Below are positions 1 through 64,000 of a stretch of DNA of 64,000 nt, piece by piece. The notes under the pieces are model-generated. The model searched no databases. It worked only from the letters and a program-made list of their open reading frames with translations, and was not told where the DNA came from. This DNA is from the human T2T-CHM13v2.0 reference genome, Homo sapiens, in NCBI RefSeq assembly GCF_009914755.1, contig NC_060929.1. The stretch is one strand, 5' to 3'. The translations under genes were made by a program, and so were the position numbers. The number at the start of each line of letters is the position of its first letter. The stretch's first letter is position 1.

Positions 1-439
1 ATATCTGAACTCCCTTAGCACCCACGAGGGACAGGTCTGTGGGTGCCTCTTCTGCGTCACTGGTCACCCTTCCCACCCGGCTCCCCTCTGTGTCCCCTTT
101 TCCTCTAGGTTCCAGCCAGGTAGGGCCCTGGGGAGGCAGTTGAACAAGCATCCTTACTTTCTACCACTGTGCCCTCAGACACACGGTGCCCTCCCTGGAA
201 TGCCCTTCCCATGTCCAGCTGACCTGGCAGTGGGAAGTGACCACCTAATGAAGCCTTCTCTGATCTCCTGCCCGTAACACCAATGCCCCTATGGCACACA
301 CCTGGCAGAGAAGCAAATCCCAATGCCCCCACGTATCCGGCTGACTTGGCCAATGCCCGTCTCTCTAGGTGCTTCTCACCATTGCCCATGTCCACCAGTT
401 ACACAAGTCTTCTCCAGCGTCAGCTCTCTGCCTTCTCAG

Positions 440-772
440 CAACTGCACACTTTCTGTTCTCTCTGCCTGGGATGTTTTTTCCTGGGGATACCACACTTTG
501 ATTTTTCAGGTTCCAGCTTCCTGCACAAGAGAGACTATCCCTGACCACCCTATTTAAAATGCAGGCTCCTTTTCTTTCTTCTTGATCTCTGCACACTGCT
601 TGGTTTTCTCATTATACCAGCACAATTGCAATAATTTTGTGGAGGTCTTTGTGTACTTCATCCTTCTGCCTCCCGGCACTTTCCACTGCATTGAGGGAGG
701 AGACCTTGCCAATGATGCTCCTAATTGTATTTCTGGCCTTTGAAAAATAGTGCTTAATAAATATTCAATGAA
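440..772 (+). mobile_element. L2 (LINE2) 3' fragment
   Basis: L2-type motifs tctctgcctggga, ccctgaccaccctatttaaaat and the 3' end gtgcttaataaatattcaatgaa. Confidence 0.65.
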
Positions 773-1299
773 GAGATGGTGACTGTGTGGGTGTAGACAT
801 ATGAAAGAACTCTGTTAATATGTGTGGATTACACTCTATGTAAATGACATTTTAATAAAAAGTAGATACCAAATGTATTGGCTATTTGAAAGAACAGCTG
901 GAGCATGAATTTGCCCATGAGTCTCATTCTTCGTATTTTTGTCGCTGGTGTTTAACAGAGTCTGATCCAACATCTCCTCCATTCTAAGATGCTCGTGTTC
1001 CCATGATGTAAAGTGGGAGAAATCAGAGCACATTACGCTAATGTGCTCTTCCTTTATATTTCCTCTCTGAAAGTCATCATTAAACCAATGGTGTATCTTC
1101 AAATAGGTGACATATCTTAGAGGACTGAACTTAAAAAACAGTGTTTATGGAAATCACTCACTTAAATGTTGAACTAACTGGACCTGAAAAGGGATCAACT
1201 CTTAAGGGAGCTCGAAAAGGAGGTTTGGGGGGTTCCCACCCTACTTCCATCGCCTGTTTAAGGGGAACAGCCCTTTGAAAGAGCTACAGAGAGCACACT

Positions 1300-1530
1300 A
1301 GTGAAGGCCTTGGGATTGGATCACCCGTGGCTGGACCCTGGTTTGCCACTTGGCAGTTGTGTGACCTTGAGCAGAGTGCTCAGCCTCTCTGAACCTTAGT
1401 TCCTCATGAAAGAGGGAGCATCATCCATACCTTGCAGAGCCCTGGTAAGGATTAAGTGAGATAAAGCTGGGGAAGTCCTTAGCCTCGCGGCAGGTGTGTA
1501 GCAAGCCCTTAATGGAGAGAGGTTATTATT
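1300..1530 (+). mobile_element. MIR SINE
   Basis: Core tgtgtgaccttgagcaga...cctctctgaaccttagttcctc and taaggattaagtgagataa. Confidence 0.75.
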
Positions 1531-2667
1531 AGGAGAATTTTGCTCCAGCCCAGCCCCTGCCCTGGGACCTTGGCGCTCACAATCAGCCCACTGTAAGTGC
1601 CACATAATGGTGTGTGTGTGTGTGAGAAGGGACCAGGGTACAGGGGAGGAGGAGGAGGTACTGCCCTGGGGCCTTGCACCCTCGAATTATCTTCCTCCCA
1701 GCCCAGTCAAGCTGTTTCCTTCCCTCTGCTAACCTTCAGTCCTCTGAAAACCCAGCTGTAAGCCCCAGGCGTGCTGGGAACAAAAGGGCACAGTCAATAA
1801 TCATTTCAGCTGATGTCAGAACCTCTTGTCCCTCCAACGTCCCTGCGCTTCAGAAGCCAGGAGAGGATTTCATCCTCAAAATTGGAGCCTGCCCATCTCG
1901 TAGTCTCAGCTCTCACGAGTGCCCAACTGCTGCCCTCTCTGAGTATCCTGAACTGCCTGGAATCCTGAGCCAGCCAATGCTGTTTTCACCTCTGAGCCTT
2001 TGCTCTTGCCATCCTCATCCGCTGACGCTCCCTGCATATTCCACTTCCAGCCCTGGGCCCTGAAATGGGATCTCCTTCTTGCCTCTATTTTACAGGTGAG
2101 CCAACTGAATACCAGAGAAGTTTGACAACCTGCCCTAGGTGACGCGGTAGCATCTCACTTCCAAGGGCATTAGGTGATCCCCCACATCATTCGCCAAAAT
2201 AGTAGTCAAGATGTCTGCAGAGCCCCCGGACACCAGGCTTCATGTTCACTCTCTCGTTAAGTGTCACGATGCTATGAAGTCGGTACTGTTCTCTCCACTT
2301 TATAGATGAGGACGCTGATGTGTTCAGTCACTTGCCTGTTGGCACACATTGGCTAGCAGAGGTGGTCCTGCATCTCTAGTCCCTCGGGACTCAAGCCGGT
2401 GCCCTAAACCACCTCATTCTACTGATTTCTGGGGATTGGCATCCTGAAATTGGGACACGCTGTTTTGTAGTAAAACAAAAGATTCAGGGCCTCAGGAGGA
2501 GCCCCAAAGAAGGTGGGCTTCCCTGACCAGGCCAGGCAAGTAGCACTTCTTCTTCCTCAATTCCTCCAAGATCCTTGTTTTTCACAGGATATAGTAAGGT
2601 TTTAGCCCTGGGGGCCCAAATACCTTGGTCACTTTGCAGTAGAAGTGCAGTTTTGTTTAGTTTTGTT

Positions 2668-2882
2668 ATATATATATACACACACACACACATATATATA
2701 CATATATACACACATATATATACATATATATACACATATATGACATATATATGCACATATATATGACATATATATACATATATACACATATATGCACATA
2801 TATATGACATATATATTTATGTATAATGTAAAATATAACATATATTTATATAATGTATAAAGTATAATAAATATACATATAT
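2668..2882. repeat. (TA)n/(CATATA)n low-complexity tract, probably a mutated L1 poly(A) tail
   Basis: Direct reading of tatata/cacatata units; abuts the reverse-complement L1 3' terminus ttattatactttaag. Confidence 0.9.
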
Positions 2883-3620
<738 letters not shown>

Positions 3621-4307
3621 AAAATGTTAGGTTGGAGGCTGGGTTATGTTTTGTTTTTCCTGATACGGAGCCAGACATTCATAAGGATTCTTGCTTTCTT
3701 CAGGAGGCGGGTGCTGCAGCCAGGCAGCTGGAAACAGGGATGTGGAAACAGTCCCAGGGCCGAGTGGGGACAGCCAATTTCATCAAGTGCCCCTGCCCAG
3801 CAGGGGAATTGCTGCTTGAGATTTGGAGGCTACCTGCTGAGGCCTGCCTGCCAGTCCAGTGAGTGGGCCCCTCTGGGCCAGGCGCCTATTTTCATTATCA
3901 AGGCCACATTCCTGGGATTCCTTGGTGACTAGGCGCTTATTACAAGAGAATCAAAGTGCCAAAGGAAACTACTCATTTGAGGCCGAGACCTGGATTTTTC
4001 ATTTTTATAATTGGCCTTTGGGTCTGCATGTCCTGGGGATACTGGCGGAAGGGAGCTGTTGGACAAAGTATCTCTATGGGGCCCCAGTCACCCCTGGGGG
4101 AGGGCGGGACTGGCCCCCTGCCAGATCTGCTGCGCCCATGCAGAAGGCCCTCCAGAGGTCATGTTGTCCAGCCCCTGCCACTCGGCCTGACTCATCAGCA
4201 CCTAGGCCAGAAGGACAGGTGCTTATCTGAGAGCTGACAAATCTTTGTAGAAGGAACCAAAGACTTGGAAATCCCCTCTGCGTCCTCCCAACCAGCTATC
4301 TATCCAG

Positions 4308-4928
4308 CCCAGCAGTTCTCAACTGAGAGTGAATTTCCCTCCAGGGGACATTTGGCAATGTCTAGAGAAATTTTTGGTTGTCACAACTGGGTGTTTAGAA
4401 AAGGGAAGGTGCTACTTGCATCTAGTGGGTAGAAGCCAAGGATGCTGTTGCTAGGGACTGAATGCTTGTGTCCCCCCAAAATTCCTGTGTTGAAAACCTA
4501 ACAACCCCTCATGTGATGGTATTAGGAGGTGGGGCCTTTGGAAGGTGATTAAGTCATGAGAAGGAGCCCTCATAACTGGGACTAGTACCCTTGTAAGAAG
4601 GGGCCAGGGTGTTCTCTTTCTCTCTCCACCACGTATGGATACAAAGAGAAGTCAGCAGTTTGCAACCCCGAAGAGGGCCCTCGTGGGAACCTGACCATGC
4701 TGGCACCCTGATCTCAGACCTCTAGCCTCCAGAACTGGGAGAAATACATTTCTGTTGTTTAGAAGCCACCAGCTATATGGTTTTTGTATTGCAGCCGAAT
4801 ATGTTTTTGTATTGCAGCCGAATGGACTAAGACAGATGCTAAACATCTTACAAGGCACAGGGCAGCTCCTCATAATGAAGAATGATCTGGCTGCAACTGT
4901 CAGTAGTGCTGAGGCTGAGAAGCCGGGG
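4308..4928 (+). mobile_element. MER20 (hAT-Charlie) split by an LTR insertion (halves ~4308-4448 and 4835-4928)
   Basis: cagttctcaac...ggggacatttggcaatgtctagaga...gcatctagtgggtaga, resuming as gatgctaaacatc...gtgctgaggctgagaa. Confidence 0.85.
4449..4834 (+). mobile_element. MaLR solo LTR (MLT1A-like)
   Basis: Starts tgctagggactgaatgcttgtgtccccccaaaattc and ends ggactaagaca; degenerate 5-bp TSD gctgt/gatgc. Confidence 0.85.
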
Positions 4929-5119
4929 GCTGGCCTCGATCCCCTGCCCTGCATCGAGTGCCCATGCTTTCCCAGCTAGAGTTCATGGAAATGTAAGATG
5001 GGAGGATGGGCTGCTCAGGTGCATCCTTTAGGAAGACAAGAAGTGTGGCCCAGCGCAGGTGGGAATAAAGGCCAAAAGACACACCTTTTTACCAGATGGA
5101 CAGCAACGGGGACATAACA

Positions 5120-5340
5120 GGGGATTTGGAACCCTGCAGACCTGGGTCTACACCTGGGCTCCATTCCTCAGCTGTGGAGCCCTGGGCGGGTCACTTCATC
5201 GGTCTGAGCCTGATTTGTGAAATAGGAGGATCATCCCCCTTGCAGTGAGGGATGTACATCTACCTCATGGGGTAGGTATAAGAATTAGCAGGGATGATAC
5301 CTGCAGTACCTCTAGCGTATGCCTGACACGCAGAAGGTTC
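5120..5340 (+). mobile_element. MIR SINE (diverged)
   Basis: gacctgggtct...gggtcacttcatcggtctgagcctg...tgcctgacacgcag. Confidence 0.55.
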
Positions 5341-7958
5341 TCCACACGTGAGTCTCCTCCTTCCTCCCCCTACAAGAACCTGCCTGTCTGTACCTTCCTT
5401 CTTCCTGGCCTCCTAAGACCCATTCTCTGCCCCAGCCAGATGAAGCCTTGCTGCCCCATTCTCTCCTTTGTGCCCTTGGCCTCCCTCCTCTCTTCCTCTC
5501 CAAATCCTCCCAGCACCACGGCCTCTCTCCCTCTAGAGCATCCATGCAGCCCCCACCCCCTGGCCATTCTCCTAACCCAGCACAGATGCCCACCTGGCCC
5601 ACATGCTGGCTCCCATGGGTTGCTCCTGGCTTTAGGAGGCATGAGGGTGTATTGGGGAGTATGTGGTGTGTGTAGTATGTGGTGGGTTTGAGTGGTATGT
5701 ACACACAAGTTTGCACGCATACTGGGCATGCTTGTGTGTGAACATGTGTTTATGTGTCTTGTGTGGATGCGTGTGGCCTGGGACTGCTTCCTTTTCCTTT
5801 TGTTTTCTCCCAGTCACTGCAGGACACTTTGCAATATGCTGGGTTCATTAGCTGAGAAGGGCCCTTGGGGAAAACTGGAGAGACGAATGTCTCCAGATTT
5901 TCCAAACAGTCTCATCATTCCCTCCCTCTGTGAAGGATGCCAGGAAGAAACCCATTATCATAGACTTTCCCCAGCCCATCCATCCTCCTTTTCTGAGCAC
6001 TGACTCTGGCCAAGCCCTGTCTTAGACACCAGGACAGACAGAGGAACCACACACGACCCCTGCTGAGGGTCATGGTGGAGTGGGGCGCTCTCCAGTCAGC
6101 CAGGCCACACCCGGAGAGTGGGACCTGCTTTTCAAAGTTGAAATACTCCTTAATGATTGGTATACAGTGCCTACTCAGGGCCCTGAGGGCACCCTGATTC
6201 CCCAAATCCAGCAGCGACACTGCTCCAGGGCTGTGCCTGGCCTCCTTCCACTGGCTCTGATTGTTTGGTGCTTTTGCCATACCAGTTGTTAAATACTTTT
6301 AATAAGACTCGTTGGAGACAGATGCACGATCATTCTGGAATTCACTAAGAGCTCCAACCGGAGGTGTCAAGAAGATGGAGCCACTAACTCTGCCTGCAGG
6401 TTGTCAAAAAAAATCTTCAGGAAGAAAAAGATTCTCCTCTGTGGTCAAGAAATCTGAGAGAGGGTCTGCACGGATATAAGAGGGACAGGTTAACCACACA
6501 CAGGGAATAAGAAGCGCAAAGGCAGGGAGGAGCGGGGCAGAATCTTTGGCAGAAGGTGACATGTTCCCAAGAGTGTGGGATATGGGGATAACTGGAAAGG
6601 CAGTCAGAAAACTAAGCTGGAAAAGGCCTTGAACGCCAAATTCAGGTGCAGCAGCTACCTCAGCCTTCCCCAGGACTGCGGAGGACCGTGTCAGTGCCAT
6701 GCTGTAACCCAGGTCTAGGATTGGCTATATAGTTCATGGGGCCCAGTGCGAACTAAAAATCTGGAGTTCCTTTTAAAAAAAGATTATTAGGAATTTCAAG
6801 ACAGCAACAGCAGAGCATTAAACTGGGGACAGAGTTCTTGTAAACATAGGTCCCCATGTGACTGTACAAATTGTGTGCCCATGAAGCAGGTGCCACCAGG
6901 ACCACTGGTCTGAACAGATGTTCTGTCTGGGATTTAGAAGAAGGTAGCCTGAGACCACCAGGCCTGGGTGAGGAAGCAGGAAATGCCTCTGCAGAATTCC
7001 CTGTGGCCTTCCTGGAGATCACCTGCTTCCCTTGGTAAGGTATCCAGTTACCACTCCAAAGGTGCTGTTTTCAGAGCGTTCATTCATCAGCTGGATTAGT
7101 GCAGCACTTTTTGCTAATGCCTTGCCCGCCCAGCTGACCCTGCCACTGCTTCTGGCAAGTGCAGGCTCTGACCAATGGCCTGTGGCTTGGGAACCTGCCT
7201 GGAGCCTGCCCAGGCTCCATCTCATACAGGGCCCAGCTGGTGAGTGAAGGGGGCTTTAGTGGCCACCTCGCCAGGAGTCAACAAGCCCAGTGCTTCTGGG
7301 AAAGTCACTGTGTCTCGTTGCTAATTCCCCTTTCCCAGAGAGGAGATAAGCCGCCAGATGGAGGTAGAAATGAACAGAGGCCTAACTGTCCTTTTGATGC
7401 AAATTGAGGCCTAAATCAAAGGCTCCTCTTCTTGGGGTTAATAGAATGATTTGGTTAAAAGTTTAGAAGCATTTCACCACAACCTCTGTCCTCAGCAACC
7501 TGCCCTCAGTATTTGCATATGTTTTGAATGAAAATTGTCAGGACCATGCAAACTAGACAGCTAAATGTGTCTTATCAGATGGCCGTGGGGGGATCTTAGG
7601 GGGAACAGGAGAGAAACACAGGTCAGACTGAGGCTCTTGTGTGGCTCTGGACCTCAGTGATAGCATCTGCACTGGCCCAGGCTGATAAGCAGCTTTCTCC
7701 ATTTCACCTGCACTTCTGTGACTAACAAGCCACCTGCAGAAACTCGGAGACTTGGTGGGACCTGGAGAAAGATAAAGGACTCTTTATGTCCCTCCAGATC
7801 CCAGGGAGTTCAAGCATGAGGAGAAGGGTGAGGGTGCTGCTGCTCCTAAAAAGGGTTCCCCTCAGTGGATCCATTACTCCATTAATCATTAAGCACTCCA
7901 TTCAGTCATTTCTTCCTTCAATAGTTCAACTGTCTTTACAAATAATACCTATCTTTAG

Positions 7959-8526
<568 letters not shown>

Positions 8527-9539
8527 AACTGGTTTCCTTTTACTGCCACTTTCACTAACCGTGGTATTTCTCCATGGGCAGCATTCTTGGCATTTGGGTG
8601 TGTAGGACTGTCCCTCACATAGTGACCTCTTACTCATGAATTGCCAGTGTCACATTCAGATTCTTATGGCAACCAGAAGCTCCCCTGCTCCCAGCATTTC
8701 TGGACTCAGCCTGGGCTGGGGAGGTTAGCTCAGACCAAATATCTCCTTTCTGCCAGTTGCTCTGCTAGGCCCAGGTCATGCTGAGCAGAGCAAGATGTAG
8801 TTGAAAACCAAATAAGTCACGTGTTCCAGCTTGCTGGGGTTTTGTGAAGAAAGCAGCCACCCCTCCAGTCATATAGTTTGCAGGTTGGGATTTGCATTTT
8901 GATTTCCAAAGACCCTTGAACAACTTAGCACTGCCCACCGCCCTTCAGAGCTTATTTCCACTTCCTGCCTGCCTATAGGTTCCAAGCTCATTATAACTAG
9001 CCTAAATTGCTTTTCGAATGGGAAAACACAGTAAACTTATTTTATACAAAATTTATTTATGAGATATTAACATGCCCAGTACTTGGGCAAGCACTGTGTG
9101 AGAGGTAATAGATATGGAAGAAAAATATTCAAATCTGCTTACAAAACAAGGACAATCCATTTTCATTTCAAACTGCTTAATATATTCAAGGGTTAGAGAA
9201 TAAGGACAAGAAAGCCTATATATGTTTTAGAGGATGATTCTTGTGTCATGGAATTGTTCACGGCAGGCTTCCCGAGATGGTTGATAATGTGATTCAGAGA
9301 AGCTTCCACCTACCCCAGGACTGTGAGGTGTGCACATCACCTGTAATAGAAATGATAGTGATGCCATAAATGACACCATCACACTTATCATTAACTTAGT
9401 TTCTCTTGTATGTGCGGGCTTCTACACATCCTGATGGCAACGATAATGGCGATGACTTGATGTAATGAGCTTAAGTGAGACATCGTGTGCCTAACATACA
9501 GTAAGCATGCAGCAATGGAGAGTTTCAGTGTTTATCTCA

Positions 9540-9680
9540 CTTCTTTCTCATCATAGCCCTTGCAGTAGGTGTTATCTTTCCCGTTTTGTCTGCTAGAGAC
9601 CAGAGGTCAGTGAGATTCAGACACTGCCATAGATCACAACAGCTACTAGATGGAGGAGCTGGGATTTGAACCTTCCTCCC
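9540..9680 (-). mobile_element. MIR SINE
   Basis: gtaggtgttatctttcccgttttg...gaggtcagtgag...ggagctgggatttgaacc. Confidence 0.65.
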
Positions 9681-10454
9681 CTAAAAGCCAGGATGAAGCG
9701 GGTTAGAGCTTTGCTGGAGTTGCTTGGCTAAATTAGGGGCTACACCAACCCAACTTTTCTTCTTCATGTTCAAGTTTCTTTGATGGGTTTATTTCTATGG
9801 ACTTTCCTCAATACTTCCAGAGACTGACTTGCTTTTGTTTGCCATTTCTCAGCCATTTGCTTTGGTTTGAGTGGAAAATCCTCAGCATTGGATCCTTTGC
9901 TGTTCAGCTTTAATTCAACCCTAAATTAAAGGCCTTTTAACTTTCACTTGAGTTTCTCAAGCTCTTCCTATTTCTATCTAGATCAAAGCCTAGTTTGTAG
10001 TCTGATGGAGCCTGAATATTGAAATCTATCCCCTTGGGCATACCCAGTTACTAAATTTGTTTAAATGTTTTTGAACATTAGTTTTAGAGAAGGAAAAGCC
10101 AGAGTTTGCTTTGGACCAAAGACTCCTCACTTACTGGGACTGTCATAATCTTCAAGAGCTTTCATTTATCTCTACAGCATAATTCATAAATCCTTCCTAC
10201 TTTTCAGAAGAAGGCACATTCAGGCGTTATGGCGGCCCCCACACTGCCTTTGACCCATATGGTCTTTTAAATATATTTAATGAATTGTCATGATTCAAAA
10301 ATCAAGGGGTTTCATATAACAAAAGAGATTTCCTGCTTCTGCTTGAAAAGGATCTAGACATATCTAGAAGATCTGGAAAGACTAGGCCTGCATTTTGAGC
10401 CCCTGAATAACAGTTGCTCCCTATAGATAGCCATGTAGTCCCTACCATGAGCCC

Positions 10455-11372
<918 letters not shown>

Positions 11373-11374
11373 AA

Positions 11375-11884
11375 TGTGTTTTTCCCTGAAGAACCATGAA
11401 TTCAAATTAAAACAGATTCAAACAGAGCTGATCAGGTGCATATGAATGGGAGGTGGCGAGAAGAGGTGTCCAAGCCCAGCTGATTAAAACTCTGTCCTTG
11501 ACCAAACTTCGGACAGGCTCCTCTGTGCCCTCTTTTAAACCAGGCCTCATCCTTAGGTCTTGTCTTTGGCCTTCCTGGTCCAACTGTAGCAAAAATCCTG
11601 CTAAGTCAGTTTTCCTAGAATCTCCACATGCTTGCTATTTGGACACCTTCACTATCTGTTCAAATTCCTCATTCCCCATCTTTGATGTTTAAGTCTTTGG
11701 CCTGCCTTCAGCAGAAATTCTGTTAAGTTGGTTTAGCAAGAATCCCCTATCCCTGATGTCTCCACTTAGTAATTTTCCATTCAATGACCCCTCACTCTGC
11801 TCATTGGCTACAAATCCCTCTGTCTTTGCTGTATTTAAGTCTTCCTCACCACGTTAATGTGTCAGAATAATTTTCTTCTCTAAC
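11375..11884 (+). mobile_element. ERV1-type solo LTR (MER34/MER39-like)
   Basis: cttgaccaaacttcggacaggctcctctg, tttagcaagaatcccct, ends tctctaaca; subfamily from memory. Confidence 0.5.
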
Positions 11885-12096
11885 ACAGCTCACCAGGACT
11901 CTGACCCATCTCTAAGGAATCCTAGGCTACCAGCAACACTGTGCGAAATCTCTGGGTGCTTCCTGCTCTGAGAATCCAAGGGTTTTGGTAGGGAGCCAGG
12001 GATGAGATGACTTCATGGCACTTAGAACTTCTGTACACACTTAGAGGTACATTGCTATCTTTTTCTCTCAGGAATTCCACCTGTGGAGTTGGAAGC

Positions 12097-12666
<570 letters not shown>

Positions 12667-12999
12667 TTACAGTTTTACTATTGTAATTGCGATCAGCATT
12701 ATTCTCATTTTTTGAAGTGAGGACACTGAGACTCAAAAGAACATAACTTGCCCAAGGTCATACAAAGAGGAAGTGGCAGAACCAACACCAGAACTCAGGA
12801 CTATTACTTAAATTCACATACCATAACCTTTGAGACCCAACCTTGCATCTGGGTAAATATAGCATCGATCTTTTTAAACTTGCTGTTGCTATTTAAAAAC
12901 ATTGCTTTCTATTAAACACTGATATTTTATGGATTAGAATTACAAGGTCCCCCAAATTGTAGAAATTAAAATACAAGCGATTTCAAAAAATAGGTTGGG

Positions 13000-13120
13000 G
13001 ATGTTTCTGGCATTTTAAAAAGACAAATATTCAAGCTGATGGATATCCCAAGTACACTGATTTGTCCTTTACAAATTATATGAATGTATTAGATTATCAC
13101 ATGTACTCCAACAAAAAAAG
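13000..13120 (+). mobile_element. Very short L1 (L1MA-like) 3' end
   Basis: gatggatatcccaagtacactgatttg...tatcacatgtactcc plus A tail; TSD aaaataggttgg at ~12987 and 13121. Confidence 0.65.
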
Positions 13121-13561
13121 AAAATAGGTTGGATACAGATTACTCCTGGCTCCCCCAAGAAATATTCATTCATTTCCCTTTGCTCCTTAAAGTTCTTCAG
13201 TGGAAAATTGTGATAAGCAGTGGATTAAATCAAGTCCATTTTGCAGATGAAAAAAACTGAGGCTCAGAGGTACTGTTTTCATTAAGCATTGTTACATCCA
13301 TTTAGCTGATACATAGCCTTTAAAAAATCAGAAGCACCATATTATTTATTGGTTTATATTGAATTTAAATCCTCTTTCTAAGTCAATAAATTTTTTTGAC
13401 ATTTCACATGCAAGCACTGATAAATTCTGAGAGTGAAGACTTCCTGCTCTCATAGAGCTTAGATTCCAGAGGCTTAATTGAGTTCCAGATTAGAAAAGGT
13501 CTTTGGGCAAAATAAAGGTTTGCTCAACACTCCCTATTACTTCATATTCTGTACTGTACAG

Positions 13562-14689
13562 CAGTTGTTTTCAAAACGTTGTTCTAGGACCTCTGGGGGC
13601 ACCAAGACCTTTGCAGAGGATCTGCAGGATCAATGTTATTTTGATAATAATAAGATTTTTTTGCTGTACTGACATTTGCACTAATAGTGCAAAAGCAATG
13701 AAAGGTAAAACTGCCAAGGCTTAGCAGGAATCAAGGTGGTGGCACCAAACTGCACTAGTGATCACTGTATTCTTCACCATTCACGCAAATGGGAAAAAAG
13801 CTAGTTTCGCTCTAGAATGCCCTTAACAAAGCAGTCAGAGTTCATGTGTTTTTAATATTCTGTGTAATGAAACAGGAAGTGTGCAAAAAGCACTCGTGCT
13901 GCATATGAAGTTTCGTTGCATACTTGGCTTGGCTGTAGGCAAAGTACATTTGCCATGACTTGAGTTGCAAGCTGGACTTGAGTTGCAAGCTGGACTTGAG
14001 TTGCAAGCTGAACTTGCTACTTCTTTCAGCGGAACATCATTTTTACTTTGAAAGAACAACTGGCAGATGACGATGGTTTTTCAGTCTTGAGTATTCCAGA
14101 CATATTCTTGAAAATGAAACAAAATAAATTTGCCAACTCAAAAAACCTGACAGAATTTGTTGCATTGACAAAATTAGAGCTTTTGTGCAATATATATATA
14201 TAGAATTTTGGAAAAATTTTTCTGCCACTGTAAGCTTGTACTTAAAGTCTCCTGATGACATTAGGGGTATTCTTAACTATTTAAAAAAATATATTATACA
14301 AGGCAGTGTTTCAAAAAAACTCAGTGCAGCACCACTGATATTTTCTTCTATACTGCAACCAAAGCCACATATTACAATAGATTGAATGCAGACGCCAATG
14401 AGAATCCAGCTACCCTCCGGTAATCCAGATGTTTAAAAAGATCCACAAAATGTAAAACAATGTTATTGTTTTGTTTTGGAAAAATCAAGTTATTTTTCAT
14501 AAAACACTGTCTTAACATGTATCATGTTTATGATGTTTCATATGAATATATTCATATTTTAAAATTTATCAATTTTATTTCTATATAGTAACTATGGATT
14601 CGTATAATTCACTTAATAACTCTTTGAGAGCCTCAATAATTTCTAAGAATGTAAAGGGGTCCTGAAACCAAAATATTTGAGAACCACTG
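13562..14689 (+). mobile_element. Charlie1-family hAT DNA transposon (non-autonomous, ~1.13 kb)
   Basis: Termini cagttgttttcaaa and tttgagaaccactg form imperfect TIRs; subterminal ggggtcctgaaaccaaaa. Confidence 0.75.
13957..14010 (+). repeat. 3 x 18-bp perfect tandem repeat GACTTGAGTTGCAAGCTG
   Basis: Read directly; appears in the ORF track as ACNSSP repeats. Confidence 0.95.
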
Positions 14690-15241
14690 CCAACGGTAAA
14701 GAAGGGAGGCTTGCATTGCTCCGGTATTGTCCAGTTGTGCCCAGACCCTTTCAGGATTGTAAATGCCTGTCTCTCCGGGCTTAGGCTGTGATGGGGACAC
14801 CTGGAGGCTCCTTTGCATAGAGTCCCGGCCAAAAACAGATGGCAGACTCAGAAGAGTTCACTCAGGAAAATCTAATGGCCTACGTACTAAAGTCTGGACC
14901 AGGCTTAAGGACAGACACCAAGAAAGGTAAGAAGGCACCCAGGTTGTTAATTGTGTGATGCCATTGCCACCCCCCCAAGGACCTGAATGGGCAAAGGAGG
15001 GGGTGATCACCTGAACCGAGCCAGGTCTGTAGCTGTAGAATAGTCCTGCAGTGCCGCAACTGTGGCCTTGAATGATGAAGCACCACTGCTATCAACCTGT
15101 AGCCTAGAAAATCCTCGGATAATAAATGCACCAAACTCTCTCTCCTCTGGCCCTTCAAGCTCCTTTTGGTGCCACCAGTTGGCTGGACCCAGCCAGAAGC
15201 CAGCCTCCTGGGGCTTGAGCAGGATGGGGAAGCAGAGAGAA

Positions 15242-15570
15242 TGTTGTGGACTGAATGGTGTCCCCCCAGATTCATGGGTTGAAGCCCTAACCTCCAATGT
15301 GATGGTATTTGGAGGTGAGGCCTTTGGATGATAACTGGGTTTAGTTGAGGTTATGAGGCTGGGATTAGTGCCCTAATGAGAAGAGACACTAGTGGGTGCT
15401 CTCTCTGTCATATGAGGGCACCATGAGAAGGCACCATGAGCCAGGAACCTGATCATGCTGGCACCCTGATCTCAGACTTCCAGCCTCCAGAAATGTGAGA
15501 AGATGAATGGCTGTTGTTTAAGCCGCTCAGTCTATGGTATTTTGTTCTGGCAGCTGAGATGGTTAATATG
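15242..15570 (+). mobile_element. MaLR solo LTR (MLT1A/MST-like)
   Basis: tgttgtggactgaatggtgtcccccc...ctggcaccctgatctcagacttccagcctccagaa. Confidence 0.8.
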
Positions 15571-16112
15571 TATGGTAAAAATGGGGGCAAGGGACCCACA
15601 GAGAACACCTAGCACAGAGGTGAGGTGGTTTACTATAACCTTGAACCACCAACTGGGGTCACAGCAGGTGACGCCTCACAGCTGGTCTGAATGGATCTTG
15701 ACGGTCAAGGGCCACTGTCCCCAGCTCCATGCACCCTCAGTAACTGCCTCTAGGGGAATGGCTGGCTAGAGGATTCCAAATGATCATGACAATAGCAACA
15801 ACAACACCTGGCATTTGTAGATCACTTACTCTTTAATATTATCTTATTATCTCACTTACTCTTCACCACAGTCCTATAAAGCAGGAATAATTTTTAGCCC
15901 TGTTTTACTATGAGGACACTGAGGCTCAGTGAGGCTGAAACACCACCTTAAGTCAGGAGCCAGATTTCCGACCAAGGCCATCTGGCTCCAGACTCCTTGC
16001 TTTTCTACTCTCTACTACCATGACAGCTTCTTTAGCCTTCTTAGTGAGAGGACTGAGTCTGGTCTTCCAAGTAGGGGTTATATATTTAAGTCCATAAACC
16101 AAAAGACTCTAG

Positions 16113-16598
16113 TGTCAAGAATTGTGAAGGATCTAAGATTTTAACCTGCTTTCATGCTAATAATTTGATCTACTTCAGTCTCACGGATGCTGTCAGAAAA
16201 TACAAGACTCCTGGGTCAGAGACAAAAGACAATTATTCAAAGCACAGCAAGTAGCATGAGTTCATATTTATGTCAGTTTCCCTTGCCCCAATTCCCACAG
16301 AATGAAGTGAAAAGGGCCAGGTGACTTTGCACATATAGGTGACAGAGGGTAGTGTGTTCCAGGAGAGGATACCGAGATGAGAGAAACCAAATATTTTATA
16401 CTGAGCAGTAAGCCTATCTGACCTTCACCCCAGAGGGAGACATTCTGGATAGTAAACAAATCTGTACTTTGCTCTGGAGAAAGACACTGTATCTGTCTCT
16501 GTCTTCCAAGGCTGCTCCTTACATAAACATCCTTGAAAAGACAAAGGGAGCCAGCTGGTAAGAGACACAGGAGACCCATGGAGAATTGTCTCCTAATG
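16113..16598 (-). mobile_element. ERV1 solo LTR (MER34-family)
   Basis: Ends gagacccatggagaattgtctccta, the reverse complement of the remembered MER34A start; other end tgtcaagaattgtgaagg. Confidence 0.65.
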
Positions 16599-17332
16599 CT
16601 CAGAATTCCTCAGACTTGCACACATCACCTAACTGGATATGTCATCTTGTCCAAGTCCAGGACAACCAAGGTCCTGGGAGCACCTTAGAACAGGGAGCAC
16701 AGTGGCCTCTTATTCCAGCAGACACCAGGCATGTGGTAGGCACTGCACAATCGCCTCTGGTAACCACCAGAAGTCAATAGCCCTGCAAGGCCTTAAGACT
16801 TGAGTATCAGGACCTGGCAGTGATGAGGGTGGGGAGTCAGGGGGAGATGATAGGGAAAGGATTACAAAACAAAAGTGAAAGGCAAAATGAAATGCAAAAA
16901 TCCAAGTGACGTCACCTGTGTCTTCCTTAATTTGCTCATTTGCTGGATGGGAATAATCCCTACCTCCTAAGGCTGGGTGAGGATTTCCTAAGGTCAAGCA
17001 TGTAAAATGCGTAGCATGGCTCCTGTAACTACGAGAGCTCCACAAATGCAAACTATATGACAAGTGAGGAACATTAGATGACAGTCATGCTTCGATTTAA
17101 GTAAAGTTAATTGTAAAAATATAAACTTCCTAGAGGAAGTTGTTCTTCGTTCCTGCGGCTGTTGTTCTAACAAGTTAATTCCTTTGGTGGATTTCCAGTA
17201 AGATCCAATTTGCAAAAAAATGCATTTGGCACCAAATATTTCATAACCCATCTAAATACATACCCTGGGCCAATTTGTGTTGCTGTAGAACCACCCGTCC
17301 TTACTTCATGCTATTCGTTGGAGTATAACAGC

Positions 17333-17472
17333 GCGTCTCAAACAAGAATCACCCCCTGGGGTTTGTTAAGACAGATTCTGATTTACTAGGTGTGGGATGA
17401 TGCCTGAGATTCTGCACTTCTATGAGCTCCCAAGTGATGCCACTTGTTCAGGAACCATACCTTGAGTAGCAA
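17333..17472 (+). mobile_element. MER5A-like hAT-Charlie MITE
   Basis: agaatcacccctgggg...cagattctgatt...gagctcccaagtgatgcc...cttgagtagcaa. Confidence 0.7.
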
Positions 17473-18129
17473 GAGAACATAAAAAAGCCAAAGGAGGAGT
17501 GGCAGCCTTTTGCCAGCCACTCTGTGGTTGTCATTAGTGCCTGCCTTTGGGTGGGTGCTTTCTTCTTTAGCCCACGCTCCAGCCCCTTGACTCTTACCTA
17601 CTGTAGAATCTGCACCACCTCATGGCCCCATGTGTCCTCCACCCCACCACCCAACCCCTGTTCAATTACCCAGAGGAGGCGGGAGGGAGGAGTTTTCCGT
17701 CAACTGTTCCCCTCCCCTCTCAGGGCCAAGGGGAGGCTGGGCCACCCGCCTCTGTTTACTATAAACACAAGGAGCTGCTGTTCGGGCTTCCACTAACCCT
17801 CTCTCCACCTCCCAGGGCTTCTGTTGGCCCAAAGCTCCTGGAGGCCACCTTCAGCCTCCCTCTCTCCCTAAAGCCCTCGTCTAGGGCTGACCCTGGAGGC
17901 TGCCCCAGATCCTCAGAAGGGGAGCTGCAGAGGTCTTAGGATGGATCTGCTGTATCTGAACTGACACAAGTTTTCTTGTGCCATATTGGTGACATCCCTT
18001 CCTCCTGCTCTCCCTCCCTCCTGTTCACTTGACTTCTTCTACCTTTCTGTAGTAGTCAACACTCTTAGTTACAAGTGACGGATATACTGCACAAACTAGC
18101 ATTAGGAGGAAATATAAAAGAATAAAACA

Positions 18130-18419
18130 GGCTGGGCGCAGTGGCTCACGCCTGTAATCCCAGCACTTTGGGAGGCAGAGGTGGGCGGATCACGAGGTCA
18201 GGAGATCGAGACCATCCTGGCTAACATAGTGAAACCCCATCTCTACTAAAAATACAAAAAATTAGCCGGGCCTGGTCGCGGGTGCCTGTAGTCCCAGCTA
18301 CTTGGGAGGCTGAGGCAGGAGAATGGCGTGAACTTGCAGTGAGCCGAGATCGTGCCACTGCACTCCAGCCTGGGCGACAGAGTGAGATTCTGTCTCAAAA
18401 AAAAAAAAAAAAAAAAAAA
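18130..18419 (+). mobile_element. AluY with ~14-bp internal deletion
   Basis: AluY diagnostics gagatcgagaccatcctggctaac and gagaatggcgtgaac; pure A tail; TSD aaaagaataaaaca. Confidence 0.95.
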
Positions 18420-20689
18420 GAATAAAACAAAAAACTAGTGGCTTACAAAACCAAGAAGGGGCTTCAGGTTCGGCTAGATCCAGGGGTTCAAATGATATGG
18501 TCAATGCTTGCTTTCTCCATCCCGCTGTGCTGTAATCATCATCTCCTACCAGATTGCATCTAAGAGTCTTCAGCTCTAATTTTATATTTTCTCAGCCTAG
18601 TTAACCTGTTAAAAAAAGGTTCTACCTGAATCAAATGAAACTGTGATGTCCACAACACACTTTCTCTTTCCTTCGGTCCCTCTTTCCACCTCTTATTCCA
18701 GTGTAAATAAGGTAAGGTTGCTATCTTTTGTCCTCAAAGATCTTACAGTCTAATGGGGAAGGCATAGGGTATATACCAATAGCTACAACATTCTATTATC
18801 AGGACCATGGAAAAAAGTATGTGCAGATTCTACACACTTTTATTGGGTTCCTGGTACATGCCAGTTCTACGCTACCCACTTCCACTTCTGTAACCTGAGC
18901 TGACCCACAAGTGTGTGCAGTGCCCGTAGCAGGAGGAGCTGCCAGGGTGCAGCTCATGACAGGGGAATCTCCACTGGGCCATTTCGGCTCACTGAAGCAG
19001 TGTCCCAAGCAGGGAGCAAGGAGAACTGGGAAACCCTAGGCACCTCCAGTGGCTCTGCCTTCCCATCCAAGCATGTCCCATCCAAGCAGGGAGATAAGGG
19101 GCAGTGCAAGGGGAAGGGAAGGGAGAGGGGGCAATAGGCATACATTGTGAGCACAGCTGGGCATAAAAAGTGATGGGCCAGGACTCACGCTGCACTGCAC
19201 CCACGCAATATAAAACTCCTAAACTCATGAGCGTCTTTCATGTGGAGACCAAGGAAGGCTCCAGAGAGGTTCATAACCACCCTGAGATTGTATGCAACAG
19301 GTCATGTGAGTGTGGAGGGTGCAGTTTTTGGGGAGATGGTTGCTAGCTTCCATCACATTCTCAAAGACATTCACTATACCTTCATGACAGACCCAGAAGC
19401 TGACAGTAATGCTCCAACGCTGCTGCCAACCCAGTCCAAGCCACCCTGTAGCTGTCCTACCTTTTCACCTTATCTCCAGGCCTCAATTCAAGGGCCTCAT
19501 CTCAACCCTATCTGACTCTAAACTCCTCATGCTAGCCTGGTTTCAAACCTAGTTCTGCCTACTAGCTGTGTGATCTCTCTCTCTAAGCCTCAGTTTCCTG
19601 ATTTGTAAAATGGCCTGGTAATAACACAATCTTGAGAGCAAAGGCCTCATTAAATGGTGGTCATGGTACCCTCCTTCTCTCACCCTCCTGCCAGTCCCAT
19701 CAGAGAGCTAATAACTTTTATCAGGTGTGGTTTATGTCATAATTCACGTTCTTCTCTTACAGGGATGCTGCAAGGATTTGAGATGATGCTTTTATTAAAG
19801 CATCCAGTGCAACACTTGGCAAGAGACAGTGCAAACTCACAGGAAACTTTTTACCTCCTGACTTCATCTCTTACCCCTTTATCTGATTCCTGCCCTGCAA
19901 GCTGGGTTTCTGAGTCTTCTAGCCCAAAAGGGCCCAGGGAGGTTTCCTGCCGCCACCCAAGGTGTCCTTCCCCACCCCATCTCCCGACTGACATTGGGAC
20001 ACTGAGACCCCAGTAGTTAGGGGTCCATTGGGCCCCTCTCTGGCCCAGCCAAGTCTCTGACAGACACCAGCATTTCCAAGAAAACCAGTTCACGGGGCTC
20101 CATGTAGGAAAAGCAGGCCCTTTCAGGAGCTAGCACTTAGGCAGGATTTCCAAATTTTTTTTCCCCAAATCTTGATGATCTTACATTTAAAACATGTATC
20201 ACCTTGCTAGTTTCTGGCAGCAGTGCCCAGGCACAGAGATATGGGAACTAGAGCTGCTGGGTTCTTACATTCTCAGCTGAGGGAAGCCTCCGCCCTTCCC
20301 ACACACTGCTTTGCAGGGCAGCACCCCCAGCGCTTACCCACCAGGGAACCGGGCCTGTTCAGTGCTCTCTGAGCAGCTGTCCCAGATTCCCCCAGAAGGC
20401 CAGGAATGGGTAGGCTGAGGTCCGAGGGCCAATTCTCAGAGACAGAGCAAACCCTGCCTGATTCTAGAGGGAGTTGCAGCTCAAACCCCTTGGAGACAGA
20501 AGAGGGAAGGAGAATTAAAGCGTAGTAAGTGTGTCTATGGACCAGGTCCTTTGGGAACAATATCTTATTTAAGCCACATAGCGGCCTTGGAATAAAGATC
20601 ATTATAGCCAATTTGCACCGAAAAAGCAAAAGAAAAAGACCCTGTAAAGTTATCTTATTCCAAGGTCACACCGCTGAAGGTGGCAGAGT

Positions 20690-20895
20690 CAGGGTTTGAC
20701 CTAATTCTGCTCACTACTTTCTGGCTGTGCAACCTTGGGTAACATCCTTCCTCTCTCTGGGCTTCAGTTTCTATATCTGTGCAATGTGGCACTAAAAATA
20801 CCACCTCATGAGATGCTCTGCAGCTTCAGTGAGATAGCCCACGTCAAGCACTTGGCATGGTGCCAGGCACACAACACATTTTTTGAATGAATGAG
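20690..20895 (+). mobile_element. MIR SINE
   Basis: ctgtgcaaccttgggtaac...ctctctgggcttcagtttct...cacttggcatggtgccaggcac. Confidence 0.7.
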
Positions 20896-23036
20896 TGAGT
20901 GAAGGAATGAATGATTGGGAGGCAACTCAGCTCCAGCCCCATTTAAAACTGTATTTCATCCATGATTTGTGGAGCTCATATTGACACCAGAGTGTGCCAA
21001 GTTTCCCAAGTTTCCATCAGTCTTCATGATATCAGCCTGAGAATTTTTCTTCACTGAAAGAACTTCTCCAACTCCACTAGTGAAAATCCTGTCTGGCCAA
21101 TGGCCACCGACTCTGAGAGTCTTTGTGGGAACCCAGCAGCTGAATGTAGAGACCTGCCTGACACTCTCATTGCAGAACGTTCCACGTCCTAGCTAGGTGT
21201 ACCCGTTCTTTAGCTCCTCTAAAAGCACTGCCTATTGCTGGAGGCAAAAGACCAAGCCCCCAGAATAACAGGAGCCCTGAAAATAGCTTCCATTCAGTGT
21301 GCCCCCTGAGGACAGACACCACCTTGCCTCACCACTGTGTCTTCAGGTTGCTGTGGGGTGCCTCGCACCCGAGAGATGCTCAATAACTGTTTGTGGAGTG
21401 AATAGAATCCAAAAAGAGTTGAACATAAATGTGCAGGACTTGCTAATTCTTCTGTGTGCAGGCAACACTGGGGCTTCAGGGGGATGCTGGTGCCCAGCAA
21501 CAACTTGTGTGTGGCCCTGGGGTCTGTTTCCAGGACGGCGGGATCCCCTGGTCTGTATTTTGTGAAAAGATGAGTTCCCTGGATCCATTTGACTGGGTTT
21601 CATTGAAGGACATTTGAAAAAGGAAACTGGGGAAGGCAAATTAGCCTCCCTGGCTTCCTGCAGAGAGCACCTTTTATGAGACTGTCATTTCGAGTTTCCT
21701 CTTCCTCTTGTTTGGTTCACACATTCCCACAACCTCCCTCAGAGAACAGATTGAACCCCTATTTTCCTCATTAAAGATCACATCAGTGCAAGGACATCCT
21801 GTCTGGATGGGTAGGAAGTGCCCCAGGAGATGTCTATCGTGCGTCTGGGCCCCACAGGAGCAAGCTTCTGGCTGCCATCTCTTAGGATCTCACAGCCTTT
21901 GGACCTTGCAACAGCACCTCTCCCCAGTGTTAAGCAGACCCAGGGCTGATTGCCAGTCACTTCCAGAAGGATGGAGTTCAAAGGGACATCTGGAGCAAAC
22001 AGACTTCGGGTGGCAGGTGAGCCGCTGGGTGCAGCATGAGCAGGGTCTCCCAGCAGAACAGGACAGGCATCCATTGGAGGGGTTAAGACTTTGAACACTG
22101 GGGTATAAAAGTTCAGGGGCCCAAACTTGGCTCCACCACAAACCAGTTGTAAGACTTTGGGCAAGTTATTTAATCTTTTACAACCTCAGTTCCCAAACTA
22201 CAAAATGAGCCTAGCAATAATGTCTCATCATGATACATTTTTAGATTAAATGAGCCAAAGCCTGTAAGTATCTGGTGCTTGGGAAATGCAAAGTCACACA
22301 GCTGCTGGTGGGCACGCATCGCTTGGGCATCATATAATCTGTCTTGCCCACTAGACTGTGAACTACTCGAGGGCAGGAACTCGGGTGACCAAGACAGGGC
22401 CTGGCCCGTAGTAGATGCTCATCAGTTATTTGTTGAAGACATGTCAGACAAGGCTGAGTGGAAATGACACTCACTGTTGTAATGTTAATAGTAGTGGTTT
22501 ATTTTCCTGTCTCCTTAACTAGACTGAGGTCCTAGAGAACACAGATGAGCCTTATTCTTCCACGTATTCCCAGTGCCTAGGACACTCTCAACCTCTCTGA
22601 GTCCCTGTTTCCCCCATTTATTCCCCCTGTTTAGAAATAGAAGCCCTACTTGGCAGGGTTTCTGAAGGTAACATGAGTCAACATATGTGAAACACTTTGC
22701 ATGGTGCCTTGCCTTCGTAAGAGCCCCATTATGACAACTGTGATCATAACTACTTTACATAAAGGCTTCTGACCCAGTGTCCAGGGCTTGCAGGTAAGCT
22801 TCCACATACTCCCAGGGTGTGGCCATCTGAGCTGATTCATGGATGAGCTTGGAGACTCCCTACCGTTTACTAAGTGCCAACCTCTTATACACCAAGACCT
22901 GCCTGGGCTCCTCTAAGTGGCAAGTAACTTGCCCGTGATCAGACACCTACTAATCAGTAGAGCTGAGATTTGAATGCAAGCATCTGGCTCCACAGCTGCC
23001 ACGACTGATCTTCACTGTTCAGCTTCCCTAAGGCCT

Positions 23037-23235
23037 GTTAGTTTCTCAGCCTGAGCACAACTGACCTTGTGGGCCAGATGGTTCTTGGCTGTGGGAGGCT
23101 GTCTCATGCACTGTAGGGTGTGTAGCTGCATCCATGCCTCTGCCACTAGATGCCATGACCTCCCCATGCCCCCAGAGTCACAATGACCAAAAATGACTCC
23201 AGACACTGACAAACATCCCCTGGGTTGAAAACCAC
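23037..23235 (-). mobile_element. MER20 (complete donor copy)
   Basis: Reverse complement of the MER20 consensus from gtttctcagcctgagcac to tgggttgaaaaccac, with both ends present. Confidence 0.8.
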
Positions 23236-23315
23236 CTTTCCCCTCTCCCTCTCCCAAACCCACAGGAGCCCTCTCCCATGGGCATACCAAGGCCATCGTC
23301 TCCTGAGACAGGAGT
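23086..23315 (+). repeat. Inverted duplication arm A (230 bp)
   Basis: Exact reverse complement of 24368-24597 by manual comparison; identical peptide in ORFs 23012..23413(-) and 24330..24755(+). Confidence 0.97.
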
Positions 23316-23419
23316 ACCTTGGGAAGAAGCCTGAGCTCTGTCCCAGTTCCACTGATTTGAGAATGACCTGGTGAGTCAACCTCCTCTGTCAGGATCCCTT
23401 TTCTCATCAGCAAAGGGCA

Positions 23420-23985
23420 CTAATGTCCACCAAACTGCCCAACTCAGAAATGTGGGCATCACCCTTGACCCTCTCTCTTCCTCACCACCCTCACCTTATT
23501 ATCTCTCACTCAGTCCTATTGGCACTATCTCCTAATTATTGTTCAAATCCATCCCCTCCATTCTCCCTCCCTCTCCTCTCCTACCTCGGTTCAGGCCGCC
23601 GTGTCTCACCTCTGGATCAGCTTCTCAGACAATGTCTGCCTCCAACCCCGCCTCTCAAGTCCAGGGTGGTTTTCCCAAAACACAAATCTGATCACTCCCT
23701 ACCTTGGGTGTTTTCTGAGAGCATCCTCCACTCCTGAAAGCGTTGAAATGTTGCAAAGCCCAGTTAAACTCTAAGCCCAGACAGAGCTGGGGATAAGCCT
23801 CACTCCAGGCTCTTAGCTCCCTGATCATGAGTTGCCCTGTCTGTCTCTTCTACTGCATGGCACACCCTGTGCAGGCAGGGATGTCTTGGTCCCTGGACCC
23901 TCAGTGTGCAGCATGGGATGCACACAGCCAGCACTCAGCAAGCACTCACTGGGTGGACAGATGAATAAATGGATAGATGGATGGA
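23420..23985 (+). mobile_element. L2 fragment(s) in the spacer of the inverted duplication
   Basis: aaacacaaatctgatcactcc, gcaggcagggatgtc, gcactcagcaagc...gatgaataaatggatagatgga. Confidence 0.65.
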
Positions 23986-24367
23986 GAGTGGTGCAGGCCT
24001 GTGCAGTGCTCTAAGCTAGGGAGGACATCCTGAGCCCCCTGCAAGGGCTCCGGAAATATTTGTGGGGAGACAGATTCCTATCCTCAACTTCAAGGGGTTC
24101 TCCACTGTAAGAGGAAGATCAATGCCCTTCCTATATGGGCATTTCACATCCTGAGGCAGGGATGTGCACAGTGAGATGGACAGGATACAGTAGATTATTT
24201 GCTATGTGCCTGACAGCTCTCCTCTGAGCCAGACTTTTCTTACAGGAACTAGTTAGAGGAGGGGATCACTTCCCAAAGAACAAGACCCTAGAGACTGGGA
24301 GCATCTGACGGACTTTATTTAAAGGAACAGTGACAAGACGTTTCACTGTGTTTACTTGGCAGGTGCA

Positions 24368-24597
24368 ACTCCTGTCTCAGGAGACGATGGCCTTGGTATG
24401 CCCATGGGAGAGGGCTCCTGTGGGTTTGGGAGAGGGAGAGGGGAAAGGTGGTTTTCAACCCAGGGGATGTTTGTCAGTGTCTGGAGTCATTTTTGGTCAT
24501 TGTGACTCTGGGGGCATGGGGAGGTCATGGCATCTAGTGGCAGAGGCATGGATGCAGCTACACACCCTACAGTGCATGAGACAGCCTCCCACAGCCA
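24368..24597 (-). repeat. Inverted duplication arm B (230 bp; truncated MER20 plus unique flank)
   Basis: Exact reverse complement of 23086-23315; the MER20 stops abruptly at acagcca. Confidence 0.97.
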
Positions 24598-25249
24598 CAG
24601 AGCTCTGTTCAGTGGGTTTTCCCTCTAGGGTGGGGGACAGGTTCATTCCAGCAGAGGGGCTGCTGGGGCTGGCATGGCGATGGCCATTAAGGGCACACAG
24701 CACCCTGTTTCCTCATCCTCCCGCAGCACCCTTGCCCTCCCCTGCCTGTCCCTGAGCCTGAGGGAGGGGACCAGCCAGCCAGAACCTGGGGCTGGGGACG
24801 GTGACAGCTGCACCTGCCCAGAGTCAACAGGATTTGTTCCCCTGGATTTTCCACACTGGTGGTTCCAAGATCGGGTCTGATTGCCTGCATACCTTTTAAG
24901 GCCTGCCTGGGAGCAGAGCAGGGCCTTGGGGAGGCTGTGGGCCAGAGGTGTCTGGAGAGAGCTCTCCTGAAGTTGGCAGGTGGATGTGACTCCCATTTAG
25001 CCCCCCTCCCCACCACAGACAGACACATACAAAGACATAATTGGTAGGAGCAAAGGAGCCAGGCCAGCAACAGAGCCTAGACTAGGGACCAGCTGAGGCC
25101 AGTCCAGGTGGGGAAAGAAGGGGCACTGCCAGCTTGGTCTTGAGCCAAGGAGATGCTGGCAGAATGAAAATTAGGGCTCCAGCTCATTGGTTCTAGAATT
25201 GGAGCCTGGAGCCTTTAAGTGAGGGTGATTCAATAATAACTTCTAAGAG

Positions 25250-25425
25250 GGCAGGCTCTGGAGTCAACAACTGAGTCCCAACCCCAGTTTCTTCCCTTAC
25301 TCTGTGTGACCTTGAGCCAGTCCCTTCACTTCTCCAAGCCTCAGCTTCCTCATCTGTAAAATGGGAATTGTTGTGAAGATGAATGAGACAACAGATTAGA
25401 TGTTCAGCCCAGGACCTGGCATGTT
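25250..25425 (+). mobile_element. MIR SINE
   Basis: ggctctggagtca...tgtgtgaccttgagc...gcctcagcttcctcatctgtaaaatggg. Confidence 0.8.
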
Positions 25426-25671
25426 ATGGATTGTTTTGTCTTTGCAGTAAGAGATCATCCCTGCGCGCACTCCCCATCTTCACACAGAGTAGGGACAAGG
25501 GAGAAGTGGGCAGCCTGGAATGAGCGGCAAGTGGGGAGAACAGAGAACAAGCCACTGCTGGGGCATGTGACCCCAGGAGGAGCTTCGCTTGCCTCCATCA
25601 TTCCTTGTCCCATGTGAGAGGCGGCTGCAGAGCTATACTGGAGGAGTGGGTAATAGACTCCTCTTTGTCAG

Positions 25672-26105
25672 TTGTGGTGGGTACAACCGATTACCCAACC
25701 AACAGCCACCCTCCCGCAACTCAAAGCACTTCTTCCTTGCAGACAGAGCTCGCTTTCCATCTTAGAAGCTGAAAATGGTAGACGCTGTCTTGCCCAGGCT
25801 TCCTTACACATGGGCATGTAATTTATTCATGGAAACAAACAACCTCTTTGTTTCTTTCCCAACAACCTTCCCATGCCAGACACTGACATGGGAATGTGAT
25901 GCTGGAAGCTGCAGCTGCCACGTTGCAACCATGAGGGGATGAGCCAAGACCACACCAATGTGCAAAGGACCAGAAAGATGGAAGGGATATTCTGGAACTT
26001 TCGTAGCTCAGAGTTCTTGTAACGTGGGAGGATAAATGAACTCACTGCTTAAACCACTTCTAGGCAGGCCTTCTGTTATTTGAAGCAAAAAGCATTCCAG
26101 CATTT
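25672..26105 (+). mobile_element. Old MaLR LTR (MLT1J/K-like)
   Basis: gtgatgctggaagctgcagctgccacgttgcaaccatgagg; ttctgttatttgaagcaaaaagcattcc. Confidence 0.65.
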
Positions 26106-27964
26106 CTAAACTTGAGAAAGACATTTTGAAAAGTTGTGGGTCTGGGACTCTAAAACAGGTGTTCTTAGAGCCTCCCACTGCCTTTCTCTGGCCCTGGTGG
26201 TAACTGCAAATCTTAGGAAGTCATGGAAAGTTGCTGGGTCTGAGCCACACCTCACATCCCAGCATCTCAAGCCTCCAGGCAGAAACTGGTGAGTCACTGA
26301 GATCTCGGGTGTCGTTCAGTGTGTTTGTCACTCCTTCCACCAACGAAGTAGACTCTGGGGCCTACAGAGTGGCCAGCGCTGGAGAAGGTGATGAGGAGGC
26401 AGAGCTAAAAATGCATGTCTCTGCTCATGTGTTCATTCATGTATTTAATTAACACTTACCCAAAACATCAATATCCCCCAAACTTATTTTAATAAAATGT
26501 GGTGTTTGCTTTGTCATCCTTCTGAATATGCCCTTCAGGCTTCAATATTCCAAAGTAGTCCATGAATGCAGAAATATTGGGAACCACCAATTTGTGCAAG
26601 TCATTAAATCTTTCTGTGTCCCAGTTTCCTTCTCTGAGACAGCAGCTAGTTAAATTTCGTCAGATGGCCTCATTGGCTCTGGCTAAGAATCAATAAGCAG
26701 TCATGGTGTTAAGAGCCCTCCCTCAAGAAGTATGCTACCACAGAGGGAGGTCTAAGCTGAGGTCTAGCTTCATCCTTAAGGTCCCGTGTTCTGGAATCCA
26801 GCGGACTTGGTTTGGAATACTGACTCTGCCAATTGTTTACAGAGTAAATCTGGACAAATTTGACTTTACTTCTCTGGCCCTCAGTATTCACACGTATGAC
26901 TGGGAACACACAGCACCCATCTCACAGGGCATTATCAGGATTCACTGCTCTTAGCTATGGTGAACTCTTGGCACAAGCAAACAATAAATAATAGCTATTT
27001 TATTCTTGTTTTGTTTTTGTCACTGTTAGGGAATCTCCAGTCGTATTGAAACATCTTCTATGAAAGCCTCAGAAAACCCCCCTGACACAATTTATTTTAA
27101 CTTAAGAGTTAGACACACTTATACCTTCCAGTAGCGGAGGAAGGAATATCTCCACAATCCAAAGAAACTGTAGGGGAGTCAGTATGTCAGAGCAGAGGGC
27201 CCTGTAAACAGCATCTTGATCCTTGCCCCCCTCATTTCACCAACAGGGAAACAGAAGGTCAGAGAGAAGAGCTTGGCCTTGGCCAAGGTCACACAACAGG
27301 GGCCCAGATCTCCTAACTTCCCAGGTAATACAATCCTAACACAAAAGCGTCAAGAGTTAGGAATAGACACAATTCGGTTTTCTGGCTGTAAAACATTGGG
27401 AAGAGAAGCAGAAGGAGGGGGTGGAGAACACTAAGCCTAACTGGGGGCCAGTCCTTGGGGAAGACGTGAAGATGAGCTTCTCTTCTTCTTGCCCTTTTAG
27501 TGTCAATTTCTCCATTCTCCTAAATGACCCATATCCTCTCCCTACACACCCTCTAATGTTTGTTCTTAGAAAAGTATAAATTTGAGTTGCAGGGATTGTG
27601 GGCATTTGAATTTTGTGTATTACAAAGAATATGCTTGAATGGTAGAAGTTGATGCATCAAGGATCTGAGTTGGATAGCTACTCTTTAATTACTTGGTGGA
27701 GTCAATGCCTATTGGGATCTGCTCTATGCCCAGCACTATGAGAAACACAGAGCATAAAGACAATTAATCTGATCCCACATCCTGCCCTCATAGCACAGAA
27801 TCTAATGAGGGAGACAGACTCAGGAATCCATCACTAGAGCTCACTAGATGTGAATGATTATGGAGGTGTGTTTACAGCACCAGAGGAAGGTGGTGCAGGA
27901 GGGAGGCATTCTGCTTCTGGGGAGGTGAGATCATAGAAGAAGGGAATCAAGGAGAGAGGAAATG

Positions 27965-28150
27965 TGGGATGGTCTTGAGGAGGGGGGTGAGGGATGGGAA
28001 ATTACCTAATGGGTACAATGTATGCTGATTGGGTGATGGTTACACAAAAGGCCCAGATTTTACCACTATGCAAAATATCCATGTAATAAAACTGCACTTC
28101 TACCCCTTAAATCTACAAAATTAAAATAATAATAATATATATTTTTAAAA
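27965..28150 (+). mobile_element. Short L1 (L1PA/PB/MA-type) 3' end
   Basis: aattacctaatgggtacaatg...aaaactgcacttctaccccttaaatcta; TSD gagagaggaaatg / gagataggaaatg. Confidence 0.8.
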
Positions 28151-28180
28151 GAGATAGGAAATGACACAAGTGGAATCTCA

Positions 28181-28668
<488 letters not shown>

Positions 28669-28919
28669 TTACCCTCTCTGACCCATGCCCACCATCAGGT
28701 AGGTGGAGAAAACATTATAATAGCCACTGTGGCCTTAGGGGGCATAGGGCTGAGCTGAGAAGACATTTTAGAAATGGAAGCCTATAACAAAGTTTCAGCT
28801 GCGGTAACGAGCATCGGGCAGGTAAGAGAGGCAGAGCTTAAAATTTGGAGAAAGAGCTTGCCCTCAGTCTTCCTCCCCCACTTCCTCTCTCCCTTCTACC
28901 ATCATTCCTTCCCTTCTTT

Positions 28920-29080
28920 CTCATTCATTCCCTCATTCATTCATTCATTCATTCATTCACTTGTGTGATAAATATTTAGTGAGCACCTGCTGCATTCCAG
29001 GCATCTGGCAGGGCTTTGAGTGGCAAACAAACAAGACACGGTCCCTCTCCTATTAATGTGAACAGACAGGTGAGAAATAA
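28920..29080 (-). mobile_element. L2 3' end with (TTCA)n tail
   Basis: cattcattcattc...aaatatttagtgagcacctgctgcattccaggca. Confidence 0.75.
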
Positions 29081-29219
29081 CACAACATTGACACACGTGA
29101 GGGGTGGTTAAGACTTTCTACCTCAGTTCTCTGAACCTGGAAGTTCCTAGAAGGCAAGGGTGGGTGTGTGACAAGGCCCTATCTATACCTTAACCCAGGC
29201 CTGCCGCTTTTCCCAGCAC

Positions 29220-29375
29220 AGTGGTTCAGGTGTGGACTCTGGAGATAAAGGGCCTGGGTTCAAATCTTGGCCTAATCACTAGCAGGTGTGGTCGACCACT
29301 CTGCGGCCCTCTTCCTTCGCTTATAAAATGGGAATGATTTGGTATCAACCTCACGGAATTGTGGTGAGCACTAAA
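29220..29375 (+). mobile_element. MIR SINE
   Basis: ggactctggag...cctgggttcaaatcttggc...ataaaatggga. Confidence 0.7.
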
Positions 29376-29389
29376 GAGACGATGCCAGT

Positions 29390-29570
29390 CAAATGGTGGC
29401 TGTGGCTGGAGGGTGAGTATGAGGGCTTTTTCTGGAGTGCTGGCGGTATTCTTTTTGATCTGGGTGCTAATTTCACAGGCGTGCTTGGGGTGTGAACATT
29501 CATTGAGCTGCACAATTATGATATGCACACTTTTCTGAAAGTATGTTATACTTCAATGACAAGTTTTGAA
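29390..29570 (+). mobile_element. L1ME-like 3' end
   Basis: tttttgatctgggtg...ttcattgagctgcac...gtatgttatacttcaat. Confidence 0.65.
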
Positions 29571-30564
29571 AGCCTTAGTCCGATGCCTCTTGTTGAGCTC
29601 TGCTAACAACAATGAATGTTATTAATTGTCAGGGTCCTACGGCCATGCTCCCGAGAGATGCTGCACCAGAATCTTCCGAGTCCAGGAGCTTGCTGCTCTC
29701 TGGAGCCCTGGAAGGGCAGATTATATTGGGGAAACTGAGGCATTGAGACCCAGAGGCTCAAGGTCATGGGGCTCAGTAGGAGCCAAGTCACCCAGAGCCC
29801 AGCAGCACCCTCCCCTTTTACCTCCCTCCTGCCGGCAGCTAGCAGGGGTGTGGGGGCCCATTAAATCCTAGGCAAATGGGCTCTGGGCGCGTGCAGCCCT
29901 CAGGTCCCAGGACAGCTCAAACAGGACTGGACTGCCTGGTGCCCCATGGCAGCCGCCCCCTGGCCTCTAAATGATGGTGTGGAGCACTTGGCTGTTTGCA
30001 GGGTAAACAGGAGGGCTGGAGCAATGGGAGGCAGGTGTGCTCCACTGCCAAAGCAAAACAGAGCCAGTGCAGGGTTCCCGCACACCCTGGGGGGCCGCTG
30101 AGGGCCAGCGGTTGCTATCAGGGTGAACACCAGTTGTCAGTAGAAAAGGAGGCTTTGCTTCATCCACCTCCAGCAAGTTCTTGCACAGTTCATCCTGGCA
30201 GCCTCTGGCCTGAGTGAGATAGCAGGGTAAGGTTAACCCTCACCTCCCCAGCACAGAAAGGACTGCAGAAAGCCCCGAGAGCCTCAGGCTGCCTCCACCT
30301 CTGTCTCTGCAGTGCCTGGTACAGTTCTTGGCTTCCTGACCAGGAGGCAGCATGGGGAGATAAATACACACAAAGCCAGAATGCGTGGGTTCAAGTCCCG
30401 GCTCTCCTGTTCACATTTGTATGACCTGGGGCCAGCTATCTAAACTCATTCCTAATTGCAGCTGCTGTGAATATTGAACACCCAATAACTTAAATAGCTA
30501 AACAGCTCAAGTAGGTGAGTCTTGTCTTAGCCAGTTCCCAGTGAATGTCATAATGTGGGCCTAA

Positions 30565-30725
30565 CACTGCCAGATTTGTAGATTTCTCTGGAGACACACA
30601 AAACCTAGATTCCTATGTACAATCTCCTGATTTGTAAATGTTGGCAGCTAACCAGAAAACACCCCGTGGCCTATAAAAAACAAGTCTGGCAATTGGGTTT
30701 GACCAGTGGCCCTAGTTGTGGACCA
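30565..30725. mobile_element. MER103-like hAT relic
   Basis: aatctcctgatttgtaaatgttggcagctaa resembles the remembered MER103C core. Confidence 0.45.
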
Positions 30726-31312
30726 CAGATCTAATCACATCCTCAGCTCGTTAATGAGAAGACTGAGGACCAGGAAGGAAAAGTGATTTGCCCAACCTGG
30801 CACAGTACTGACTGCCAAGACACCAAAACACGCATTGTGGGTTAGGGCATCATGTATGTACACAGCAACTCCTCAAGGTAGGTTGTATAATCCCCACGAA
30901 AACTCAGAGGGGTCGAGCAATTTGCCAAAGGTCACCCATTGGCAAGTTCCCAGCCTGGATTCAAATTCCAGGATAAGTCACACTGTCTCCTTAGCACTGA
31001 AAAAACTGGAACCCACACCTGTTTCCTGCCCCGTGAGGATGGCACTGCTGTCATGAGACCCACTGTGCCACATCATGGAGAGCAGCCACTGCTCCTGCCT
31101 GCTCACCTGAACTGTCTCCCAAATGCCCAGAGAGGACACCTTAACCCTTGCAAGACAAGAAAGAGTGTCGGGCTGTCTTTCTTAGAAAAGTCTTTATTAT
31201 TAAGCAATATATAAATATTTTGTCATTATAAAAAAATCAAGTGACAGAAAAGATAAAGAGTTTGTCTCTAATTCCACTCCCTTCTTAGGTGCAATACTAT
31301 TATTAGTGGTAA

Positions 31313-31656
<344 letters not shown>

Positions 31657-32333
31657 CTTATGGACCCTTCCTTTGGAAAGCTCTCAAAGTTGCCCCAGGA
31701 GCTGGCTGAGGGCCTGGGCCGGTCTGAGACACAGGGCGGCTGAGCCGGCCATCACTGGGCAAGACAAGCCCTCTGGCCAAGAGCATTTCCCAAGAAGCCA
31801 ATGACCATAGAAGGCCTTCAAGAGGTTGCGAGAGCTGCGTAGATAACACCTGAGGATCAGGAAGTAAGAAGTCCCAAGGCGGTGCTTCCCATTGCGGCTA
31901 GGTCAGAACCACCAGCCCCAGGCAGAGGGAGGTGTCTCTAGTTCTTTCTCAGGCCTTCAGGTAGTATCAAGCTGAAAAGTCTTGAGAGCTGCTAGGATGT
32001 CTCAATGCCTCTGCAACTCTTGCTCTCTCATTTTAACAAGCAGAGGGCAGGCCTGCTAAGTCATAGCACTTCTGCAAGCCGCAATGCCTAGCTATAATTG
32101 AGTGGCTTTGTTCTGTTTTTATCATCTTCATTTTACAGTAGCCTTCTATTTATGGCCATGCTGGTTGTCCATTTATAACCAGTGATAGAGATTTCCTCTT
32201 AGAAATAAAGTTTGAGGGTTTTTTCGGTTTAAATTAAAATAGTAAATAAATAATGTTTCAGGTGATAGACAGAAATGACAACAATCATTCTGTTGGGAAG
32301 GAGATGGCTGGATTCTGGCACACGCTGTCTTAG

Positions 32334-32527
<194 letters not shown>

Positions 32528-33470
32528 TTGAGGATGGCCTTCTTAACAAAGCCCTGAAAGAGGTTGTCCAGCCACCCTGGAGGCACGCGGCGTCAGGCCT
32601 GAGCTGCACAGTGGCTGGATTTACGAGGAATGAGCAGCAGTAAGCCCAGGAGAATGTGAAACCAAAATGCCCTGTGATGACCCAGACAAGACCAGAGTCA
32701 CTCCTGGAATCTCCATAAAGTCGGTCAGGGCAAACTCGAGGACACAGAGTGAGTCTCTCAGCCTCCCTCTTCATGGATCTGTTGTTTCTCAGCAAGACCT
32801 GGGGACTGACATCAGTCTGGTGTAGTGCAAAGAGCCCTGGACCAGAGTTCCAAGGCCTCAGTTCCAGGGTCAGGGCTGTTGTAATGAACAGCTCTGTCCT
32901 CCTGGGGGTTGAAAGGGCAGGTGGTACAGTTAAGACTGTGTGCGTTCAAAATCCTTCTCTTCACTTTCTGAGTTTGTTTCTTTCCTCAAATTACTTACCT
33001 TCTTGTGCCTCAATTTCCTCATTTATAAAATGGGCATAATAATGGTTCCCATCCTTGGGTCCTTGTAAGGATTAATTAAAATAAATCATTTGAAGTACTC
33101 AGCAGAGGGTCAGCAAGGAACAAAGCTAAGACTCAATGGATATGAGCTGTCATCACTACGTTTATGATGATCATGAGTGTTTTACTAAACAGAAGTCTGC
33201 TCATATCAGGGGACTTTGAAACCTTTCTACTCTGTCTTGATGCTCCAAGATTCCTATATTCGCATCCAGCTCAGCTTTTGGCTATGGAACCTTAGGCAAG
33301 ATGTTCATAAACCCTTTAATCTCTAGTGCCCTTGTTCATAAAAAGAAGTGAATCGGATCCCTGCAGGACTGTTTTTGTATTCAGTGCACAGGTGTGTGTG
33401 AAGACACCCAGCATGTTGCCAGGCACACAGAGATGTCTACCTTGATACTTTTCTCTCCTCCTCCCCGCAA

Positions 33471-33472
<2 letters not shown>

Positions 33473-33518
<46 letters not shown>

Positions 33519-33519
33519 A
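33473..33519. repeat. (CA)n microsatellite (~20 units)
   Basis: Direct reading. Confidence 0.97.
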
Positions 33520-33796
33520 CTCTTATTTTGATCTCGGCCTGAGGCTGACAAGCCCCAGATTAGTGATCAGTGACAATTTCGGCTTTATCAGCTCCACTCA
33601 GGGGTATTTGCATATTGGTAGAGAATCTGGAACAGGAAAACACCTCCTGTCTCAAAAGAGTGAATTGCAAATGGTAGGATTATCAGATTTCATTCATTTA
33701 CTCATTTCATTCACTGAGGACTTGTTTGTGAAGTGGCCTTCTAACAACTTCATTTCATTACAAAAAAAAATGATGTATGTGTTTAGAAAAAAGTGA

Positions 33797-34126
<330 letters not shown>

Positions 34127-35310
34127 CTCAATAGACTCTTAAACCTCCTTTCTCCCATTCATCTCTTCCTTTTGTGCCCACTCAGAGATGCAAGGTTGAC
34201 ACTTGGTGTGAATCACTCCGTACTTCTCTTTAGGGTCATGGAAACATGTATGTCCACACATAGGAGAGAAGGGGACAAAAGGTGGTTTGCTTTTTCCAAA
34301 AAAATCACACTAAATATATATTTATTTGTATACTTTTTCACTGAATGCATCATGCCCATCTCTCCAGATCAATTTTAAAAACCTCATTATTTTTCATAAC
34401 TGCTTAGTCCAATACAGTAGAGTGCCATAGTGTATTCAGCTTATTCAGTCTCTCCCTTATTGAGGCATATTAGTCTTGGGGAGATTTTCCAGTTCCCTCT
34501 TGACAAATACAATCAATGCAGCAATTATCATCATCGATGTACATGCATTCTTACAAGCTTTCATTTTTTTCTGGTTAGAGTCCCAAAAGTGCCATTTCAA
34601 GTGAAAATGTCAGTACCATTTGTACCCTTATTTGAGGAGTCAGAGACTTGTTGCCTACAATGCAACAACATTCTAGGGAGCCTGGAGGTTTGTCAGGAGG
34701 GTGGAGGACCACACATCTACTGAGTGCCAAGCACCCTGCCTCTAAGGATTATCTCTTCAAATCCTCCATTAACCCTGAAATTTAGGGAACAGGGATGGGA
34801 AGTGCCCATTGTACAGATACAGTGGAAATATAGGCTCAGAGAGAGGAAAGCGCTTGCCCAAATTGGGGGATTCTGAGAGCTCAGCCTGACTCCATGGAAC
34901 TGAAAAGCCATCGCCATCTCACAGCTGCTGCTGTGGGTTGAGCCATATGCTGATGATATCTTGTGTGGGAAGACCAGAGCAGTTTTAAAAATGAGAGGTG
35001 TCTGGTGTCAGGGCAAGTAGATAGCACTGGAGGGCCACCCCTCCTCAGGAATGGTCAGTGTTATTAATGGTGCTGTCTTTTTTTCTCCCTGTTACTAATC
35101 CATCAACATTCTGGCTAAATGGCACCTTTAACCAAAAGAAACAATTTGCTTGTCTGCAACTCTGAGGGAAGCTCATAAGGCTTCTTTCCTTCTCTCCTCT
35201 CTCTGCAAGCTGGAGAGCACACTGATGCCTTGTAGACAAGCTGCATGAACCGGCTGAAATCTCAGGTGGTGAAAGCACTGGACAAAAGGCGGTGAGAACT
35301 TTGGCTTTTC

Positions 35311-35351
35311 TCAATCAATAGAGGCCCGAAGGAGGGGCCTCTATTGATTGA
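35311..35351. repeat. 17-bp perfect inverted repeat with 7-nt loop
   Basis: tcaatcaatagaggccc-gaaggag-gggcctctattgattga. Confidence 0.95.
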
Positions 35352-36034
35352 AAATTCAACAAGTTCTGGTCCACGGGGCCTGGGAAGAAACTGCTGGCTT
35401 CTAGTCATTCAAATCACTAATTTGAATAGTGAAGAAGTGAGACAGATTAGAGAGGTAATAGGATGGGGAGACACAATGGGGTGCGTGGGGGGGAGAGAGA
35501 GAGAGAGAGAGCGTGCACAGGGATCATTTAAATAGACTAATTGAGCCTAATTTGACTAGCAGGATCCAGAGACAGTGCAGAGAATTGCCCTGAACTGATC
35601 ACAATTTCTGAAAGCCAGACGCACTCAGCAGTTGTCCCAAGTAATTACTGATGTTCATACCGCACATTCGGGTTCCCGGAGCTCCTTTCTCCCACATGAT
35701 TTCACAGAGTCCTTGCAAATTGCAGCCAGAAGCAGGAGACCCATTTTACCAATAAGGAGACTACGGTTGAAAATCCAAGGGCAAAGGGAAGCAGAACTGG
35801 AAGGCCCAGCATCTGACAGGCTGAAGGAGTCTGAAACAGAATTACCAGGGATCCTCAAACCCAGCCCTTCTCCTCCCACTCTCAGCCCCTTTCCTGCCAA
35901 AATGTTCAAGGTACAAGAGCCATGTGGACTCTGGTCTGAACAGGGGGGCTGAGCCATCTCTGGAAGAGGCCAGGGTGGAGGGGAAAACAGAAGGCTTAGC
36001 TCTTCTGTCTAACCAGTTTTTTGTTGTTGTTGTT

Positions 36035-36069
<35 letters not shown>

Positions 36070-37399
36070 TTTTTTTTTTAAGTTTTACGGGTTTCAGTGT
36101 TCAACAAATGCCAGGATGCAAGGGGCAGGGTCTGTGACAGGCACCACTCTTGAAGGCCAGGGGTATCCGAGCTTCTTTCCTAGGCTGTGGGCCAGGTGCC
36201 AGCCTTGCTGCCCTCTCCAGCCCCATACCCAGTTACTTGGGAGTGAAAGCTCCCAAGCTTTAGAACCAGATGGCCCTGGGTTCTGATCTGCCTCAGGTCT
36301 GGCAGCTGTGTGCCCTTGTACATGTTACTTCACCTCTCTGAGCCAGTGCATTCCATCGTCATAAGGAGCAGGTGAAGGACTGTCAGGAAGGGGAAAATGC
36401 AGAGAGCAATATCTGTGGAGCACTTAGCCCAGGGCCTAGCAAGGATTGATCAATACATAGTCCCAATATTCCCTCCTGGCCCTTCTATCAGGTTTTTTTG
36501 TCATCAGCACAGTTATTAGATAGGAACCTGTACAGAAATCCTCTGGACTTCTGGTCAAAAAGACAGCAATTCTGACTCAGGGACTTGGGAAGGGCCTAGA
36601 AACAGGGCACTCAGTGGGCCCCAAGGTGAGCAGAGGCCAGAGGGGCCCAAGTGCAGGCCTAAGACCTGTCCTGGGCTCTGCGTGGCCCTTAGTGGCTTGG
36701 GAAATACTCTTTCAGCCAGATGCCATCTAGCATGACACCCCACCCTGCCACTTCCCAGGCTGCACCAGGCTCCCTCACTCCCTGAAGGTCTGGGAATGCG
36801 TCCCACTCAATCCCCCATGTTGCCTGGCCATGTTCAGCCTCTATTCGCCGAACAGAAATAGTGGGGAGAGAGGGTTGCAAGGCAGGGGACCAAGCATCCT
36901 AATTCAGTGCCCCTCTGGTTCCTTCTCTTTCAAAGCCCAGCCCTGGCCTCAGCTCCTAGCACAAGCAGCCTGGGACCCAGCCAGCCAGCCCCTACCCTGG
37001 CTCCCTGGATCACCTTTTGGATGCACCTGCTTTCCCGCCTGAAGCCGGCTCAGCCCAGTCCCTGCAGCCAGCCTGGAGTTTCCAGAGCTCATGCTGCCCC
37101 CTAGAGGTCAGCTCCTGCAGCTTTTCTTCTCAGTGTGGGACAGTCCCAGAGGGAAGGGGATCAAAAGGCTGGGAATGGCTCTGCTCCTGCACATGGCACC
37201 TCTGGCCAACAAGCACCCAGAGCCCAGCTAGAACCCACTTGGGTGGCAGCACGTGCAAGCGAAAGGATCTACCTATTCGAGTGGCTCTGCCCCTCCCCTT
37301 GGCCTCCCTATCTGTAAAATGGGAAGCATGATGATACCGCCCACACACAGCCTTTGAGAAAACTGACTGATCACTGGACTAGTAGGAGATAATCATCAT

Positions 37400-37650
37400 T
37401 GTGATGATCATGGCTGTCATACTGAGCACGTCCTATGAGCCAGGTACTGTGCTTTGCATACATTATCTCATTAAATCTTCCCGAAAAACAAACTTCTGAA
37501 GGAGGAACTATTAGTATCCTCATTTTACACATGAGAGCACTGAAACTCAGAGAGAGCTGGTGACTTGTCCAGAGAGACACATTAATGCAGAGGACAGCCA
37601 GACTTTCAACCCAGGTCTGTAGGACACCAGACCCCTGTCCCTCACTGACC
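37400..37650 (-). mobile_element. MIR SINE
   Basis: actgagcac...gccaggtactgtgct...cctcattttacacatgag...actgaaactcagagag. Confidence 0.8.
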
Positions 37651-40600
37651 ACAGCGTCCTGCCTCCCGGAGTTCAGATTACTCCCCACATCTCTCTCCCA
37701 TGCTTCTCTTCCATATTTTCTCTGTTCTCTGTTGCCTTCAGCTGATTTGCTTGTCAGCGTCTCCAGGTCACTGTCCAGCACCACTGTCCTGGACAGCAGA
37801 GCCCCAAGTCTTTGCATGAGGAGGCAAGCTACTACCCAGATTGTGAGGTGGGGAACAGTGATGCCCAGAGGGCTGCTCTGGCCCTGGATGCTGGTGCAAG
37901 AGATGTCTAAAGTCGCAGCTTAGTCTCAGTGCAGTACAGACTCTGGGTGAGGCAGACATAGAATATTTCAGGTGTGGAGTCAAGGGGGCTCTTGGAGCAC
38001 CACCTGGAAAGTAGCAAGGATGGCAGCTCTCAATTATTATGCACCTGCTGTCTTCCAAGCATCGGACAGTGTCGGCTGTCATTGAATCCTCTGAAGTAAC
38101 ACTGAGGTAGGTTGTACTGATCCCATTGGACAGGTGAGAAAGCCAAGGCTTGAAGGATGAAAACCCTTGCCCAAGATCACATAGCTCTTCAGTAAAAGAA
38201 TCTGGGGTTCAGACCAGATGGGTGTCTGCCTGGCATGCAAACCCATCTATCTTGCCTCATGTGTCGTGCAACCCACCCTTCCCACTTGTGGGATGCTTGG
38301 GTCCTGGTTTAGTGAGCAGTCACTGTGCACAATGTTATGGGGCCCAGTGGGCCCTGGCCAAGTGCTCCCAGAATGGCTGAGATCCACCTGAATCTTACCT
38401 TCATCCTCTACAGCAACTAAGCCCCCTCAGCTTCTCAGAGGAGGCCTACTCTTTCAGGATGCTCAGAGGCAGTCAAGGGCCCTAGGTTCCAAATGTGTCT
38501 GCAAGTGCTCTTTTGGCCTCAACAAGTTGCAGAGACTAAGAAAATTGTATAGTATAGCTCAGTGGCTCAGATGCCCCAGCCCTGCAACTTCCTATTGAGA
38601 TGGCCTTCTCTCAACATTGGTCCCTACATTTGTGGAATGAGGATAATGGTACTAACCTCCAAGGGTTGTTGGGAAGGTCAAATGAGCTAAGTGCAGTCAC
38701 GTGCTTTCTCAGCAGGACACCTGACAGGTGGTTGGGGCTCAGTCAAGGGCCGCTATCATTAGAACCATCAATTCCCTGACCATCTCACACTGATCCAAAG
38801 TTTCTATTTGTCTTTAAGATAAAATGGAGAAAAACAATTTGTGACTGATGAATAAAGACAACTTAATGATTACACTTTCAAAACAAAGGGTGTTTGGGGC
38901 AAAATAGTAAATGAAGTCCTTTGTGCCACTGGGAATAAAAATGGGAAAATTCCAAAATGGGAATTTCTGCTCAGAAGTACTTGGGTCTTAATGAGTGAGG
39001 ATCTCTTAGGGTCTTAATAAGTGAGGGTGTCCAAGGATCGGGAGTAAGGAACCAGAATCTCACTAAATGGCTGTTCTGAAATTTGTCCTTGAGTCTGCAG
39101 GAGGTCACAGGAAAAGAACATGGTATTTTGCTATTTTAAAAGTGTGGTTATGAAATGGTCTCCACCGACGGTTTCCTGGAACTCTGTTTTTCTTTACTCT
39201 GAACTCTGAATATGGAGGCAGATGACTTGGAATTAGCCTTGTTCCTACTTCTCCATTTCCTTGTTCTGGCAACAGTCCCCCAGTCTCTGTCCCTGGAGTT
39301 AGGCACTGCAGCAGTGAAAAGCTCTAACCTGGAAGTCAGGAGCCCTGGGTAACAGCTCTGGCTTTGTGGCCAGCCACCTGTCACCTGGGCAGGTCAGATC
39401 ACCTCTCTAGACCTCCATCTGCCCTTCAGTAAAATGAGGGAGTTAAATTAGATGGTTAAGTTATGGATGTCCTGACATTCTTGGATTTCTCTTTAGTAAA
39501 TATTAAACTATTGTCTTTTCTTCTTGGCCACAAAGAACTCAAGTGTCTCTGAATTATTTTTACAGCCTCTGTGTCCAGTCCAGGGCCTATTACAGTGGAA
39601 AGGACCTGGTATTCTGGCCCCTACTTGGCCATTTACTGACTGAGGGAATGTGCAAAGGCATGCCCCGCTGAGCCCATCTCTCCATCTTGAAATGTGGCCC
39701 AATGTCCTTATCATAGAGCTTTTGAGAATGACAATATATGGAAGGCATCTAACACACAGTAGGTACCCAGGGATCTTCTGTTGAATAGGCCCACATAGAG
39801 GTGGTTTTAACTTAACTACTGGCTTCCAAAATGAAATGCTGTTCCTGTTCCGCCAGTGACTTGGGACACATTTATCCCCCGTAACGCTCCAGTTCCCAGC
39901 AAAAGACATGCTTTGTCGCACCAGCCAGCACACCCGGAAATAAGGAGCTCTATTATTGTCCCTAATGGGCTTGGAAATAGCTACAGATTTAGGCCTATGG
40001 ATGCAAAACACTGGCTTGATCTGGAAACTAGGGGCTGACTTCCTTTACCCATGACGAGAATTTTCAAAGCAGTCAGTTGTTCTCGAAAAAATCACCCCAA
40101 TTTTTCCAATGCTGGAAAACTAGACAGGCCCCTTCTCTCTTGCTCCACAACTTAGAATCCAAGAGGGTCCAAGATGGAAGGCAGCTTAGAGAACTCTAGT
40201 TCAACCCCTCACCTGACAGGAACAGAAACTGAAGGTCCAGGAGAGAAAGGGTAACACAGGCAGTTAACTCAGGACGGGGTGAAATTAAGTGATCAAATTG
40301 ACCATCAATGTACCACATTGTATTTCCTACTCTGCACAGCACCTTCACACACATGGGCCCCCTTAATGATCCTGTGAGGTGGGTATTGGTGTCTCCACTT
40401 GACAAAGAAGGAAATCAAAGTTCACAGTGCTGGAGGGACTCCTCCATGATCACCTGGCCTTGCCCCCTCATCACCATGGCCGATCCAGAACTTCTCCCTG
40501 TGGCTGTTGGAAGCATCAGTATGACTCTGAAGGGAGGCAGATGTGCTTGGGCTTGCTGGGCCCAGAGGTTTAACTTGTGAGGTTTGGAGGGAAGGGGGAA

Positions 40601-40799
40601 GGGCTGCTGTGTGTGACTGTTGAGTGTGGGGACAGAGTCACTCCCACCCCCTGGGTCAGAGAAGATGGACTGTGCCACCCTCAAAGGTCGGTTATGTGTC
40701 AGACTCATAACAAGTGTCAGAGTATCAGCACATGTGGCCCCTGCCCCCAGGAAGCTGATGGCTTGCATGAAGAGACAGAGGTAACCCCCATGAGCCACT

Positions 40800-41190
40800 C
40801 AGAAAATAGTATCATTCAGCAATAAATAGGAGCAGACTACTAATACACACTGCACAGATGATGCACAAAACCCCATGTTGAGTGGTGGAAGCCAGGCACA
40901 AAAGAATGCCTGCCATATGATTCCATTCGTACAACGCTGCAGAAAAGACAAACCTAGTCTATAGGGACAGAAAGCAGATCTGTGGTTGTCTGAGGGTGGG
41001 GACAGACTGAGAAGAGGTACCGCGGAGCCTCTTCAGGTGATGGGAATGTTCAGTATATGATTGCCGTGCTGGTGGTTACACAAATATAGACATTTTTAAT
41101 AAATTTCTAAAAATTCATTGATGGGTACACCTAACATGGGTGTGTTTATTATACACAAATTAGACCACAATAAAGCAGATTTTGAGAAAA
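40800..41190 (+). mobile_element. L1ME-like 3' end
   Basis: atgattccattc, cagaaagcagatctgtggttgtctgagg, tgatgggaatgttc, caataaagc. Confidence 0.7.
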
Positions 41191-42536
41191 CACACATCCT
41201 GGCTCTCATGAAGCTCTCATTCTGGTGGAGAATACAGAAATTAATACAGCCATTGTGTAAATAAATGCAAACTAATTATAACTGGGATGAGAGCTATGAA
41301 GGACATCTCATGGAGTTTGAGAGTGTGTAATAAGGACTTGGTCAATTCAGATTGATCGGGAACACTCTCCGGAGGGGTAACTTTAATCCGAAGTAGGCAT
41401 GAACCAGGGAAGATGACTTGGGCCGTGAGAGCAGCATTTGCTAAGGGCCTGTGGCTGAAAGGGATCCTGTCAGGACCATTGAAAGGAGCAATGAGGATAG
41501 AGAAGAAGGAGGGGAGGGTGGTGGAAGGGGATGCCTCTCCGGAGGTGAGCAGGGGTAGTTCATATAGAGATTCTTAGGCCCAGATGAAAGTTTGCATTTT
41601 TCCTGAGAGCTGAAAGTACACTGAAGTGTTTGAAGGCGTGGTGGTAAGGGAAATGAGTAGCGACTGGGATAACACTGTGGAGTTAGTACTCACCTCTCCC
41701 TCATTCTGGCTATAAGGTTCCTGAGATGAAAACCAAGCCTTACTAACCTGTGTAGCCCCCAAAGAAACTTCAGCAGCACTGAATATAAAGTGATGCGCAA
41801 GAACTGTTCTGAATGAGCAAATGAATGGATGAATTATCTGAGGTTCCAAATATGTGCTTATCCAAAGTCATCTGGTAAATTATAAACTTAGACGAATTTA
41901 ATTCTTCTCTCCAAACTGAAGATGTGATAACATGTTGGGCAATATGGAGGTACAGGCCTGTTATCCTCTGTTATCCATGAGCTGCCGAGCACACAGGGGA
42001 CCCACTGCCAGGGAGCCATCTCTTCCCCTGGCCCCTACCCTTATAGCATGTCCCTCAGCTTGTCAGCCAAAACCCTCTGGGGGCCGTCCTACCTGCCTAG
42101 TGGCCTTATTGTGCAAAGTCTCCTCCACACGCACTTGGATCCAGACATTGCCACCCACCAAGCTCGCTGAAGGCACAGTGTACATTTTCATGCCTCACTG
42201 CGGGCTCTTCCCTCTCTCTAAACTCACCTTCCTTTCTCAGATCCACCGGGAAACCACTCACTATGGCCTTGAAGACCCAACTCAAGTACCTGCTTCTTTA
42301 GAAGCCTTTTCTGCCTACCTCACCCCATTAGCTACTACCTCATACCTGCCTCAGGTACTGTACTTGAAACCTGATCCATGTTCCTTCTTATTCAAACACA
42401 CAACCTTCTAGCATTCTTATCTGTACTGTTTTCTTCTCTGCACTCCTATTTCTTAGCTTGAGGCAAGATGAGGTGGATGGAATGGGTTATGGTTGAGTTT
42501 AGGTAGATCCCTTAAAAAAACAGATGACCAGAGGGA

Positions 42537-43066
42537 CAGGAAGAAACACTTTTACATTGCCGGTGGAAATGTAAACTAGTACCACCACTATGAAAAACAG
42601 TGTGGAGATTACTTAAGGAGCTAAAAGTAGAACTACCATTTGATCCAGCAATCCCACTACTGGGTATCCACTCAGAGGAAAACATATCATTATACCAAAA
42701 AGATACTTGCTCATGGATGTTTATAGCAGCACAATTCGCAATTGGAAAAGTATGGAACCAGCCTGCATACCCATCAATCAATGAGTGGATACAGACATTG
42801 TGGTATATATATATACACCATGGAATGCAACTCAGCCATAAAAAGGAATGAAATAATGTCCTTCGCAGCAACCTGGATGGAATTGGAGAACATTATTCTA
42901 AGTGGGAGGGGAGTGAAAGATAAAAGACTACACAATGGGTAGAATGTACACTGCTCAGGTGATGGGTGCACCAAAATCTCAGAAATCACCACTAAAGAAC
43001 TTACCCACGGAACCAAACACCACCTGTTCCCCAAAAACCTATTGAAATGTTTAAAAAAGAAAAAAA
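42537..43066 (+). mobile_element. L1PB-like 3' fragment with internal deletion
   Basis: ORF2 C-terminal remnant [22 protein letters not shown]; gatgggtgcaccaaaatctcagaaatcaccactaaagaactt. Confidence 0.9.
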
Positions 43067-45789
43067 TATATTAACTCTTTTCAAGGAGTTAACATTTCTG
43101 AATGACATGGAAGTCCATACACAGAATTTTCCCTCTGCCTTTGGGCCTCCATTGATTTTGAAACAGTTTCCCCAGACTCATAGCCCAAACCTATGGGCAG
43201 TTGGCTCACACCTCTTTATTTTCATACTGAGATCCTTGGGGCTCTTCCCGACATGCTGCCCCTTCCCTGTGCTTTGTCCTCTATTCATGACCTTCTACCC
43301 TCCAGCCAGGAAAAACCAGCACCCTCTGGTTAAGGAGGCAAATCCTATCACATTCACAGTGCAGAAATCTTCTGCAGTAAGAGGTACACGTTGGCTTGAC
43401 TTCGCATTCCAATCTGAGGAAGGCTAATTGTGAAAGTGCTTGTTCAGTTGTTTAAAATCTAACGTTGAATATGGGAAGTATAGGATTTTTACTTTTACAC
43501 CCTGCAGAAGCATGGACAAAGTTGCAAAATCCTTCATGAAGGGATATTTCCTTCTTCCTCTCATGTCCTTTGAAACAGATTCATTTCTCCTTTCATCTTT
43601 TAATGAAAATTTAGCTTTTCTTTCTGGCAAGACCTTAGGGTGAGGTTTAGAACAAATTTCAGTTAGGCATAGAGAGTAAATGCAGTGTCTGGTTGGGGTG
43701 GAATCATTGGCTTTGGAATTAGATCAATGTGGGTTCAAATCCCAGCTCAGCCATATCTATGAAAGCGTGACTTGCAGATAGGTGACCACAAACACCACAG
43801 CCGTAATGATGATAACGTGCCTCATGCTAAGGTTGGGTTATTTGCAAAGCACCTAGCTCAGCCCCTTTAGGCTCAAGTTTCATTTAATCCTCACAAGGAC
43901 CCCAAGAGGTAGTTTACATTTACAGAAGAGGTAGGTAACTGAGGCTCAGGCCCAATATGGTTAAGTTTCTCCCCAGGCAAGGTGGCTTTGAAGCTGGAGC
44001 TCCCAGCCTCTCTGACATATTGTTGTGTAATTATTGCTATTACTCTTGACAGACTAACCTCTTGGATAAGACCTTGCAACTTATATAATGCAGAACCTTC
44101 TCTTCCCAACCAGACGGATTTCTTTGATTAAAGTGTTTGCATCTCCTTCATCTCTGTATTTCTCACCCCCCCAATCCCCGTGGAAAGTGATTTGCACATT
44201 CTAGAGTTTCATGAAATATCAATTGACTAACATAAGTGGGCTTCGGAGAGCCTCCAGCTTTGGTTTTGCAACAGCAGACCTCTCTTTCCCTGTCCACTTG
44301 TCTTTTAAAAAATCATCTTAAATATGATTGACCCTTTATAAAGGTAAACATATCAAATGCAGAAAATTCAGAAACTCTAATGAAGAAAAAAATGATTTAG
44401 AATTCCACTACCAAAAGGTATCATTTTGTCTGATTTCCTTTCAATTTGCCTATGCAGAGATTTATGTTATTGCTCTTTACAAACGTGTATTTTTTTTTAC
44501 AATAAAAATAGTACATTTGCACATTAGGAATGGGAAAAAAACTGAAAAATAATACAAGTTACTCAGAACACCACAACAAACAGTTAGCTGTTGTTAACTT
44601 TCTGACACACGTTGATTTGACTTCACGTTCTAATCTGAGGAAGCCTAATTATGAAGGTGTTTTTTCAGTTGTTTGCAGTCTAAAGTTGAACATGGAAAGT
44701 ATAGGATTTTTTATTTATTCTTAATGGCCGCATGATATTCCACTGTGCGGCTGAACCAAAAATCATTTAACCAGTTCCAAGTTGTTGGGCATACAGCTTG
44801 TTTTCAATCAGTCGCTTTATACATACCAGTGAAATAAACATCACTGCTGTTGCTGCTAAAGGATTCTCTGGTCACCGACCAGGGGTAGACGTAACTGGGG
44901 TGGGCCCGCATGGCTCTCAGACTCCAAAATGTGAGTTTCATCTGCCTTCCACTGTTGTTCTTCTCAGTAGAGGTCTGCCTGCGCCACCTGTGCTTCTGAG
45001 CCCATCTGATGCACTAGATTCATCTGGAGGAGCAGGTTTCTGGCAAGGAACTGAATTTGTGGGTTCCCCTAGGAATCTCTTGCAACTTTTCTAGTGTGTT
45101 GGCTTCTGATTTCTCCTGTAGGTAGACACACAGGAATAGAGGGCAAAAAATAGAAAAAGAGATTTTTAAAAACTAATTGATACACATAAAAAACATCCCA
45201 ACAGTTTAGAGAGAGCAAAAAAGAAAAAAACCATCTCTCTTTCTCTCTCTCTTCCTCAGACGACTTATTCCCTTCTAGAGGCAGCTGTTGCCCACAGTTT
45301 CTCCTGTTTTCTTCCAGAATTGTCTGCACAGACACCTCTCTATCTATCCACTCACACAATCATCTCTATCCACCTATTCGTGTGTTCAGCTATCTTTTTT
45401 CTATGTGTGTATATAACTAGCTGTTGATCCACCCAGTCATCCATCTGCAGAAAAATCAGGAATGTTTAAATGGGTAGTTATCCCAAATACAGCAGTTCAG
45501 AGGGGGCTTTAGGAGGTAGGAGCCTGGGTCCCCAGCTCACCACCAACCCACTGATGCTCTCAGCCTGTTTCCTCTTGTGTAAAAAGAGGCCGACAACACT
45601 CCTGGGGGCGGTGAATGTGCCCTGGTAAGTGGAGACATGGCGCCGATGGAAAGGCCTGGAAAGGCCCATGGAGGGTGCTGCTCTCTGCTCAGGCCTGCAG
45701 TGAGGGAAGACCCAGCGTACTTTTTCACCCAAATGAGGGGAGCAGAAGAAGGCAGAGGGAAGCGAGGAAGGTAAGGGAGTGCCCCCCGG

Positions 45790-46035
45790 CTCCCCCACCG
45801 CCTGGTGGAAGGGACAGGGTGATGTTTCATAAACATTACGTCACGTGTTTTCAGGGAGATAAGGTGTTTAGTAAACGTTGTTGGAGGAGGACCTGGCCTG
45901 GAGAGCCATCTGCATGACCACCACCAGGACACGCGGCTGCCTGCTCAGACCGGCTTCAGGGGCCTCCAGCTCGGCTTGCCCAAAATACAGGAACCAGCAA
46001 GCGGAGCTGGCTCTATTTAGTGTAAATAGAGGCAA
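45790..46035. promoter_or_regulatory. Candidate enhancer/insulator motif cluster
   Basis: CTCF-like ccaccgcctggtgga, TTACGTCACGTG (CRE plus E-box), AGATAA, TAAACA/GTAAAC/GTAAATA, and locally raised CpG in non-repeat DNA. Confidence 0.4.
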
Positions 46036-47028
46036 ATACTCTTTTGCTGAAGGACAAAGAGGTTGTGCAGGGAGAGGGCCGGCAGCCTCCTCTGGTCAGC
46101 AGTCAAGGTCTGTGGGCACCGGGAGCCCAGCATTTCCATGTGGGGTTCAGCTCTCTGGAGCTGGGGTTTGCCTCAGGGGCTTCGTGTAGCACAACCCCAC
46201 AGAGAGGCACTGACATAAAATACCATGGGAATGGTGCCCCCTGGAGTTGTGTAGCAGGGTGCCTAGTGCAAGCACAAGGAAGTGGTCACCATTTGCTTAC
46301 AGAGCAGACCCTCTGGGATCCTAGGAAACCTGAATTGGCCACCAGGTCCCCTACTGTCCACCATTTGCCCTCCTCCCAACCACTGGAGGGCCCTTGGCTG
46401 CATCAGGCTGGCACTGGGCAGTAATGGTGTACTCTTCCTTATCCGAGTAAGACTTCCCTTCATTCCCACACAGCTGAGTCAAAGGTGGCAGTGGCACAAG
46501 ATGCCTTCCCTGAGCCAATCCTCTCTGGACCCTTGCCAGGGAGCAGAAATGTCACAAACGTACAAATCTGAGCTCAACGAGGAATGTCTTTGCTAACTCT
46601 CAGGACCCGCAGGCATGGACAATGGACCAGACCCCATCCTATTTTCTTTCTCAATTAATGTTCCTGACATATTAACAAATGAGGAAATTCTAATACAGAT
46701 TTGCAAAAATTGTGATACAATTGAAACTTCTGCATTTAACAATTTAATGCTTTCAACATATACTCACCCAAACACACCGACTTGGCAATAATACCGAGTC
46801 TGAATTGGAAAGGCTTCATGAATATTAGGCCCAGGGCAAATTTCTCTCTGGCTCTACTCTGTCAAAGAAAGTGAGAATTTAGCTTAGTAAGAGGTGATGT
46901 CCTCCTCACTGGAGGCATGTAAGCAGAATGGATACCACTGAGGGAATCACTGCATAGGCCTGAGGCTGTCTGGGAAATGTGAACTGCAGGACATCTCCAG
47001 CACCAAGGCATATTTTGTTCTAAATCTA

Positions 47029-47504
<476 letters not shown>

Positions 47505-47725
47505 TCACTTTTGTCAACGAGCTTTGCTTTTCTGAGCCTCAGTTTCCTCATTTGCAAAATGGGAGTGATACTTCCTGACGTTCTGGGCTGTCGTAAAAAC
47601 TAAATAAGATAGTGTATGTCCAGGCCAACTCAGCATCAGGCACACAGTTAGCACTCACATATGTGACGTGAGAGGTGTGAGGCACCCTCTGAACTAAAAC
47701 ACTAAATCAAAAAACAGATACGGAG

Positions 47726-47919
47726 CTGGGCATGGTGGCGTGCACCTGCAATCCCAGCTACTCAGGAGATGGAGGCAGGAGGATCCTTTGAGCCCAGGAG
47801 CTTGAGTTCAGCCTGGGCAACATAGAGAGACTCCATCTCTAAAATAAAATAACATAACGTAACGTAACGTAAAGTAAAATAAAATAAAATAAAATAAAAC
47901 AAAATAAAATAATTAAAGA
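47726..47919 (+). mobile_element. Monomeric Alu (FLAM-like) with (AAAAT)n tail
   Basis: Single arm gaggatcctttgagcccaggag...; TSD aaaacagata(c/t)gg. Confidence 0.8.
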
Positions 47920-49179
47920 AAAACAGATATGGGGAGGAGCTCTCTCTGGCTTTCCCTCCCGGCTCCAATTCCACAGCTCCGGAATCCGCACCTGGTAGAC
48001 CCTTTCGCTCTGAACTCAAATGCCTGGCCTTATTCTGGCAGGGTTAGAAGCACAGGCTTGCGTTCTGGGGGATGAGTACAGGTAAGCCACTTCCCCGGGG
48101 ATTTCACTGTAGCTTCTGAGCACATACAGATAGATAGTATCCTTATAATAATATTATTTATGCGGCTCTTATTATTTGCTAGTTACTTTCTTTGCGCCCT
48201 TAAGCAAGGAACTAAACCTCTCTGAGCCTCAGATTCCTTATCTAGAAATCAGAGAAAATAATAATGCTTATTCAGAGCGATTGTGAAAATAAAATTAGCT
48301 CATACATATAAAACAGAACAGTGCTTGATGCACAGCCAATTCAAAATGTAAATATAATTAACACTATAAATACATTGAAACAATATAAAATTAGTTGTTA
48401 TTTGGCAGGCACTGCGCTATACACATATGCATGATTCTCAGAACAACCTTCAAGGTATCTACTATTATTATAATCTCATACAACAGTTGAATAAACTGAA
48501 AAGTGAAGTAAATATTGCCCTAGACCACTTGGCCGATAATTGGCACATCTAAAATTCAAAATTGATTGGCTCATTCCAAAACCAAGCTCCTAATTGTTAT
48601 GTGCTCATCAGTGTGGAAGTAAGAGATTGTCAAATATTACTTCACACCCCCCCCCTTCATTAGTTAAAAAATAGACAACCACCACCTCAATGATGCCAAC
48701 AACTACAAAACTCAACTCCACAGGACCCCTGTCATGCTACGAGCAGATGGCATCGATCCTGACTTTGCTGCCATGAAATCCCCTCAAGAGAGCCCCACAT
48801 CAGGGGTCCTGAGTTTGCAGACAGTCATTAGAGACATCCTTGTTTGGGAAACAGCTGCCCTCCACCCTGATTTCACAGCTGGGGAAACAGGGCCTGGAGA
48901 GGAGACTCATCTGGTCCCCTCTGTTTTATGCCGCTCCTTTCTCTTGCCAGTAACACCACACCATGGAGCTTTGCCTCTCGGGGCCCATTCATCTCAAATC
49001 CTTTTTCTGATTAGCTCACTGTGCTGCCTGCCACCCAGGTTCTCATCAGAGCACTCACGGGGCCTTGGCTATTTAAAAATTCTGTTAACTCGAGAAGTCT
49101 CTGCCACTGCCCCTGCCAGCACCAGGCTCACCCATGTTTGGCTTTTGCATTCTGTGCTTCCTAATCCCATTTCTGGGGC

Positions 49180-49270
49180 TTAATTATGATTACACAGCTT
49201 TATTATGTAGAATTGATTTTAAGTAATGGCCCTAATTAAGAGTGAATTTTAATTAAGCTTAATTCAGAGC
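49180..49270. promoter_or_regulatory. Homeodomain-site-rich, CNE-like segment
   Basis: Multiple TAAT/ATTA cores (TTAATTA, TAATGG, CTAATTAA, TTAATTAA) within 90 bp of non-repeat DNA. Confidence 0.35.
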
Positions 49271-51294
49271 CTGCCTCCGATTGCCAAAGATTTGCAGCCT
49301 GAGAAGAGGAAAGGCTGCCCGTGCACAAAACTCACACGTGACTTTGATCTTCATGCTGCTGGACTGTTGCAGCCAGATGGGTTTGTACTATTTTCTGGCC
49401 TCAGGGTGCATTTCTTCACCAGGGTGCAGGAGGTATCAGCTCTAGTCCATCTTCCCCTTCCATGCAGAAGCAAACTCGGAGCGCTGGCAATAAACAGAAG
49501 TGGGGATCCTGCACCTTTGGGGTGAATATCAACTACACCACCCACCCTGTTGTAGAAAATGAAGCTCATTTGCTTCCTTCCAACTGCTCATGAAACCTGT
49601 TCCACAGGTGAGAAAACTAAAGCTCAAGAAGGCCACGGCACACACAGGCAGCGAGGGCAGCAGGAAGATTGGAAATCAGCTCTGCTCCCAATGCCTGTGC
49701 CCACTCTGTTCCAACACAGCCTTCCAGTAAGTGGCAATCATCTCTGACTTTGGCAGAAACCAACCTGCTTGAATTTCCTGCCTGCCCACCTAAGCCACTG
49801 CTTCCCCAACTTTAGAAGCTCATACGCTGTGAAGGTGGGTCTTTTATGTAAGAGTGAAAAACATCTCAAACCAACTTGTTTTCAAACGAAAATTTTTTCC
49901 TACCTTTAAAACTGCTATAAAGCAAAAGTTGTCATAAAAATGTTAAAAAGGAAATAAAACAATGTGATTAAATCCAAATCAGAAACTATTACCTTCTAAA
50001 GCCCTAGGAGTAAGGCTTGATCTGCCTGACTTTAAAAAACAGAGATGAGAAGATAGTTCGACCACAACAGCACCAAACTGAGACTTTGTCCCTAACATAA
50101 TCGGAAAGACCGAAAAAGAGTTGGGAGGACATTGTGTTGCTCCGTGATACAGTGTTATTTAAAGTCGTGTCCAGGTGTCAGCTAAAATCGACTCTCCTTT
50201 GTCCAACATTTTCACGGACACTGATCCAAACCAATTTAGCACAGGTTTCCAGGGACCTCTGGGTAATAATGCCCCTCAGCTGCCCTACAGATGACAAGAT
50301 TCTGGACAGAAACCCAGCTCCCCTAACCCACAGCCCTGGCCCAAGGACAAGATATGGGCATTCCTTTGGTGTTTCAAATAAAAACACAGTGAAATCAATA
50401 TGTTCTCCAAGACCGGCTGGTGGAGGCTGTTCACCTGCGGAGAAGGGGCCTGGTCATCCGGTTCCTGAATGCCTTTGCCACACTAGAATGTTTTATGGTT
50501 CTAAAGTTCCCACCTTAGAAAATCACCCACTAAGAAGCCAAGCTCTGAAAACGTTTTGATTTTTCTAGAGGGAAATGGAAAGTGAAAAATGGAATTCAAT
50601 TACCTTGAAAAGGGGCAATTTCACTCACAACTGTTACACTTAAAAGCTCCATATGAAACAGGCATTCAAATAAGTCTCAGCCTAAGTTAAAAGAAAAAGG
50701 GGAAAAAGAAAATCATGTATTAATCCTCTTCCCTCTACTCCTTCTGACCTAGTGAGTCTTCCTTAGACTCAAAAAAGATAGATGGACTTGAAACACGATT
50801 AAATAAGCATGTTAGGACTTTAATAATCCAAGCCGCAGGAGTTTCTATTAAAAGTTGGGTATTTAGAAGAACCATTTGGTTAACCAGTCTAGTGACACAG
50901 AAACCACCATGTGAGGGAGGCTCTTCTGAGCAGAGCTGAAGCAGGGACTCCCTGCTTTTCTCTCAGAGATTTGGGGGTAAAGTTACCATCAGACCCTTCA
51001 GTTCAGCTGAAAACTCTGAGATGCCCAATACACTCCCATTTTCTACTTCAAGGAAACTTCACTAAAACAGAGGAAAAGATAATAGCCTTGATTGAAATAG
51101 AAAGGCGTTACAGAAACTGACACCAAACAACACAACAGACATCATCATCCCATCATAACCATGACGCGCTCATTCTTTCTTTACATCTTCATTCCTGCTA
51201 GGTCAAGGCAAGCCGTAGAAGTGGTTTTGTGACCACCATGATGGTTTCCCAAGGCAAATTTAGACAGCATATTTTCTCCTACCACAAAAAACTC

Positions 51295-51470
51295 CAGCCA
51301 GACTCTCCAGTGGTTGAATTCCTATTCCTCAAGTTACCAGCTGTGGAACTCTGTGCCTCAGTTTCCCCATCTGTAAAATGGAGATAACAGTAGCATCTAC
51401 CTCATAAGATTGCTGTAAATATTAAATGAGATAGTGCTTAGCACAATGCATGGCACATAGCAAGCACTTG
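51295..51470 (+). mobile_element. MIR SINE
   Basis: ctctgtgcctcagtttccccatctgtaaaatggagataacagtagcatctacctcata. Confidence 0.85.
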
Positions 51471-54400
51471 GTGGCCGATCAATGGCAAATACGAACACTG
51501 GCTCGAGCTTACTGCCATGGTTTATCTTAGCAGCTCCTGACTTGCCTGTTGAGAAAAAATGCTCCTAAACTCAGAAGTATTCAGAAAACCTACAGCAAGG
51601 TGGTGAGAGACTAGACTCTTCAAACCTCTGAGGTGCTTTTCTGTCCTCATTCCAGTTTTCTGCCCATCACATTGGCCAAAGAGCTCTAGCCAGAGTTGAA
51701 GCCAGTGCTGATCACTTTCCTGACAACCTGGCTGGCAGAGATGGGACCGTATGTAGCACAGGGAAGAGGTGTGTTTTCAGACAGCTTCCTCTCGGAAATC
51801 CATTTTGACTGTAGATCCAAAGAAAATCCTTCCAGGCTTCTTGTGCACACGCCAAAACCTGCACACATGTATGCATTTCTTCCTCTCTGTGCATCTCTCC
51901 TGCACATCTGGGCAAAAACCAATCTCTGCAGGTAGCATCTTGTGCATATAGCTGTCCGGCCCTATGATAAAATGCATTGTTTCTCTCTGAGTGAAGCTTA
52001 ATGCACCTCAGCCTGGGGATTTATACTAAGCAATAAAATCCACAGGATAGAGAAATGCAAATAGATTGTAGAATATAATATTATCATTGTCAACATAAAA
52101 GACTTTTATTTACTGCCCCCCAAAAGAAAATACACCATAGTGTCGTTTGTTTCAGGGAATGCAAAAAAGGTTTCAACAACTAACAGGGCATGTTTCTGAG
52201 CAAAATATACCCCGTATATAATGTTGGAACACATATTGTCAGTGGCCACTCGTGTGTCTGTGTTCTTGCAAACAAACCTGTGGAATTGAGTCATGGAAGG
52301 TCACTTCCAGCCACCTCTCTGAGCCACACGGCACCTACCTGGCTCTGTTCACAAACAAACCAGACAATATAGACCTATTTGAAGGGAGAGACCCTCTGAG
52401 GCAGGCCACACTCCATCAGCACATCTTAGAATGAGGCATTTGAGTAGTTGCTGACTTGGCTTACTGGGGAATGGAGTTGTGGTGGAGGTTGATTAAACAG
52501 ATGGTCCATGTTGCTTTGGGCAAAGGGAAAAGTTAAAGAGAAGATGTAGCAGAGCACATGGGAGGTGACAACTCCATCTTTTCTCTAGAAGATATCCCTA
52601 CAACTCCCCCTTAATGCTCAAGGTCATTCCACCAATGCTTTTGTTGCACAGGGTATTGACAACTTACAAGACCAATTATTTTCACTGATTTGTTTGAATG
52701 ATAAGTCTGTTGTTTTGTGTAGGGGTTTGGCTATGATATCAGACCCAGTCACAGCAATTGTTTCATTTCTGTCTACAAGGGCAAGATCTAAGTTTATAAG
52801 GCTTTAAACAGCCATAATTACCTGAATGACATTTTATGTGAAAAATATATTCTAACTGGTTCTCCCAATAGCCCTAGGAAATATACCCTAGGTGTTATTA
52901 CGGCCAATTTACAGGTGAGAAAACCGAGACTTCAGAGAGGTGAAGCACATTATCCATGGCCACCCAGCCTGTAGGAGGGTGGCTCCAGAGGCCTCAGTCC
53001 TGAGCCCGAGCCTGTCCTGCTTAAGCTTACATCAGGAAAGCCCTTACGTGGCCTGTGCTGGGTGCTCTGTCATGGGGACATCTCACAGGTTTGGTAGGTT
53101 TTATCACTCCTATTTTACAGGTGAGGAAACTGATACTTAAAAGAGGAAAAGTGTCTGCCCAAGTCACACAGATGTATATAGCTTGACTGGATTCGAACCT
53201 AAGTCCTGACTCCACCGGCTGTGTGGTATAAAAGGAGAGCTTGAAGGTGTCATCATTATCCCCTTTACAGGCCACCACAACCCCTATCACTGAGGGAGTT
53301 TTATAAGTTTCAGCAACCACATCAGTAATCTCATTTTGCATCCACAAATTTCTATTTTGTCCTTGCAGCTCACTTGGACAGGGAATGTCCCGCATGTTTG
53401 AAAAGATGGTTCAGAAAGGAGCCTTTGGCAATCCCCAGGGTTTCTGCACCCAAGATGGACTGGAGGGATCATGACAACCAGTTGCAATCAAAGAAAAGAG
53501 GAAACCATATCCGAGAGTGGAAGCTGTTTTCTTGCTTTCAGGGATCAAATGTCATGACCCCCCAACTCAGTCCTAATGCATCCTCCACAGACATACTCTT
53601 GAGCTCTCACAATCCACCCTTCAAGTCATGATGGGGCTCAAGACCTTCACTGGGCTTCATTATCACAGAGCAAACAGGGTGAAGAGGACTCATTTATTGA
53701 AGCAACAGATATTGGTGACCAATGAAATTGATGACCACCATGACCTAGGCTGGGCATTCAGTGGAGAGTAACACAGGCAACTTCCCTGACATCTGGGGCT
53801 TACAGATAATGGAGGAAACACAAAAGAATCAGATAAACAGATAGGCCAGACCAGAGAGTGCTAAGCAGACATTAAAACAAGGAAGTCAACATCAAATGCA
53901 GAGCCCAGAGAAGCCTTCCTTGGAGAGGTGACACTGAGCTGAGGCCCGACTTGCCCTGGAAAGACCTTGGGACACATTCCAGGAGGGAGGGTGCTGAGCC
54001 CTGGAGAGCTCTGTTTTGGGCAGTCACTCTCATCAGAGTTTCCATGATGACACAAAGGTCACATGGATGCCCACAGTCTAATTTCAATCAACAATGAATC
54101 ATGGCCACTCTGGGCACACCAGCACCCCACTCCCCAAACCTCCACCACACCCACCACACCTACAAGGGCCGTTTGTTTGACCAACAGAGAAAAGATTATT
54201 CCAAAATACACTTGGTAAAAACATCCATGGGGAGGGTGAAGTTTCTGGTTTCCCCTTTAAAGAGCTATCATCTTTGGATGTTCAGAGCTTCTCACATGAT
54301 AGCACCTCCTGTAAGGGTTTTGCCCCTGTAGTTAATGTTCAGAAAGTGTGTATTTCCCTTTTGAGAATTCTGTATGAAAGGGACACTGATAAGGGAAATG

Positions 54401-54919
54401 GAGGCCTTATTGCTAAGAAGCTAGTCAGCATTTGCAAGAGGAAGGGGAACTAGCATTGACTGCACACTTCCATGCACCAGCGTTGAGCTGGATGCCTTAC
54501 CTGGTTTATCTCCTTCAATCCCAGGAAGAAGGTATGAAAAGCCCCACTTTTACAACCTAGGACATTAGGTCTCTGAGAGGCAAAGCAACTTTCACAAGAT
54601 TATACAGCAAATAAGTGACAGAACCAGAACTAATTATATTACGTTTATTACATGAATCGAATTTGGTGATTACTTACTAGGTTCCAGGCACCTTGCTTGG
54701 TGCCTTCAGATCGTGCATGATTTCACTGACTTCTCACCACATTTCATTATATTACTATTCCCATCTAGCAGATGGGAAGACTGAGGTTCAGGGAGGTGAA
54801 GTAGCTTGCCTGTGGTTGTTCAGCTCCAAGGTGATAAAGTCAGGATTGAAACCCACATATGTCTGATGCCCTCTTTTTTCAGAGAGGCTGATGTCAAGAG
54901 AGGGAACCGTGGAAATGTT

Positions 54920-55812
<893 letters not shown>

Positions 55813-56512
55813 ACCTGTCCAGTTTTTAAATGCATGTGCCATTAGAGTTATTTGTCACGCAGATCTTAAGGAGACGGAGCTTGAAGTGTTTTTATTAATT
55901 GCTAACTGAGACCCTATTGCCCAGCAAATCTGCTTAATGAAGAGAGAAGAGTATTTGTGGTATGAAGTGATGCCAAGTGCAAGGTATCCCTAAGAAAGTT
56001 GCTTAATGGCCATGGCACAACATGGAAAGCCACTAGGTACTAAAATGTGTCAATAATAGAGCTGTGGAGAGGAGGAAGGGGAAACAGAAAAAACGAGATA
56101 GCAGATTATTATGAACAACCTTCACCTGTCAAGTCACAAAGGGCTGGTCCAAACATCTCCGTAATGGGCAGAAGTTTCACATCTTTGATATCTTCTTTTT
56201 TTTGGTCTCCTCTGACAAGGTATCATGTCTCTGAAATATGAACACATAGCCTTAAAAATGAATAACAAATGAATAGCAAATGTTGCTCCAATGGTTACTA
56301 AACCCATTATCACCCTGTATTTGTCTTTTGGGTTAATCTTGGCAGTTATGGAAAAAGAAATAAGCATAGATGAGAAATAAATGTATACCTCTATAGTAGC
56401 AAAAATTATAAATAAGGATATCTAATATTGATAAAGATGATTTTACGTTAAGAATCAGACCGAAAATTTTCTATCGTACTCATTATGGAGGAAATGGAAT
56501 AAAATGAGTAAT

Positions 56513-56800
56513 GGCTGGGTGTGGTGGCTCACACCTGTAATTTCAGCACTTTGGGAGGCCGAGGTGGGCAGATCACCTGAGGTCAGGAGTTCGAGACCAG
56601 CCTGGCCAACATGGTGAAACTCCATCTGTACTAAAAATACAAAAGTTAGCCAGCCGTGATGGCAGGCGCCTGTAATCCCAGCTACTCGGAAGTCTGAGGC
56701 AGGAGAATCACTTAAACCTGGGAGGCGGAGGTTGCGTGCCACCACACTCCAGCGTGGGTGACAGAGAGTGACTCCGTCTCAATAAATAAATAAATAAAGT
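56513..56800 (+). mobile_element. AluSx with small right-arm deletion
   Basis: Sense Alu; gaggttgc joined to gtgccacc (agtgagccgagatc missing); (AATA)n tail. Confidence 0.93.
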
Positions 56801-57177
56801 AAGTAAGTAATAATTTTGTGTAGATGAAATAACAAAAATTAAAGGTAATGATAACCCATAGCATTGTGGAGGTGCATTCTTTCAGTGCTCATGGCAAGTG
56901 AATAAATAAGAGCTTCTGGGATGGCAACTGGTGATATGTCTTAGGAACTGTAAAAATGTTCACAGTATTCAGCATGCTGGTAATATTTCCTAGAATTAGC
57001 CTAAGTAATTCATCCGAAAAAAAGCAAACAGTTAAATACATGAAAATGTGCATGCTAGTATTCTTTACATTCTTTAAAAATCTGGAAAATAGCCTAAATG
57101 TCCAAAAATAGGACAAAAGTAAATTATGGCATAGACAGTTGATGAGGTATTAAAATAACAACTACAGTGAATATGCT

Positions 57178-57552
57178 TGTTATGGACTGAGTTATGTCCC
57201 CCTCAAAATTCATATATGGAAGTCCTGATCCTCACTGTGACTGTATCTGGAGTAAGGAAGTAATTAAGTTTACATGAGTCTATGGAGTGGAGCCCTGATT
57301 CCATAAGATCCATGACCATATAAGAAGAGACACCGGACAGCTTGTACTCTCTCTTTCTCTCTTCGCCACGTGAGGACACAGCAGGCAGGCGGCCCTATGA
57401 AAGCCGGGAAGAGCTTTCACATGTCCTGCCTCACAAGAAATTGAATTGATTTTGGTCTTCCCAGCCTCCAGAACTGTGAGAAAATACATTTCTGTTGTTT
57501 AAGCCACCCAGCCTGTGATATATTGTTATGGAAGCCCAAGCAGACTAATAGA
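57178..57552 (+). mobile_element. MLT1B-like MaLR solo LTR
   Basis: tgttatggactgag...cagactaataga with perfect 5-bp TSD atgct. Confidence 0.88.
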
Positions 57553-60500
57553 ATGCTCTTATGCTTAAATGTTAGGTGGAAAATAAAGAGTCTTAACACA
57601 AAATGGTATTAGTGATATGCTTACAACAATAGTAGGAAATGGAAATTCAGGTTTCCTGACTTGCCGTTTTCACGATATGAATGTCAGGTATAGTGACTGC
57701 CTAAAGAGTGATAAAAGTTCTCAGGCTCACCATCATTGGCTGAGTCAAGTGCCAGGCACCGTGGTAAGTACTTTATGCACACTGTCTCAGCTAATGGGCC
57801 CGAACATCCTAAGGAGTAGGTATGTCACCATTTTAGACCCTCTGAACCCTGGACACAGAGAGGGTTGTCATTGGCTCCAAGTTCCTCAGCAAACAGTTAA
57901 CTAAGCCCAGGTTGGAACTGGGACTTGTCTGAGTCCAAAGCCCAAAATCTTCAATTCTATAAAAGTACGATATTTCTAACAAGTAAACAGTTTTTCTTCA
58001 CAGCAGAAAAATAAACCAGATAGAAATGTCTATTGCAGTTTGCATTTTTCCCAAGATGCCCACCCAATTTTCTAATCTTTACTCAATGTCCCACGCACTG
58101 TTCTTATGTGTGAGGGCAGTAACCTTATTTTCTGGTGAAGCATCTTTAGAAAGGCATCACTGATGGTTCTCTGCCTTGGGACATCAGCTGGCTTTTCCGC
58201 AACCACAGGAAATTTAGAAGTCATTTTCAACAGAGCAAGTGCTGTCACTGCCATCATCAAGCATTCTGACTTTCTCAGGGTGACCTCCTTAACAAATGGC
58301 CTGTCCCACCGTCAGACCACAGTGCCTCCTAAGTGGGTTCCAAAAGGCTGACTTCTGTGGCTGACAGCTCCTGATAATTCCAAAAATCACAGAATGATCT
58401 TTGGAAGGCTTCCCCCACCCCACCAGAAATCCAGCGTTGTATAAACTCTCCCACAGCGTATAAGGCTCCAGAATAATCTCGTCTTTAACTCTCTAGCTTC
58501 AGCTCTGGCTGCTCCCACCCCACCCGCAATTCAGAGTGGACTACATTTCTTATATTTCTCTGAAAGTGTCTCATATTATCTCACTTTTGGGGTAAGTAAT
58601 TTTTCCTATTCCCAGAATGCCCCTTGCTCTAACTGGGTTTTTCCTGCTAAACTCTGGTGTATCCCTTTTTGTCCCAACCTAGATGCCACTTCCTCCAGGA
58701 TGCCTTCGCTGAATTTTAAGCCACTTCCTCCAGGAAGCATTCACTGAGTCCTAAGCTAAGTTAGAAAGCCAATGGGCTTTCCAGTCACCGAGGTGTTAGC
58801 TTTGTCTGGGATTTTCTTAATCTCCTTATAATGGCACATCGCTCTCCCTTATAAGCTCTTTGTAGTCCACCAAGCAGGAATGATATCTTATTTCCCCACT
58901 TTTTTCATGAGTGAATAAAGGAAAGAGCACCAAGGAATAATCTTAAGCTGAATTTCTGTGCTGGCTTCTGCCACACATACACTGAAATTAAACTGAATTT
59001 CCCCGTGAAAGCACAACGAATGAGAGTTTTGAGCTGAGCTCATGAGTCTGTAATGTGAGAGGCAGTTTAGAAAACTAATTCAGATCCCAGTCAAACAGAC
59101 CTAGTTTCAAATCCAAGAACTGCAACTCTCTGTGACTTTAAGCAAGTGACCTAGCCTCTCTATGCTTCAGTTTCCACGTCTGTAAAATACAGCTAAGCTT
59201 TATTTATTTCCTAAGCTGTTTCATAGTGTTATTTGGAGGATCAAACAACATTAGACACATGGAGCTCTTAGCACTGTCACTGGCCCTGGTAAACACTGGA
59301 TAAATGTTTACCATAATGATTAGGATTTGTTATGCTATTGTAATTATTAAAGCCATATTTTAAAAAGCAAAAGAAACGTAGATGTTCAGAGGGCTGCTGC
59401 CATAGAAACCTGGCTAAACACACAAAGTGTAATTGGCTCTTCAGCCAGATGTTGCGTGTACCACAGCATCTGGGGGTCCTCAAACAGAATCTACCTCTAC
59501 AAATAAGATTTTTGTTTCCTTTGTCAAGATCAAACCTGATAAGGGAAAAAAATAAAGCATATCATTTCGAATTCCTGGTTCCCTAGCATTCAGAATATGA
59601 CAGGTGTGTTTTGCTAAGTCTGGTGGGAAACATTGAGTGAGACAAGGTAATTCTTGGGTCTTGAAATTAACTTTTTGCGGGTCCCAGTTACATTTGGTAC
59701 TGTGGGCATCAATGTCGCAGTGGGAGAGGCCCAGGGATGCAGAGGTAATGTGGCGTAGTGGTCAGGTACACAGATTTCAGACCCCAGAGCCACAACTGAC
59801 TAGTCGTACCACCTTGGCAAATTACTTTACCTCTATATGCCTCCGTTTCGTCACCTGTAAAATGGGACTAAAGGGTAGATACTCTGAGTATCTACCTCAG
59901 AGGTTTTACAAGAGAATTAAGTGAGTTAGCGTTTGCAAAATGAGTAGAAGAGAAAACTATGTTAAGTGTTTGTGAAATAAAGTAAATATTGGAACTGTGA
60001 GGCCAACTCAAACAAGAGAGAAAAATTATCGATTGTCACTTCGGAGCCTTGGGGATCATCGATGTATGTATTTATTTCTGTATTTTTGTTTCAAAAGTAT
60101 CTGTTCAGAAGGGCAAGAAGGAGGCAGAAAGAAAATCCTTTTTATTCTGCCTGTGTCGTCGGCAATTCCTGTGGGGAAGAAATCAATGAGAATTTGATAA
60201 ACAGTTTGCAACCCTCTCTGACAAATCTCAAAAATTGATTCCACTAAGATTCCTTGACTTTCAACTCCTCTATAAAAAAAGACAAAAATAAACCCAGGCT
60301 TTTCTCTAAGGTAGAAGGTGAAATTGTATTATTTCCAGCAACAATGATACTTTTTACAAAGGTAGACCGGTTACATTTGGGCCAAAGCTACTTGATTTTA
60401 TGAGAAGTTGTTCATATGCAGAATATGGTAGCAGCACTCAAAAGTAACAGCAACAAGTACCATGCATTTACATGATGCTTTAAAGATTTCAAAACTTATG

Positions 60501-60989
60501 TGTATATCTTAGTTGCCTCCCACATATGTGCCATCCCTCTTGTATTGCAGAATAAAAAGCAAGTGGCCTAGAATTAGGTAACTTACATCATTCTGCACAA
60601 GCTTCTATTCATAAGCAAGTGATTTCGTGTTCCCGGGCCTCAGTTTCCCTGTCTATAGAACAGACAAGGTAGGGGTAGTATTCCCCCCCATTCTGGTGTA
60701 TTGTAAGTATTCAGTGAGCTAACTATGTAAAGCCCCTCACATGGCGAGTGGCACATATTTTTAGTATTATTGCCTCACACGATAGATTCTAAAGATTAGG
60801 TTATGAGACTAGAGTGTGAAAACTAAGTTATATGAAAGTGCTTTGAAAATATCACATTGAAGGAATTTATTTTAAATGGGATTCACATGTTGAGGAACGA
60901 TTGTTCAATTTTTACATATGATAATGATAATAAGGTTCTCTTTTTAAAACAGGCCTTTTCAGATTGCAGCCTCTAAATGCCATTAACCA

Positions 60990-61752
60990 CTAAAATGAAC
61001 CAAGGCTGCCTGGGAAAAATAGCGAATTCCAGGTCTAGAGCAGGAAATGTGCCATCTTGTCACGCCAGACAGCAAAGGAACCATCAAGGCCACCGGGTCT
61101 GTGACAAAAGGACTCAGAAGACAGCCTGGAGAGACTCCTACTGACCAAAAATAGGACAATGTGAGCCTTAATAAAGATAATAATTGCAAAGAATTGAAAA
61201 ATAACAACTATGCTCAAATCCATGAGTATAAATGATAGTAAAATAAAGGGAAAAATCAAGCATTTATTCTGCTCTTTCCATATAAACTGCTCCTCTGCAT
61301 AATCAAACAGTTAAATAGGAGATGTTGCTTTGTATGAGAGGATTCCAGCTAATAAATGCAGAGGGAATAGTAGAATATCACCATCTTGTACACAGCTAAT
61401 GAATTAATGGATCGAGTCAATGATCATCTATGTCTGTTCATGTCACCATAGAGAGACAGTTGGTGCCTATGAAGTAGACTTTCTCTTCAAAAGAACAAAA
61501 TACAGACTCTTGTCAAGCTTCTAGATCTAATTGTCAAATTACAGAAAATGCAAGAAACAAAGGATTATGTCAAACACCACCACACAGATACAGGGAGAAA
61601 AATTAAGAATCTGTGGCCAGGCATGGTACACACACCTGTAGACCCAGTTACTCAGGAGACTGAGGTGGGAGGATTGCTTGAGCCCAGGAATTTGAGGTTG
61701 CGATGAACCGTGGTACTGCACTCCAGCTTGGGTAGCAGAGTGAGACCCTGTC

Positions 61753-61785
<33 letters not shown>

Positions 61786-62070
61786 ATCTATAAGACATTT
61801 GTCTAGTACAAGACATTTGTCTAGTACAAGACATTTGACTCAGTTTCTTCAATTACAAAAAATTGAAAGAGAAAAAGAAAGGAAGAAATTTATAGATTAA
61901 AGGAGATAAAAATATATCAAACATTCAAAATATATGTACCTTATTTGGATACCAGTTGAAGCAATCTGGTTTTTGTTTTTTTGAGAAAAAAGACAGGGAA
62001 ATTTGAATGCTGACTGGATATTTAATATTAAAGAAATTACTCTTTATTTTTTAAAGTGAAAATGGTATTG
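60990..62070 (+). mobile_element. Old L1 (L1MC/MD-like) 3' region
   Basis: A-rich L1MC-type 3'UTR motifs (aatttgaatgctgactggatattt, attccagctaataaatg). Confidence 0.55.
61615..61783 (+). mobile_element. Alu monomer (FRAM/AluJ right arm)
   Basis: ggccaggcatggt...ggaggattgcttgagcccagg plus long A tail; TSD aagaatct(g/a)t. Confidence 0.88.
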
Positions 62071-62071
62071 G

Positions 62072-63375
62072 TTTTTAAATTTTTAATTCAGGTGAAATTC
62101 ACAAAACTTAAAATTAACCATTTAAAAATAAACAATTCTGTGGCATTTAGTACATTCAAAATGGCATGCAACCACCACCTCTATCTAGTTTTAAAACATT
62201 TTCATCACCTTAAAAGAAAACCTTAAAGTGCAATGTACACTACTTGGGCAACAGGTGCATTAAAAGCTCAGAATTTACCACTATATAATTAATCCATGTC
62301 ACAAAGAAAATGCTTGTACCCCAAAAGCTATTGAATTTTTTTAAAAAAGAAAACCCCACACCCTTTAAGCAGTTGATCCCTATTCCCCTCCCTACTTCCC
62401 CTGGCAAGCGCCAATCTGCATTCCATCTCTATGGATTTACCTATTTTGAATATTTCATCTGTGTGGATCATACAACATATGACCTTTGTGCCTGGTTTCT
62501 TTCACTTAGCATGTGTATGAGATTTATCCATGTTGTAGCATGTATCAGTACTTCACTTTTCTTCATGACTGAACATTCCATTGTATGTGTGTGCCACAAT
62601 TAGTTTATCCGTTCATTTGTTGATGGACATATGGCTTGCTCCAATCTTTTAGCTATTGTGAATAATGCTGTTATGAATATGAGTATGTGTGTATATGTAC
62701 TTGAGTACCTATTTTCCATTGTTTCGGATATATACCTGGATGTAGAATTGCTCAGTAATTCTACATTTAACTAAGAAACCACCAAACTGCTTTCATCCGC
62801 AGCTGTTCCATTTTCCATTCCCATCAGCAGTGTACAAAGATTTTCATTTTTCTTATTGTAACCATCCTGGAGTGTGTGAGGTGGTACCTCATTGTGGTTT
62901 TGATTTGCATTTCCCTAATGACTAATGATGTTGAGCATCTTTTCATGTATTTGTTGGCCATTTTTGTATCTTCTTTGGATAAATGTTTATTCAAGTCCTT
63001 TGCCCATTCTTAAAATTGGATTGTTTGTCTTTTTATTATTGAATTGCAAGAGTTCTTTATGTATTCTACATGCAAGACTCATTAGATATAGGATTTGCCA
63101 ATATTGTCTCCCATTCTATAAGTTGTCTTTTCACATTCTTGAAGATATTTGATGCACAAACATTTTTAATTTCTCAATTTATTTATTTTCCTTTTTGCTC
63201 ATACTTTTGATGTCATATCTATAAGTCATTGCCAAAGCCAAGGTCATGGAGATTTGCCCATATGTTTTCTTCCATTTAATAGTATTAGCTCTTATTTTTG
63301 TGTCATTAATCCATTTTGAGTTAATTTTTTTGTATATGGTGTGAGGTTGGGGTCCAATTTTATTATTTTGCAAGT
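62072..63375 (-). mobile_element. L1MB-like fragment with a nested plus-strand L1 3' end (~62226-62352)
   Basis: cattgtggttttgatttgcatttccctaatgactaatgatgttgagcatcttttcatg; ccattttgagttaattttt. Confidence 0.85.
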
Positions 63376-63399
63376 GAATTATTTAATTTTCAGAGTCTT

Positions 63400-63860
63400 T
63401 ATATTCTAAGGAAACATAAGGATATTTACAAACTGAAATGTCTAGAATTTGTTTCAAAATAATCTATGAAAGAGAAGAATTGAATATAGATAAAATAGAA
63501 TTGCCCATAAAGTGATCATTGTTGAAGTCAGATAATGAGTAGATGGAGGATCATTTCAGTAGTCTGTATAGCTCTCTATACATTTAAAATTTTTCCTATT
63601 AATGATAATAATAAGAGCTTTATAAATAAGAGCTTTATATTTTAGAGAGATTAATTGAAATATTTACAGATGAAAATATATAATGTCTGAAATTTGTTTC
63701 AAAATAATTTTGTTGAGGGAATTGGGGAAGGTATAAATGAAAGAAGATTGGTAATGAGTTGATAGTTATTGAAGCTATACGATGGTATATGTAGGTCATC
63801 ATACTGATCTTTCTAATTTGAGTATATTTGAAAGTTTTTGATAATAAAGCTTTTTAAATG
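63400..63860 (+). mobile_element. Two tandem L1MC-like 3' termini
   Basis: atatttaca...aatgtct(a/g)gaa.tttgtttcaaaataat occurs at ~63422 and ~63660, each followed by gttgaag/attgaag. Confidence 0.6.
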
Positions 63861-64000
63861 TAATACATAATTAACTGCTAAGATTTTATTTGGTAAGAAT
63901 GAGAATCTTTCCAAATGAAAGCAAGAGGAGACAAGCTACAGAACAGTATTGGCAGCTGATGTTTATTGTTCTCAATAGCCAACCAACATCACCACTGAAT

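What the first reader, a model, noticed from the sequence alone, without database searches (positions are those of the whole stretch)
23086..24597. Perfect 230-bp inverted duplication flanking a 1052-bp spacer: recent template-switch product and potential flip-flop inversion
Seen: 23086-23315 and 24368-24597 are exact reverse complements with no mismatch found by eye, although most of the unit is an ancient, heavily diverged MER20. Arm A lies inside a complete MER20. Arm B carries a truncated MER20 plus ~80 bp of unique flank, with no TSD, TIR or poly(A). Inference: B was copied from A very recently by replication template switching (FoSTeS/MMBIR) rather than by transposition, or the arms are kept identical by gene conversion. 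Established: close, identical inverted repeats allow recurrent inversion of the spacer, so this could be a polymorphic inversion or inverted-duplication locus.
Basis: partly seen in the sequence, partly recalled or inferred. Interest (0 to 1): 0.8.

Follow-up and report, generated by a model that had tools for sequence, protein, structure and literature searches.

The report
Recent local inverted duplication, 230 bp
A 230-base stretch of old, decayed repeats was copied backwards and inserted about 1 kb away in an intergenic part of human chromosome 5, most likely by a DNA polymerase that briefly switched templates; it is real but is an ordinary kind of small structural change.

Summary
23086-23315 and 24368-24597 are exact reverse complements (230/230) with a 1052-bp spacer, and they are the only two copies in the assembly.

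Arm A is the source:
- Its outer 151 nt lie in an old dispersed repeat that continues about 47 nt beyond the arm. At arm B the same homology stops at the arm end.
- Its inner 79 nt are the tail of a second old (MIR-like) repeat that runs unbroken across 23315|23316 into the spacer. Nothing comparable adjoins arm B.

So B is a reverse-complement insertion at 24367|24598. The spacer still has its ancestral orientation in this haplotype, which rejects an inversion-with-duplication origin.

The junctions show 0 and 2 nt of microhomology, with no TSD or poly(A). Two of three independent breakpoints lie within 2 nt of rare short perfect palindromes (a post hoc test). This fits palindrome-associated template switching.

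Perfect identity bounds the age only loosely, at 6.5-13 My or less at 95%.

No other human or primate sequence was available, so presence/absence polymorphism and flip-flop inversion are untested. The locus is absent from one catalogue of 612 candidate inversions. Verdict: new member of a known kind, modest interest.

The parts
23086..23315 (+). Arm A, the source copy, in its ancestral context on both sides
   Evidence: 230/230 match. (dispersed repeat continues beyond its outer end). (second repeat continues beyond its inner end).
24368..24597 (-). Arm B, the inserted reverse-complement copy of arm A
   Evidence: Repeat homology stops at the arm end. Flanks are single-copy. No repeat continuity into the adjoining spacer (control, 210/1000).
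23316..24367 (.). 1052-bp spacer; its orientation is continuous with the source arm, so it is ancestral in this haplotype
   Evidence: Only self hits in the window.
23039..23236 (.). Its part 23086-23236 was copied into arm B.
   Evidence: 38 genomic copies at 71-86%, arm positions 1-152. (extent 23039/23042 to 23213/23236).
23262..23436 (-). Second old dispersed repeat (MIR-like SINE; name recalled) spanning the junction 23315|23316. Its tail is the '79-bp unique flank' of the arms.
   Evidence: score 74 against shuffles of 27.6 +/- 4.6, 0/1000; anchored extension into arm A reached by 3/2000 shuffles.
23300..23314 (.). Hairpin-capable palindrome (6-bp stem, 3-nt loop) ending 1 nt before the inner end of the copied segment
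24597..24608 (.). 12-nt perfect palindrome at the insertion point. It would also exist before insertion, because 24367 and 24597 are the same base.
24366..24367 (+). 2-nt 'CA' shared by the left target flank and the last two bases of the insert. This is the only junction microhomology, or a 2-nt pseudo-TSD.
   Evidence: Read.

Best explanation
Arm B (24368-24597) is a secondary, reverse-complement copy of 23086-23315, inserted between what are now 24367 and 24598, 1052 bp downstream of its source. I think a single switch-and-return of a DNA polymerase made it. A nascent strand left its template at the target site, copied 230 nt from the opposite-sense strand about 1-1.5 kb away, and returned. 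This could have happened at a stalled fork (FoSTeS/MMBIR-type, a long-range version of the 'four-point' template-switch mutation) or during repair synthesis at a break. The target site and the inner end of the donor segment each abut a short perfect palindrome, so hairpin formation in the template or nascent strand probably triggered the switches. The event is young on an evolutionary scale (no older than about 6.5-13 My at 95%, most likely within the human or hominine lineage), but it is not necessarily very recent. Shown: the structure, the direction of copying, the intact ancestral context of arm A, and the ancestral orientation of the spacer. Inferred: the polymerase mechanism, the role of the palindromes, and the age. 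One consequence is a perfect 230-bp inverted repeat that could in principle mediate inversion of the spacer, or form a 230-bp hairpin if single-stranded or transcribed. Neither was observed.
For: The arms are 230/230 complementary and have only two copies in the assembly. In arm A's region the dispersed-repeat homology starts at 23039-23042 in 4 of 6 comparison copies and at 23082-23083 in 2 of 6. In arm B's region it starts within 24592-24602 in 6 of 6, so it never runs more than 5 nt past the arm. A consensus of 29 independent genomic copies of a second repeat was chosen through a motif from a different copy at 22957-22974. It aligns to rc(23262-23436) with score 74 against shuffles of 27.6 +/- 4.6 (0/1000) and passes through 23315|23316. 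The equivalent stretch next to arm B scores 32.5 (210/1000). Anchored continuation of that consensus past the junction fits arm A (3/2000 shuffles) but not the sequence right of arm B (797/2000). B's flanks are single-copy, and no further templated piece is adjacent. Hairpin-capable motifs (stem of 6 or more, loop 0-4) number 164 in 64 kb, and 3.5% of positions lie within 2 nt of one. Two of the three independent breakpoints do (23300-23314 and 24597-24608), a nominal probability of about 0.004. Passages of PMC5120786 report templated insertions of 7 bp to 13 kb with blunt or 1-3-bp-microhomology junctions in human replication-based rearrangements. PMC5453318 describes the reverse-complement copy model.
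Against: No ancestral (empty-site) sequence was seen, so insertion is inferred from repeat continuity alone and a deletion at the target cannot be excluded. Junction microhomology is 0 and 2 nt, which does not separate replicative switching from end joining (PMC5120786 passages). The palindrome association was noticed first and tested afterwards, with parameters of my own choice, so its nominal p overstates the case. The third breakpoint (23085|23086) has no such motif. The second-repeat evidence needed a consensus. A single-copy comparison was not significant (36/500). BLAST against three copies gave nothing (best E 1.3). The nhmmer profile of the same 29 copies did not report the 23262-23436 copy at all. 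The published short-range template-switch models deliberately cover only tens to hundreds of nt, so this event lies outside what they tested.
Confidence: 0.68

Rival explanations
1. Non-replicative capture. A double-strand break at 24367|24598 was sealed by end joining that trapped a 230-bp DNA fragment. The fragment was a copy or excised piece of 23086-23315 from the sister chromatid or homologue.
For: One junction is blunt and the other has 2 nt of microhomology, which is typical of NHEJ. The 12-nt palindrome at the target could equally be a breakage site.
Against: It needs a free 230-bp fragment from a source only 1 kb away while the source stays intact on this chromosome. The donor's inner end also abuts a palindrome, and that is more naturally a polymerase dissociation or entry point than a second and third break.
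Confidence: 0.12
2. The inverted duplication is old (tens of My), and recurrent gene conversion between the arms keeps them identical.
For: Perfect identity alone cannot exclude it. Arm-to-arm conversion is established for large palindromes (recalled knowledge, no call).
Against: Identity is perfect up to the last base at both ends, with no decayed homology beyond. Conversion tracts need homology on both sides and should leave frayed edges. The arms are only 230 bp, far shorter than palindromes known to be homogenised. Without conversion, P(0 differences) is 0.003 or less at 25 My.
Confidence: 0.1
3. Inversion with duplication. Staggered breaks around arm A plus a break at the far end inverted A with the spacer and filled in a second copy of A, so the spacer was inverted at birth.
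For: This mechanism yields exactly an inverted duplication flanking an inverted segment (recalled from the Drosophila inversion literature, no call).
Against: It predicts that 23315|23316 is a novel junction and that rc(23316...) once adjoined 24598. Instead an old repeat runs unbroken through 23315|23316 (0/1000; 3/2000) and does not continue into 24598 onward (797/2000).
Confidence: 0.03
4. Assembly artefact. Arm B is not present in the CHM13 genome.
For: None was found. Reads could not be inspected.
Against: The structure is not a fold-back chimera. It has two distinct junctions in single-copy sequence and spans only 1.5 kb, well inside single long reads (inference).
Confidence: 0.03
5. Arm B is an independent transposon insertion, or a transposition or retroposition of the repeat.
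For: Two thirds of the arm is a dispersed repeat.
Against: Other copies of that repeat are only 71-86% identical, while the arms are 100% identical. The copy includes 79 nt found nowhere else in the genome. The repeat is truncated in B. There is no poly(A) and no duplication longer than 2 nt.
Confidence: 0.01

Closest known systems
Template-switch mutations under the four-point model (Loytynoja & Goldman 2017, PMC5453318; Walker et al. 2021, PMC7954356; passages read)
   Same: A fragment (2->3) of nearby sequence is copied in reverse complement and placed between points 1 and 4. This creates a perfect inverted repeat from sequence that had none. Here points 1 and 4 are adjacent.
   Different: Those studies restrict themselves to short-range events, with the template sought within tens to hundreds of nt (+/-100 nt in PMC7954356). 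Here 230 nt were copied from 1.05-1.5 kb away. No ancestral sequence was available here to run their test.
FoSTeS/MMBIR templated insertions in human rearrangements (Gu et al. 2016, PMC5120786; passages read)
   Same: Templated insertions of 7 bp to 13 kb, some inverted, with blunt junctions or 1-3 bp microhomology.
   Different: Those accompany large pathogenic copy-number changes with several switches. This is a single, isolated 230-bp insertion in an intergenic reference haplotype.
Small polymorphic human inversions flanked by short inverted repeats (Moreira-Pinhal et al. 2026, PMC13629690, Table S1 part 1): HsInv0031 (644 bp; 285/249-bp blocks), HsInv0045 (940; 256/257), HsInv0098 (1077; 297/297), HsInv0147 (1550; 140/140)
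   Same: Nearly the same geometry: about 1 kb between inverted blocks of about 140-300 bp, and these are listed as polymorphic.
   Different: Their blocks are typed 'SINE', so they are independent insertions rather than a duplicate of one locus. Giner-Delgado et al. 2019 (PMC6748972) count as NAHR only IRs of 654 bp to 24.2 kb. Other rows with the same geometry (HsInv0021, HsInv0049) are listed as not polymorphic. No second orientation is known here, and the locus is not in that table.
Intergenic inverted duplicates as possible hairpin-RNA sources (Chen et al. 2017, PMC5398296; abstract and sections 6 and 12 read)
   Same: Two reverse-complement copies separated by a spacer in intergenic DNA. 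The stretch folds into a full 230-bp stem in silico.
   Different: That survey capped spacers at 1000 nt, so this 1052-nt case would not be in it. No evidence of transcription was available here.

Membership tests
Local inverted (dispersed) duplication made by template switching | The new segment is an exact reverse complement of nearby sequence | tested here: met
   230/230 match, source 1052 bp away.
Local inverted (dispersed) duplication made by template switching | The source copy stays in its ancestral context while the new copy has novel junctions | tested here: met
   Two old repeats continue beyond arm A on both sides and beyond arm B on neither.
Local inverted (dispersed) duplication made by template switching | Microhomology at the switch points | tested here: inconclusive
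   0 nt at 24367|24368. 2 nt (CA) at 24597|24598, assuming no target deletion.
Local inverted (dispersed) duplication made by template switching | An empty site exists in an outgroup or another haplotype | not testable with these tools
   Only this one human assembly is held (header: no relatives).
Inverted-repeat (NAHR) mediated polymorphic inversion | Highly identical inverted repeats flank the segment | tested here: met
   100% over 230 bp. This is inside the 140 bp-190 kb range of catalogued candidates. It is below the 654-bp minimum of the NAHR class in PMC6748972.
Inverted-repeat (NAHR) mediated polymorphic inversion | Both orientations are observed among chromosomes | not testable with these tools
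   No other haplotypes are available. This haplotype has the ancestral orientation. There is no entry near the estimated hg38 position in PMC13629690 Table S1 or in the supplements of PMC13721702.
MER20 (hAT-type DNA transposon) for the repeat inside the arms | Match to the family consensus | not testable with these tools
No transposon library is held. What was shown is many dispersed copies at 71-86% identity over about 150-200 nt.
Transposition or retroposition origin of arm B | Target-site duplication, terminal inverted repeats or a poly(A) tail at the ends of the new copy | tested here: not met
   The ends lie inside one repeat and inside another. There is no poly(A), and only 2 nt are shared at the flanks.
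Palindrome arms homogenised by gene conversion | Arms are identical within a species but the structure is shared and divergent between species | not testable with these tools
   No primate sequence is available. The sharp arm ends argue against it indirectly.

The most novel reading that the evidence does not exclude
The insertion is specific to humans, or still polymorphic among them, and is a rare kilobase-range, palindrome-triggered template switch caught with both switch points legible. Its perfect 230-bp arms now make the 1-kb spacer an active flip-flop inversion and/or, if transcribed, a 230-bp perfect double-stranded RNA hairpin (in-silico stem 230/230).
Probability: 0.1. Interest if true: 0.5.

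Novelty: new member of a known kind. Interest (0 to 1): 0.3.

Why it matters
The locus lies in intergenic DNA with no annotated gene or element on it, so the direct biological consequence is probably nil. Its value is as a clean specimen. It is a single, isolated, perfectly preserved reverse-complement insertion whose source, target and switch points can all be read, at a size (230 nt) and distance (about 1 kb) between two studied classes. One class is the short-range template-switch mutations studied genome-wide; the other is the large clinical FoSTeS/MMBIR rearrangements. If population data showed it to be polymorphic or invertible, it would be one of the smallest perfect-repeat inversion substrates known. 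It would also be a convenient assay locus for NAHR at the lower length limit.

Tried and rejected
- **Pairwise test of the second repeat.** I compared the putative repeat at 23240-23460 with the copy at 22880-23040. It was not significant (36/500 shuffles).
- **BLAST against three genomic copies.** Nothing was found (best E 1.3).
- **nhmmer profile of 29 copies.** It found the copies at 22921-23012 and 22588-22714 but did not report the one at 23262-23436. Only the consensus alignment with shuffles was significant.
- **Single-sequence nhmmer of the flanks and spacer against the window.** This gave only self hits. It also gave an over-extended arm hit reaching 23358/24316, which one search shows is not real homology.
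- **Rfam.** No match was near any gathering score (6 matches, E 0.67-9.5).
- **Further templated pieces at the junctions.** Four isolated 11-mers turned up within +/-6 kb (about 0.9 expected). The one nearest a junction does not extend.
- **The 9-mer shared by 23333 and 24600.** I could not fit it into any switch model and treat it as chance, or as a by-product of the palindrome.
- **Locus-specific literature.** PMC13629690 Table S1 has no chr5 entry with a coordinate beginning 17014-17019; the single hit was on chr17. The two supplements of PMC13721702 gave no hit. Porubsky et al. 2022 (PMC9563103) is not held, so its inversion table, which may bear on this locus, was not seen. The hg38 position I searched (about chr5:170.17 Mb) is my own estimate from a recalled hg38 coordinate of FOXI1.

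Full report
**1. The observation**

The repeat finder reports arms 23086-23315 and 24368-24597: 230 nt, 100% complementary, 1052 nt apart. A script confirms exact reverse complementarity.

- The bases just beyond the arms differ, and the next 120 nt on either side are no more similar than shuffled sequence (inner 206/500, outer 353/500 shuffles reach the observed score). The repeat therefore ends sharply.
- In the whole 64-kb window, 19 inverted pairs of 60 nt or more lie within 10 kb of each other. This is the only one at 100%; the other 18 are 78-90% and lie in stretches the hub lists as masked repeats.
- The arm has one CpG and 56% G+C.

**2. What the arms are made of**

A search of the window's own assembly (3.1 Gb, 24 contigs) with arm A scored 40 of 56 candidates.

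- Two hits are the arms themselves, at 100%.
- The other 38 are 71-86% identical and cover only arm positions 1 to 152 at most.
- So the outer two thirds of the arm is an old, much-diverged dispersed repeat.
- The inner 79 nt (23237-23315) occur only twice in the genome, once in each arm (2 matches of 2 candidates).

**3. Which arm is the original**

I compared both regions with six of the dispersed copies (L003-L008).

| Region | Where repeat homology begins | Where it ends |
|---|---|---|
| Around arm A | 23039-23042 in 4 of 6 copies; 23082-23083 in 2 of 6 | 23213-23236 |
| Around arm B | 24592-24602 in 6 of 6 | (not relevant) |

- Around arm A the repeat runs about 47 nt beyond the arm's outer end.
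- Around arm B the homology never extends more than 5 nt beyond the arm end.
- Arm A therefore sits inside a longer element, and arm B holds a truncated piece of it.

**4. The inner end, and whether the spacer has been inverted**

From recollection, the sequence around 23316-23430 looked like a second ancient repeat (MIR-like), in the opposite orientation to a clearer copy at about 22921-23012. Testing this took several attempts, and I report them all.

- A direct comparison of the two copies was not significant (36/500).
- An own-genome search with the left copy found only 3 other copies. BLAST of the junction region against them gave nothing (best E 1.3).
- I then took an 18-nt motif from the left copy (22957-22974). 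With up to 3 mismatches it has 14,608 matches in the genome against 1,541 for the reversed control.
- I aligned the 29 exact-match loci and built a profile. nhmmer with that profile found 22921-23012 (E 1.3e-14) and a further copy at 22588-22714 (E 6.5e-4). It did not report the candidate at 23316 onward.

A local alignment of the profile's consensus was clear, however:

- It aligns to the reverse complement of 23262-23436 with score 74, against 27.6 +/- 4.6 for 1000 shuffles (maximum 48; 0/1000).
- The alignment runs straight through 23315|23316.
- The equivalent stretch beside arm B (24220-24450) scores 32.5 (210/1000), and its best alignment is not adjacent to the arm.

An anchored test then asked what follows 23316 in the repeat's frame:

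- Arm A's inner end fits (score 13 against -3.7 +/- 4.6; 3/2000).
- The sequence to the right of arm B (24598 onward) does not (797/2000).

The consensus came from copies chosen without reference to the tested region, so the test is not circular.

Conclusions from this section:
- The junction arm A|spacer is ancestral.
- The '79-bp unique flank' is the decayed tail of this second repeat.
- Arm B is an insertion.
- The spacer in this haplotype still faces the way it did before the duplication.
- This rejects the model in which an inversion and a flanking inverted duplication arise together. It also means this haplotype has not flipped, or has flipped an even number of times.

**5. The insertion junctions**

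- B's flanks (24100-24367 and 24598-24900) are single-copy in the genome.
- There is no poly(A).
- The left flank and the insert both end in CA. This is 2 nt of possible microhomology at 24597|24598 if nothing was deleted.
- The other junction has none (read).
- No further short templated piece adjoins the junctions. Four isolated 11-mers occur within +/-6 kb (about 0.9 expected), and the one nearest a junction does not extend.

**6. Palindromes at the switch points (noticed, then tested)**

- The insertion point lies at the first base of a 12-nt perfect palindrome (24597-24608). It would have existed before the insertion too, because 24367 and 24597 are the same base.
- The copied segment's inner end (23315) lies 1 nt after a 15-nt hairpin-capable palindrome (23300-23314; 6-bp stem, 3-nt loop).
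- Such motifs (stem of 6 or more, loop 0-4) number 164 in the window, and only 3.5% of positions lie within 2 nt of one.
- Between 23000 and 24700 there are three independent ones, and two are at breakpoints.
- Two of three independent breakpoints being so placed has a nominal probability of about 0.004 (my arithmetic). The definition was chosen after seeing the data, and the third breakpoint (23085|23086) has no motif. I therefore treat this as suggestive only.

The pattern fits either reading of a template switch:
- A polymerase moving rightward stalls at a template hairpin at the target, restarts on the other strand beside the donor palindrome, and returns on 2 nt of homology.
- A polymerase moving leftward dissociates just after synthesising each palindrome.

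**7. Mechanism**

The structure is what the four-point template-switch model describes. [quoted passage not shown]

- This event is at a longer range than the model's authors searched. They state that they do not model long-range switches, and the later pair-HMM study looks within +/-100 nt (PMC7954356, passages).
- In clinical rearrangements ascribed to FoSTeS/MMBIR, templated insertions of 7 bp to 13 kb (including 376 and 815 bp) occur with blunt ends or 1-3 bp of microhomology. The same authors stress that such junctions do not separate NHEJ, MMEJ and MMBIR (PMC5120786, passages).
- I therefore put about two thirds on a polymerase switch-and-return and about one eighth on capture of a fragment by end joining.

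**8. Age**

With no conversion, P(no difference) = exp(-2·mu·t·230).

| Rate per year | P at 1 My | P at 6.5 My | P at 13 My | 95% bound |
|---|---|---|---|---|
| 0.5e-9 | 0.80 | 0.22 | 0.05 | 13 My |
| 1e-9 | 0.63 | 0.05 | 0.003 | 6.5 My |

- Scaling by a recalled 1.2% human-chimpanzee divergence gives P = 0.06.
- So the copy probably postdates the human-chimpanzee split, but 'very recent' is not required.
- Long-term gene conversion is the alternative. The perfectly sharp arm ends and the short arms argue against it but do not exclude it.

**9. Could it flip?**

- The arms pair 230/230 in minimum-free-energy folds of the 1512-nt stretch, with both DNA and RNA parameters.
- Giner-Delgado et al. 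count as NAHR-mediated only IRs of 654 bp to 24.2 kb (PMC6748972, passages).
- A 2026 catalogue of 612 candidate IR inversions spans IRs of 140 bp to 190 kb, and found both orientations in 155 of the 612 (PMC13629690, passages).
- In part 1 of 43 of its Table S1, several rows have nearly this geometry and are marked polymorphic: HsInv0031 (644 bp; 285/249), HsInv0045 (940; 256/257), HsInv0098 (1077; 297/297) and HsInv0147 (1550; 140/140).
- Others with the same geometry are marked not polymorphic: HsInv0021 and HsInv0049.
- Those blocks are typed SINE. I do not know that NAHR made them.
- A search of that file for coordinates beginning 17014-17019 found only a chr17 row. The supplements of an inversion benchmark gave nothing. 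My hg38 position (about chr5:170.17 Mb) rests on a recalled coordinate for FOXI1.
- Porubsky et al. 2022 is not held.
- Flip-flop inversion is therefore possible by precedent, unobserved, and untestable here.

**10. Other context**

- Yeast work shows that widely spaced inverted repeats become unstable mainly in long single-stranded DNA (PMC10164571, abstract only).
- A survey of mammalian inverted duplicates capped spacers at 1000 nt, so it would have missed this case (PMC5398296, sections 6 and 12).
- Rfam has no match near threshold in 22300-25300.
- The hub's gene table shows no gene or element on the locus.

**11. Verdict**

The evidence here adds four things:
- the ancestral state of both arm-A junctions;
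- rejection of the inversion-with-duplication origin;
- a realistic age bound;
- the palindromes at the switch points.

The event belongs to a known kind, a templated reverse-complement insertion (inverted dispersed duplication). It is of modest interest unless population data show it to be polymorphic or invertible.

Noticed in passing
window 22588-22714 (-) and 22921-23012 (+): Two further copies of the MIR-like repeat lie just left of arm A (profile E 6.5e-4 and 1.3e-14). With the copy at 23262-23436 (-), the source arm sits in a cluster of old repeats in mixed orientation.
   Followed up: partly
window 23333-23341 and 24600-24608: The same 9-mer (GAGCTCTGT) occurs 17 nt inside the spacer from arm A and 2 nt outside arm B. 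These are its only two occurrences in 22000-26000. It overlaps the 12-nt palindrome. I could not fit it into a switch model.
   Followed up: partly
window 55590-55813 and 56512-56735: A closely spaced inverted pair of high-copy (Alu-like, masked) repeats, 81-88% complementary, with about 700-940 nt between the matched parts (pairs I7, I13, I16). It has the same geometry as the finding but comes from independent diverged insertions.
   Followed up: no
window 22300-22377 (+): A weak sub-threshold Rfam match to the mir-28 precursor family (18.8 bits against a gathering score of 64, E 4.7, cut off at the search edge). It is probably a fragment of an old repeat rather than a miRNA gene.
   Followed up: no
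window 24353-24363 and 22647-22657: An isolated 11-mer direct match 4 nt from arm B's left junction. Alignment shows no extension, so it is taken as chance.
   Followed up: yes
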